A stretch of DNA of 64,000 bases from Mobula hypostoma (lineage: Eukaryota), in the NCBI RefSeq assembly GCF_963921235.1, contig NC_086097.1:16058001-16122000 (forward strand), given 5' to 3'. The notes under the pieces were generated by a model. That model saw only the letters and a list, made by a program, of their open reading frames with translations. It was not told where the DNA came from and searched no databases. This document shows positions 1 through 64,000 of the stretch, one piece after another. The position numbers and the translations under genes were made by a program. Positions within the stretch are counted from its first letter, which is position 1. Every line of letters begins with the position of its first letter.

Positions 1-1435
1 ACGGGAATGGTACCGGAGGATTGGAGGGAGGTGAATATTGTCCCCTTGTTCAAAAAAGGTAGTGGGGAAAGTCTGGGTAATTATAGACCAGTGAGCCTTA
101 TGTTTGTGGTGGGAAAGCTGTTGGAAAAGATTCTTAGAAATAGGATCTATAGGCATTTAGAGAATCATGGTCTGATCAAGGACAGTCAGCATGGCTTTGT
201 GAAGGGCGGATCGTGTCTAACAAGCCTGATAGAGTTCTTTGAGGAGGTGACCAGGCATATAGATGAGGGTAGTGCAATGGATGTGATCTATCTGGATTTT
301 AGTAAGGCATTTGACAAGGTTCTACATGGCAGGCTTATTCAGAAAGTTAGAAGGCATGGGATCCAAGGAAGTTTGGCCAGGTGGATTCAGAATTGGCTTG
401 CCTGCAGAAGGCAGCGGGTGGTGGTGGAGGGAGTACATTCAGATTGGAGGATTGTGACTAGTGGTGTCCCACAAGGATCTGTTCTGGGACCTCTACTTTT
501 CGTGATTTTTATTAACAACCTGGATGTGGGGGTAGAAGGGTGGGTTGGCAAGTTTGCAGGTGACACAAAGGTTGGTGGTGTTGTAGATAGTGTAGAGGAT
601 TGTCAAAGATTGCAGAGAGACATTGATAGGATGCAGAAGTGGGCTGAGAAGTGGCAGATGGAGTTCAATCCGGAGAAGTGTGAGGTGGTACACTTTGGAA
701 GGACAAACTCCAAGGCAGAGTACAAAGTAAATGGCAGGATACTTGGTAGTGTGGAGGAGCAGAGGGATCTCGGGGTACATGTCCACAGATCCCTGAAAGT
801 TGCCTCACAGGTAGATAGGGTAGTTAAGAAAGCTTATGGGGTGTTAGCTTTCATAAGTCGAGGGATAGAGTTTAAGAGTCATGAGGTAATGACGCAGCTC
901 TATAAAACTCTGGTTAGGCCACACTTGGAGTACTGTGTCCAGTTCTGGTCACCTCACTATAGGAAGGATGTGGAAGCATTGGAAAGAGTACAGAGGAGAT
1001 TTACCAGGATGCTGCCTGGTTTAGAAAGTATGCATTATGATCAGAGATTAAGTGAGCTAGGGCTTTACTCTTTGGAGAGAAGGAGGATGAGAGGAGACAT
1101 GATAGAGGTGTACAAGATAATAAGAGGAATAGATAGAGTGGATAGCCAGCGCCTCTTCCCCAGGGCACCACTGCTCAATACAAGAGGAGATGGCTTTAAG
1201 GTAAGGGGTGGGAAGTTCAAGGGGGATATTAGAGGAAGGTTTTTTACTCAGAGAGTGGTTGGTGCGTGGAATGCACTGCCTGAGTCAGTGGTGGAGGCAG
1301 ATACACTAGTGAAGTTTAAGAGACTACTAGACAGGTATCTGGAGGAATTTAAGGTGGGGGCTTATATGGGAGGCAGGGTTTGAGGGTCGGCACAACATTG
1401 TGGGCCAAAGGGCCTGTACTATGTTCTATGTTCTA
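1..1435 (+). mobile_element. CR1 LINE, 3' part of ORF2 (RT domain, ORF 7..1383) plus 3' tail; runs off the window's left edge
   Basis: 458-aa ORF with CR1 RT motifs ([45 protein letters not shown]). Catalytic FADD reads FAGD. Ends in a tatgttc-type repeat tail. Confidence 0.95.
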
Positions 1436-1862
1436 AGATTGGAGCGACTGGGCTTGTATTCACTGGAATTTAGAAGGATGAGAGGGGATCTGATCGAAAC
1501 ATATAAGATTATTAAGGGATTGGACACGCTAGAGGCAGGAAACATGTTCCCGATGTTGGGGGAGTCCAGAACCAGAGGCCACAGTTTAAGAATAAGAGGT
1601 AGGCCATTTAGAACGGAGTGGAGGAAAAACTTTTTCACCCAGAGAATTGTGGATCTGTGGAATGCTCTACCTCAGAAGGCAGTGGAGGCCAATTCTCTGG
1701 ATGCTTTCAAGAAAGAGTTAGATAGAGCTCTTAAAGATAGTGGAGTCAAGGGATATGGAGAGAAGGCAGGAACGAAGTACTGATTGTGGATGATCAGCCA
1801 TGATCACAGTGAATGGCAGTGCTGGCTCGAAGGGCCGAATGGCCTATTGTCTAATGTCTATT
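1436..1862 (+). mobile_element. CR1 LINE 3' fragment (different subfamily), abutting the SUDS3 retrocopy
   Basis: LGLYSLEFRRMRGDLIETYKI...NFFTQR C-terminus, 3'UTR and ctattgtctaatgtctatt tail. Confidence 0.9.
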
Positions 1863-2174
1863 AAAAAGCTCTGCATTTCATATTCTTTCCTTGTATTGTT
1901 GATCTAGTTTCTTCATTCTTTTCTGAAAAGTACTTTCCTGTAAGTGCTGTAGCTGTCTTCTGAGAGATGTCAATTTCTCCTGGTACATCTGCTCTTTTAC
2001 TTCCAGGCAGTCTGCATCATCTTGCCTATTGGCAATATCTGTCTCACTTGCATCCTCTGTAACTTCATCTAAGTCGCGGCCACGGTTACTGTGTTCGTCC
2101 TCATCGTCGACGATGTCTAGCTCCTCCTCGTCATTGTAATAGTCGACAATGGGTGAGAGGAGAGCTGTGGACAT
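1863..2174 (-). pseudogene. SUDS3: Processed (intronless) 5' fragment of SUDS3/SDS3 (SIN3A-HDAC corepressor subunit), fused in frame to a Gypsy protease
   Basis: Reads [103 protein letters not shown]. This matches the recalled vertebrate SUDS3 N-terminus ([56 protein letters not shown]). TGA replaces an Arg codon, and the copy is cut by a CR1. Confidence 0.9.
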
Positions 2175-3495
2175 CTTCCCCACCGAGCTACCTTCCTTTG
2201 CTGACACATCTAGTGCCTTGATGGTGTGCCAATCCAACTGGATTTTCCTGAGCCATTCACGTCCCAGCAACGGTGATCCTCCATTTTTCAGTATATAGAG
2301 GTTCAGCTGCTGTGTTTTATCTCCATAGGTCACTGTCACTTTAATTTTGCCTTTGGGATGCACTTTCAGTCCTGTGTAAGTCTTTAGCAGTAGTTTCATT
2401 CGTTTCAGAGGTATGTGAGAAAACAGTCGTTTGTAGTCGTGTACAGAGATCACTTTTAAAGCTGAGCCTGTGTCCAAATCCATTTTCAGTCTCATGCCTG
2501 CCACTTGTGGAATGATCTTTATTACTCTGCGATCATCTGTCTCTTTCACACTGTGAAGTTGCAGACAAGACAATTCACTTTTGTCTGAGTCGTTTTCATC
2601 AGAACTGCTTTCCCTCATTTTGTGTACATTGTTGTATTTTCCTTTCTGGGGTTTCTTGTTTCTATGTATTTTGTCCTTTTCCTGCAGTTTACTAGCTTTG
2701 CATACTCTGCCAGTGTGGCCCTGTTTGCCACAGTTTCTGCATTCTTTGTCTTTAAACCAACAGTCATCAGGGTCACGTGACATGTTCCCACAACGGTAAC
2801 ATTGTTTAATAGCTTTGCATACTCTGCCAATGTGGCCCTGTTTGCTAGTTTCTGCATTCTTTGTCTTTAAACCAACAGTCATTAGGGTCATGTGACATGT
2901 TCCCACAACAGTAACATTTCTTTCCTTCATTTCTGTTCAGTGACATTTTATTCGTACCATATTCCAGAGATTTTTGTTGTATCTCTGAAGCATCCCGTTC
3001 TGCTATTTCCGTTGATATCGCAATATTCAGTGCCTTCTCTAATGTAAGGTCTTTTTCACCCAGGAACTTCTTCTGTGTGGTTTCACAGTGCATGCCACAC
3101 AGTAATTTGTCCCTCAATGCGTCCGATAGACCAGCTCCAAATTGACGATGTTCTGACAAGTTGCACAATTCAGCGCAATATTCAGAAGGGCTTTCATTTT
3201 TGCTCTGATTCCAATTGTGAAATTTAAATCTTTCAGCAATGACAAGTGGTTTGGGGTTTAAATGCTGTTGGAGAGGGTCTACTATTTGCTTGAACGTTTT
3301 GTCAGCTGGCTTTTCAGGGTTTAACAAGCTCCGTAGCAGGATGTATGTTTTTGCTCCCATAATACTGAGTAAGACGTTGGCTTTCTTTTCATCCTTAACA
3401 CCGTTAGCCTCACAATATAACTCCACTCTTTCAATATAAGTTGCCCAATCTTCGATGCCACTATCAAATGCTGTAATGGTTCCAATCATCGCCAT
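2175..3495 (-). mobile_element. Gypsy/Ty3 LTR retrotransposon gag (four CCHC-type knuckles, one frameshift) and aspartic protease
   Basis: Gag MAMIGTITAFD..WATYIERV..PKPLVIAERFKF..ALRDKLLCG; knuckles such as [14 protein letters not shown]; protease LDTGSA...LLGREWL. ORFs 2845..3570 and 1878..2930 are joined by a 2-nt deletion near 2845. Confidence 0.92.
2694..2918 (-). repeat. Tandem duplication (~117-bp unit) of the two-zinc-knuckle module of gag
   Basis: ctttgcatactctgcca(g/a)tgtggccctgtttgc...gacatgttcccacaac(g/a)gtaacatt occurs twice in tandem. Confidence 0.9.
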
Positions 3496-3870
3496 CTTTG
3501 TTATGTTAATTAAGCCCTGTTCTCTCCTTATTTTCCTTTTTGACTCACGTGTCCTTTTTGTTAGCACCACAAGTGCACTCTGTCTAGATGTGTGTGTGTG
3601 TGTCGCTCCTTTTTATCTCCCTTCTGGGGCAGGCAGACTCTCAGTCCCCGGGAGTAAGCACTGGCTGTGGTCTCGGCTGGACGTGCTGTGGCTCCAACTG
3701 TGTCTCTTGGTTTCCCGACGTTCCTGACCCCGGCTGTGCTCCCACTTCCTTTCAGACTCGTGGCCTCGCTCTGCCTCCTTCTCCTGCTCCTTGGTTCATT
3801 CCTTGCGCTCTTCCTCCGAGTGTTGTTATCGACTAAAACCTGGAGTTCTGATAAGATGTAGGTTCATTAA

Positions 3871-3881
3871 CCTCGTCGTCA
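3871..3881 (-). promoter_or_regulatory. Putative primer-binding site of the Gypsy element
   Basis: Minus strand reads ...CAACA-aat-TGACGACGAGG, one mismatch from the TGGCGACGAGG PBS common in fish Gypsy elements, directly after a CA LTR end. Confidence 0.7.
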
Positions 3882-3884
3882 ATT

Positions 3885-4082
3885 TGTTGCGTATGTGGCC
3901 TGGTTACACAACAATGCTATTAATAAAAATGCTGGAGATGGGATCTAAGTTTCATGGTTCTATACTGGCATAATCCGAACTCAGCACATGTGTACAGATC
4001 AATACACGCCTAATAGCACATGCGATGGCATGTTACTGAAACATAAAGTAGTCCCTTATTATAATGTAGGCTACACCGTACA
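3885..4082 (-). mobile_element. Putative 5' LTR of the Gypsy element
   Basis: On the minus strand it starts TGTA and ends CAACA just upstream of the PBS. No second LTR is in the window, so the outer boundary is uncertain. Confidence 0.5.
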
Positions 4083-4089
4083 GTTGGAA

Positions 4090-4610
4090 TTTAGAATCTA
4101 TTTAAATCTTTCATCCATTCCACAATGTGAGGGAGTAAAAATCTTTGTGTAATGACTCCATTGCAATGTACAGACATGTGACTTTAAAAGTCTAATGGCT
4201 TGAAGGAAGAAGCTGTCCTGTTGGTCCTGACTTTAATGCTGCGGTAGCATTTGCCAGACAGGAACAGCTGAAATAGTTTATGGTTGGGGTGACTGGTGTC
4301 ACCAATGATCTTCCAGCCCTTCTTTCTGCACCTGCTGCTATAAATGACCTCAGTGAAGGGAAGTTCACATCTACAGATGCACTGGGCTGTCCGTACCACT
4401 CTCTGCAGTCCCCAGCGGTCAAGGTTAGTGTAGTTTCCATACTAGGTGGTGATACAGTCAGTATGTTCTCAATGGTGCACCTGTAGAAGGTCTTGAGGAT
4501 TTGGGGGCCCATGCTGAACTTCTTCAGTCGACTGAGGTGCAAGAGACACTGTTGTGCTATTTTTGCCACAAAGGCAGTGTGCACAGTCCAGCTAAGATCA
4601 TTGGTGATGT
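4090..4610 (-). mobile_element. Rex1/Babar-like LINE 3' fragment, decayed
   Basis: AQQCLLHLSRLKKF..FYRCTIENILT and HPNHKLFQLFLSGKCYRSIK motifs. Confidence 0.8.
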
Positions 4611-4614
4611 GTAT

Positions 4615-5860
4615 ACTATTGATATTCTTTGAGGAGATTACAAGTAGGGTAGATAAAGGGGATGCAGTGGATATTGTATATTTGGGCTTTCAGAAGTCCT
4701 TTGATAAGATGCCACACATGAGACTGCTTAACAAGTTAAGAGCCCAAAGTATTACAGGAAAGTTAATAGCATGGTTAGAACATTGGCTGATAGGTGCAGT
4801 GAGTAGGAACAAAAGGATTCTTTTCTGATTCGCTGCCAGCGATAAATGGTGTTCCACAGGGATCGATGTTGGGACCACTTATTTTTATGCTGTATTTCGA
4901 TAATTTAGATGATGGAATAGATGGCTTTGTTGCCAGGTTTACAGATGACACGAAGGTTGGTGGAGGGGCAGGTAGCGTTGAGGAAACAAGTAGGCGGCAG
5001 AAGGACTTAGACAGATTAGGAGAGAATGGGCAAGAATCTGGCAAATGAAATACAATGTTGGAAAATGTATGCTCATGCACTTTTTTAAGAGGAAATAAAT
5101 GTGCAGACTATTTTCTAAATGGGGAGAAAATCAAATAATCTGAGATGCAAAGGGACTTAGGAATCCTTGAGCAGAACACCCTAAACATTAGTTTGCAGGA
5201 AGAGTTGGTGGTGAGGAAGGCAAATGCAACGTTATCATTTATTTCAAAAGGTCTATAAGAGCAGGGATATGATGCTGAGGTTTTATAAGGCACTGATGAG
5301 GCCTCACCTTGAGTATTGTGAACAGTTCTCATCTCCAGATGCACTGGCATTGGAGCGGTTTCAGAGGAAGTTCACAAGGATTATTCTGGGAATGAAGGAA
5401 TTATTATAGGAGGAACATTTGATAGCTCTGGGCTTGCACTCACTGGAATTTAGAAGGATGGGGGGATTTCATTGAAACCTTTTGAATATTGAAAGGCTGA
5501 GATAGACTAGATATGCAAAGGATGTTTCCCATGGTGGGGAAGTCTAGGACAAGAGGACACAGCCTTGGGATAGAGGGATGTCCATTTAAAACAGAGGTGG
5601 AGAGAAATTTCTTCAGATGGAGAATGGTAAATTTATGGAATTTGTTACTACAGGCAGATGTGGAGGCCAGGTTGTTCGGTGTATTTAAGGCAGAGATTGA
5701 CAGGTTCTTGATTGGACACGGCATCAAAGGTTGCAGGGAGAAGGCTGGGGAGAGGGGCTGAGGGGTGGAAAAAAAGGATAAGCTGTGATTGAAGGGCAGA
5801 GCAGACTTGATGGGCCAAATACCCTAATTCTGATCCTATGTCTTATGTCTTATGGTCTTA
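4615..5860 (+). mobile_element. Decayed CR1 LINE (RT to 3' end)
   Basis: Fragmented RT ORFs (FFEEITSRVDKG, FTDDTKVGG, RPHLEYCEQF); cttatgtcttatggtctta tail. Confidence 0.9.
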
Positions 5861-5864
5861 AAGA

Positions 5865-8800
5865 TCCTACAGGTACGTTAACAGCAAAAGGATTGTCAGC
5901 GACAAAATTGGTCCTTTGGAAGACCAGAATGATAATGTATGTGTGGAGTCAAAACAGATTGGTAAGATCTCAAATGCATTCTTTGCATCTATTTACTCGG
6001 CAGATTGATACCGAGTCTATAGCAGTGAGGCAAAGCGGCATTAACTTCATGGACCCTGGACAGACTACAGAAGAGGAGGCCTTTTCTATCCTAAGGCACA
6101 TCAGGGTGGATAAATCCCCAGGGCCTTACAAGGTGTTCCCTCAGACATTACAGGAGGCAAGTGCAGAAATTGTTGGGACCCTAGAAGAGATATTTAAAGC
6201 ATCCTTAGCAACAGGAGAGGTACTGGAGGATAGCTAATATTGTTCTGCTGTTTAAAAAAGGCAAAAACTAGGAAATATTTGGCTTGTGAGTCTGACATCA
6301 GTTGTGGGAAAGTTATTGGAAGGTATTCTAATGGACCAGATCTATATGTATTTGGATAAACATGGACTGGTTAAGGATAGTCAACAAGGCTTTGTGCATG
6401 TTCTGTCATGTCTAACCAATCTTACCAAGTTTTTTGAGGAAGTTACCCGGAAAGTAGATGAAGGCAAGGTAGTGGATGTTATCTACATGGACTTCAGGAA
6501 GACATTTGACAACTTCCTGCATGGGAGGTTGGTCAAGAAGGTTTGGTCACTCGACATTCAAGATGAGGTAGCAAATTGGATGAGACATTGACTTTGTGGG
6601 AGAAACCAGAGAGTGGCAGTAGATGGTTGCCTCTCTGGGTAGAGGCCTGTGACTAGTGGTGTGCCACAGGGATTGGTGCTAGGTACTTTGTTATCTGTAT
6701 ATCAATGATCTCAATCATAACATGGTTTAGCACTTTGTGGATGACACCAAGATTGGGGTGTAGTGGACAGCAAGGAAGAATATCATGGCTTGCGAGGGAT
6801 CTAAAATCAGCTGGGAAAATGGGCTAAAAAATGTCAGATGGAATTTAATGTAGACAAGTGCAAGGTTTTACACTTCAGTAGGACCAACCAGGATAGGTCT
6901 TTCACAGTGAACAGTAGGGAATTGAGGGGTGTGGTAGAACAAAGGGATCTGGTACATAATTTGTTGAAAGTGGTGTCGCAGGTAGTTTGGGTCATAAAGA
7001 AAACTTTTGGCACATTGGCCTTCCTAAATCAAAGTATTGAGTACAGGTGATGGGTTGTTATGTTGAAGAAGTATATGATGTTGGTGGGGCCTAATTTGGA
7101 GTATTGTGTGCAGTTTTGGTCACTTACTGACAGGAAAGATGTAAACAAGGTTGAAAGGGTACAGAGAAAGTTTACAAGTACTGTACATTACTGTGGGACC
7201 CTAGTTATAAGGAAAGATTGTATGGGTTAGGACTGTATTCCTTCGACCATCAAAGGTTCAGTGGAAATTTGATAGAGGTGTATAAAATTAGGAGGGGTAC
7301 AGATCGAGTCAATGCAAGTAGGCTATTTCCACTGAGGCTGGGTGGGACTACAAGCAGAGGTCACGGGTTGTACTTTATACTTTATTGTCGCCAAACAATT
7401 GATACAAGAACGTACAATCATCACAGCAATATTTGATTCTGCACTTCCCACTCCCTGCATTACAAATAGTAAATATTAAAAATAGTAAAAATGAGTAAAT
7501 ATTAAAAATTTAAATTATAAATCATAAATAGAAAATAGAAAAATGGAAAGAAAGGTAGTGTAAAAAAAACCGAGAGGCAAGTCCGGATATTTGGAGGGTA
7601 CGGACCAGATCCGGGTCAGGATCCACTCAGCAGTCTTATCACAGTTGGAAAGAAGCTGTTCCCAAATCTGGCCGTACGAGTCTTCAACCTCCTGAGCCTT
7701 CTCCCAGAGGGAAGAGGGGCGAAAAGTGTGTTGGCTGGGTGGGTCGTGTCCTTGATTATCCTGGCAGCACTGCTCCGACAGCATGTGGTGTAAAGTGAGT
7801 CCAAGGACAGAAGATTGGTTTGTGTGATGTGCTGTGCTGTGTTCACGATCTTCTGCAGCCTCTTTCGGTCTTGGACAGGACAACTTCCATACCAGGTTGT
7901 GATGCACCCTAGAAGAATGCTTTTTATGGTGCATCTATAAAAATTAGTGAAGGTTTTAGGAGACAGGCCAAATTTCTTTAGTTTTCTCAGGAAGTAAAGG
8001 CACTGGTGGGCCTTCTTGGCAGTGGACTCTGCTTGGTTGGTCCAAGTCTGGTCATTTGTGATATTGACCCTGAGGAACTTAAAGCTTTTGACCTATTCCA
8101 CTTGCGCACCACCGATGTAAATTGGGTCGTGTGGTCCGCTACTCCTTCTGAAGTCAGCAACCAATTCCTTCATCTTGCTGACGTTGAGGGATAGGTTATT
8201 GTCTTCACACCATGCCACCAGGTTCTTAATTTCCTCTCTGTACTCAAACTCATCATTACCCGAGATACGGCCTACAATTGTTGTGTCATCAGCAAACTTA
8301 TATATTGAGTTTGATGGAAACTTGGCTACACAATCATGGGTGTACAGTGAGTACAGCAGGGGGCTGAGTACACAGCCTTGTGGGGCACCGGTGCTCAGAG
8401 TGATTGTAGAGGAGAGCTTGTCCCCTATTTTTACAGCCTGGGTCCTCTCTGTGAGGAAGTTGAAGATCCAGCTGCAGGTCTGAGTGCTAAGACCCAGGTT
8501 CCGGAGCTTAGCAATCAGCTTATTTGGAATGATGGTATTAAAGGCAGAGCTGTAGTCAATGAAAAGGAGCCTTACGTATGCGTCTTTATTCTCCAGGCGT
8601 TCTAAGGAGGAATGTAGGGCCAGAGAGATGGCATCTGCCATTGACCTGTTGCTCCGGTAGGTGAATTGCAAAGCGTCGAGGTTGACCGGTAGGCTGTGGA
8701 TGATGTGTGCCATAACCAATCTCTCAAAGCACTTCATAGCAATTGATGTCAGAGCCACAGGTCGATAGTCATTCAGGCATGCCACCTTGCTCTTCTTTGG

Positions 8801-9940
8801 CACTGGGATTATTGTTGCCTTCTTAAAACACGAGGGGATCTTAGACTCAAGCAAGGAGCAGTTGAAGATGTCAGCAAACACTCCAGCTAGCTTGCTTGCA
8901 CAGGCCCGGAGAACCTGTCCTGGGACGCCATCTGGGCCCGTCGCCTTCCTTGGATTTATCTTCAGGAAGGCCCTTCTAACATCCTCCTTGGTGACGATGA
9001 ATCTCGATGCCACCAGGTAGGGTTCATCCGGAGGGAGCGGGACGCTCCTCTTCTGTTCGAATCTTGCATAGAATACGTTAAGTTCGTCAGGAAGAGTAGC
9101 GCCACAGTTATTGATATTCCCAGCCTTTTCTTTGCGTCCAGTGATCTCATTTAGACACTGCCATAGTCTACTGGCATCCCTCTGGTTAGCTTGGGCTTCC
9201 AACTTGGCTCGATATTGCCTCTTGGCGCTCTTAATGGCTTTCCGGAGTTCATGCCTGGATTCCGTGTAGCGACTGGTATCCCTGGACCTAAAAGCCGCAG
9301 CTCTAGCCTTTAAAAGGGACTTGAACTCATAATTCATCCAAAGTTTCCGGTTAGGGAATACCCGGATTGTCTTGCGAGACACACAGTCCTCCGTGCATTT
9401 CCAAATAAAGTCCATGACAGCCGAGGCATACTCATCAAGGTTAGCTGCCGAGTCCTTGAATACTAACCAGTCCACCGATTCAAAGCAGTCACGGAGGACC
9501 TCATCCATTTCCTCCAGCCCCTCCATCCAACGCAACACTACTTTTGACACCGTGACCTCCCGCTTCAGTTTCTGTTTGTAAGCCAGGAGGGGGAGTACTG
9601 CCTGATGGTCCGATTTTCCGAAGTGAGGTCGTGGGACGGAACGGTAGGCATCCTTGACTGCTGTTAGGATGAAAGGTGAAAAGTTTAAGAGGAACATAAG
9701 TGGGAACTTCTTCCCTCAGAAGGTCGTGAGAATGTGGAATGAGCTGCCAGAAGAGGTGGTGCATGCAAGCTTGATTTGAATGATTAAGAGAAGTTTCGAT
9801 AGGTACATGGATGGTAATGGTATGGAGCGCTATGGTCCTGGTGCAGTTCATTGGGAATAGACAGATTACATGGTTTCGGCATGGACTAGATGGGCAAAAG
9901 GACCTGTTTCTGTGCTGTACTTTTCAATGACTCAATGAGA
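5865..9940 (+). mobile_element. Decayed CR1 LINE split by a Rex1/Babar insertion (CR1 parts ~5865-7370 and ~9663-9940)
   Basis: CR1 RT fragments; the sequence ggtcacgggtt resumes as gttaggatgaaaggtgaaaagttt after the insert. Confidence 0.85.
7371..9662 (-). mobile_element. Rex1/Babar-clade LINE, 5'-truncated, well preserved (ORF 8093..9697, end of endonuclease plus RT)
   Basis: PHFGKSDH, KATIIPVPKK, NDYRPVALTSIAMKCFERLV, GAPQGCVLSPLLYSLYT, KFADD; 3' tail with aataaa and taaagta repeats. Confidence 0.93.
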
Positions 9941-9944
9941 CTCT

Positions 9945-11915
9945 GTGGATATGATAGAGACACTCAGATGGTATGTTGCCTACCTGATGCCAGGGTCAGG
10001 GATATCTTGTTTGAGTCCATGGCATTCTAAAGGAGGAGTGTGAGCAGTCACAAGTCTTGGTACATATTGGTACCAATGACATAGGGAGGTAAGGTAAGGA
10101 GGTCCTGAAGAGAGATTTTAGGGAGTTAAGTAGAAAACCGAAAAACACGATCTCCTGGGTAGCATTCTCTGGATGCTGCCTGTGCCATGCACCAGTAAGT
10201 GTAAGAATAGGATGATTTCACAGATGCATGCATGGCTGAGGGACTGGTGTGGGGACAGAGGTTCAAATTAATGTATCATTGGAATCTCTTCTGACAAAGG
10301 TACGACATGAACAAAAGGGGCAGGTTGCACCTGAACCGAGGTGGAACCAATATCTTTGCAGGCAGGTTTAAACATTGGGAGTGTTTCAACTATTGATAGG
10401 GCTGAGGATGAGGTAGTTGGTTTACAAATAGAGGCAATGTGTAATGAGACTCATCGCAAGGAGAGACTAATGATGAGGCAAAATTGCAGTCAATGGGATA
10501 AGTTGCAATGTAAAAGAGGGCCAAAATCGAAAAATGTAATGAAAACAGAACTGAAAGTGTTATATGTGAATGCATGCTGGATATGGAATAACGTTGATGA
10601 TAGTGTAGCACAGTTAGAGATTTGCATGTATAACATTATGAGCATCACTGAGTCATGGCTGAAAGAACATTATAGCTGGGAGCTGAACATCCAAGGATAC
10701 AGATTGCATTGAAAGGACAGGCAGGCACACAGAGAGAGTGGGGTGGTTCTATTGGTTAAAAAAATGGAATCAAACCCACAAATAAAAGGTGGCGTAGGAT
10801 CAAAAGGTGTAGAATCCTTGTGGGTAGAGCTAAGAAACTGCAAGAGTAAAAAAACCTGTATGAGAGTTATATACAGGTCCCCAAACAGTGGTAAAGATTT
10901 GGTCTACAAATTACAATGGGAGATAGAAAATGCAAGTAAAATGAGCAATGTTACAGTCATCATGGGGGATTTCAACATTAGATTAGATTATGAGAACTCT
11001 CAGTCCTCTTTTATTGTCATTTAGAAATGCATACATGCATTAAGAAATGATACAATATTTCTCCAGAGTGATATCACAGAAAACAGGACAAACCAAAGAC
11101 TAACACTGACAGAACCACATTATTATAACATATAGTTACAGCAGTGTAAAACAATACCATAATTTGATGAAGAACAAACCATGCGCACAGTAAAAAAAGT
11201 CTCAAAGTCCCCGAGTCCATCGACTCCTGAGTCCCCGATAGCAGGCGACAAAAGGGAGAAACTCCCTGCCATAAACCTCCAGGCACCGTCAACTTGCCGA
11301 TGCCTTGGAAGCAGCCGACCACAGCCGACACTGAGTCCATCCGTCCAAAAACTTCGAGCCTCCAACCAGCCCCTCTGATACAGTCTCCGGAGCGCCATCC
11401 TCTGCCGGATGCCTTGGACCTAGCCCCGGCCGCTGAAACAAGCAAAGCCAAGGATTCGGGTCTTCTGCTCCGCAGATTCCGGTTATCACACAGTAGCAGC
11501 GGCAGCGAAGCGGGCATTTCAAAAGTTTTCCAGATGTTCCTCTGTACTCTCACATCCATCTCCATCAAATCAGAATTGTGCACGGTCCCCTACTTGACAG
11601 ATTACAGATATCATTCACCAGAGAGGCCGTGCGTGCTGCCGTCGCACCGCCATCTTCTCCTCCTCTCCTATGTAGGTAGATTGCGAAAATCAGTTTGGTG
11701 ATGGATCCGAAGAGGGGTAAGTTGTAGATCCCACTAGAGGATCAGCTATTCTGGAGTATGTGCTGTGCAATGAACTGGAGTTATTAGAGAGCTTAAGGTA
11801 AAGGAACCCTTAGCCAGTGTTCATTATATGATACAATTCAACTGCAATTTGAGAGAGAGAAGATAAAGTCAGATGTACAATGGAGTAAAGGGAATTACAG
11901 AGGCATAAGAGAGGA
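9945..11915 (+). mobile_element. Decayed CR1 5' region (end of ORF1 esterase and ORF2 endonuclease), interrupted at 10977-11668
   Basis: HIGTND-like esterase sequence, then LKVLYVNA, ITESWL, LWVELRN, IYRSPN, IMGDFN. Confidence 0.85.
10977..11668 (-). mobile_element. ~690-bp non-coding, non-autonomous retroelement (SINE-like) inserted in CR1
   Basis: GC-rich 5' end containing AAGATGGCG, aataaa and a (ctaat)n tail. It cleanly splits the CR1 endonuclease sequence at ggggatttcaac / atgtaggtagattg. Confidence 0.7.
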
Positions 11916-12790
11916 ATATAGAACATAAAAATCTACAGCATATTACAGGTCTTTCGGCCCACAATGTTGTGCCAACCATGTAACCTACTCTAGAAACTAC
12001 CTAGCATTTCCCCACCGCATAGCCCTCTATTTTTCTAAAGCTCCATGTACCTATCGAAGGGCCTATTGTACTTGCCTCTACCACCATCGCTGCAGCACAT
12101 TCCACGCACCCACCACTCTCTGTGTGAAAAACTTACCCCCCGAAATCCCCTCTGTATCTACTTCCAAGCCCCTTAAAACTAAACCCCCTCATGTTACCTA
12201 TTTCAGCCATGGGAAAAAGCCTCTGACTATCCATGCAATCAATGCCTCTCATCATCTTATACACCTCTGTCAGATCACTTCTCATCCCCTGTCGCTCCAA
12301 GAAGAAAAGGTAAAATTCACTCTACCTATTCTCATAAGGCATACTCTCCAATTCAGGCAACATCCTTGTAAATCTCCTCTGCATTCTCTCTATAGTATCC
12401 ACATCCTTCCTGTAGTGAGGTGACCAGAACTGAACACAGTACTCCAAGTGGAGTCTAACTAAGGTCTTATATAGTTGTAACATTACCACAAGGCTTAAAC
12501 TCAACCCCACGGTTGATGAAGACCAACAAACCAAATGCCTTCTTAACACTGTCAACCTGTGCAGCAGCTTTGAGTGTCCTATGGACATGGACCCCAAGAT
12601 CTCTCTGATCATCCACACTGCCAGGAGTCTTACCATTAATATTATATTCTGTCTTCAAATTTGACCTATCAAAATGAACCACTTCACACTTATCTGGTTG
12701 AAGTTCATCTTCCACTTCTCAGCCCAGTTCTACATCCTGTCGATGTCCCGCTATAATCTCTGCAACCCTCCAAACTATTCACAACATAGT
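11916..12790 (-). mobile_element. CR1 LINE 3' fragment
   Basis: LYKTLVRLHLEYCVQFWSPHYRKD motifs and CR1 3'UTR. Confidence 0.88.
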
Positions 12791-12880
12791 CTGATTGGAA
12801 GGGAACACTAGAAGGGATGATGGCAGAGCAGAAATGGTTGGAATTTCTGGGAGCAATACAGAAGGCACAGGATAGATACT

Positions 12881-13730
12881 TCCCATAAGACCATAAGATA
12901 TAGGAGCAGAATTATGCCATTTCGCCCATCAAGTCTGCTCTGCCATTTCACTTTGGCTGATCCACTTTTCATCTCAGCCCCAATCTCCTGCATCTCTTCA
13001 TGCTCTGACTGATCAAGAAACTATCAACCTCTGCTTTAAATATACAAAAGGGCTTGGCAACAAATTCCATAGATTCACCAATTGCTAACTAAAGAAATTC
13101 CTTCTCATTTCCATTCTAAAACGACACCCTCTATTTTGACACTGTGTCCTCTGGTCAAAGACACTCCATCCACAGAAAACATCCTTTCCACATCCAGTCT
13201 ATCAAAGGCTTTCCCGATTCAATAGGTTTCAATTAAGTGATCCTCATTCTTCTGAATTCCAGTGAATATAGGCCCATAGCCATCAAATGCTCTTCATATG
13301 ACAAGCTGTTAACTCCCGGAATAATTTTCATGAACCTTCTTTGAACCCTCTCCAGTTTCAGCACAACCTTTCTAAACTAAGGGGCCCAAAACTGCTCACA
13401 ATACTCCAAGTGAGGCCTCACCAGGGCTCTATAAGGTCTCAACATTACATTCTTGCTTTTATATTCTAGTCCTCTTGAAATGAATGCTAACATCTCATTT
13501 GCTTTCCTCACCACAGGCTCAATATGCAAATTAACTTGTAGGAATCCTGCACAAGGACACCCAAGATTTTGTATTTCCTCTCCATTTAGAAAATAGTCAG
13601 CCATTTCTTGTTTTCTAGTGCATGACCCTACACTTCCTGACACTGTATTTCATCTGGCACTTCTTTGTCTATTCTCCTAATCTGTCTCCTTCTGTAGCCT
13701 CTCTATTTTCTCAAACCACGTGTCCCTCCC
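12881..13730 (-). mobile_element. CR1 LINE 3' fragment
   Basis: ALVRPHLEYCEQFWAP; (cttatggt)n-type tail. Confidence 0.88.
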
Positions 13731-14245
13731 AAAGAAGTATTATAAAGGGAGAAAGATGCAACTGTGACTGACAAGGGAAGTAAAAGCCAACCTAAAAGCC
13801 AAAGAGAGGGTATAAAATAGAGGAAAAATTAGTGGGAAGTCAAAGGATTGGAAAGGTTTTAAAAACCGGAAGGTAACTAAAAAAGTCATAAAGATGAAAT
13901 ACGAATATTAAGGACAATACAAGAAGATTCTTAAGATATATAAGGAGTAAAATAGAAGTGAGAGTAGATTGGATTGCTGAAAAATTATGCTGGAGAGGTA
14001 GTAATGGGGAACAAGGAAATGGTGGACAAACAGAATAAGGAGTTTGCATCAGTCTTTACCATGGAACACATAAGCAGTATGCCGTAACTTTAAGAGTGTT
14101 AGGGACAGATCTTAGTGAAGTTGCCATTACTAGGGAGAAAGTGCTTGGGAAACGGAAAGGTCTGAAGGTAGATAATTCACCTGGACCAGATGGTCTACAC
14201 CCCTGGGTTTTGAAAGAGGTGGCTGAGGAGATTGTACAGGCACAG
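13731..14245 (+). mobile_element. Decayed CR1 ORF2 internal fragment
   Basis: FASVFT and [15 protein letters not shown] coding remnants. Confidence 0.75.
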
Positions 14246-14289
14246 AGGGTCATAGAGTGATAGAGTCATAGGGAAGTACAGCACAGAAA

Positions 14290-16535
14290 TGGTAATCAGA
14301 GGTAGGTCATATTTAAACAATCTTAAGAGTTTTTTGAGGAAGTTACCAGGAAAGTGGATGAAGGCAAGGCAGCAGATGTTGTCTACATTGACTATAGTAA
14401 GGCATTTGACAGGTACCCGCATGGGAGGCTATGTAAGAAGGTTCAGTCACTCAGAATTCAAGATGAGATAGTAAATTGGATTAGACATTGGCTTTGTTGA
14501 TGAAGCTAGAGAGTGGGAGTTGATGGTTGCTGCAGGGATGGGTGCTGGGTTCTTTATTGTTTGTCATTTATATTAATAGTCTGGATGAAAATGCGGCTAG
14601 CTGGATCAACAAATTTGCAGAAGACACCAAGATGGGTGATGTAGTGGACAATGAGGAAGGCAATCATAGTTTGCAGAGGGATTTCTATCAGTTGGAAAAA
14701 TGGGCTGAAAATGGCAGACAAGTGTGAGGTTTTGCACTTCAGTAGGACCAACCAGCATAGGTCTTACAAGTGAACGGTAGGGCACTGAGGAGTGCAGTAA
14801 AACAAAGATCTGGGAATACAGGTACATAATTCATGACAGTGGCGTCATAGGTAGATAGTGTCATAAAGAAAGCTTTTGGCACATTGGGTTTCATAAATCA
14901 ATGTAAAATACAGAAGATAGGATGTTATTTTGAAGTTCTGTAAGACGTTGATGAGGCCTAATTTGGAGTATGGTGTGAAGTTTTGGTTACCAACTTACAG
15001 GAAAGATGTAAACAAGGCTGAAAGAGTGTCGAGAAAATTTACAAGGACATTGCTAGGTGTGGAGGACCTGAGTTATAAGGAAAGATTGAATAGGTTAAAA
15101 CTATTCCTTAGAACATAGAAGACTGAGAGGAGATTTGACAGAGGTATACAAAATTATGAGGGGTATAGATAAAGCAAATGTAAGCAAGCTTTTTCCACTG
15201 AGGTTGAATGGACTACAATCAGAGGTCATGGGTTAAGACCATAGACCATGAGACCATAAGATATAGGAGCAAAATTAAGCCATTTGGCCCATCCAGTCTA
15301 CTCCACCATTCAATCATGGGTGATCCTTTTTCCCCCTCCTCAGCCCCAATCCCCGGCCTCCAATCAAGAACCTATCAAGCTCTGCCTTAAACACACCCAA
15401 TGACCTGGCCTTCACAGCTGTCTGTGGTAACAAATTCACCATCCTCTGGCTGAAGGAATTTCTCCCCATCTCTGTTTTAAATGGACACCCCTCTATCCCA
15501 AGGCTGTGCCCCCTTGTCCTAGACTCCCCACCACGGGAAACATCCTTTCTACTTCTACTCTGCTAAGGCCTTTCAACATTCAAAAGGTTTCAATGAGATC
15601 CCCACATCCTTCTAAATTCCAGTGGGTACAGACCCAGAGTCATGATACATTCCTCGTATAACCCTTTCATTCCTGGAATGATCCTTGTGAGCCTCCTCTG
15701 AGCCCTCTGCAATGTCAGCACATCTTTTCTTAGATGAGGAGCCCAAAATTGTTCACAATACTCAAGGTAATGCCTCACCAGTGCTTTATAAAGCCTCAGC
15801 ATCACAACCCTGCTCTCGTATTCTACACCTTTTGAAATAAATACTAACATTGCATTTGCCTTTCTCACCACCAACTCAACCTGCAAGTTAACCTTTAGGG
15901 TGTTCTGCACAACATTTGCAATTTTTCTTTCCTCCGGGCTCATGCCAGAGTCCAATGATTTTTGCAAGATCATTACTAATGCCTCCACAATCTCTACCAC
16001 TACTTTTTTCAGAACCCTAATGTGTTGTTCATACGGTCCAGGTGACTTATGTACCCTTAGGTCTTTCAGCTTTTTGAGCATCTTCTCCCTTGTAATAGTA
16101 ACTGCACTCATCTCTCTTCCCTAGTACACATCAACATCTGGCACACTGCTAGTGTCTTCCACAGTGAAGACTGATGCAAAATACTCATTTAGTTCATCTG
16201 CCAATTCTTTGTTCCCCATTATTATTTCTCCAGCCTCATTTCTAGTGGTCCTATAGTAAGGCTGAAAGGTGAAAGGTTTAAGGGGAACATGAGGGGAAAC
16301 CTCTTCACTCAGTGGGTCATGAAAGTGGGGAATGAGCTGCCAGCACAAGAGGTCCATGTGAGCTCAATTTCAGCATTTAAGAGAAGTTTGGATTGGTATA
16401 TGGATAGTAGAGATATGGAGGGGTATGGTCCTGGTGCAGGTAATTTGGAGTAGGCAATTTAAATTGTTTCGGCATGGACTAAATAGGCCAATGGATCTGT
16501 TTCTGTGCTGTATTTCTCCATGACTCTATGACTGA
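14290..16535 (+). mobile_element. Decayed CR1 split by an antisense CR1 (15238-16256)
   Basis: CR1 RT fragments; the host resumes after a taag duplication (15234-15237 / 16257-16260). Confidence 0.85.
15238..16256 (-). mobile_element. Internally deleted CR1 nested in CR1
   Basis: ORF 15590..16111 joins KSPGP...KIANV directly to QNTLKVNLQV, so the RT core is deleted; (atggtct)n tail. Confidence 0.85.
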
Positions 16536-16899
16536 GACCTGATCATGGGCTTTAGTATGAAACTTCAAGAATTACCTCCCTTCCATGGAAGCTGTTCAAC
16601 CCACTGAGGTCCACTTATAGACTGCTTTTTGCTCAAGAACAAATGGACGTGGTGTGAGTCAGAAATTTTAACGAGGATAGCAGTTCTATGTGTAAAACAC
16701 AGGCTTGATGTAATTTACAATATGTTTTTGGGTGGGTACAGTTTATATTGTTAGCTAATGTATATCATAGTTGTGGGGGGGAACAGTAGATGTATATATT
16801 AATACTTAATGCAGCACACCCAATCTAAATATATAGGAGCCAACTGAGTTTAGATGTAGGGAGAAATTTCATACTTTTGATATTGGGGTTTCCCTACCT

Positions 16900-17305
16900 T
16901 CTGTCCAAGACCTCTTTCAGAGTCGATGCCTCCAGAAGACACGGTACATCATTAAAGACCCCTCACACCCTCTCCATGAACTGTTTGTTCTTCTGCCATA
17001 AGGCAAACGTTACAGGAGCATCAAAACTAAAACCACAAGGCTACTAAACAGCTTCCTCCCACAGGCAGTCAGACTACTAAATAGCTGCTCTACCTGACTC
17101 TGCTTTGGACACTTTTAACCTGCACTGGACACTTATAACTTGATTTTAAGTGGCTGTTGTGTTTTACTATTTATTGTTATGTTCATTATTTAGTGTTGCA
17201 TTTGTTATGTTATGATCGCACTGCTCCTGGGAAACGTTGTCTCATTCTGCCCTGCAGAGCTGATGAACAGTTAGAATGACAATAAAGTTTTTTGAATCTT
17301 GAATC
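16900..17305 (+). mobile_element. Rex1/Babar-like 3' fragment
   Basis: IIKDPSHPLHELF..GKRYRSIKTKTTRLLNSF motif, aataaa and ttgaatc tail. Confidence 0.8.
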
Positions 17306-17779
17306 TATGCCAGCTAAATTGACATCATGCTCCACTACGACTCACAATTATATCCACAGGCAATTCTTGAGGCCTCAAGCTGAGAGGTAACCTAAGCTTC
17401 ATTACTTATTGAGGTCATATACACAGAGACCCAATCTTAGCACAGATTGCAGTAAAGGAAGCTGATATCATCACCCCAATACTTTTCCCAGCCTTACCTA
17501 CTCCATGATTACTTTTTTTTATCCACTTGAGTGGAAGTAATTTAAGGTAATTGGAAACTGTTGAATACCTTAAATCATAGAGCTGCAGCATACATATCAT
17601 AGTAACATGTTAAGAGTTCGAGCTCCAATTATCATTGACTTCTTCACTACAGAAAATGAAACCTACCTCACTACACCACACCGCTCACACCCACGATTAA
17701 ATCCTGGAGATCATGCTTCCCACATCTTGAGAGCCATCTCTCAACCAAAGGCAAACATTAGTCACCTTCAGTACACTTG

Positions 17780-18370
17780 CATAACTTAGCCACCTGAGGA
17801 AATCTGTTTGAAGATCAACAGCTCAAGGCTGGCATTAAACTGACTGTCTACCAGCCAGCAGTGATCTTATCCCCCTGTGTATTCTTCATTCAAGGAATAT
17901 CAATAGTAGGTAACTGAAAGTACCAATGAAACAGTGTCAGCCCCTTCCTTCAGACTAATGTCCCTAGTAATTACCATATACACAAGCAACATTGTTCACA
18001 TGCTTGACACCAGACTTCACCAGAAAATCTGTTCGAGTATGCTGCGAAAGATTACCAGGTAGACAGAAGAAAAAGTTCAAGGATGATTTGAAAGCTCCTT
18101 TGAAAAGCATAATATCTTCATTGTGAAAATCTGTGCTCAAAATAGAGAAGGAGATTTGGGATAACATTGAGAACCATGGGAAGAGTACAGAACTCAGTGT
18201 TATTGACAGAAGGAGTACACTACCTCCCAAACCATCTTCTGCACAATTTGTGAAGCACCTCCTGCTCTACCTGTGGCAGAGTCTGTAGAACCCTCAAAGA
18301 CATCATTAGCCATCTCAGCACCACAGAACAAGAATGCAAACAACTCATCCTCAATTCCAACAGATTGCCA
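17780..18370 (+). mobile_element. Old RTE-like LINE 3' remnant
   Basis: GRQKKKFKDDLKA-like motif and a C-terminal CxxC..SHL zinc-finger remnant (CSTCGRVC). Confidence 0.55.
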
Positions 18371-18912
18371 AAACAGGAGATGATAACAGGCATAATTCCC
18401 ATTTATTTAAATGAGCTCTGTTACTTTAATTTACATTAGCTCAAGTTGTTTCCAGCCTGTTAAATGCAGATGCTATGCATCTTCATGAATTTTATCTAAT
18501 TAAAATAATGGGGTTTTATTTTAATAAATTTATTAACACACATTTGCATTCTTTTTAAGCCTTGGTTCCAGGAAAAGGTAAAATAGGGAATAACTCTGGA
18601 ATGAAAAGAGAAAATGCTGGAAATACTCAGCAAGTCAGGCAGCATGTGCATACAGACACACATAGCTGGCATTTCACTTAGAACACTTGCAATTCCCTAC
18701 CAACTTAATTTGGCATCAAAATTAGGGTAATGGAAACTTGGCAGAAAAATCGACCAATATTGTTGCAAACCTCATGCTATTATTTCATTGAACTTACATT
18801 TAAAGCAAATCCGTTACTGCAAATCCAGTAAAACCTTAGCCTTGATCTTCAGTGTTGCTCTAAATATTGTTAACAGATAATCTGGGAAGTTTCACTGCAT
18901 GGTTTTTCATAC

Positions 18913-19028
18913 CTGTGCGTCCTCTCCTGGTTGGAACAGCATGCTACGGCTTATAAAAAGTCCACGGTTTGTCAACAGAACCAAATGTTGATTTGTCAGG
19001 GCAATATCCAACAGCTGAATATTACAAT
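18913..19028 (-). CDS. CATSPERB: CATSPERB-like internal exon (116 nt, phase 1 to 0): (D)CNIQLLDIALTNQHLVLLTNRGLFISRSMLFQPGEDAQ
   Basis: ttttgacttcag acceptor, CAG/gtatga donor, open frame. Resembles the recalled mammalian LVDMVLTNHFLVILTSLGLFVS. Confidence 0.88.
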
Positions 19029-19407
19029 CTGAAGTCAAAAATATAGTACATCTTTAATCCATTGAACAACTATATCATGTGAATCATTTTATGTACTTCA
19101 ATAAAATTGTTCTATAAGATTAATTAAGAAATTGAAGTTCATCTGCTTAAAACACAGTTGAGACAGATTTTCTTTCTTTAGCTCATCATGAATATTTGGT
19201 TTACATTCAAGGGTGATGGTAGGAAATAACTTAAACTGTTAATTTAAACAGATCCTCCATCACTCAGGAAATGATCTCTTCTTATTATTACCATCAGGAA
19301 GAAGTACAGGAGCCTGAGTATACTCAATGATTTAGTAACAGCTTCTTTCCCTTCATCATGAGATTTCCAAACAGACAATGAACCATCCCATGAACACTAT
19401 CTCACTC

Positions 19408-20112
19408 CTGTGAGTCGGCTGGCGTGAAACACTGCATCCGGTGCTCCCGATGTGGCCTTCTATATATTGGCGAGACCCGACGCAGACTGGGAGATCGTTT
19501 CGTTGAACACCTACGCTCTGTCTGCCAGAGAAAGCAGGATCTCCCAGTGGCCACACATTTTAATTCCACGTCCCATTCCCATTCTGATATGTTTATCCAT
19601 GGCCTCCTCTACTGTAAAGATGAAACCACACTCAGGTTGGAGGAACAACACCTTATATTCCGTCTGGGTAGCCTCCAACCTGATGGCATGAACATTGACT
19701 TCTCTAACTTCCACTAATGCCCCACCTCCCCCTCGTACCCCATCCGTCATTTATTTATATACACACATTCTTTTCCTCTCTCTCCTTTTTCTCCCTCTGT
19801 CCCTCTCACTATACCCCTTGCCCATCCTCTGGGTTCCCCCCCCCTTTTCTTTCTCCCTAGGCCTCCTGTCCCATGATGCTCTCATATCCCTTTTGCCAAT
19901 CAACTGTCCAGCTCTTGGCTCCATCCATCCCCCTCCTGTCTTCTCCTATCATTTCGGATCTCCCCCTCCACCTCCCACTTTCAAATCTCTCACTAGCTCT
20001 TCCTTCAGTTAGTCCTGATGAAGGGTCTCGGCCCGAAACGTCGACTATACCTCTTCCTATAGATGCTGCCTGGCCTGCTGCGTTCACCAGCAACTTTTAT
20101 GTGTGTTGCTTG
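19408..20112 (+). mobile_element. Penelope-like element 3' part (GIY-YIG endonuclease, ORF 19424..19717) with terminal region
   Basis: CSRCGLLYIGETRRRLGDRFVEH..PVATHFN..RLEEQHLIFRLGSLQPDGMN; pyrimidine-rich 3' region. Confidence 0.92.
20010..20047 (+). ncRNA. Minimal type I hammerhead ribozyme (Penelope-associated)
   Basis: UAGUC-CUGAUGA-A-GGGU(CUCG)GCCC-GAA-ACGU-C/GACUA: helix I UAGUC:GACUA, intact core, palindromic helix III, GUC cleavage triplet. Confidence 0.8.
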
Positions 20113-20459
20113 TCTTTTTGCTCTCTTGTATTTAATTTAATTTTGTACATATATTTCTTGTTGCAATTTATAGTAGTTTATATTCTTCATCTGTTGCACT
20201 GAATTGTTACTAAAAAACACACAAATTACATGACACATGACAGTGATATTAAGGCGGAAGTAGACTAATTCATGATAAACAATGCATGAAAGGTTACTAA
20301 AGGCTGAGATGAGCATAGAATCAGATTAGTCAATGATCTTATGACTGGTAGTACTTGCTCTAGGCCTGAGTGGCTTATTCCCTTGATCCTGATTTGCTTG
20401 TTTGCATGTATGTAGGTACACATATACTTGTAGTATAGTATAAATAGTCAAAAGAAGAA

Positions 20460-20592
20460 CCACAAACAAGAGAAAATCTGTAGATGCTGGAAATCCAAGC
20501 AACCCACACAAAATGCTGGAGGAACTCAGCTGGTGAGGCAGCATCTAAAGAGTACAGTCGATGTTTCGGGCTGAGACCCTTCAGCAGGACTC
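20460..20592 (-). mobile_element. Short Penelope-terminus-derived element with a degenerate hammerhead
   Basis: Minus strand agtc-ctgctga-agggtctcagccc-gaaacatc-gact followed by the same terminal sequence as 20050-20112. Confidence 0.7.
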
Positions 20593-20634
20593 ACAAAGAA
20601 GAATCAACACATTTACCATAATGAAGATATGAAT

Positions 20635-20976
20635 ATAGATAGAATAAATGGCAGGGACCTTGAGAGAGGCTTTGGGATGTAAGGCTGTTGCTTCTGAAAA
20701 TGGCGACAAAGGTAATCAGAGTTGTGAAAATGTTACTTGGCATGCTTGCCTTCTTAGGCCAAGGCATTGCTCTTGTACAAAACATTGATTACCCTGCATT
20801 TTGAGGAGCATGTCATTCTGGTTACAACACAAGTTATATGGTAATAATAGAAATTGTAGAAGGGATAAATCAGGGTGTTGCCTAGACTGAAGGGGAGATT
20901 GGATGGTCTGGTTTTATTCTCACTAGAATATAGGAGGCTGTAGAGGTTTATAAAATTATGAGAATTAATTAGGATA
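20635..20976 (+). repeat. Inverted duplicate of 22301-22644 (decayed CR1-derived sequence)
   Basis: Near-identical reverse complement; bracketed by taccataatga at 20614-20624 and 20975-20985. Confidence 0.92.
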
Positions 20977-21954
20977 CCATAATGATTACCACAATGAAAA
21001 TAATACCATAATATTTTTTCATGTAAATTTATTTTAACTTCAATAACTATCCAAATCATTCAATATTTGGGCTACATTTCTTTACCACTTCTGGTGTAGT
21101 TATTCTGTAAAATCAATTTTAAAAAAAATCAATTCAACTGGAAGTGATTCCTATTCAAAGTGGGCCTTTATATTGTCATCCTTGTGATTCATGAATTTTT
21201 CCCTTTCCTCCTTTGGGATTATCTGAACACCATAATTTGCCCCAATAGCTCTATACAGTTAAATTTCTGACTTGCAACTTACTTTACCCTGGGTGATCTG
21301 TCCTGATGCAAGGTCTTGACCCAAGAAATGAACAAACCCTTTCACACTACTTGAGTTCCTCTAGTATTTTATTTTTTGCACTGGTTAACTTATGATGATG
21401 ATGTCGACTCAGGCCTGAGAGGCCAGCGTTGGGCATTTTCATGCCTTACAAGGTGCGGATCGGAAGGACTCTTTTCCATAGATGCTGCTTGGCCCTCTAG
21501 CATTTTGTGTGTGTTGCTTTGGATTTCCAGAATATGCAGATTTTCTTGAATTTAATTTTAATGTCTTGTTAGTTGGTAAAACTCCTGAAAGAGTAAATTG
21601 TGAGTGCAGATTTCACTACTGAGATTTAGACACCAAAACCCAGGTTCAAATTTCTGTTCATTGCTGAGACTGCTCTGAAAGAAATGACATTCTTTGAGTG
21701 AGATGTATAATATGGATAATATGGCTAGCAGGCTGGAAACTAAGAGAACTACTAGAGCGTTAAAAAATATCTTTTCAACAATCAGATACTGCAATAATAC
21801 AGAAAAAGTAAAATGTTTATTGGAAAGAGACACAGAATGAACGATCTTTCATCAGTTCTTAATTCTGAAACAAGAACTATTTCTTTCTCTCTGCCAGCAG
21901 TTCACTGTTTTTCCAGCATTTTCTGTTTTATTCGAGATTTTCAGCATCTACAAC

Positions 21955-22700
21955 ATGAGATCGTAGAATAATAGAACTAAAGAAACATAGGGCACAAAAA
22001 GAGGCTCTTTTAGATCACCTCACCCATGCCAACCGTGATAACCTATCCATGCTAATCCCTTTTGCCAACATTCTACCCATGTTTTTCTATGCCTTTCCTA
22101 TGCCTTCTTATCTATTCTTTTAGAAATCCCTTTTAAATATTGCAATTGTACCCGTTCCACCACCTTCTCTAGCAGTTCATTCCAGACATACACCACCATC
22201 TTTGTGGAAAAACTCTGCCCTCATATCATTAAATTTCTCCCCCTCATTTATATCCTCTAGTTTCAAATCTCCCTGCCCTTGAAATATGTCTCTTTCTATT
22301 TATCCTAATTAATTCTCATAATTTTCTAAACCTCTACAGCCTCCTATATTCTAGTGAGAATAAAACCAGACCATCCAATCTCCCCTTCAGTCTAGGCAAC
22401 ACCCTGATGAATCCCTTCTACAATTTCTATTGCTAACATATAACTTCTTGTGTTGTAACCAGAACGACATGCTCCTCAAAATGCAGGGTAATCAATGTTT
22501 TGTACAAGAGCAATGCCTTGGCCTAAGAAGCAAGCATGCCAAGTAACATTTTTACAACTCTAATTACCTTTGTTGCCATTTTCAGAAGCAACAGCCTTAC
22601 ATCCCAAGGCCTCTCTCAAGGTCCCTGCCATTTATTCTATCTATCCTACTAGAATAAGACTTCCTCAAGTGCATTACCTCCAATTTATCTCAATTAAATT
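21955..22700 (-). mobile_element. Old, heavily decayed CR1 3' fragment (contains the donor of the inverted duplicate)
   Basis: Degenerate CR1 3' ORF2 and UTR motifs. Confidence 0.75.
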
Positions 22701-23261
22701 GCATATGCTACCACTCAAATAAATCTTACAATTGACTTATCTTACTTGTATTAATTTATCTTGGGGGAAAAAATGATGCCTCTGTTTCTCTTTTAACTCT
22801 TTGTCCTAAAAATTCTTTGATATCAACAAAATATTAGGTCCTGCAGAAGATCTGATCAGGTACTGGATTTGAGTGAATCTCTCAGGGTAATGCTGGGATA
22901 TCCAGTAGGATTCGGCCATCTAATGGACTCCAACTGGCACCTAATGACTGGGGCGAATCATCAAGATTCAACTCCCCAAAGTTGACAGCAAGCTCTAGAT
23001 TCACAGTGTGTGTGAAAGTCCATTATTTATTCTAATTCAAATAACTGAATATCAGTAAATTGGCCCATTATTTCTGCCTTTAGGATTCCCTTTAAATATT
23101 TCATCTACTACAATCAACCGGCTGCCAGGCTAATATGGTCATTACCAGCTCCTTAGCACTATTGATGTTTTTAACTAAACAGCAAAGAATCCCACCAAGT
23201 AATGGTCAACTGGATTGTTATCAAAAGCAAGTATTAAAAATAATAAATTAATTAAAATTAC

Positions 23262-23354
23262 CTCCTTTGATTAAAGAACAAATGACAGGTTTGACATCAA
23301 ACCACTTGTCATGTAATGATGTAAATGCACTCTTGGTTACCAATAGATAAATAC
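23262..23354 (-). CDS. CATSPERB: CATSPERB-like internal exon (93 nt, phase 1 to 1): (G)IYLLVTKSAFTSLHDKWFDVKPVICSLIKG
   Basis: tttcttttcag acceptor, GAG/gtaatt donor; phase-compatible with both neighbours. Resembles the recalled GVYIGITFGGF..TWFNMT segment. Confidence 0.82.
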
Positions 23355-23544
23355 CTGAAAAGAAACACAAAAGATGAATCAAATATATTACAAATAATTT
23401 TTCCTTGCTTAAAAAATTGAGAATCAAATTATCTTTAGTGTATAAAATCTTTAACAATTCCATTAATGTATGATTTTTGTTCATGTATAACTGCAAGGGC
23501 TTGATCTCTGAAGAAAGTACCAATAGTTACCTGGCAAATTGGTT

Positions 23545-23950
23545 TATCACTCTAAGGTTGGAGGAGCGATACCTTATTTTCCATCTGGGTGGCCTCCAAC
23601 CTAATGACATGAATATCGATTTCTACTTCCAGTTAAAAAAAATCCCTTCCTCCTCCCCTCTTTTTCTATTCCCCACTCTAGCCTCTTATGTCTTCTCATC
23701 TGCCTATCACCACCCTTTGGATCCTCTCTTTCTTCCTTTTCTCCTATGGCACACTCTCCTCTCCTATAAGGTTCCTTCCTCTCCAGCCCATTATCTTTCC
23801 TATCCATCTGACTTCATCTATCACCTTCTAGCTATCCTTCCTCTCCCCCAACTTTTTATTTTGGCATCTTCCCCCTTTCCTTTCCAGTCCTGAAGGGTCT
23901 CAGTCAAAAATGTTAACTGTTAATTCATCTCCATAGGCGCTGCCTGAACT
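23545..23950 (+). mobile_element. Decayed Penelope 3' fragment
   Basis: LRLEERYLIFHLGGLQPNDMNIDF; degenerate hammerhead region (agtcctgaagggtctcag). Confidence 0.8.
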
Positions 23951-23954
23951 GTTG

Positions 23955-24620
23955 AGTGAGGTGAGGTTGAGGTGAGGTAGAGATGAGATGCTGTTTAGCT
24001 GACTTAAGCACCGAACCAGATTGGAAAGGTCAGGTAGGGGCTGAATTGAGCCGGAGGGGCCCAGGCCAAAGAGCATATCGAAGTAGCAGGGCCCGGGTCT
24101 GAGAGCAAGGAACAACCTGTTGTTTGGCCAATTTAAGCAATGGGCCAGACTGGAAAGTTTAGGTGCAGGCCAAATTAAAGCAGTGGGGCCCAGGCCCGAG
24201 AGTGATAAATGACCAAGGTTTGGCCAATTTAAGCACTGGGCCAGATTGAAAAGGTCGGAATGTCGGGGCCAGAGTTAAAGGAACAGGCCAGCATTCAGCT
24301 TGCTGCTTCACGAAGTTTACTTCCGTATGTGCCGAACTGGGGCCATGTCCTGCAACTAATAGGCTTCTGGATTGGCAGCAGTGATGACTGGCTTCATGAC
24401 TGTGGACTCACTTCAGTGAATTTCAGTTCTGAATGTTATTTGCTTATTTTTATTGTTTGCACAGTTTTGTTTTTTTCTGCACATTGGGTGTTTGATGGAC
24501 TTTTTTTTAATGGGTTCTATTGGCTTTCTTTATTTTGTGGCTGCCTGTAAGGAGACAAACCGCAAGGATGTATATAGTATACATACTTTGATAATAAATA
24601 TACTTTGAACTTCGACCTTT
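23955..24620 (+). mobile_element. Non-coding SINE-like element with three internal imperfect repeats and a LINE-like 3' tail
   Basis: gtttggccaatttaagca(a/c)tgggccaga...gaaag motif at ~23993, ~24122 and ~24218; tail tactttgataataaatatactttgaactt. Confidence 0.55.
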
Positions 24621-24896
24621 TGCATGTTGGTTGCTTGTCATTCTTTGTTTCTGTGTAGTTTTACATTGATTGTATTGTATTTCTCCGTTTTACTGTGAAA
24701 GCCTGCAAGAAAATGAAATGAACCCCTTGTTTCCTACCCTCCCCCCCCCCCCACTGGCTCCATCCACCCTCCAACATTCACTCCTCTCATCTATCACCCA
24801 CTGGTCTCTGTGTCACACTTGTCCCATCCTATACATATAATATCAGTTCATTTCCAATTTTCCCCAAAATATTTAAATGTGAAAGACATGCTTTGA

Positions 24897-27810
24897 ACAT
24901 AGAACCATAGAAACTACAGCACAGAAACAAGCCTTTTGGCTCTTCTTGGCTGTGCCGAACCATTTTCTGCCTAGTCCCACTGACCTGCACACGGACCACA
25001 TCCCTCCATACACCTGCCATCCATGTATCTGTCCAATTTATTCTTAAATGTTAAAAAAAAACCCGCATTTACCACCTTGTCTGGCAGCTCATTCCATACT
25101 CCCACCACTCTCTGTGTGAAGAAGCCCCCCCTAACATTCCCTTTAAACTTTCCCCCCCTCACCCTTAACCCATGTCCTCTGGTTTTTTCTCCCCTTGCCT
25201 CAGTGGAAAAAGCCTGCTTGCACTCACTCTATCTATACCCATCATAATTTTATATACCTCTATCAAATCTCCCCTCATTCTTCTACGCTCCAGGGAATAA
25301 AGTCCTAACCTATTCAACCTTTCTCTGTAACTGAGTTTCTCAAGTCCCGGCAACATCCTTGTAAACCTTCTCTGCACTCTTTCAACCTTATTTATATCCT
25401 TCCTGTAATTTGGTGACCAAAACTGAACACAATACTCCAGATTCGGCCTCACCAATGCCTTATACAACCTCATCATAACATTCCAGCTCTTATACTCAAT
25501 ACTTTGATTAATAAAGGCCAATGTACCAAAAGCTCTCTTTACGACCCTATCTACCTGTGACGCCACTTTTAGGGAATTTTGTATCTGTATTCCCAGATCC
25601 CTCTGTTCCACTGCACTCCTCAGTGCCTTACCATTAACCCTGTATGTTCTACCTTGGTTTGTCCTTCCAACATGCAATACCTCACACTTGTCTGTATTAA
25701 ACTCCATCTGCCATTTTTCAGCCCATTTTTCCAGCTGGTCCAAGTCCCTCTGCAGGCTCTGAAAACCTTCCTCACTGTCTACTACACCTCCAATCTTTGT
25801 ATCATCAGCAAATTTGCTGATCCAATTTACCACATTATCATCCAGATCATTGATATAGATGACAAATAACAATGGACCCAGCACTGATCTCTGTGGCACA
25901 CCACTAGTCACAGGCCTCCACTCGGAGAAGCAATTCTCTACTACCACTCTTTGGCTTCTTCCATTGAGCCAATGTCTAATCCAATTTACCACCTCTCCAT
26001 GTATACCTAGCGACTGAATTTTCCTAACTAACCTCCCATGCGGGACCTTGTCAAAGGCCTTACTGAAGTCCATGTAGACAATATCCACTGCCTTCCCTTC
26101 ATCCACTTTCCTGGTAACCTCCTCGAAAAACTCCAATAGATTGGTCAAACATGACCTACCACGCACAAAGCCATGTTGACTCTCCCTGATAAGTCCCTGT
26201 CTATCCAAATGCTTGTAGATTCTGTCTCTTAGTACTCCCTCCAATAACTTACCTACTACCGACGTTAAACTTACTGGCCTATAATTTCCCGGATTACTTT
26301 TCAATCCTTTTTTAAACAACGGAACAACATGAGCCACTCTCCAATCCTCCGGCACCTCACCTGTAGACAGCGACATTTTAAATATTTCTGCCAGGGCCCC
26401 TGCAATTTCAACACTAGTCTCCTTCAAGGTCCGAGGGAACACCCTGTCAGGTCCCGGGGATTTATCCACTTTAATTTTCCTCAAGACAGCAAGGACCTCC
26501 TCCTTTTCGATCTGTACCGTTTCCATGATCTCACTACTTGTTTCCCTTAATTCTATAGACTTCATGCCAGTTTCCTTAGTAAATACAGACGCAAAAAACC
26601 TATTTAAGATCTCCCTCATCTCCTTTGGTTCCGCACATAGCCGACCACTCTGATCTTCAAGAGGACCAATTTTATCCCTTACAATCCTTTTGCTCTTAAT
26701 ATACCTGTTAAAGCTCTTTGGATTATCCTTCACTTTGACTGCCAAGGCAACCTCATGCCTTCTTTTAGTCCTCCTGATTTCTTTCTTAAGTATTTTCTTG
26801 CACTTCTTATACTCCTCAAGCACCTTATTTACTCCCTGCTTCTTATACATGTCATACAACTCCCTCTTCTTCTTTATCAGAGTTGCAATATCCCTTGAGA
26901 ACCAAGGTTCCTTATTCCTATTCACTTTGCCTTTAATCCTGACAGGAACAAACAAATTCTGCACTCTCAAAATTTCTCCTTTGAAGGCTTCCCACCTACC
27001 GATCACATCCTTGCCAGAGAACAACCTGTCCCAATCCACGCTTTTTAGATCCTTTCTCATTTCTTCAAATTTGGCCTTCTTCCAGTTAAGAACCTCAACC
27101 CTAGGACCAGATCTATCCTTGTCCATGATCAAGTTGAAACTAATGTTGTTATGATCACTGGAACCAAAGTGCTCCCCTACACAGACTTCTGTCACTTGTC
27201 CTAACTCGTTTCCTAACAGGAGATCCAATATTGCATCCCCTCTAGTTGGTCCCTCTATATATTGCTTTAGAAAACTTTCCTGAACACATTTTACAAACTC
27301 TAAACCATCTAGACCCCTAATAGTATGGGAGACCTAATCAATATATGGAAAATTAAAATCCCCTACCACCACAACTTTATGTTTCCTGCAGTTGCCTGCT
27401 ATCTCTCTGCAGATTTGCTCTTCCAATTCTCGTTGACTATTGGATGGTCTGTAATACAATCCCACTAATGTGGCCATACCTTTCCTGTTTCTCAGCTCCA
27501 CCCATAAGGACTCAGTAGACAAGCCCTCTAATCTGTCCGGCCTGAGCACTGCTGTAATATTTTCCCTAACAAGCAATGCTACTCCCCCACCTTTCATTCC
27601 TCTGCCTCGATCACATCTGAAACATCGGAACCCTGGAATACTAAGCTGCCAGTCCTGCCCCTCCTGTAGCCAAGTTTCACTAATTGCTATAACGTCATAA
27701 TTCCACGTGTCAATCTATGCCCTCAACTCATCCGCCTTCCCCGCAATACTCCTACCATTTAAATATAACACCTCAGAAGATTTTTACCACCACTCACAAC
27801 CTTTCTATTA
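24897..27810 (-). mobile_element. Young CR1 LINE, nearly complete ORF2 (endonuclease plus RT; ORFs 27334..27597 and 25165..27228)
   Basis: 687-aa ORF with intact FADD; endonuclease motifs GDFNFP and GSSDH; few disruptions; ctatggtt tail. Confidence 0.95.
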
Positions 27811-27911
27811 GCGGATTTGCTTGAAATTTTAACATCATTTATTTTCACCCCAGCCACACTGTCAGCTCTACATGTGATTTTAAATGAGTAAAAATAATTG
27901 GAATATTGTAC

Positions 27912-28070
27912 CTGCATTGGGCACTTTTTGTCTGTTAAATAAAGGTGCAAGGATAGCCACATCACCGGCACACAGCCGTTTAACAACCTTCAACGAATAT
28001 GCAAATTTTAAAATGGGAATTATCTCAGATGAAGGAACTTCTCTACCAAGTTTCCACTGCAAGATAGGTT
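27912..28070 (-). CDS. CATSPERB: CATSPERB-like internal exon (159 nt, phase 1 to 1): (E)PILQWKLGREVPSSEIIPILKFAYSLKVVKRLCAGDVAILAPLFNRQKVPNA
   Basis: tttctgaag acceptor, CAG/gtacaa donor. Matches the recalled EPILQWTPGDVIP..LKVTKCPCANDVALL. Confidence 0.9.
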
Positions 28071-28439
28071 CTTCAGAAACATAATAAAATAAAAAGATAT
28101 TAAAAATCCTTAAATCATTGCTGATTATTGACATTATAACTGGGAAATAAATTTTGTCAAGCACTGTTACTTACAGTTTTCATTACTCACAAGTACTTAG
28201 GGGTTACAAAATGATATTTCCAACGTCAGTTCTTTAGATCATTCTAATCACAACACAGGCACCAGAAATAGTTATCTTATATCCACAGTAAAAGCTTGCA
28301 GTGTTCTCATACACAGCAATTCCAATTAAAAGCTGCCTCTTCTCATATTATTCTGTTCCTACCACCTACTATTTACTTATACTGTACACAAAATACGTAG
28401 AAAGACACTCAATAAATTTATTTCTCATTATAAAACTGT

Positions 28440-29160
28440 GCACTTTGTATGGTCGAATGAGTAAAAGTGTAGACTATTTTCTAAATGGGGTAAAAATTGA
28501 AAAATTTGAGGTACAAAGGAACCTGGAGCCCTCATGCAGGATTCCCTAAAGGTTAACTTGCAGCTTGAGTCAGTGGATATAAAATCAAGGATGTAATGCT
28601 GAGGCTTTATAAGGCATTGGTTGGACCACACTTAGAATATTTTGAATAGTTTTGAGCTGCATATCTAAGAAAAGATGTGCTGGCACTGGAGAGGGTCCAG
28701 AGGAGGTTCATGAGAATGATTCCAGGAAATGAAAGGGTTAATGTATGAAGAGTATTTGATGGCTTTGTGTCTGTACCAAATGGAGTTTAGAAGAATGAGG
28801 GGAGATAGAATAGACATGAACAAAATGTTTCCTGTAGTGTGGGAGTCTAGGGCCAGAAAACACAGCCTCAGAATAGAGGGACATCCATTTAGAATAGAGA
28901 TAAGGAGGAATTTCTTCAGCCAGAAGATAGTGAATCTGTGGAATTCATTGCCAGAGATAGCTGTGGAGGCCAAGTCATTGGGTATATTTTAAGCAGAGGT
29001 CGATAGTTTCTATATTAGTCAGGGCATCAAAGATTAAGGAGAGAAGGCAAGTGAATAAGGTTGAGAGGGATAATAAATCAGCCATGACAGAATGGCAGAG
29101 AAGACTCGATGGGCTGAATGGCCTAATTCTGCTTCTATGATATAAAGGTGTTATGGTATA
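28440..29160 (+). mobile_element. Decayed CR1 3' fragment
   Basis: EFRRMRGD..RNFFSQKIVNLWNSLP motifs and 3'UTR. Confidence 0.85.
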
Positions 29161-30010
29161 AAATAATGTATTAGGGGAAAGAGAACTGTAAAGGCTGAGA
29201 CAATTTTTATAAACGATTTTAGAGTTAGGATTTTGACACAGTAGAATTAGTAGAATTAGTTGCCTGTTGTGGCGGAATTAAGTATGAAGATCAGGATTTC
29301 AGAAGTGTAGGCATCTTAAGAATCACAAGTCTAAAAGACATTAAAGAGAAAGAGAATATCATAGTAGTGAAGAATTTGGAAAAAAACAGATGAGAATGTT
29401 AAAATCAAATCATTACATAACCAAGAGATAATTAATGTTAAGAAGTAATGTCCAAACAATTCTGGAAGTTAAATGAACCCACTGACAGAGACAATGAAGT
29501 CAAGCAAGATAGTAATGAAGTACAGTATTGTCAGTCTACTGATAATAATTTTAGATAATACTCCTGAAAGCCAACTTCAGTTGAAGGTGGAAAGGGTAGT
29601 TCACTGGCAGATCACCCCAGCAGTGCAGGCACAGAAGGGGATGATATTGCTAATGATTCTTTGGAGAATCCATTCAGCTAGGCCAACAGTAGAGAGGAAG
29701 AGGGTAAGATTGGCAGAAAGAAACACTATGGATGGGAAACACAGTGCATGGGAATCATGGTCACCAATTCAAATGTGCAGGATGTAAGAAGCTGGAGAGA
29801 GTAGTGGACCTTTGCACAATACATCACAGACACAACCCACCCCAATTATAGTATCTACAGGAGGTGCTGTCTTATTAAGGCCTCAGTAAGGCAACATCCA
29901 CCATCAAAGATCCCACTATCCAGACTATGCCATCCTTTTGCAGCTACCATCTGGCAGGAGTACAAAAGCCTAATGTCTCACACCACCAGGTTAAAGAACA
30001 GCCCTCCTCA

Positions 30011-30461
30011 AAGTTGCTGGTGAACGCAGCAGGCCAGGCAGCATCTCTAGGAAGAGGTACAGTCGACGTTTCAGGCCAAGACCCTTCGTCAGGACTAACT
30101 GAAGGAAGAGTAAGTAAGAGATTTGAAAGTTGGAGGGGGAGGGGGAGATCCAAAATGATAGGAGAAGACAGGAGGGGGAGGGATGGAGCCAAGAGCTGGA
30201 CAGGTGATAGGCAAAAGGGATACGAGAGGATCATGGGACAGGAGGTCCGGGAAGAAAGACAAGGGGGCGGGGGGGAAACCCAGAGGATGGGCAAGGGGTA
30301 TATTCAGAGGGACAGAGGGAGAAAAAGGAGAGTGAGAGAAAGAATGTGTGTATAAAAATAAATAACAGATGGGGTACGAGGGGGAGGTGGGGCATTAGCA
30401 GAAGTAGAGAAGTCGATGTTCATGCCGTCAGGTTGGAGACTACCCAGACGGAATATAAGGT
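30011..30461 (-). mobile_element. Penelope 3' fragment inserted into a Rex-like remnant; carries a hammerhead motif at 30060-30097
   Basis: Reverse-complement homolog of ~19650-20097; gttaaagaac duplicated at 29990-29999 and 30462-30471. Confidence 0.88.
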
Positions 30462-30520
30462 GTTAAAGAACTGCTACTTCTTTTCAACCTTTCCGCTATT
30501 GAGGCAGCCAGCAGAATCCA

Positions 30521-33500
30521 ACATAGACCATAGGCCATAGAAATCTACAGCACATTACAGGCCCTTTGGCCCACAATGTTGTACTGACTATGTAACCTGT
30601 CTAGAATTACCCTACCGCATAGCCCCCTATTTTTCTAAGGTTCATGTACCTACCTAAGAGTCTCTTAAAAGACCCAATTGTATCTGCCACTACCACCTTC
30701 ACTGGCAGTACATTCTACACACCCACCACTCTTTGTGTAAAATACTTACCTCTGACATCCCCCTTGTACCTACTTCCAAGCACCTTAAAACTATGCCCCC
30801 TCATGTTAGCCATTTCAGCCCTGGGAAAAAGCCTCTGGCTAACCACACGATCAATGCCTCTCAATATATCTCTATCAGGTCAACTCTCATCCTCCGTCAC
30901 TCCAAGGAGAAAAGGCCAAGTTCACTCAAGGTATGTTTTCCAATCCAGGCAACATCCCTGTAAATCTCCTCTGCACTCTCGCTACAGTATCCACATCCTT
31001 CCTGTGACTAGACTAGAACTGACCTGACCAAATAAGGTCTAACTAAAGTCTTATATAGCTGTAACATTACCTCACGGCTCTTGAACTTAATCCCACAGTT
31101 GATGAAGGTCATCACATCATACACCTTCTTAACAATACTGTCAACCTGCACAGCAGCTTTGAGTGTCCTATGGACACAGACCCCAAGATCTCGCTGATAC
31201 ATGACACTGCCAAGAGTCTTACCATTAATATTATATTCCGTCTTCAAATTTGACCTACCGAAATGAACCACTTCACACTTATCTGGGTTGAGCTCCATCT
31301 GCCACTTCTCAGCACAGTTCTGTATCCTATCGATGTCCCTCTGTAACTTCTGACAACCCTCCAGACTATCCACAACACCCCCAAATTTTGTGTCATCTGC
31401 AAACTTACTAACACACCCTTCTATTTCATCATCACAAAGAGGAGAGGTCCCAAAACAGATCCCTGTGGAACACCAATTGTCACCATCCTCCATGTAGAAT
31501 ATGAACCATCTACAATGACTCTTTGCCTTCTGTGGGCAAGCCATTTCTGGATCCACAAAGCAAGGTCTCCTTGGATCCCCTGCCTCATTACTTTCTGAAT
31601 GCGCCTTGCATGGGGAACCTTATCAAATGCCTGCCTGAAATCCATATACACTGCTCTACCTTCATCAGTGTGTTTTGTTACATCCTCAAAGAATTCAATT
31701 AGGCTCATAATGCACGACCTGCCCTTGACAAAGCCATGCTGACTATCCCTAATCAGATTATGTCTCTCCAAATGCTCATAAATCCTGCCTCTCAGGATCT
31801 TCTCCAACAACTTGCCCACCACTGAAGTAAGACTCACTGGTCTATAATTTCCTGGGTTATCTCTACGTCCTTTCTTGAACAAGGGAACAACATTTGCAAT
31901 CTTCCAATCATCTGGTACTTATCCCCTCCCTATTGATGATGCAAAGATCATTGCCAGAGGCTCAGCAATCACTTCCCTTGCTTCCCACAGTAGCCTGGGG
32001 TATATCTCATTCAGTCCCGGTGGCTTATCTAACTTAATACCTTTCAACAGCTCCAGCACATCCTCTTTCTTAATGTCTAAACACTCAAGTGTTTCAGTCT
32101 GCTCTAAGTCATCTCCATAATTGCCAAGGTCCTTTTCACTGGTGAATACTGAAGCAAAGTGTTCATTAAGTACCTCTGTTACCTCCTCCAGCTCCATGCA
32201 CATTTCCACTATCACACCTGATTGGTCCTATTCTCATATGCCTTATCCTCTTGCTCTTCACATACCTGTAGAATGCCTTGGGGTTTTCCTTAATCGTGCT
32301 TGCCAAGGACTTCTCATGATCCCTTTAGCTCTCCTTATTTCATTTTTGAGCTCCTTCCTGGCATCCTTGTAATTTCCTAGAGCTTTAACAATACCTAGTT
32401 TCTTGAACGTTTTGTAAGCTTTTCTTTTCTTCTTAACTGAATGTTCTACATCCATGGTTCCTTTATCCTACCTCAATGGAACATGCCTATGCAGAATGCC
32501 GTGCAAATATTCCCTGAACATTTACCATATTTCTGCTGTGCATTGCCCTGAGAACATCTGCTCCCAAGTTCCTGCCTAATATCATATTTTCCCCTACCCC
32601 AATTAAATGTTTCCCCAAATTGTCTGGTCCTATCCCTCTCCAGCGCTATGGTAAAGGAGATAGAGTTGTGATCACTACCTCCAAAATGATCTCCTACCGA
32701 GAGATCTGACACCTGACCAGGTTCATTTCACAAAATCAGATCAAGTACAGCCTCTCCTCTAGTTGGCTTATCTATATATTGCATCAGGAAACCTTTCTGA
32801 ACACACCTAACAAGCTCCACCCCATCAAAACCCCTTGCTCTAAGGAGATGCCAGTCAATATTAGGAAAGTTAAAATCACCCATTACAACAACCCTATTAT
32901 TATTGCACAGTTCCAGAATCTGCCTCCCTATCTGTTCATTGATGTCTCTGTTGCTATTGGGGGAGGGGGTCTATGAAAAACACCCTGTAGTTATTGCCCC
33001 TTTCCTGTTTCTGTCTTCCACCCATAATGACTTTTTCCTTTTCTGCAGCTGAGATACTATTCCTGAGTAGCAATGCCATGCCCCCATCTTTTTTGTCTCC
33101 CTCTCTGTCCCTTTTGAAACATCTAAAGCCCGGCACATTCAGTAGCCATTCCTGCCCCGAGACATCCAAGTCTCTGTAACGGCCACAACGTCATAGCTCC
33201 ATGTATTGATCCACACTCTAAGTTCATCTGCTTTGTTTATGATACTGCTTGCTTTAAAATAGACACATCTCAAACCATCTGACTGAGTGCATCTTTGCTC
33301 TATCATCTGCTTATCCTTCCTCACAAACTTGCTACAAGCTGTCTCTACTTGTGTGCCAACCGCCCCATCTTCTGCCTTTTCACTTTGGTTCCCCCCCCCA
33401 CCGCAAATCTAGTTTAAAACCTCTCCAATAGCATTAGCAAACCTCCCTCCCAGGATATTGGTTCCCCTCCAGTTCAGGTACAACCTGTCCCAATTGTACA

Positions 33501-34510
33501 GGTCACCCCAGAAAAGGTTCCAATGATCCAAGAACATGAAAGCCCTCCCCCTGCACCAACTCCTCAGCCACTCATTTATCCACGCTATCCTCCTGTCCGA
33601 CCTTCTCTAGCTCGTGGTACTGGGAGTAATCTGGAGATTACCACCTTGGAGGTCCTGATCTTCGGCCTCCTTCCTAATTCCCTAAACTTACTGTGCACCT
33701 GGCAGACAATACACTATTCTGGCATCTCTTTTGCTGCCACAGAATCTCCTATCTGTCCCCCTAACTATCGAGCCCCTTATGACTATTGCTTCGTCTGACT
33801 TCACCCTATTCTTCTGAGGCTCAGAGCTGACCACAGTGCTATTGACCTGGCTGCTGCTGCCTTGTCCAGATAGATCATCCCCCTCAGCAGTATCCAAAGG
33901 GGTATAACTGTTGCTGAGGAAAATGGCCACAGGGGGACCCTGCACTGGCTTCCTTCTCCCTTTACCTCTCTTGGTGTTCATCCATCTACCCATATTCTGC
34001 ACTGTGGGTGTAACCACCTGCACAAAAGTCGTATCTATCAAACGCTCTACCTCCTGGAGTATCCTAAATTCATCCAACTTAATGCGGTCTTTCATGAGCT
34101 GGAGTTGGCTGCACTTCCCGCAGGTGTAGTCATCAGAGAGACTATCAAGTTCCATGAATTCCCACATTCCACAGGAAAAGCATTCCACTGCCATATCTGC
34201 CATCCTGCCTGCACTGCACAATGGGCAACCACATCTTCTAGCCTGTGTCTTTGGCCTCAGCTCCTTCCCCTCAAAGCCCCTTAAGTCATAGCTTGACACT
34301 CCCATTCTCACCGCTGGCCCACTCCCAACAATGGCCGCCCTACTTGTCCCTTCTGTACTTTTATTTACTTCACAGTGCTCTGTTCCTGCTGCTGATTGGG
34401 TCTCCAGAACATCTGAACACCCGTGAAGTTGTCCTTTTATACAAACTTCACCAACTAGCGAGTAAACTCCTCAAAGTGCTCTGTTCCTGCCACTGATTGG
34501 GTCTCCGGCA
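30521..34510 (-). mobile_element. Near full-length decayed CR1: 5'UTR, ORF1 (Cys-rich finger plus esterase, ORF 33688..34311) and fragmented ORF2
   Basis: AVECFSCGMWE..YTCGKC..IVIRGSIVRGTDRRFCG..VYCLPGA, followed by endonuclease and RT fragments in the expected order. Confidence 0.9.
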
Positions 34511-35269
34511 TCACTACAGTTTAGCAGTATTATGAGCAATATGTCCACTTTACACTAAAACTGACTTCTTTTTGTTGTAATTGTGTTCTTTCTTGAAAAA
34601 TTGTGTATAATTTATGTAGTTTTCTTGTGAATGCTGTCGATATGATGCTATGTGTGTATGATGCTGCTGCAAATAAGCTTCTCTTTGCACCTGTGCATAC
34701 ATGTACTTGTGCATACAACAATCAACTCAACTTCGACTTTGGTCTATCACAAGTATGCTAGTTCAGAGCAGTTAATTGCGTCACAGATCATATAGCCTCA
34801 GCATGTCAAACTAAAAATAGAAGCGCAAGCAAGAATAATGTCAGACAAATAGGTTCCCAATTTAAGGGTAGGTAGAGAGCTATATCACAATGATGGTGAA
34901 CAGCAGCGTAAGGATCAAAATTTTAACAGCATGCAGTAAATGACTTCATCACCAATAATGAAGAATGCAGAAATTATTAAACTTAATGTGTAAGTTCAAT
35001 GTCAAGATATTGACATTGACATCAATGCAGTTGCTGATAGCTGACTTCTTGATATGAGCAAAAATATGTATATGAAGAAATTAATACCGAATCTTAGGTA
35101 TTCTGGCAACCCTAAGTTAGATGTCATGTGCAATTTATCATTATGGTTAGAAGCTGAAGTTATCAATCACAGCAGATGGCAAAACAAACAGGCTAATTTT
35201 AATGGGGAAAGATTTCCTTGCTGAAATAATAGTGGATTGGTAGAATGGATTTAGTGTGAGGAATGTGCA

Positions 35270-35870
35270 ACCAACAGAATCAGTATCACAACCAGAATCA
35301 GATGTAATATCACTGGCATATGTCATGAAATTGCTGTATTTATGGCAGCAGTACAGTGCAATGCATAATAGAGGAAAAAATTGTGAATTACAGTATATAT
35401 ATTAAATAGTTAAATAAGTAGTGTAGAATAGAAAACAATTAAAATGTTCAATGTCCAATCAGAAATCAGTTAGCAGAGACCATGAAGCTGTTCCTGAATC
35501 TTTGAGTGTGTGCCTTCAGGCTCGTGTATCTCCTTCCTGATAGTAACAATGACAACAGGGCATGTCCTGGATGATGGGGTTCCTTCATGATGGTGCTGCC
35601 TTTTTGAGGCATTGTTCCTTGAAAATGTCCTGGACACTACGGAGGCTAATGCCTATGATGGAACTGACTAAGTTTACAACTCTCTGCAGCTTATTTTGAT
35701 TATGTGCAGTAGGCACCACCCCTCCCCCATGCCAGACGGTGATGTAGCCAGGTAGAATGCTTTTCATAGTACATCTGCAGAAATTTGCAAGTGCCTCTTG
35801 TGACATATCAAATCTTCTCAGACTCCTAATGAAATATAGCTGCTGTCATGCCTTCTTTGTAACTGTATGA
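35270..35870 (-). mobile_element. Rex1/Babar-like 3' fragment, decayed
   Basis: LANFCRCTMKSIL..ITVWHG..KLQRVV..CLKKA. Confidence 0.78.
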
Positions 35871-37009
35871 CTGATTGGCAAAACCCATTCTTTTGGTGTG
35901 TGAAGCACACAAGAATTTCAGTTTTCAGCTCGCAGTTATCACAAGGTAACCTTCAATGACGTTGTGAACACTAAACAATTCCCATTACCTATAACTCAGG
36001 ATGTATTCACTGAATTGATAATTGCTAAGGTCTTTACCAAGATTATCATACAGAACATACAGGCAAAATTAAATGTAGCTAAAGAAAGGCAACACGATCC
36101 AGAAATTAATATCCAATAAGAGACTCAATTCATCTACTTAGCTGCTTATGATGTGGTCTTCAACTATGTCAATCCCATATGGACAGAATTTTAAAAGGAG
36201 CATAGTACTATCTATGTAAGCAACCAATGTTTTGATCCCAATTGCTACAGCAAAGGAAAATCTCAGAATCTTCAACTCCCAGAAGAATAAATGCAAATAG
36301 TGTGTGCAAATAAACTGTTTACAAGTAAGTAAAGAGAAAGCTAAGAAGGCTAATAAAAAACCTGGAAACATCATAGAACCAATATTTCCTAAAACAAACA
36401 AAGAACAACATGAATGACACACAAACAGAAAATGAGACATTGGAAATCATATTTAGGAGCAAAGATTTCATCATTTCTTGCTTAACCTTATACATTGGTC
36501 ACTAACGACAAATTCCTTCTAGACATTCTTGGACCCAAGTCCATCATTTGCACAATAGCTGCCTCAAATAGGTACCCTCCCAATCCACCTTCACTATGAA
36601 ATTGAATACCAACCATCCAAACAGAATGCCACAGCAAATGCATTATCAACAGTGCTGTAAAAAGACACTACCTTACAGGCAATGCAGAATGATTTTTTGT
36701 TTTAAAGAGCAGTGGAGATAGTGAGAATGACACAGAAAGGTTTTTTTCCTGAAGCAATATACTTTAAGTGTCTGTGCTGATTCAGACAGATATGAATGAG
36801 AATATAAAGCCTTTCAATCAAAGGAGCCATAAGTATTCCATAAATCAGGACTGCAGTAGATGAATGAAGTAGTTATACTCTGAGGTGAATCAGTATCAAT
36901 AACCCACAGAATATTTGCATATTGTTAACATGAAGCTAGTAGCTCATAGCCTTGTCTATCCTTCCAGCAGAGACAAATATAGGTAACAGCATGCTAGCAA
37001 GTTGGCAGT

Positions 37010-37465
37010 CCGCACTGAAAGGGTGAGCAGCTTCAAGTTCTTGGGTGTCAACATTTTAGATCAATCATGAAAATGGCATGATAGCAGCTATACTTCATTC
37101 GGAGTTTGATGAGATTTGGTATGTCAACAAAGACTTTAGCAAATTTCTACAGATGTACCATGGAGACCATTATGACTGGCAGCATAACCCTCTGGTATGA
37201 AGGCCCCAATAAACAGGAACAAAAAAGCTGCAGAGGACTGTAGGCTCATCAGTTCCATCATGAGCATTAGTCTCCCCACCATCAAGGAAAGCTTCAAAAG
37301 GCAGTGCCTCAAGAAGGCAACATCTATGATTAAGTGCCCTAACATCCAAGGAAACTGAACACCAGATTTTTGAATGCACAGTAATTTTGTACTGATTGCA
37401 CTATACCGCTGCTGCAAAACATACATTTCATGACATATATCAGTAATAAGAAAGCTGATTCTGAC
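37010..37465 (+). mobile_element. Rex1/Babar-like 3' fragment, decayed
   Basis: SFKFLGV, ANFYRCTME..SITLWY, CLKKATS remnants. Confidence 0.72.
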
Positions 37466-37804
37466 TGCAGATCACAGCACAAAAACACACTCCAAACATA
37501 AAAGAGGACCACAAAATTGACTAGTATTCCACATAAAAAATTTCAGAAAAGTCGTGGACAATCTACTGATACTTTCACAAGAACCAAGGCAACCACGTAG
37601 GGTCAGGCACTACCAATAGACTACAGGCAGTAGAACATAGGCTAGAGATCATAGACGAGAGACTGCAGGACACATTTCAAAGAGTATAGGCCCAGAGACC
37701 ATAAGCCACAATCCTTACAGCACAGAATGACTTGCTCAGGCTGGAGAGCATCGACCACTGAACCTAGACCACAGGCAGTAGACCTCAGACCGAAGAGATT
37801 AGGA

Positions 37805-39620
37805 GTCAGTGCCTTAGGAGTCAGTGATCACGATATGAATGAGTTCAACTTCAAATCTGACAGAGTGAAAGTAAAGTGTGACATAGCAGTATTTCATTGG
37901 AGTAAAGGAAATTACAGTGGTATGAGAGAAGAGTTGGCCAAAGTAAAAAGGAAGTAGCTGCTGGCGGGGATGACAGCAGAGCAGCAATGGTGTGAGTTTC
38001 TGGGAAAAATGAGGAAGGTGCAGGAAAGAGAGGGTAACGAAAGGTCTCAGCCGGAAACGGCGACTGTACCTCTTTCTATAGATGCTGCCTGGCCTGCTGT
38101 GTTCACCAGCATTTTGTGAAAGGTGCAGGAAAGATGTTTTCTAAAACGAAGAAATACTTAAATGGCAAAATAGTACAACTGTGACTGACAAGGGAAGTCA
38201 AGGCTAATGTAAAAACAAAAGAGAGGGCATACGACAAAGCAAAAATTAGTGGGAAGATAGAGAATTAGGAAGTTTTTAAAAACCTACAGAGAGCAACTAA
38301 AAGAATCGTTAGAAGGGAAAAGATGAAATATGAAAGCAAGCTAACAAACAATATCAAAGTGGGTTCTAAAAGCTTTTTCAAGTCTGTAACAAATAAAAGA
38401 GGTGAGAGTGGATATAGGTCCACTAGAAAATGAGGCCAGAGAAATAATAACGGGAGATAAGGAGATGGTAGATGAACTAAATGAGTATTTTGTATCAGTC
38501 TTCACTGTGAAAGATGCTAGCAATGTGCCAGCTGTTGTAGTGTGTGAAGGAAGTTAGTGCAGTTACTATTACAAGGGAGAAGGTGCTCAAAAAACTGAAA
38601 GACCTAAGGGTACATAAGTTACCGAGACCAGATGAATTGTACCCGAGGGCTATGAAAGAGGTAGCAGTAGAGATTGTGGAGGCATTAGCAATAATCTTTC
38701 AAAAATCACTGAACTCTGGCATGATGCCAGAGGACTGGAAAATTGCAAATGTCACTCCACGTTTTAAAAAAGGAAGAAGGCAGCAGAAAGTAAATTATAG
38801 ACCAATTAGCCTGACCTCAGTGGTTGGGAAGATGTTGGAGTCAACTGTTCAGGATGAGATTGTGGAGTACTTGGTGACACAAGACAAGATAGGACAAAGT
38901 CAGCATGGTTTCCTTAAGGGAAAATCTTGGTGGAGGGGCAAGTAGTGTTGAGAAAACAGATAAGATGCAGAAGGACTTAGACAGATGCGCAAGGAAGAGG
39001 CAAATGAGATACAATTTTGGAAAATGCATTGTCATGCACTTTGGTAGTAGAATAAATGTGCAGACTATTTTCTAATCAGGGAAAAAATCCAAAAGCCTGA
39101 GATGCAAAGGGACTTGGGAGTCCTTATGCAAAACACCCTGAAGGTTAACTCGTAGGTTGAGTCGGTGGTGATGGAGGCAAATGCAATGTTAGCATTCATT
39201 TCAAGAGGGCTTAAATACAAGAGCAGGGATGTGATGCTGAGGTTTTATAGGCACTGGTGGGCCACACCTTTAGTATTGTGAACTGTTTTGGGCTCCTCAT
39301 CTGAGGAAACACCTGCTGGCATTGGAGAGGGTCCAGAGGAGGTTCACAAGGGTGATTCCAGGAATGAAAAGGTTATCAAAAGGTTCTTGGTCTTTAGCCA
39401 GAGGGTGGTAAATTTGTGGAATTTGTTACCACAGGCAGCTGTGGAGGCCAGGTCGTTGGGTGTATTTAAGGCAGAGATTGATAGGTTCCTGATTGGGCAC
39501 AGCATCAAAGGTTACAGGGAGAAGGCCGGGGAATTGGGAAGAAAAGGGGGAAAAAGGATCAGCCATGATTGAATGGCGGAGCAGACTTGATTCTGCTCCT
39601 ATGTCTTCTGGTCTTATGGG
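37805..39620 (+). mobile_element. Decayed, internally deleted CR1 with a small Penelope-terminus insert (~38030-38118)
   Basis: GVSDH, PEDWKIANV, QHGFLKGKS motifs; the insert carries gaaacggcgactgtacc...gatgctgcctggcctgctg. Confidence 0.85.
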
Positions 39621-39729
39621 ACTCTACAGATATATTAAGAGCAAAAGGATTGCACAGGACAAAATCGGTCCTCTGGAAAGATCAGAATGGTAATCCATGT
39701 GCAGAGCAAAAACAGATGGGGGAGATCTG

Positions 39730-41521
39730 TATTTATAAATATATAAAGCAGAAGAGGGTGGCTAAAGTCAACGTAGGTTCCTGGGAAGACGAGAAGGGGA
39801 AATTGATATTGGGTGTTAAGGAAATGGCTGAGGCATTGAACGACTATTTTGTGTCAGTCTTCACGGTGGAGGACACGTTTAATATGCCAAAAAAGGATGT
39901 TATGGATGAAATGGGAAGTGATGAGCAAACTAGAGGGCCTGAAGGTAGATAAGTCCCCTCGTCCTGATGGGAGGCATCCCAGGGTGCTGAGGAAATTGGC
40001 TTAGGTTATCGTAGACACGTTGGTAACCACTTACCAAAACTCACTAGACTCTGGGGAGGTCCCGGCGGATTGGAAGACAGCAACTGTCACGCCACTTTTT
40101 AAAAAAGGATGTAGTCAAAAGACAGGCAACTATAGGCCAGATAGCTTAACATCTGAAGTCGGGAAAATGCTTGAAGTTGTCATTAAGGAAGAAATAGCGA
40201 AACATTTAGAAAGGAGTGCTTCCATTAGACAGATGCAGCATGGATTCAGAAAGGGCAGGTCCTGTTTGACAAACTTACTGGAGTTCTTTGAGCACATAAT
40301 GAGTGCAGTGGATAGAGGGGAACAGGTGGATGTCATATACTTGGATTTCCAGAAGGCGTTCGATAAGGTGCCGCACAAGAGACTTATAAATAAGATACGG
40401 ATGCATGGAGTTAGAGGAAGTGTATTGGCATGGATAGTGGACTGGTTAACCGATAGAAGGCAGAGAGTTGGTATAAATGGGTGTTTCTCCGGTTGGCAGT
40501 CAGTGGTGAGTCGGGTGCCACAGGGGTCAGTGCTGGGCCCGCAGCTGTTTACCATTTACATTAATAATTTGGAAGAGGGGACTGAGTGTAGCGTAGCAGA
40601 ATTTGCTGATGACACTAAACTGAGTGGAAAAGCAAATTGTACAGAGGATGTCGAGAGTCTGCAGAGGGATATAGATAGGTTAAGTGAGTGGGCCAAGGTC
40701 TGGCAGATGGAATGCAATGTGAGATTATCCACTTTGGAGGGAATAATAGAAGAGCAGATTATTATTTAAATGGTGAAAGATTGCAGCATGCTGTTGTGCA
40801 GAGGGACTTGGGAGTGCTTGTTCATGACGCAAAAAGTTGGCTTGCAGGTCCAACAGGTTATTAAGAAGGCAAACGGAATGTTGGTCTTTATTGCTAGAGG
40901 GATTGTATTCAAGAGCAGAGTGGTCATGCTGCAACTATACAGGGTACTGGTGAGGCTGCACCTGGAGTACTGTGTGCAGTTCTGGTCTCCATACTTGAGG
41001 AAGGATATACTGGCTTTGGAGGCAGTGCAAAAGAGGTTCGCCAGGTTGATTCCAGGGATGAAGGAATTAACCTATGAGGAGAGATTGATTCGCCTGGGAC
41101 TATACTCTCTGAAATTCAGAAAAATGAGAGGGGATCTTATAGAAACATACAAAATTTTGAAAGGGATAGGTAAGATAAAAGGAGGAAAGTTGTTTCCATT
41201 GGAAGTGAGACTAGAACCAGGGGACATTGCCTCAAGATTCAGAAGAAGAATTAGGACGGAGATGAGGACAAACTGTTTTTCCCAGAGAGTGGTGAATCTA
41301 TGGAATTTTCTGCCCAGGGAAGCAGTTGGGGCTTCTTCACTAAATATATTTAAGATACAGTTAGATAGGTTTTTACATAGATGGGGAATTAAGGGTTATG
41401 GGGAAAAGGCAGGTAGATGGAGCTGAGTTTATGGACAGATCAGCCATGATCTTATTGAATGGCGGGGCAGGCTCAATGGGCCAGATGGCCTACTCCTGCT
41501 GCTATTTCTTATGTTCTTATG
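39730..41521 (+). mobile_element. CR1 LINE, 5'-truncated (ORFs 40020..40769 and 40770..41426)
   Basis: RT motifs with FADD; cttatgttcttatgt tail; close relative of 49998-51592. Confidence 0.93.
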
Positions 41522-42638
41522 TACTCAGGAGATGGACACAGAGTCTACAGAAGGGAGGCTAAGCGGCATCAACTTCATGGACACTGTACAGATTACAGAA
41601 GAGGAAGTGTTTGCTATCTTGAGGTAAATCTGAGTGGATAAATCTTCAGGACCTGACAAGGTGTTCCCTCGGACCCTGCAGGAGGCAAGTGTAAACATTG
41701 CCAGGGTGCTAGCAGAGATATTTAAATCTTCCTTAGCAACAGAATAGCTACCAGAGGATTGGAGGATAGCCAATGTTCTGCTGTTTAAGAAAGGCTCCAA
41801 ACAGAAATCAGGAACTTATAGGCCTGTGAGTCTGACATCAGTTGTGGGAAAGTTATTGGATGGTATTTAAAGGGACTGAATATATAAGTATTTGGATAGA
41901 CCTGGACTGATTAAGGATAGTCAGCATGGCTTTGAGCGTGGTAGGTCTTGTCAATCAATCATATATTTTTCAAGGAAGTTACCAGGAAAGTGGATGAAGG
42001 CAAGGCAGTGGATGTTGGTTACATGGACTTTAGTAAGGCATTTGACAAGGTCCCACATGGAAGGTTGTTCACGAAGGTTCAGTCACTCGGCATTCCAGAT
42101 GAGGTAGTAAATTGGATTAAAGCATTGGCTTTGTGGGAGAAGCCAAAGAGTGCCGGTAGATAGTTGCCTGTGACTAGTGGTGTGCCACAGGGATCGGTGC
42201 TAGGTCCTTTGGTGTTCATTATCTATATCAACGATTTGGATGATAATGAGGTTAACTGGATCAGCAATACGCGGATGACACCAAGATTGGGGGTGTAGTG
42301 GACAATGACAAAGGCTATTATGGCTTGCTGAGGGATCTGCATCAACTTGAAAAATGGGTTGAAAAATGGCAGATGGAATTTACTGCAGACAAGTGCAAGG
42401 TTTTGCTCTTCAGTAGGACCAACCAGGGTAGGTCTTATACAGTGAATGGTAGGGCACTGAGAAGTGTAGGGATCTAGGAATACAGGTCAGTAATTCAATG
42501 AAAGTTGGGTCAAAGGTAGATAGAGTCATAAAGGAAGCTTTTGGCACATTGGCCTTCATAAATCAAAGGATTGAGTACAGGAGATAGGATGTTATGTTGA
42601 AGTTGTGTAAGATGCTAGTGAGGCCTAATTTGGAGTAT

Positions 42639-42789
42639 CGTAAACAAGAGAAGGTTTGCAGATGCTGGAAATCCAAGCAACACACACAAAATGCTGGAGG
42701 AACCCAGCAGGTCAGGTAGCATTGGTGAGTACAGTTGGCGTTTCGGCCCGAAATGTCCACTATATTCTTTTCCATAGATGTGGCCTGGC
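42639..42789. mobile_element. Inverted Penelope-terminus-derived insert with a 9-bp TSD
   Basis: ttggagtat at 42630-42638 and 42790-42798; two oppositely oriented termini joined at tttcggcccgaaa. Confidence 0.75.
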
Positions 42790-42982
42790 TTGGAGTATTG
42801 TATGCAGTTTTGGTCACCTCCCTACAGGAAAGATGCAAACATGTCTGAAAGAGTACTGAGAAAATTTACAAGGATTGTCCCGGTTCTGGAGGACCTGAGT
42901 TATAAGGAAAGTTTGAAAAGGTTAGGACTGTATTCCTTAGAACACAGAAGATTAAGAAGAAATTTGATAGCAGTATACAAAA

Positions 42983-44920
42983 CTAGAAATGAAATTTAAC
43001 TCTCTAAAGGATGCCTTGGTAGAATCAGCAAAGTCAGTGATTCCTAAAAAAGGAAAAAGCACAAAGAATAAATGGATGACAGATGAAATCAAAAATCTAA
43101 TGGAAGAAAGCAAATCCTATACAATATAAGTCCTTAGATAAAAAAGTTAAAAGCTTATGTCAAAAAGCCAAAGAAGAATGGTTAAACCAGGAATGTGAGC
43201 AAATAGAAAGAATCCCTATTACTGATCCAAAAAGGTTACATCAACAAATCAAGAATATCACTGGTAAAAAGCTCCTCTGTTCTTCAGGTGGATGTTTGAA
43301 AGCAAAGGACGGTACCATTATCATGGAAAAAGATGAGATTATGAACAGATAGACTGAGTATATTCAGGAATTGTTTGAAGACAATCAAGGCAAAAAAACA
43401 GAAATTAAGAAAAACATTGAAGGTCCAAGTATTTTAAAATTTGAAGTTCGTAATGCAATAAATAAGATGAAGAAAGGAAAGGCAACAGGTCCTGATGAAT
43501 TAGTAATAGAACAAATTATCACCCTTGAAGATTATGGAGTTGAAAAACTTACTGACTAAATCAATGACATTTATGAGACTGGAATAATACCAGAAGAGAT
43601 GAAAAAATCAGTATTTATCACTCTTTCTGAGAAACCTGGAGCAATAGAATGTGAATTACATAGGACCATAAGTTTACTGAGTCATATCACCAAGATACTT
43701 CTAAGAATTTTGAAGACAAGAGCTAAAAGTAAGATACAAGCTGAAATAAGTAAAGAACAATGTGGTTTTGTGAAAGACAAAGGTACAAGAAACGCAATAT
43801 TGATGTTAAGGATACTATCAGAACAAGCTATACAAGCGCAAAAAGATTTGTTTGTTTGTTTTATTGACTACACAAAAGCACTTGATAAAGTGAAGCACAA
43901 TAAGTTATTTTAAATATTACAGAAATCTCTAGATTAGGATTCGAAAGACCTCCGTCTAATCAGAAATCTGTACTGGGAACAAACTCCCGCTGTAAGAATA
44001 GATGGAGAAGTGAATCAGTTTACGAAAATCAAGAGAGGCGTTAGACAAGGGTGAGTTTTCTCCCCTGATTTATTTAATGTGTACAGTGAAACAATATTAC
44101 AAAAAACAAGAGACATCTTGGGAATCAAAGTTGGCGGTGAAAACATCAATAACTTCAGATATGCAGATGACACTGTGTTAATTGCAGGTACGGAGGAAGA
44201 ACTACAAAACTTAATTGATATAGTTGTTGAAGAAAGTGCAAAAATGGGTCTATATATCAATTGAAAAAAGACAGAATGTATGGTGATATCCAAAAAAAGA
44301 GAATCCTATCTGCAGGCTGAGAATAAATGGGGAAGACATAAAACAAGTACAGAACTTTTGCTATTTAAGAAGCTGGGTGAAATCAGATGGCAGGTGCGAC
44401 ATGGATGTCAAAAGAAGAATAAGGATGGCAAAAGACACCCTTATGAGAATGAAGAGTATACTAAACTAGGCATGACAACCCGCCTCAGAGTACTGAAATG
44501 TTACGTTATCCAGTTCTGTTATATGGCACAGAATGTTGGACAATATCTAGTAATATGAGGAAACAAACTGAAGCAGCAGAGATGTGGTTTTTGAGGATGA
44601 TGCAAAGAATATCATGGACAAAATGAATATCTAACGAACAGGGCAAACACAAAAAGAGAAATAATGTATGAGATCATGAAAAGACAACATAACTTCATTG
44701 GACATGTGATTAGGAAAGAAGAGTTAGAATGCATGGTAATTATGGGAAAAATTGAAGGGAAGAAAGCAAGAGGAAGACAAAGACCATTGATAATGGAGAC
44801 AGCAGCCAGAGAACTGGAAATGAATACCAATGAATTGATCAACTTGACCCGAAACAGGAGTGTGTGGGCCATGGCAGTCAAAGCTCAAACTGGGCATGGC
44901 ACCTGATAATGATGATGATG
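42983..44920 (+). mobile_element. RTE-clade LINE, 5'-truncated, (GAT)n tail, 8-bp TSD
   Basis: KATGPDE, ECELHRTISLLSHITKIL, EQCGF, CFIDY, NNFRYADDTVL, GKIEGKKARGR; atacaaaa at 42975-42982 and 44921-44928. Confidence 0.93.
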
Positions 44921-45975
44921 ATACAAAATTATGAGGGGTATAGATAGGATAAATGTAAGCAGGCTTTTTCACCACTGAGGTTGAGTAGGACTACAACCAA
45001 AGATCATGGGTTAAGGGTGGAAAGGTGAAAAAGTTAAGGGAAACATGAGGGAAAACTTCTTCACACAGATGGTCATGAGTGTGTGGAAAGAGCTGCAACA
45101 CAAGTGGTCCATGCGAGCTCAATCTCAACGTTTAAGCAAAGTTTGGATAGGTATATGGATAGTGCAGGTGCAGATGCAGGTTGATGGGAATTGGCAGTTT
45201 AAATTGTTTTGGCATAGACTAGATGGGCCAAAGGGCCTGTTTCTGTGCTATACATCTCAATGACTCGATGACAGATCAGGTTAAGACTTATATTGCTGCT
45301 TTTGTTATCAGCTTCAGATCAATGTTGCACTCCATGGAAGAATGAATTCACTGCTGAATAAATACAGACACACAGACTCAGGTTTTACTTCAGTCTGGTA
45401 AAGTCAGATCTAGAAGGGAAAGCAGAATAAATGCAGTTGAAACAAGGCAAATGTCTTAATACATAATTTCAGAGGAAGGAGATCAGATTGCATGATAAGG
45501 ATAGTGTGTGATGATACCACCTGGTAGAACAGAAAAAAATGGAACATTTGTAGAAATTTAGCTTTCCAAGAAGTCACTTTAAAACCTGTCAGAAAAGTTC
45601 AGTTGGACCATTTGATCTTATCACAAGATGCTCAAAAAGTAGAGGAGAAGAATGAATTTGAAAATACTGTACTCTCATAATTATTAAAGAAAGATTGACA
45701 TAGAATACAATTGAAGGGAATCACAAAGTGATACCTTTCAGTACTCTCCTCATATAGAGCAAAACCACATGCTTAGTATTCATAACTCATTGGACTATCT
45801 CTAATTTCATTATTTTAAATGTTCAATTACCTTAACAACCATAAAAACATTGCAAAATACAACTTTCTAGGAAAATCAAGACATTAATGTTCAAATAGAT
45901 ATCAAGTACTATATTAATGAATTTGACTAAGATTTACGTAACTTTAATGTAAACCTCGTTCAATTTTCAACCTAC

Positions 45976-46071
45976 CTCTCATGACATCTAACAAACTTCC
46001 ATCTAGCTGCTTCATAAATGTTCCATAATAGAATTTCACTTTCACATACCATTCATCCTCAGGAAATACAT
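45976..46071 (-). CDS. CATSPERB: CATSPERB-like internal exon (96 nt, phase 1 to 1): (D)VFPEDEWYVKVKFYYGTFMKQLDGSLLDVMR
   Basis: tttttcttgatag acceptor, GAG/gtaggt donor. Matches the recalled EEWLVRITLHHGLNIYATEGTLLDVIRE and splices onto EPILQW. Confidence 0.9.
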
Positions 46072-47337
46072 CTATCAAGAAAAACAATATGTTGTTATTT
46101 CATATGAGCTTTTTTTTGCTTGCACCTTGGCCCCAGAGGAACATTGTTTCATTCACTGTGTCTATTATGGTTGAATGATAACTAAACTCGATCTGATTTG
46201 ATTTGAGTAAAGCAATCTGAATAACAATCTTATAAGTAAATTAATTTGAGAACCAGAATTGAAAATATACTTGTTTTTTTTTCAATTATTATGGATATAT
46301 TTCATGAATTCTACTGAAACTACAATATTTACACACAAACAAGAATTTCACCCCTCAGTATATTTTATCAGTAAATGTACGATGATCACAAGGCTACATA
46401 AATTATCCACTCCTACTTGCAATGATCAATACATGGCTGAACTTCCAGAAATGCTACATCCGCGAGGGCTATCAGAAGGGGAATAATTTCCACAATTTGA
46501 ATTGAGTTATAATGAAGCCATGCATCAGCTTGGGGATATGTTGAGGTTTACTTGACTGACTAGAAACTTATGGAATTGCTGGGCAGGGAAGCTTTGCCAA
46601 ATTAAACTTGACAAATTCCTGTGCTATATAATCATCAATAAAAAAAATTCTTAGACCATAAAAAAAGCACAGATTCTATAGTCACTTCTGCCCACCACAT
46701 CTGCACCAACCATGATGCCAAAATAAATTGATCCTTCTGATTGAACATGGTCCATATCTCTCTATTCCCTCTGTCCACTTTTTCATATCCATGTGCCTGC
46801 AGTACGAGCCTCTAAAATCATCTCTGTCAGTGCATTCCAAGCACCTACCATTCTCTGTAGCAAAAAACTACTACTGACATTTCACCTAAACATTCTTCCA
46901 CTCGGTTTAAATGGATGTCCTGTGCTATTAGCATTGCCACCCTGGGAGTTACCAGGGAATAATGCCCAGGTGTTCTGTGTCCAGTCAGAAGATTATGTAA
47001 TCTTTTATTTTTAAGCTATATTTGAGTTAATTGAAGAAGCATGGCTGAAATCAGAAATATCATTGTGAGAATGGATTGCGATAATTCAGATGAAAGGCCA
47101 TCAATCTGAAATGCCAGCATTGTTCTCTCTCTGTGGATCCTACCCACCCTACTGAGGATTTTCAGCACTTTCTATTCAACTTCAGATTTTCATATTTGCT
47201 TTTGAAAGAAAATACTTCAATTGGTTCTACTAAAAAGTAGATGTTAGAGCATCCAACAACATGGAAATCAGGCATCAAAACAATGGCAGACATAACAGTC
47301 AACCTTCATTAGACAGAACATTTAACATTTAGACAAT

Positions 47338-48670
47338 AAACCATAAGACATTGGAGCAGGATTAGGCCATCTGGCCCATCGTGTCTGCTCCACCATTCAA
47401 TCATGGCTGATCCTTCTCCTCAGCTCTACTCCCCAGCCTTCTCCCCGTAACCTTTGATAGCATGTCCAATCAAGAACCTTTCAAGCTCTGCCTTAAATAT
47501 ACCCAACGACCTGGTCTTCACAGCTGCCTGTGGTAACAAATTCCACAAATTCACCACCCTCTGGCTAAAGAAATTTCTCTGCATCTTTGTTTTAAATGGA
47601 CGCCCTTCTTGTCCTTGACTCCCCCACCATAGGGAACATCCTTTCCACATCTACTCTGTCTAGGCCTTTCATCATTCAAAAGGTTTCAATGAAATTGCCA
47701 CTCATCCTTCTAAATTCCTGAGAGTACAGCCCCAGAGTTATCAAACATTTCTCATATGATAACCTTTTAATTCCCCAAATCACCTTTGTGAATCTCTTCT
47801 GAGCCCTCTCCAATGTCAGCACATATTATCTTACAAGGTAGATGAGGAGTACAAAATGGTTCACAATATTCAAGCTGATGCCCCACCAGTGCCTTATAAA
47901 GCCTCAGCATCACATTCTTGCTCTTGTATTCTAGATCTCTTGAAATGAATGCTAATATTGCCTTTGCCTTCCTCACCATCAACTCAGTCTGCAAGTTAAC
48001 CTTAGGATGTCCTGCATAAAGAATCCCAAGTCCTTTTGCATCTCAGATTTTTGGATTTTCTCCACATTTAGAAAATAGTCTACATACTTATTTCTACTAC
48101 CAAAGTGCATGACCATGCATTTTCCAACATTGTATTTCATAACATTGTATTTCATTTGCCACTCTCTTGCCCATTCTCCTATCTGTCTAGGTACTTCTGC
48201 AGCCTATCTATTTCCTCAACACTACCTACCCCTCCACCGATCTTTGTATCATCTGCAAACTTAGCAACAAAGTCATTTATTCCATCATCTAAATCATTGA
48301 TATACAGCATAAAAATAAGTTGTCCCAACACCGACCCCTGCAGAACACCACTAGTCAGTGGCTGTCAACCAGAATAGGATCCCTTTATTCCCACTCATTG
48401 CCTCCTACCAATCAGTCAATGCTCTAATTATGCCAGTAACTTTCTCGTAATACCATGGACTCTTAACTTGATAAGAAGCCTCATGTGTGGCACCTTGTCT
48501 GAATATACAACATCCACTGCATCTCCCTTATCTATCCTATGTGTAATCTCCTCAAAGAATTCCAACAGGTTCGTCAGGCAAGATTTTCCCTTAAGGAAAC
48601 CATGCTGACTTTGTCCTATCTTGTCCTGAGTCACCAAGTACTCCATAACCTCATCCTTAACAAATTGATT
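47338..48670 (-). mobile_element. Decayed CR1 (RT to 3' end)
   Basis: [35 protein letters not shown]. Confidence 0.9.
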
Positions 48671-49584
48671 ATACTCTAACAACAAAAAATACAAAGGGCA
48701 TCTGTGGTGAGAGAATTGGTGTGTTTGTCCATTAATCCATTGTGCAAAAGTGGATGATTCACCACCTACAATTCAAGAGGTCATCATTGAACAATATAGT
48801 TCAAAAGCTTTTTTTGTGAGGAAGAGAGCTCACCATGTCTCTGCAAAGACTCTCTACCAACTACAAGGCAGAAGTACAATAAAATATGACTTATGTGGTT
48901 GGATTGTTTCAGTAAAATTCAGTTCAACACCATCTAAGAAAAGTAGCTATTTGATTAAATGGTCGTTTCCCTCCATCACTGCAATACCATACCTGATAGA
49001 TATATTATGTGACATGCACTGCAGCAGGTTTCTTTGGTCCAGGACATAGGAAATTAGAAAGTTGCAAGGGAAGACCAAAGATTCCATGTTCCCTTCCAAA
49101 TCACACTGCATCTTATCATGTATGTATAATCACTCTGCTGTCATCACCACTGGATTAATAACCTGAAATTACTTCAGACAGCATGATTGAAGTGGTTCAA
49201 GAAGCCAGCCAAGAATAACCACTTTCGTACACACACATATTAAGCAAACATAACTAAGAAAATTTCAAATTAATATTGAATGTTTTGCTAGCAACAATGC
49301 CTTTAAAATACTTCTCCTGTGACTTTCAAAATTACCTAAATCAGTTGTACTGCCCTCCTCAATACATTGTCTTTAATCTTCAAAATATTCAGTCAAATTG
49401 ATTAGACAGGATCACCGCCAACAAGGTATGACTATTTTCAATAAGTCTCTGCCCCTCCAGGTATAAACTGACTCTCTGTCCTCAGAAATCTTTCTAATAA
49501 CTTCCCTACAACTAACATTAAGATTCACAAAACAGTAATTATCTATGTAATCCCGACTGTCCTTCTTCAATAAAGGTACCACAT

Positions 49585-49995
49585 GTGCTGTTGTCCAAAC
49601 GATCAACAGATGATGCAATAGCCACAGCTCTTCACACAATCCTTACATACCTGGAGGAGAGGGATGCTTATGTGAGAATTCTATTCTTCGACTCTAGTTC
49701 AGCATTCAACACCATAATTCCCACCAAGCTTGACAAGAAGCTTAGAGACCTCAGCCTTCACCATGCCTCGTGCAGCTGGATCCCAGACTTCCTGTCAGAT
49801 CGCCAGCAGGTGGTAAGAGCGGGCTCCCTCACCTCTGCCCCTCTGACCCTCAACACAGGACCCCCCCAGGGCTGTGTCCTAAGCCCCCTCCTTTCCTCTC
49901 TATATACCCATGACTGTGTTGCCACCCACAGCTCCGATCTGCTAATTAAATTTGCATTGGTTGGCCTTACCTCAAATAATAACAAGGCAGCCTAC
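49585..49995 (+). mobile_element. Rex1/Babar RT fragment (its 3' end reappears at ~51593-51860)
   Basis: RSTDDAI..YVRILF..GPPQGCVLSPLL; later LPSGKHYHSIKARTNRL. Confidence 0.85.
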
Positions 49996-49997
49996 AG

Positions 49998-51592
49998 ATG
50001 TAGGCAAAAGATGGGCAACTATAGGCCAGTTAGCTTAACATCTGCAGTCAGGAAAATGCTCGAAACTGTCATTAAGGAAGAAATAGTGAAACATTTAGAA
50101 AGGAGTGCTTCCATTAGACAGATGCAGCATGGATTCAGAAAGGGCAGGTCCTGTTTGACAAACTTACTGGAGTTCTTTGAGGACATAATGAGTGCAGTGG
50201 ATGGAGGAGAACAGGTGGATGTCATATACTTGGATTTCCAGAAGGCGTTCGATAAGATGCCGCACAAGGCACTTATGCATGGAGTCAGAGGAAGTGGACT
50301 GGTTAACCGATAGAAGGCAGAGAGTTGGTATAAATGGGTGTTTCTCCGGTTGGCAGTCAGTGGTGAGAGGGATACCACATGGGTCAATGCTGGGCCCACA
50401 GCTGTTTACCATTTACATTAATGATTTGGAAGAGGGGACTGAGTGTAGTGTAGCAAAATTTGCTGATGACACTAAACTGAGTGGAAAAGCAAGTTGTACA
50501 GAGGATGTGGAGAGTCTGCAGAGGGATATAGATAGGTTAAGTGAGTGGGCCAAGGTTTGGCAGATGGAATACAATGCGAGATCATCCACTTTGGAAGGAA
50601 TAATAGAAGAGCAGATTATTATTTAAGTGGTGAAAGATTGCAGCATGCTGTTGTGCAGAGGAACTTGGGAGTGCTTGTTCATGAATCGCAAAAAGTTGGC
50701 TTGCAGGTACAACAGGTTATTAAGAAGGTAAACAGAATTTTGGCCTTCATTGCTAGAGGGATTGAATTCAAGAGCACAGAGGTCATGTTGCAACTATACA
50801 GGGTACTGGTGAGGCCGCACCTGGAGTACTGTGTGCAGTTCTGGTCTCCATACTTGAGGAAGGATATACTGGCTTTGGAGGCAGTGCAGAGCAGGTTCAC
50901 CAGGTTGATTCCAGGGATGAAGGGGTTAACCTATGACGAGCGATTGAGTCGCCTGGGACTATACTTTCTGGAATTCAGAAGAATGAGAGGGGATCTTATA
51001 GAAACATACAAAATTTTGAAAGGGATAGATAAGATAGAAGTAGGAAAGTTGTTTCCATTGGTAGGTGAGACTAGAACCAGGGGACATTGCCTCAAAATTC
51101 AGAAGAAGAATTAGGACGGAGATGAGGAGAAACTGTTTTTCCCAGAGAGTGGTGAATCTGTGGAATTCTCTGCCCAGGGAAGCAGTTGAGGCTTTTTCAC
51201 TATATATATTTAAGATACAGTTAGATAGATTTTTACATACCTTTCATATTAGCCATTTCTGGCCTGGGATAAGGACTCTGCCTATCTGTTAAATCTATGC
51301 GTCTTATCATCTTGTATACCTTTATCAAGCCTCCTCTCACCTTCCTTTTATCCAAAGAGGAAAACCCCAGCACACTCAACATGAAGTTTGGCATGGACTA
51401 GAAGGGCCGAGATGGCCTGTTTCCGTGCTGTAATTGTTATATGGTTATAGTAGGGGAATTAAGGGTTATAGGGAAAAGGCAGGTGGATGGAGCTGAGTTT
51501 ATGGACAGATCAGCCATGATTCTATGGAATGGCAGGGCAGGCTCGATGGGTCGGATGGCCTACTCCTGCTCCTATTTCTTATGTTCTTATGT
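49998..51592 (+). mobile_element. CR1 LINE, 5'-truncated, close relative of 40109-41521, with a secondary insert at ~51240-51450
   Basis: Same ERSASIRQMQHGF sequence and the same frameshifts as the 40-kb copy. Confidence 0.92.
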
Positions 51593-52269
51593 TCTACCAT
51601 CCGGGAAACACTACCACAGCATTAAAGCCAGGACCAACAGGCTCTGGGATCGCTTCTTCCACCAGGCCATCAGACTGATTAATTTATGCTGACACAATTG
51701 TATTTCTAAGCTATATTGACTGTTCTGTTGTATATCTTACTGTACATACTATTTATTACAAATTACTATAATTTGCTTATTCAGACAAAGACGTAACGTA
51801 AGGATTTTTACTCCTCATGTATGTGAAGGATGTAAGAAACAAAGTTAATTCACTTCAATTCATCTGACACCTCACCTATGGCCAGTGAAGCTTCTATCAC
51901 ATTGTTATCAGACTCTTAAATAGATAACTTGTACAATAAGATGGACTCATAACCTCACAGTCTACCTTGTTATGATCTTGCACTTTATCATTTATTTGCA
52001 TTGCATTTTTGGTACCTTTACTTTTTATTCTGTGTCGTAATTGTTTTACCTTATTCCACCTCAATGCACTGTGTAATGAACAGTGCACAACACAACTTTT
52101 TTACCATTTCTTGATACATATAACAATAATAATTACTGAAAATTCTCTGTTAGAGCCCTAGAATTATTCTCCCTTGCCTCTTAGATCAGCCTGGGATATA
52201 TCTCATCCGACCATGGGAGTGTATCCATGCTTAAAACTGTGAACAAATTTAATACCTCCTCCTTTTTAT

Positions 52270-54260
52270 TGAAAACATAGAGCAGCACATCATAGTATGT
52301 GGCTTTTGGCCCATGATATTATGCCGACTTTTTAAGCTTCTCCACAATCAATCTAATCCTTCCCTTCTACATAGCACATAACCGTCCAATTTCCCTTCAT
52401 CCATGTCTCTTAAATGTTCCTAATGTATTAGCCTCTACCACCACACCCCAGCAGTGCATTCTCAGCACTTACCAATCTATGTGTAAAAAGCCTCTAGCAA
52501 ATCAGCTCTCATCCTCCTTCACTCCAGAAAACAGCCCTACCTCGCTTAACCTTTCCTCGTAAGACATTTTCTGTAACGCAGGCAGCATCCTGATAAAACT
52601 CCTCTGCACCTTTTCTGAAGCTCCCATATCTTTCCTATAATGAGGCAACCAGTACTGAACACTGTATTCCAAGGGTTGGTCTAAACATAGTTTTAAAGAG
52701 CTGTAACATTACCTTCTTACTCTTGAACTCAGTCCCTCAACTAATGAAGGCCAACATACCATATGCCTTCTTAACCAGCCTATCAACTTGCACAACAACT
52801 TTGAAAGATCTATGGACAAACTCCAAAATACCTCTGTTCCTCCACACTCCTAAGAATCTTGCTACTAACCTTGTACTCTGCACTCGTTTGATCTTCCAAA
52901 GTGCATTACTCTACACTTTCCTGTACTGAACTTCATCTGCTACTTCTCAGACCAGCTCTGTATCTTATTAATGTCTCATTGTAACCTATAACAACTTTCT
53001 ACACTATCCACAACGCCACCAACCTTCATGTTATCTGCAAACTTACTAACACATCTTCCACTTTCTCATTCAAGTCAATTATAAAGAGCACAAAGTGCAG
53101 GAGTCCCAAAAGGATCCCTGCAAAACACCACTGGTCACTGACCTCCAAGCAAAATACACTCCATCAATTACTACTCTCTGCCTCTGCAAGCTAATTCTGA
53201 ATCCATGTCGCCACATTTCCCTGAATCCCATGCCTCTTGACTTTCTGAATGAGCCTACCACAGGGAACCTTGTCAAATACCTTGCTAAAAACTATATATG
53301 CCATATCCACTGCTCTATGTACATCAGTTTATTTTCTCACTTCATATCCTCCTTCTCAGCATTAACATGTTCTAGCATATTAGCCTGTTTATAGAAGATT
53401 TGACTTAATTGAGGTGAATGACTTGGACACAATTTTAAAGTAACTGCTAGAAGGAGTAAAAGGGAAATTAGGATTTCTTTCTCTAACCTAAAGAGAGGCA
53501 GAGGCAGAAATATTCTCCGAATATGTCTAAAACCTTTTGCATATTAAGCTTCTTCAAAACTAGCTGCACCTCCACCTATCTTTGTATCATCCAAAAACAT
53601 GGCCACAGAGCCACCAATTCCAGCATCCAGATCCAAACTGACCACAAGGAATGCCACTAGACACCAGCAGCCTACCAAAAATGGCCCCTTTTATTCGCTT
53701 ATCTTTTACCCATGCTACTATTTTTCATGTAATACCTTGGGCATCTATATTGTTTAGCAGTCTCATGTTTAGCTCCTTGTCAAAAGCATTCTGAAAATCC
53801 AAGTAAGCAAAGACTCTTCCTTGTCTACCCTACTTGTTAATTCCTCAGAGTTCTAACAGATTTGTTAGACAAGATTTCCCCTTAAGAAAGCTATGCTGGT
53901 TTCAGCCCATTTTATCATATGCTTTCAAATACCCAAAACACCATCCTTAATAATGGACTCTAAATTCTTACCAACTACTGAAGTTCACTGAAGCCCGCTA
54001 GAAAATTAATCTCAGGATAGGATGTGGTGACATATATGTACTTTGATAATAAATTTACTTTGAACTTTTTTGAGCTTTTGAAGTCAGGCTAACTGGTCTA
54101 TAGTTCCCTCTCTTTTGTCTCCCTTAAAAAGTGGAATGACATTTGTGATTTGGAACCATTCCTGACTCGAGTGATTATTGAAAGATCTTCTACAATCTCT
54201 TCAGCTGCCTATTTCAGAACCATGGGGTGTAATCCATCCAGTCCAAGTGACTTACTTACC
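52270..54260 (-). mobile_element. Two decayed CR1 fragments (~52270-53310 and ~53560-54260)
   Basis: Degenerate RT motifs on the minus strand (WRSVTSGV, FADN/FDK remnants). Confidence 0.75.
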
Positions 54261-54864
54261 TGATTAAGTAGTAAGTAACTCTGGTGTCACACAGCTAGCA
54301 ATAATGATATCCAACAAGAGCAAGTCCAGCAATCACCCTCTCACGTTCAATAGCATTAACATAACAATCAAAAAACCTGGAGGATCCAGACTCAGACTAA
54401 AATCTCAACCGCAGTAGCCATATACAGAAATGTGGCTTCAAGAATTGATCAAAGGCTAGATAAGATGTAGCACCTCCTAAATCCCCAAAGCCTGTCCTCC
54501 ACCTTTAAAGTTCACAGAAAGTACACAGACACCTTTGTGACACCAGGGACATGCAGCACATGTGGCAAGGTATGTATATAATCCATAGCAGATTACAAAT
54601 CCACCCTATGCATGTACAATAGCAGTACCTCGCTTCCTGATAGGCTGAGTGCTTTCTATGCATGATTTGATGCAATGAATAATGTGACATCGAGTAAACA
54701 CCCGACTTCCCCAAGGAACAAGCACCCAGTTTGGCTGCAGCCAAGGTGAGGAGGATCCTAGCCAGGGTAAACCCACACAAAGCTGAGTGGGTTCGAGTGC
54801 TAAGGGATTGTGTGACCCAGCCTTAATGGACAACAGCGGTCTTAATGGACATCTTTAATATTTA

Positions 54865-56930
54865 CATAGAAAATAGGTGCAGGAGTAGGCTATTCAGCCC
54901 TTCAAGCCTGCACCGCCATTCAGTATGATCATGGCTGATCATCCAACTCAGAACCCTGCACCAGCCTTCCCTCCATACCCGCTGATCCCTTTAGCCACAA
55001 GGGCCATATCTAACTCCCTCTTAAATATAGCCAATGAACTGGCCTCAATTGTTTCCTGTGGCAGAGAATTCCACAGATTCACCACTCTCTGTGTGAAGTT
55101 TTTCCTAATCTCGGTCCTAAAAGGCTTCCCCTTTATCCTCAAACTGTGACCCCCCGTTCTGGACTTCCCCAACATCGGGAACAATCTTCCTGTATCTAGC
55201 CTGTCCAATCCCTTTAGGATTTTACACGTTTCAATCGGATCCCCCCTCAATCTTCTAAATTCCAACGAGTATAAGCCTAGTTCATCCAGTCTTTCATCAT
55301 ATGAAACTCCTGCCATCCCAAGAATCAATCTGGTGAACCTTCTTTGTACTCCCCCTATGGCAAGGATGTTTTTCCTCAGATTAGGGGGCCAAAACTGCAC
55401 ACAATACTCCAGGTGTGGTCTCACCAAGGCCTTGTACAACTGCAGTAGTACCTCCCTGCTCCTGTACTCGAATCCTCTTGCTATAAATGCCAGCATACCA
55501 TTCACCTTTTTCACTGCCTGCTGTACCTGCATGCCCACTTTCAATGACTGGTGGTATAATGACACCCAGGTCTCGTTGCACCTCTCCTTTTCCTAATCGG
55601 CCACCATTCAGATAATAATCTGTTTTCCTGTTTTTGCCACCAAAGTGGATAACTTCACATTTATCCACATTAAATTACATCTGCCATGAATTTGCCCACT
55701 CACCTAACCTATCCAAGTCACCCTGCATCCTCTTAGCATCCTCCTCACAGCTAACACTGCCGCCCAGCTTCGTGTCATCCGCAAACTTGGAGATGCTGCA
55801 TTTAATTCCCTCATCCAAGTCATTAATATATATTGTAAACAACTGGGGTCCCAGCACTGAGCCTTGCGGTACCCCACTAGTCACTGCCTGCCATTCTGAA
55901 AAGGTCCCGTTTATTCCCACTCTTTGCTTCCTGTCTGCCAAACAATTCTCTATCCACATCAATACTTTACCCCCAGTACCGTGTGCTTTAAGTTTGCACA
56001 CTAATCTCCTGTGTGGGACCTTGTCAAAAGCCTTTTGAAAATCCAAATATACCACATCCACTGGTTCTCCCCTATCCACTCTACTAGTTACATCCTCAAA
56101 AGATTCTATGAGATTCGTCAGACATGATTTTCCTTTCACAAATCCATGCTGACTTTGTCCGATGATTTCACCGCTTTCCAAATGTGCTGTTATCATATCT
56201 TTGATAACTGACTCTAGCAGTTTCCCCACCACCGACGTTAGGCTAACCGGTCTATAATTCCCTGGTTTCTCTCTCCCTCCTTTTTTAAAAGGTGGGGTTA
56301 CATTAGCCACCCTCCAATCCTCAGGAACTAGTCCAGAATCTAAAGAGTTTTGAAAAATTATCAATAATGCATCCAATATTTCTTGGGCTACTTCCTTAAG
56401 CACTCTGGGATGCAGACCATCTGGCCCTGGGGATTTATCTGCCTTTAATCTCTTCAATTTACCTAACACCACTTCCCTACTAACATGTATTTCCCTCAGT
56501 TCCTCCATCTCACTGGACCCGCTGTCCCCTACTATTTCCAGAAGATTATTTATGTCCTCCTTAGTGAAGGCAGAACCAAAGTAATTATTCAATTGGTCTG
56601 CCATGTCCTTGCTCCCCATAATCAATTCACCTGTTTCTGTCTGTAGGGGACCTACATTTGTCTTAACCAAACTTTTTCTTTTCACATATCTATAAAAGCT
56701 TTTACAGTCAGTTTTTATGTTCCCTGCCAGTTTTCTCTCATAATCTTTTTTTCCCCTTCCTAATTAAGCCCTTTGTCCCCCTCTGCTGAACTCTGAATTT
56801 CTCCCAGTCCTCAGGTGAGCCACTTTTTCTGGCTAATTTGTATGCTTCTTCTTTGGAATTGATACTGTCCCTAATTTCCCTTGTCAGCCATGGGTGCACT
56901 ACCTTCCTTGATTTATTCTTTTGCCAAACT
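54865..56930 (-). mobile_element. Relatively young CR1 (ORFs 55675..56685 and 54948..55565) nested in a Rex-like element
   Basis: Long RT ORFs with FADD; ctatttctatgt tail. Confidence 0.94.
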
Positions 56931-56974
56931 GTTATTATTTCAAATTATTTCTTTACAATAATTCACTGTCCCTT

Positions 56975-58360
56975 TAAGCTTCAAGACAGCCACTATTATT
57001 CCAAAGTCCAAGAAAGGGACAGTAACTGGCGAAAACAATAATTTCCCAATGGCAGTGACATCAACAATCATGAATTGCTTTGAGCAGCTGTTAATGGATT
57101 GTATAAAGTCCTACCTTCCAGCTACTTTGGACCCTTTCCAGTTTGACTACTGCTCAAACTGGTCCACTGATGATGCCATAGCCTTGGCTTTCCAATCCAT
57201 TCTTTCCCACCTAGAAAACGACGCCCTAAACACCAGGTTATTGATCATCAACTTCAGCTTGACATATAACATGATCACAGGCCGGTGGGTAAACTATCCT
57301 CATTGGGACTCAACACCCCTCTCTGTAACTGGACCTTGGACTTATTGACGGAAAGACCCCAGTCAGTCTGTTGATAGCAACATCTCAAGCTCCATCAAGC
57401 TGAGCACTAGTGCTCCCCAGGGCTGTGTGCTCAGCCCACTGTTGTTCATGCTATTGACTCATGTCTTCACTGCTAGATCTGTTCAAACACATCATCATAT
57501 TCACAAATGATACAACAGTGGTTTGCCTCATCGGCAACAATGATGAGTCATCATACAGAGAGGAGGTAGAGAGGCTTGTCAAATGGTGTGAGAATGACAA
57601 ACTAAAGCTCAATGTGGATAAGACAAAAGAAACTATTGTGGACTCCATGAAAGTGCAAGTTGACCACTCTCCATTGCACTTCAATGGTTCTGCTGTGAAC
57701 AGCACAAAGTTCCTTGGTGGGCACATAGTGGACAATCTAACCTGGACCCACAACACCTCTTCATTAATCAAGAAGGCACAGCAGCATCTACACTTTCTTA
57801 GGAGGTGGAGGTATGCAAGGCTCCCCACCCTATTCTAATAACATGCTCTCGGAGTACCATTGAGTGCCCTGTCTGTCTATATTATTGTGTTGTACAGAAG
57901 TTGCAAGGCATTGGACCTCAAAACCCAAGGTAAAAACCAGCAAGAGGATCACTGGGGACTCCCCACCCGTTATCTGTGACATTTACCAGGAGGACTGTAC
58001 ACAAAGCATTGTTAAGGATCCCTACCAGCCATCCTACAATCTCTTTGACCTACCACTGTCAGACACCAGCACTAGGACTGCCAGACTAGGTAACAGCTTG
58101 TTCCCTCAGGCTGCGAGACCAATGAGTACTCTGCCACCACCAAGGTCTTGTCACTAAGACACTGAGCTGTTCACAGTTTACCTGTGCTGCACACTTCATG
58201 CACTTTTGATTATATTTTATTAACTTATTCGCAGTAATATTTTGTTTTATGTGCTTTGTATGATTACGTTTTGTCTGTGCACTGTGGACTGGAGAAATGT
58301 TGTTTCATGTGGTGGTATACATGTATAGTCAGATGACGATAAGCTTGAACTTGAACTCAA
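56975..58360 (+). mobile_element. Decayed Rex1/Babar LINE (its upstream part lies at ~54540-54800)
   Basis: IIPKSKK, LDPFQF..STDDAI, APQGCVLSPLL, KKAQQHLHFLR; ttgaac tail. Confidence 0.85.
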
Positions 58361-58699
58361 TCAGGGGTATGATGGAATATTCTCCACTTGTCTGGAGGAC
58401 GGCTGGTTCAATAACACTCAAGAACCTCAACACTTTAAAAGATATTGCAGCACTCTTGATAGGAACCCTATTCGCAACTACTTATTCACTCCATCACCTC
58501 CAACTGCACAGCAACAGCAGTTTGTACGTTTTCAGGATGCACTGTAGCAACTTGCTAGATCCTTGGACAGCGCCTTCCAAATCCATAAGCTTTACAACTA
58601 GAAAGACAAGAACTCAGAAGCATGGGAACATGACTACCTGGAGGTTGCCCTCCAGCCTGTGCTGCAAAAACAGCACATAACCATTAAAGTGGTAATGTG

Positions 58700-59240
58700 A
58701 TCATTTGAGTCAAAGATGATGCTCTCTTTAGGGGCTGACTATTGGTTGGTCTTCAGGTGTTCGTTGAGGCTGATCAAGGATCCACACATTCTGGTTCAGA
58801 GTGGGCAAGAGTAAGTGGTGGCTGTGGTTGGTGGTTGGGTCTTTTGGTTGTTCAGTCTCTCCTTTCGCAGCTGCCGCATTTTCTCATGTAGAGCAGCTCA
58901 TAATTGCCGAACAGAATTCCTCCAGGTGTATCTATTGATTGCAATATCTTCCTGGAATGTAGACGTAATGTTGAATTTCTACAGCTGATTTTGATGTCAC
59001 CCTTGAAGAATTTCCCCTGCCCACCAGGGGCCCGCAGATTTCCTTCAGCTGGGAGTTAAGGATCTGTTAGGGAAGACACGAATTAGGCATTTGGATGATA
59101 TGACCTATCCATCAGAATCAGTATTGCCTTATCGTGATGAAGATGCTGTTCATGTTGGCCTTCTCCCATATGCTAGTGTTAGTGTGTCTGTCTTTCCAGT
59201 TGATCCTCAAAATCTTTCATGACATTCTTTAAAACTACTG
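58700..59240 (-). mobile_element. Old RTE-like LINE 3' remnant
   Basis: Minus-strand remnants resembling INWKDR, GHIIQMP..LP and GGQGK.FK. Confidence 0.5.
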
Positions 59241-59679
59241 TTTCAGGGCTTCCAAGTTACTTCACCATTGCTGGGTTAAAATCATGGAATTCTCACCCTA
59301 ACTGCATTGTGGGTATATCCGCAACTTTATAACAGCAGCAGTTCAAAAAGGTCACCACCCTTTGAAGTGCAATCAGGGATAGGCAACTGAAATGCTGGCT
59401 CAGCCTCTTAAGCCCACGTCACTTGAATAAATAAAAGAAAACAGACAAGAGTATTACTTCATGCAAATAGATTGGCCAAGATAAAAGGAAGTGATGGAAA
59501 ATGGCCATTGGACCAAATAGCTTACTGCTATTCTACCGGCTATACAGGTTTGTTGCCTGATGCATTGAATGATAATATTTGAAAGAACTTAAATTACAAG
59601 ACCCATATTCTCATGTGTAATGTGACATAAAGATCAATTGAGGGAGAGATTTTTTTCTCCTGAAATTATTGTCAGTGTA

Positions 59680-62600
59680 AGACCATAAGACCATAAGACA
59701 TAGCAGCAGAATTGGGCCATTTTGCCCATTTAGTCTTCTCCACTATTCAATCATGGCTGATCCTTCTTTCCCCTCCTCAGCCTCACTCTCCAGCCTTCTC
59801 CCTGTAACCTTTGATGCCATGTCCAATCAAGAACCGATCAAGCTCTGCCTTAAATATACCCAACAACCTGGCCTGCACAGCTGCCCGTGGTAGCAAATAC
59901 CACAAATTCATCACCCTCTGGCTAAAGAAATTTCTCCACATCTCTGTTTTAAATAGATATCCCTCTAGTCCTAGACTTCCCCGCTATGGGAAACATCCTT
60001 TCCATATCTACTTTGTCTAGGCCTTTCAACATTCAAAAGGTTTCAATGAGATCCCCATTCATTCTTCTAAATTCCAGCAAGTAGACGCAGAATCATCAAA
60101 CGTTCCTCATATGCTAACCTTTTCATTCCTGGAATCACCCTTGTGAACCTCCTCTGAACCTTCCTCACTACTGACTCAACCTACAAGTTAACCTTTAGGG
60201 TGCTCTGCACAAGAACTCCCCAGTCCCATTGCATCTCAGATTTTTGGAATTTCCCCATATTTAGAAAATAGTCTGAACATTTATTTCTACTACTAAAGTG
60301 CATAACAATGCATTTTCCAACATTGTATTTCATTTGCCACTTTCTTGCCCATTTTCCTCATCCAAGTCCTTCTGCAGCCTACCTGTTTCCTCAACACTAC
60401 CTGCCCCTCCACCAATCTTTGTATCATCTGCAAACTTGGCAACAAAGCAATCTATTCCATCATCTAGATCATTGATATACAGCATAAAAGATGTGGTCCC
60501 AACACCAGCTCCTGCGGAACACCACGAATCACTGGCAGCCAACCACACAAGGATCCTTTTATTCCCATTTGTTAACTCCTACCAATCAGCCCCTGGGCTA
60601 ATCATGCCAGTAACTTCCCTGTAATTCCATGGGCTCTTAACTTGGTAAGCAGTCTCATGTGCGGCACCTTTCAAAGGCCTTCTGAAAGTCCAAATATACA
60701 ACATCCACAGCATCCACTTTATCTCTCCTACTTGTAATCTCCTTAAAGAATTCCAAAAGGTTCGCAGGTAAGATTTTCCCTTAAGGAAACCATGCTGACT
60801 TTGTCCTATCTTGTCCTGTGTCACCAAGTACTCCATAACCTCATCCTTAACAATTGACTCCAACATATTCCCAGCCACTGAGGTCAGGCTAACCTATATT
60901 TTTCTGTTTGGACTATATTTTTCTTTCTGCTGCTTACTTCCTTTCTAAAAGAGTGGAGTGATATTTGCAATTTTCCAGTCCTCTGGCACCTTGCCATAGT
61001 CCAATGATTTTTGAAAGATCATTACTAATGCCTCCGCAATCACTACCACTACCTCTTTCAGAACCTTAGCGTGCAGTTCATCTGGTCCGGGTGAATTATG
61101 TACCCTTAGGAATTTCAGGTTTTTGAGCACCTTTTCCCTTGTATTAGTAACTGCACTCATTTCTCTTCCCTCACACCCTTCAACATCTGGCACGCTACTG
61201 GTGTCTTCCACAGTGAAGGCTGATGCAAAATACTCATTTAGTTCATCTGCCATTTCTTTGTCCCTATTTTTAGCGGTCCTATATCCACTCTCATCTCTCT
61301 TTTATTTTTTACATACTTAAAAAATCTTTCACTATCCACTTTAATATTGTTTGCTAGCTTGTTTTCACATTTCATCTTTCCCTCATTATTCTTTTAGTTG
61401 CTCTCTGTAGGTTTTTAAAAGCTTCCCAATCCTCTATCTTCCCACTAATTTTTGCTTTGTTGTACGCCCTTCTTTTGCTTTTAAATTAGCTTTGACTTGC
61501 CTTGTCAGCTACGGTTGTACTATATTGCCATTTGAGTATTTCTTTGTTTTGGAATATATATTTCCTGCACCTTCCTCATTTTTCCCAGAAACCTATGCCA
61601 TTGCTGCTCTGCTGTCATCCTTGCCAGCATCTCCTTCCAAATTTCTTTGGCCAACTCTTCTCTCATACCACTGTAATTTCCTTTACTCTACTGAAATACT
61701 GCTACATCAGACTTTACTTTCTGCCTATCAAATTTCAAATTGAACTTAATCATATTGTGATCACTGGCTCCTAAGGGTTCTTTTACCTTAAGCTCCCTAA
61801 TTCCCTCGGGTTCATTACATAGCACCTAATCCAGTATAGCTGATCCCCTAGTAGGCTCAATGACAAATGACAAACTGCTCTAAAAAACCATCTTGTAGGC
61901 AATCAACAAACTCATTCTTTTGAGATCCATGTCCCATCTACCTGCATGTTAACACTTCCAACGACTATCATAACATTGCCCTTTAGACACACCTATTCTA
62001 TTTCCCGTTATAATCTGTGGTCCACATTCCAGCTATTGTTGGAAGGCCTGTATATAACTATCATCAGGGTTCTTTTACCCTTGCTGTTTCTTAACTCAAA
62101 CCACAAAGATTCAATGCCTTCTGACCCTATGTCACATCCTTCTACTGATTTGATGCCATTCTTTACCAACAGAGCCTTGCCATCCCCTCTGCCTACCTTC
62201 CTATCCCTCCAATACAACTTGCAACCTTGGACATTCAGCTTCCAACTACAACCATCTTTCAGCCATGATTCAGTGATGGTTACAACATTATACCTAGCAA
62301 TCTGTAATAGTGCAACAAGATCATCCACCTTATTTCTTATACTCTGTGGATTGAAATTTTGAGTACTGTATTTGATACCCTTTTTGATTCTGCATCCCTA
62401 ATGCACTGATACTCACCCTGCTGGCTGCAATTTTGTCCTATCATCTGCTTGTCCTTCCTGACTGTCAGACTGCACGCGATATTTGCTTTTTTACCATCTG
62501 TCCTATCCTGAGTCCCTTCACTCAGTTTCCCACCGTCCTGCCAAATTAGTTTGAACCCTCTCCAACAGCTCTAACAAACCTCCCCACAAGAATATTGATT

Positions 62601-63050
62601 CCCTTCGGGTTCAGGTGCAACCCATCACTTTTGTACAGGTCATACCTCCCTCAGAAGAGATCCCAATGATCCAAGAACCTGAGGCACTGCCCCCTACATC
62701 AGCTTGTCAGCCGCACATTTATCTGCCAAATCATCCTGTTTCTATCCTCACTGGCTCATGGCACAGGTAGCAATCCAGAAATTACTACCCTGGAGGTCCT
62801 CTTTCTCAGCTTTCTGCCTAGCCCTTAAATTCTCTCTTCAGGACCATTTTGCTATTCCTTCCTATGTCATTGGTACCAATACATACCAAGACATCTGGCT
62901 GCTCTCCCTCCCCCTCCAAGATGCTGTGGAAACATCCCTGACCCTGGCAGCTGGGAGGCAACAAACCATTTGGTTGCCCCGTTCATGTCTACAGAATCTC
63001 CTGTCTGTTCCTCTGACCATTGATTGCCCTATCACTACCACTCCCCTCGA
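59680..63050 (-). mobile_element. Long decayed CR1 (end of ORF1 esterase, endonuclease, RT, 3' tail)
   Basis: [34 protein letters not shown], (cttatggt)n tail. Confidence 0.9.
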
Positions 63051-63220
63051 AGGGCTAAAGGACATTGTTTGGTAAGAGTATTGCCTTTGAGCTCTATCAT
63101 ACTGGGCCTAGAAATGGTTGATTCAGGTTGAAACTGAATAAGCGGGGAGAAAAAAATCGATAAACTTAATTTTATCACTAAGCTGAAAGATACATGAACC
63201 CATCATTGTCCCCAAATTAC

Positions 63221-63281
63221 CTGATTCACGTGCAATTCTTTTCCTTGCGAGCCTCAGCTGCCATGAAGACCTATCATGTGC
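63221..63281 (-). CDS. CATSPERB: CATSPERB-like internal exon (61 nt, phase 0 to 1): AHDRSSWQLRLARKRIARES(D)
   Basis: ttttatctag acceptor, CAG/gtaatt donor; aligns with the recalled FSDRILWLVDIPRENITQSTD; phase fits the next exon. Confidence 0.72.
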
Positions 63282-63659
63282 CTAGATAAAATTATTAATA
63301 AAATAAATACAAATTAGTACTACAACTTCAATAACAAATGCTGATTAAATACATAATATTACTAAATTTTAGGAAATGAATAGATTAATTTTAAATAAGA
63401 ACAGCATACTATGGTAGAAATTTCAGTAGATACATGAAAGGCAAAGGTAATCGGTACTTCAAAGTTTACAGGTCATACAATAGATGTATCACAACTGTAT
63501 CTGAATATTATACAAAGCTAGTTTCATTGCAAAAGGACAAACTTTACCAGAATCTTTCAGCTTAGTGATAAAATTCAATTTATAGAATTTTTTCCCTGTT
63601 TATTCTGTTTCCCATCTGAATTTAAATTTCTTTAGAGATTAAGAAACAGGAGTCAAACA

Positions 63660-63941
63660 AGGATCAGCTGTAGGATCGAGGTTCAATTTCTGCTGCTGTC
63701 TGCAAGGAGTTCGTACATGCTCACATCTGCATGGATTTCCTCCAGGAGCTCTGATTTCCTCTCACATTCCAAAGATGTACGAATAGGATTAGTGAGTTGT
63801 GGGCATGATATGTTGGCGCTGTGAGCGTGGCAACACTTGCAATATGCTCAGCAGAATCCACATTGAATGATTGTTTTAAATGTAAAATGACAAATTCCAT
63901 TGTATGTTTTGATGTACATTTGACAAATAAAGCTAATCTTT
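63660..63941 (+). mobile_element. Decayed V-SINE-type tRNA-derived SINE
   Basis: B-box-like ggttcaatt followed by a V-core-like aggagttcgtacatgctc..tttcctccaggagctctgatttcctctcacattccaaagatgtac. Confidence 0.75.
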
Positions 63942-64000
63942 AGATAGAGTAACATCATTGTTGACACAGTCATGGGCTGAGGAAGATGTTCCTGTGCTGT

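Follow-up and report, generated by a model that had tools for sequence, protein, structure and literature searches.

A Ty3/Gypsy-type element with a spliced SUDS3 cargo in frame behind Gag-protease, amplified in the genome of Mobula hypostoma

The window analyzed here is a stretch of 64,000 nucleotides from Mobula hypostoma (contig NC_086097.1, positions 16,058,001 to 16,122,000 of the forward strand). On its minus strand we found a long terminal repeat (LTR), a site resembling a primer binding site (PBS), gag, a protease and part of SUDS3, in the order in which an earlier note on this DNA had read them (Table 1). The SUDS3 start codon (2174..2172) lies in a frame that is continuous from the protease, and the first 107 SUDS3 codons fall within the window. 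Past the start codon the reading passes through KERI, the TGA at 1880..1878 and then NAELF, the homology ends at 1863, and a 9-nt in-frame deletion lies within this SUDS3 part. The earlier count of about 100 SUDS3 codons stands for the window (107) but not for the element, which captured the whole coding sequence (CDS).

Table 1. Coordinates of the chimeric element and neighboring features in the window.
Feature	Position	Strand	Basis or remark
Upstream target site duplication (TSD) copy, 5 bp, CCAAC (minus strand)	4083..4087	-	Same CCAAC after the 3' LTR, L021 just below 5499
5' LTR, 198 bp, TG...CA	3885..4082	-	Pairs with the 3' LTR at L021 5696..5499
PBS-like site, TGACGACGAGG in the window copy	3871..3881	-	3 nt past the 5' LTR
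gag frame, ATG at 3495 to TAG at the frame break	2845..3495	-	Reading frame and motifs
Tandem duplication of zinc-knuckle region, period 115, 2.0 copies, 93% matches	2687..2918	-	Holds the gag frame break
Retropepsin-type protease	2247..2507	-	DTGSA 2474..2460; LLGREWL 2270..2250, read directly
5' crossover, 7-nt microhomology	2187..2193	-	AGGTAGC in the window copy; three-way alignment
Captured SUDS3 5' UTR piece, in-frame linker (..SVGK)	2175..2186	-	Parent homology
SUDS3 CDS positions 1-321, exons 1-4 and 8 nt of exon 5, intronless	1863..2174	-	288 of 312 bases match the parent CDS
In-frame TGA at SUDS3 codon 102, CpG site in the parent	1878..1880	-	Also in some other copies
Nested non-LTR (LINE) insertion splitting the copy	1..1862	+	ORF 1..1383 = Pfam RVT_1, E 1.8e-31

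The 5' LTR of the window copy is homologous to the LTRs of other chimeric copies and of an autonomous relative of the element. Where the window copy has TGACGACGAGG, the PBS-like site reads TGGCGAYGAGG in the autonomous relative and in 3 of the 5 further chimeric copies with a locatable LTR end; it is putatively complementary to the 3' end of tRNA-Ser. In gag, two CCHC knuckles could be read directly (2916..2875 and 2741..2700), and the frame gave a weak match to Pfam DUF7083 (19.9 bits, under the cut-off of 27). The protease likewise fell below the cut-off of 28.2 for gag-asp_proteas, with 18.2 bits in the window and 23.1 bits in a further match, and close relatives carry PF13975. Because the gag and protease matches of the window ORFs were sub-threshold only, and the scan returned no Sds3 match at E<=0.01 for the truncated SUDS3 ORF, Pfam alone is insufficient to name these ORFs. 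Sds3 (PF08598, cut-off 25.4) is recognized in the protein model of another family copy (P0011, 39.1 bits) and in a parent-type protein (P0010, 63.2 bits).

The earlier note had described two breaks in an otherwise single reading frame. Both the TGA at codon 102 and the gag break exist, but the latter lies within the tandem duplication of the zinc-knuckle region, which is private to the window and absent from the 12 other copies examined. All 10 copies that span the region align to the window duplication twice, over about 117 bp each time, and thus hold a single unit each.

At 1863 the SUDS3 part gives way to a LINE on the plus strand, whose 3' end lies against it; this LINE totals 4384 bp, 2522 bp of them to the left of the window. 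This nested LINE had been called a CR1 in the earlier note, a label that is putative. Beyond the nested LINE insertions the chimeric element picks up again, at L021 7478. The leftward extension that the note had called for recovered the remainder of SUDS3, a polypurine tract (PPT; AAAAGGGGAGGAG) that directly adjoins the 3' LTR, the 3' LTR itself and the 5-bp CCAAC TSD. The two LTRs of this copy differ at 18 positions over 198 bp (K2P 0.098). With its two 198-bp LTRs, PPT and CCAAC TSD the window copy is therefore a true insertion. It is complete but dead, non-autonomous and of Ty3/Gypsy type, and two-thirds of it, from the 5' side, fall within the window.

The parent SUDS3 gene (C78:8380296-8439661) has 12 coding exons, separated by 10 GT-AG introns and one AT-AC intron, and all 11 introns are missing from the retro-copies. 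Aligned to the spliced parent CDS, the SUDS3 part of the window is identical at 288 of 312 bases (92.3%), well outside what chance would give; it spans five of the 12 coding exons and crosses four exon joints, between 2063 and 2062, 1990 and 1989, 1934 and 1933, and 1871 and 1870. This alignment to the parental locus bears out the earlier claim that the segment is free of introns. The full cargo begins 22 nt 5' of the ATG, includes the whole CDS and ends after 342 nt of the 3' UTR. In the chimeric element this 1.3-kb piece of fully spliced SUDS3 mRNA stands in place of about 2.7 kb of reverse transcriptase (RT), RNase H and integrase (IN) sequence.

The Gypsy/SUDS3 junction is spanned in all 40 scored genome matches (of 636 first-look candidates), at 89-100% identity, and was also found in contigs of a public sequencing run; it is therefore not an assembly chimera, an objection that had been raised in advance. 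A 55-aa SUDS3 probe gave 150 scored matches, 149 of them retro-copies and the remaining one the parent gene. All but one of the 149 scored retro-copies lack the same eight codons. This family-diagnostic deletion of 24 nt sits between two TGAGTT repeats and is internal to exon 6, which rules out alternative splicing as its source. Among 12 fetched copies both junctions were identical wherever present, and seven further copies with both ends each had a private 5-bp TSD, perfect in six and matching at 4 of 5 bases in one. The chimera, whose amplification the earlier note had left as a question, amplified from one capture; it numbers at least about 150 copies, a lower bound and not a census, and its total is probably several hundred.

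Two copies (L017 and L019) have an insert of about 950 bp within SUDS3. A retained intron is ruled out here, as the insert lies between the two copies of a 10-bp direct duplication and encodes, on its reverse strand, an RNF213 RING region. A subfamily of the chimera carries, in this form, a second piece, from RNF213.

An autonomous Gypsy relative of 4862 bp (L038/L039) is 86% identical to the chimeric family over 1805 nt. The match begins where the LTR begins and ends at the junction, past which the relative reads on into RT. The 3' end of the chimera, in turn, is matched by the LTR and 3' internal region of this relative. Its gag-protease ORF (L038, 460 aa) is 59% identical to fish Gypsy polyproteins, and homologous polyproteins of about 1311 aa contain RVT_1 (PF00078), RT_RNaseH (PF17917), PF17919, Integrase_H2C2 (PF17921) and rve (PF00665). 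The RT, RNase H and IN domains are absent from the chimeric copies examined, with no RT resuming past SUDS3, and the chimeric element is therefore non-autonomous. All 150 scored matches to the autonomous form (the best 150 of 7131 candidates) run from the protease into RT, and putative autonomous helper elements are thus present in the genome.

Three-way alignment revealed a 7-nt microhomology at the 5' joint, where the autonomous element, the parent 5' UTR and the chimeric copies sampled all read GGGCAGC. The 3' joint has a microhomology of 2-3 nt. At each junction site the comparison is with one autonomous copy sequenced across it, 86% identical to the family, and the exact donor crossover sequence may differ. 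The 3' microhomology of 2-3 nt is weak alone, being frequent by chance. The 5' junction lies within parent exon 1, 17-23 nt ahead of the ATG. Splicing is ruled out as the origin of this joint, since there is no acceptor at the parent breakpoint.

We consider it very likely (probability about 0.9) that the founder arose by LTR-mediated retroposition, through which a spliced SUDS3 mRNA came to follow Gag-protease in the same frame, and that it spread as a non-autonomous Ty3/Gypsy-type element. LTR-mediated retroposition was also the reading of the earlier note, and it is upheld by the junctions, the spliced cargo, and the lack of both a poly(A) tail and a TSD confined to the cargo. These same features make it highly improbable that LINE machinery produced a processed SUDS3 pseudogene which inserted into a Gypsy element, the composite being copied afterwards. 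LINEs are abundant, one of them is inserted in the window copy, and a 2026 preprint ties retrocopies to non-LTR retrotransposon content (10.64898/2026.06.26.734816). Against such an origin, no poly(A) was found at the 3' end of the cargo, where the 3' UTR ends mid-sequence and is joined straight to Gypsy sequence, and no TSD was found at the cargo borders around the SUDS3 part alone. Furthermore, the RT-RNase H-IN region of about 2.7 kb is missing and not interrupted, and microhomology to the autonomous element is present at both joints. The arrangement that had been named in advance as the mark of a LINE-made insertion, a poly(A) tail and TSD bracketing SUDS3 with RT resuming beyond it, was not seen.

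A second route would be that of retroviral oncogenes, in which SUDS3 had a Gypsy element upstream, the 5' junction formed through a chimeric transcript made by read-through or deletion, whether in DNA or in RNA, and the 3' junction alone arose by template switch during reverse transcription. It would yield the same end product and corresponds to the classical model of gag-onc fusion (Swain and Coffin 1992, as cited in PMC5131818), and the 2-3 nt of microhomology at the 3' junction is as in non-homologous recombination. The 5' junction, however, lies inside exon 1, where the parent has no splice acceptor, and its 7-nt microhomology favors a template switch. The sequence covered upstream of the parent gene reaches to C78:8450000, about 10 kb. 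We regard read-through as decidedly unlikely.

The anatomy of the junctions suggests that template switching is most likely to have produced the LTR-mediated retrocopy. A SUDS3 mRNA would have been co-packaged in one of the autonomous element's virus-like particles. During minus-strand synthesis RT would first have passed through the LTR and some 220 nt of internal sequence at the 3' end, then jumped to the SUDS3 3' UTR at the 2-3 nt match and copied the mRNA nearly to its 5' end, and finally returned to the element RNA at GGGCAGC, just past the protease. The product retained LTRs, a putative PBS, PPT and gag, and would therefore be mobilizable by RT and integrase supplied in trans; it may have been transcribed, packaged and integrated with those enzymes from the abundant autonomous relatives. 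The copy in the window was later split by the nested LINE insertions.

We then considered whether the cargo decayed or was maintained after capture. Singleton changes in the cargo (n=255) comprise 68 synonymous, 179 nonsynonymous and 8 stop changes, for a neutral expectation of 26.2/69.4/4.4%, and changes common to few copies (35 nonsynonymous, 12 synonymous and 5 stop) also fit neutrality. Frameshifts in the cargo are all private, except one that is common to 2 copies. There is no stop or frameshift at >=60% of copies, the sole family-wide indel is the in-frame 24-nt deletion, and in the founder the frame of the cargo was apparently open. None of the 149 scored copies has an open frame that approaches the expected length of about 710 aa, the longest reaching 573 aa. 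Copy-specific substitution counts gave no sign of selection on the cargo. Compared with the parent, the copies have a pN/pS of 0.354, and 11 of the 14 family-wide differences are synonymous and 3 nonsynonymous; this ratio and the synonymous excess could stem from constraint that acted on the cargo ahead of the burst or, equally, from change in the conserved parent since capture. To judge from these sequence counts, SUDS3 looks like a passenger whose copies decayed neutrally.

It is unlikely, in our view, that the Gag-protease-SUDS3 fusion had a function and was under selection, whether to the benefit of the element or of the host. The apparently open founder frame, the in-frame fusion and the 11 of 14 synonymous family-wide differences would be expected of such a protein. 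On the other hand, an in-frame join has a one-in-three chance of arising anyway, a synonymous excess can accrue on the parent lineage, private and few-copy changes both fit neutrality, and no scored copy keeps a frame near 710 aa. A more specific proposal, to which we give little credence, is that the founder made an intact polyprotein of Gag, protease and SDS3, about 710 aa long, and that its SDS3 moiety aided the success of the element. SDS3 is a corepressor that acts as a scaffold subunit of Sin3/HDAC, and the moiety might have titrated the host's Sin3-HDAC silencing complex, or recruited it, at sites of integration or at virus-like particles. If this is true, a retrotransposon turned to its own use a subunit of the machinery by which it is silenced. 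All the tests applied to the copies, however, agree with a neutral passenger.

The SUDS3 chimera invites comparison with several known systems. Acutely transforming retroviruses are replication-defective and carry Gag-onc fusions, in which spliced host cDNA replaces pol and a helper supplies RT and IN. The chimera resembles them in having host cDNA in frame with Gag and in its dependence on helpers, but it is a germline endogenous Ty3/Gypsy element without env, its cargo is a corepressor subunit, and it is not known to have any cellular effect. Non-autonomous LTR elements that keep only gag, such as barley BARE2, possess LTRs, PBS, PPT and gag and are mobilized by an autonomous partner. The chimera shares these retained parts, the PBS putatively, and the presence of such a partner; BARE2-type elements, however, arose by deletion or mutation without a host gene, whereas the chimera carries one.

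The closest animal precedents are the LTR-mediated retrocopies reported by Tan et al. (2016, Genome Res 26:1663, PMC5131818). In that paper these consist of an intron-free piece of host mRNA inside an LTR element; short stretches of similarity mark the fusion points, poly(A) is lacking, and the resulting chimera acts as a non-autonomous element that can undergo secondary retroposition. The SUDS3 chimera has the traits of this class: it is intron-free, flanked by Gypsy sequence on both sides, microsimilar at its fusion points and secondarily retroposed. The published cases mostly contain no more than part of the transcript (median 26%) and occupy one or few sites, whereas the SUDS3 chimera holds the whole CDS in frame with Gag-protease in at least 149 scored copies. 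In maize Bs1, as presented in the same paper, host exon sequence likewise took the place of the enzymes of an LTR element, but Bs1 has 1-5 copies with pieces of three genes, in contrast to the hundreds of copies of the SUDS3 family with one complete CDS and a subfamily bearing the RNF213 piece. The process is a known one; the copy number is unusual.

The family offers a clean vertebrate case of LTR-mediated gene capture, with both breakpoints resolved to the base and with parent gene and helper element identified. A limited literature search (SUDS3/LTR capture, Mobula retrotransposons) found no description of a Gypsy-SUDS3 family. The preprint mentioned above (10.64898/2026.06.26.734816) ranks SUDS3 with the leading parents of retrocopies in cartilaginous fishes. 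That ranking may be explained, at least for the Mobula hypostoma genome, by our observation that the SUDS3 retrocopies found here are passengers of one Gypsy-derived family and not repeated LINE copies. In addition, several gene models named 'SDS3-like' in two Mobula species bear the diagnostic deletion, and residues of the protease or the linker appear in some of them. These deletion-bearing models are retrotransposon copies and not paralogues.

The window carries, on its minus strand, the order that an earlier note had proposed: a Gypsy gag, a protease and SUDS3 in one frame, which was confirmed by direct reading (see the table). Of the two breaks in this frame that the note had described, the TGA in the SUDS3 part is present, while the gag frame break lies inside a tandem duplication (2687-2918; period 115, 2.0 copies) that is found in the window copy and lacking in the others. 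When the window ORFs were compared with Pfam there was no Sds3 match at E<=0.01; gag and protease matches were under the cut-off.

Features of the decayed Gypsy element within the window
Feature	Position	Strand	Basis
5' LTR, 198 bp, TG...CA	4082..3885	minus	read directly
PBS-like TGACGACGAGG	3 nt past 5' LTR	minus	read directly
gag frame with CCHC knuckles	ATG at 3495	minus	read directly
Protease	DTGSA 2474..2460; LLGREWL 2270..2250	minus	motifs seen in translation
SUDS3 part, same frame as protease	runs on to TGA 1880..1878, then NAELF	minus	

Homology to the element stops at 1863, where it meets the 3' terminus of a LINE on the plus strand. Extending the search left past the LINEs recovered what the note had expected there: the element picks up again in the stretch left of the window (L021) at 7478..7341 and, after a 577-bp insertion, continues at 6764..5499, a segment holding the remaining SUDS3, a 3' UTR piece, ~220 nt of Gypsy 3' sequence, the polypurine tract AAAAGGGGAGGAG and the 3' LTR. 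The duplication CCAAC is present at both ends, and the copy measures ~3.6 kb once 4384 bp of nested LINE and the nested 577-bp insertion are subtracted. Between its two LTRs there are 18 differences over 198 sites, of which 14 are transitions and 4 transversions (K2P 0.098); this divergence corresponds to an age of roughly 20-50 million years at a rate that we assumed to be 1-2.5e-9 substitutions per site per year.

The eight codons KENLIAEL are present in ray SDS3 proteins and missing from all retro-copies, and therefore a 55-aa probe containing them separates the parent locus. Among 150 scored matches, this probe picked out a single such locus, C78:8400110-8400250; 149 were retro-copies, and all but one of these covered 52-55 query residues with 132-141 nt and so have the eight-codon gap. 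Alignment of P0010, the parent-type SDS3 protein of a related ray, and one retro-copy to 90 kb around the locus resolved 12 coding exons across 59 kb, with 10 GT-AG introns and one AT-AC intron. The 960-nt CDS encodes the P0010 product except for an 8-residue piece of that model: residues ~224-231 (GIDCVFLI) correspond to intron sequence just 5' of exon 10 (exons 9/10) in C78, and point either to use of another acceptor or to an artefact in this named SDS3 model. The sole AT-AC intron, intron 7 (G000:C78:8395737-8398853), is U12-type by its donor, ATATCCTTT.

All 12 exons are contiguous in the copies. The captured piece, which corresponds to 1324 nt of the parent, extends from 22 nt upstream of the ATG to 342 nt past the stop and has no poly(A). 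Aligned to the parental locus, the part inside the window crosses four exon joints (2063|2062, 1990|1989, 1934|1933 and 1871|1870) and is 92.3% identical to the parent (288/312), with a 9-nt in-frame deletion. A 24-nt cargo deletion lies within exon 6, flanked by two TGAGTT repeats.

All 150 scored matches (of 7131 candidates) to a probe that begins in protease and continues into RT extend to the probe's end. One such element, an autonomous Gypsy relative (L038/L039), is 4862 bp between LTR ends. Over the 1805 nt that separate its LTR start from the junction it is 86.15% identical to one chimeric copy; from there it reads ...SAKEGSKATSERLSQILADSEEVF... on into RT. Relatives of its 460-aa gag-protease ORF include ~1311-aa polyproteins with RVT_1, RT_RNaseH, RT_RNaseH_2, Integrase_H2C2 and rve, which some sources label Gypsy integrase-like. 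At the 5' joint, GGGCAGC is found in all three sequences (autonomous element, chimera and parent 5' UTR), and thus the crossover falls somewhere within those 7 bases; at the 3' joint, the parent 3' UTR passes into Gypsy sequence ~220 nt ahead of the 3' LTR, with 2-3 bases in common. The spliced cargo, the lack of poly(A) and the Gypsy sequence at both joints support LTR-mediated capture of a spliced SUDS3 mRNA, as the earlier note had read it. The joint and cargo features agree with LTR-mediated retroposition by double template switch, the model outlined in PMC5131818, and we infer that SUDS3 was captured by such a double switch.

A genome-wide search for copy number with a 438-nt junction-spanning query gave 40 scored matches (of 636 first-look candidates), all 40 covering the query end to end at 89-100% identity, the window itself included. 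Twelve copies were fetched with flanks: ten have the order LTR-gag-protease-SUDS3-3' UTR piece-LTR, contain no RT or IN and measure 3.0-3.5 kb, barring later insertions; the other two are 5'-truncated. A private 5-bp target site duplication is perfect in six of the seven copies with both ends and agrees at 4/5 bases in the remaining one; this count excludes another copy, whose 5' LTR is truncated. LTR-pair K2P ranges from 0.057 to 0.126 (8 copies).

Two copies, L017 on contig C63 and L019 on C36, belong to a subfamily whose SUDS3 cargo is interrupted by a 951-bp insert (L017:3765-4715 and the corresponding L019 site), with the same 10-bp direct duplication, CAGCATCTCC, on either side in both. 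Read on its reverse strand, the insert codes for the RNF213 RING region, with E 1.2e-20 against RNF213 structures. Because the insert is common to copies on different contigs, the composite retrotransposed again after gaining it.

The SUDS3 cargo is most likely a passenger. Identity to the parent CDS is 93.4-95.4% for the 12 fetched copies and 92.3%, 97.8% and 94.5% for three pieces of the window copy; pooled pN/pS comes to 0.354 when copies are compared with the parent (15 rows) and to 0.619 when they are compared with each other (66 pairs, 12 copies). Of 255 singleton changes, 26.7% are synonymous, 70.2% are nonsynonymous and 3.1% create a stop, against a neutral expectation of 26.2/69.4/4.4% at the observed transition bias, and changes in at least two but fewer than 60% of copies (12 synonymous, 35 nonsynonymous, 5 stop) are likewise neutral-like. 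The 14 changes in at least 60% of copies (11 synonymous, 3 nonsynonymous) could have arisen either in the lineage of the conserved parent or in that of the element before the burst. The cargo has no family-wide stop or frameshift, its sole family-wide indel being the in-frame 24-nt deletion, and in the founder the fusion frame, ~710 aa long, was probably open; among the 149 scored copies, no open frame around the SUDS3 probe is longer than 573 aa.

In two best-120 protein lists, the 'SDS3-like' models that bear the family signature all belong to two Mobula species, and Hemitrygon, Pristis and Callorhinchus are represented there by parent-type SDS3 alone. This is a weak sign of restricted distribution, because annotation pipelines drop most pseudogenes. 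The eight-codon deletion is seen in the public models P0011-P0014, P0016, P0020 and P0121 (two Mobula species), and some of them contain protease or linker residues, or linker translated out of frame; these models are retrotransposon copies that have been annotated as paralogues. In public run X19 (organism I), contigs bridge the junction, with >31 letters on each side in records 11 and 12, and loose ends at 2187 in four of four public runs continue into the autonomous element's RT. A 2026 preprint (10.64898/2026.06.26.734816) places SUDS3 among the top retrocopy parents of cartilaginous fishes and links retrocopy abundance to non-LTR elements. Our literature search for a Gypsy-borne SUDS3 family found no description; the family is an extreme case of an already known kind of element.

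Several LINEs surround or interrupt the window copy. The plus-strand ORF at 1..1383, in the LINE that adjoins the element at 1863, matches Pfam RVT_1 (E 1.8e-31). It overlaps a second LINE ORF (window 1331-1783), and since the two finish in similar C-terminal motifs, the left edge of the window suggests two stacked LINE 3' ends instead of a single insertion. The second nested insertion (L021:6765-7340, 577 bp) interrupts the SUDS3 cargo. The upstream flank (4100-7000) is a patchwork of RT-bearing LINE fragments on both strands, with YLDFSKAFD-type RT motifs in their ORFs, and the window copy thus lies in a repeat-dense stretch.
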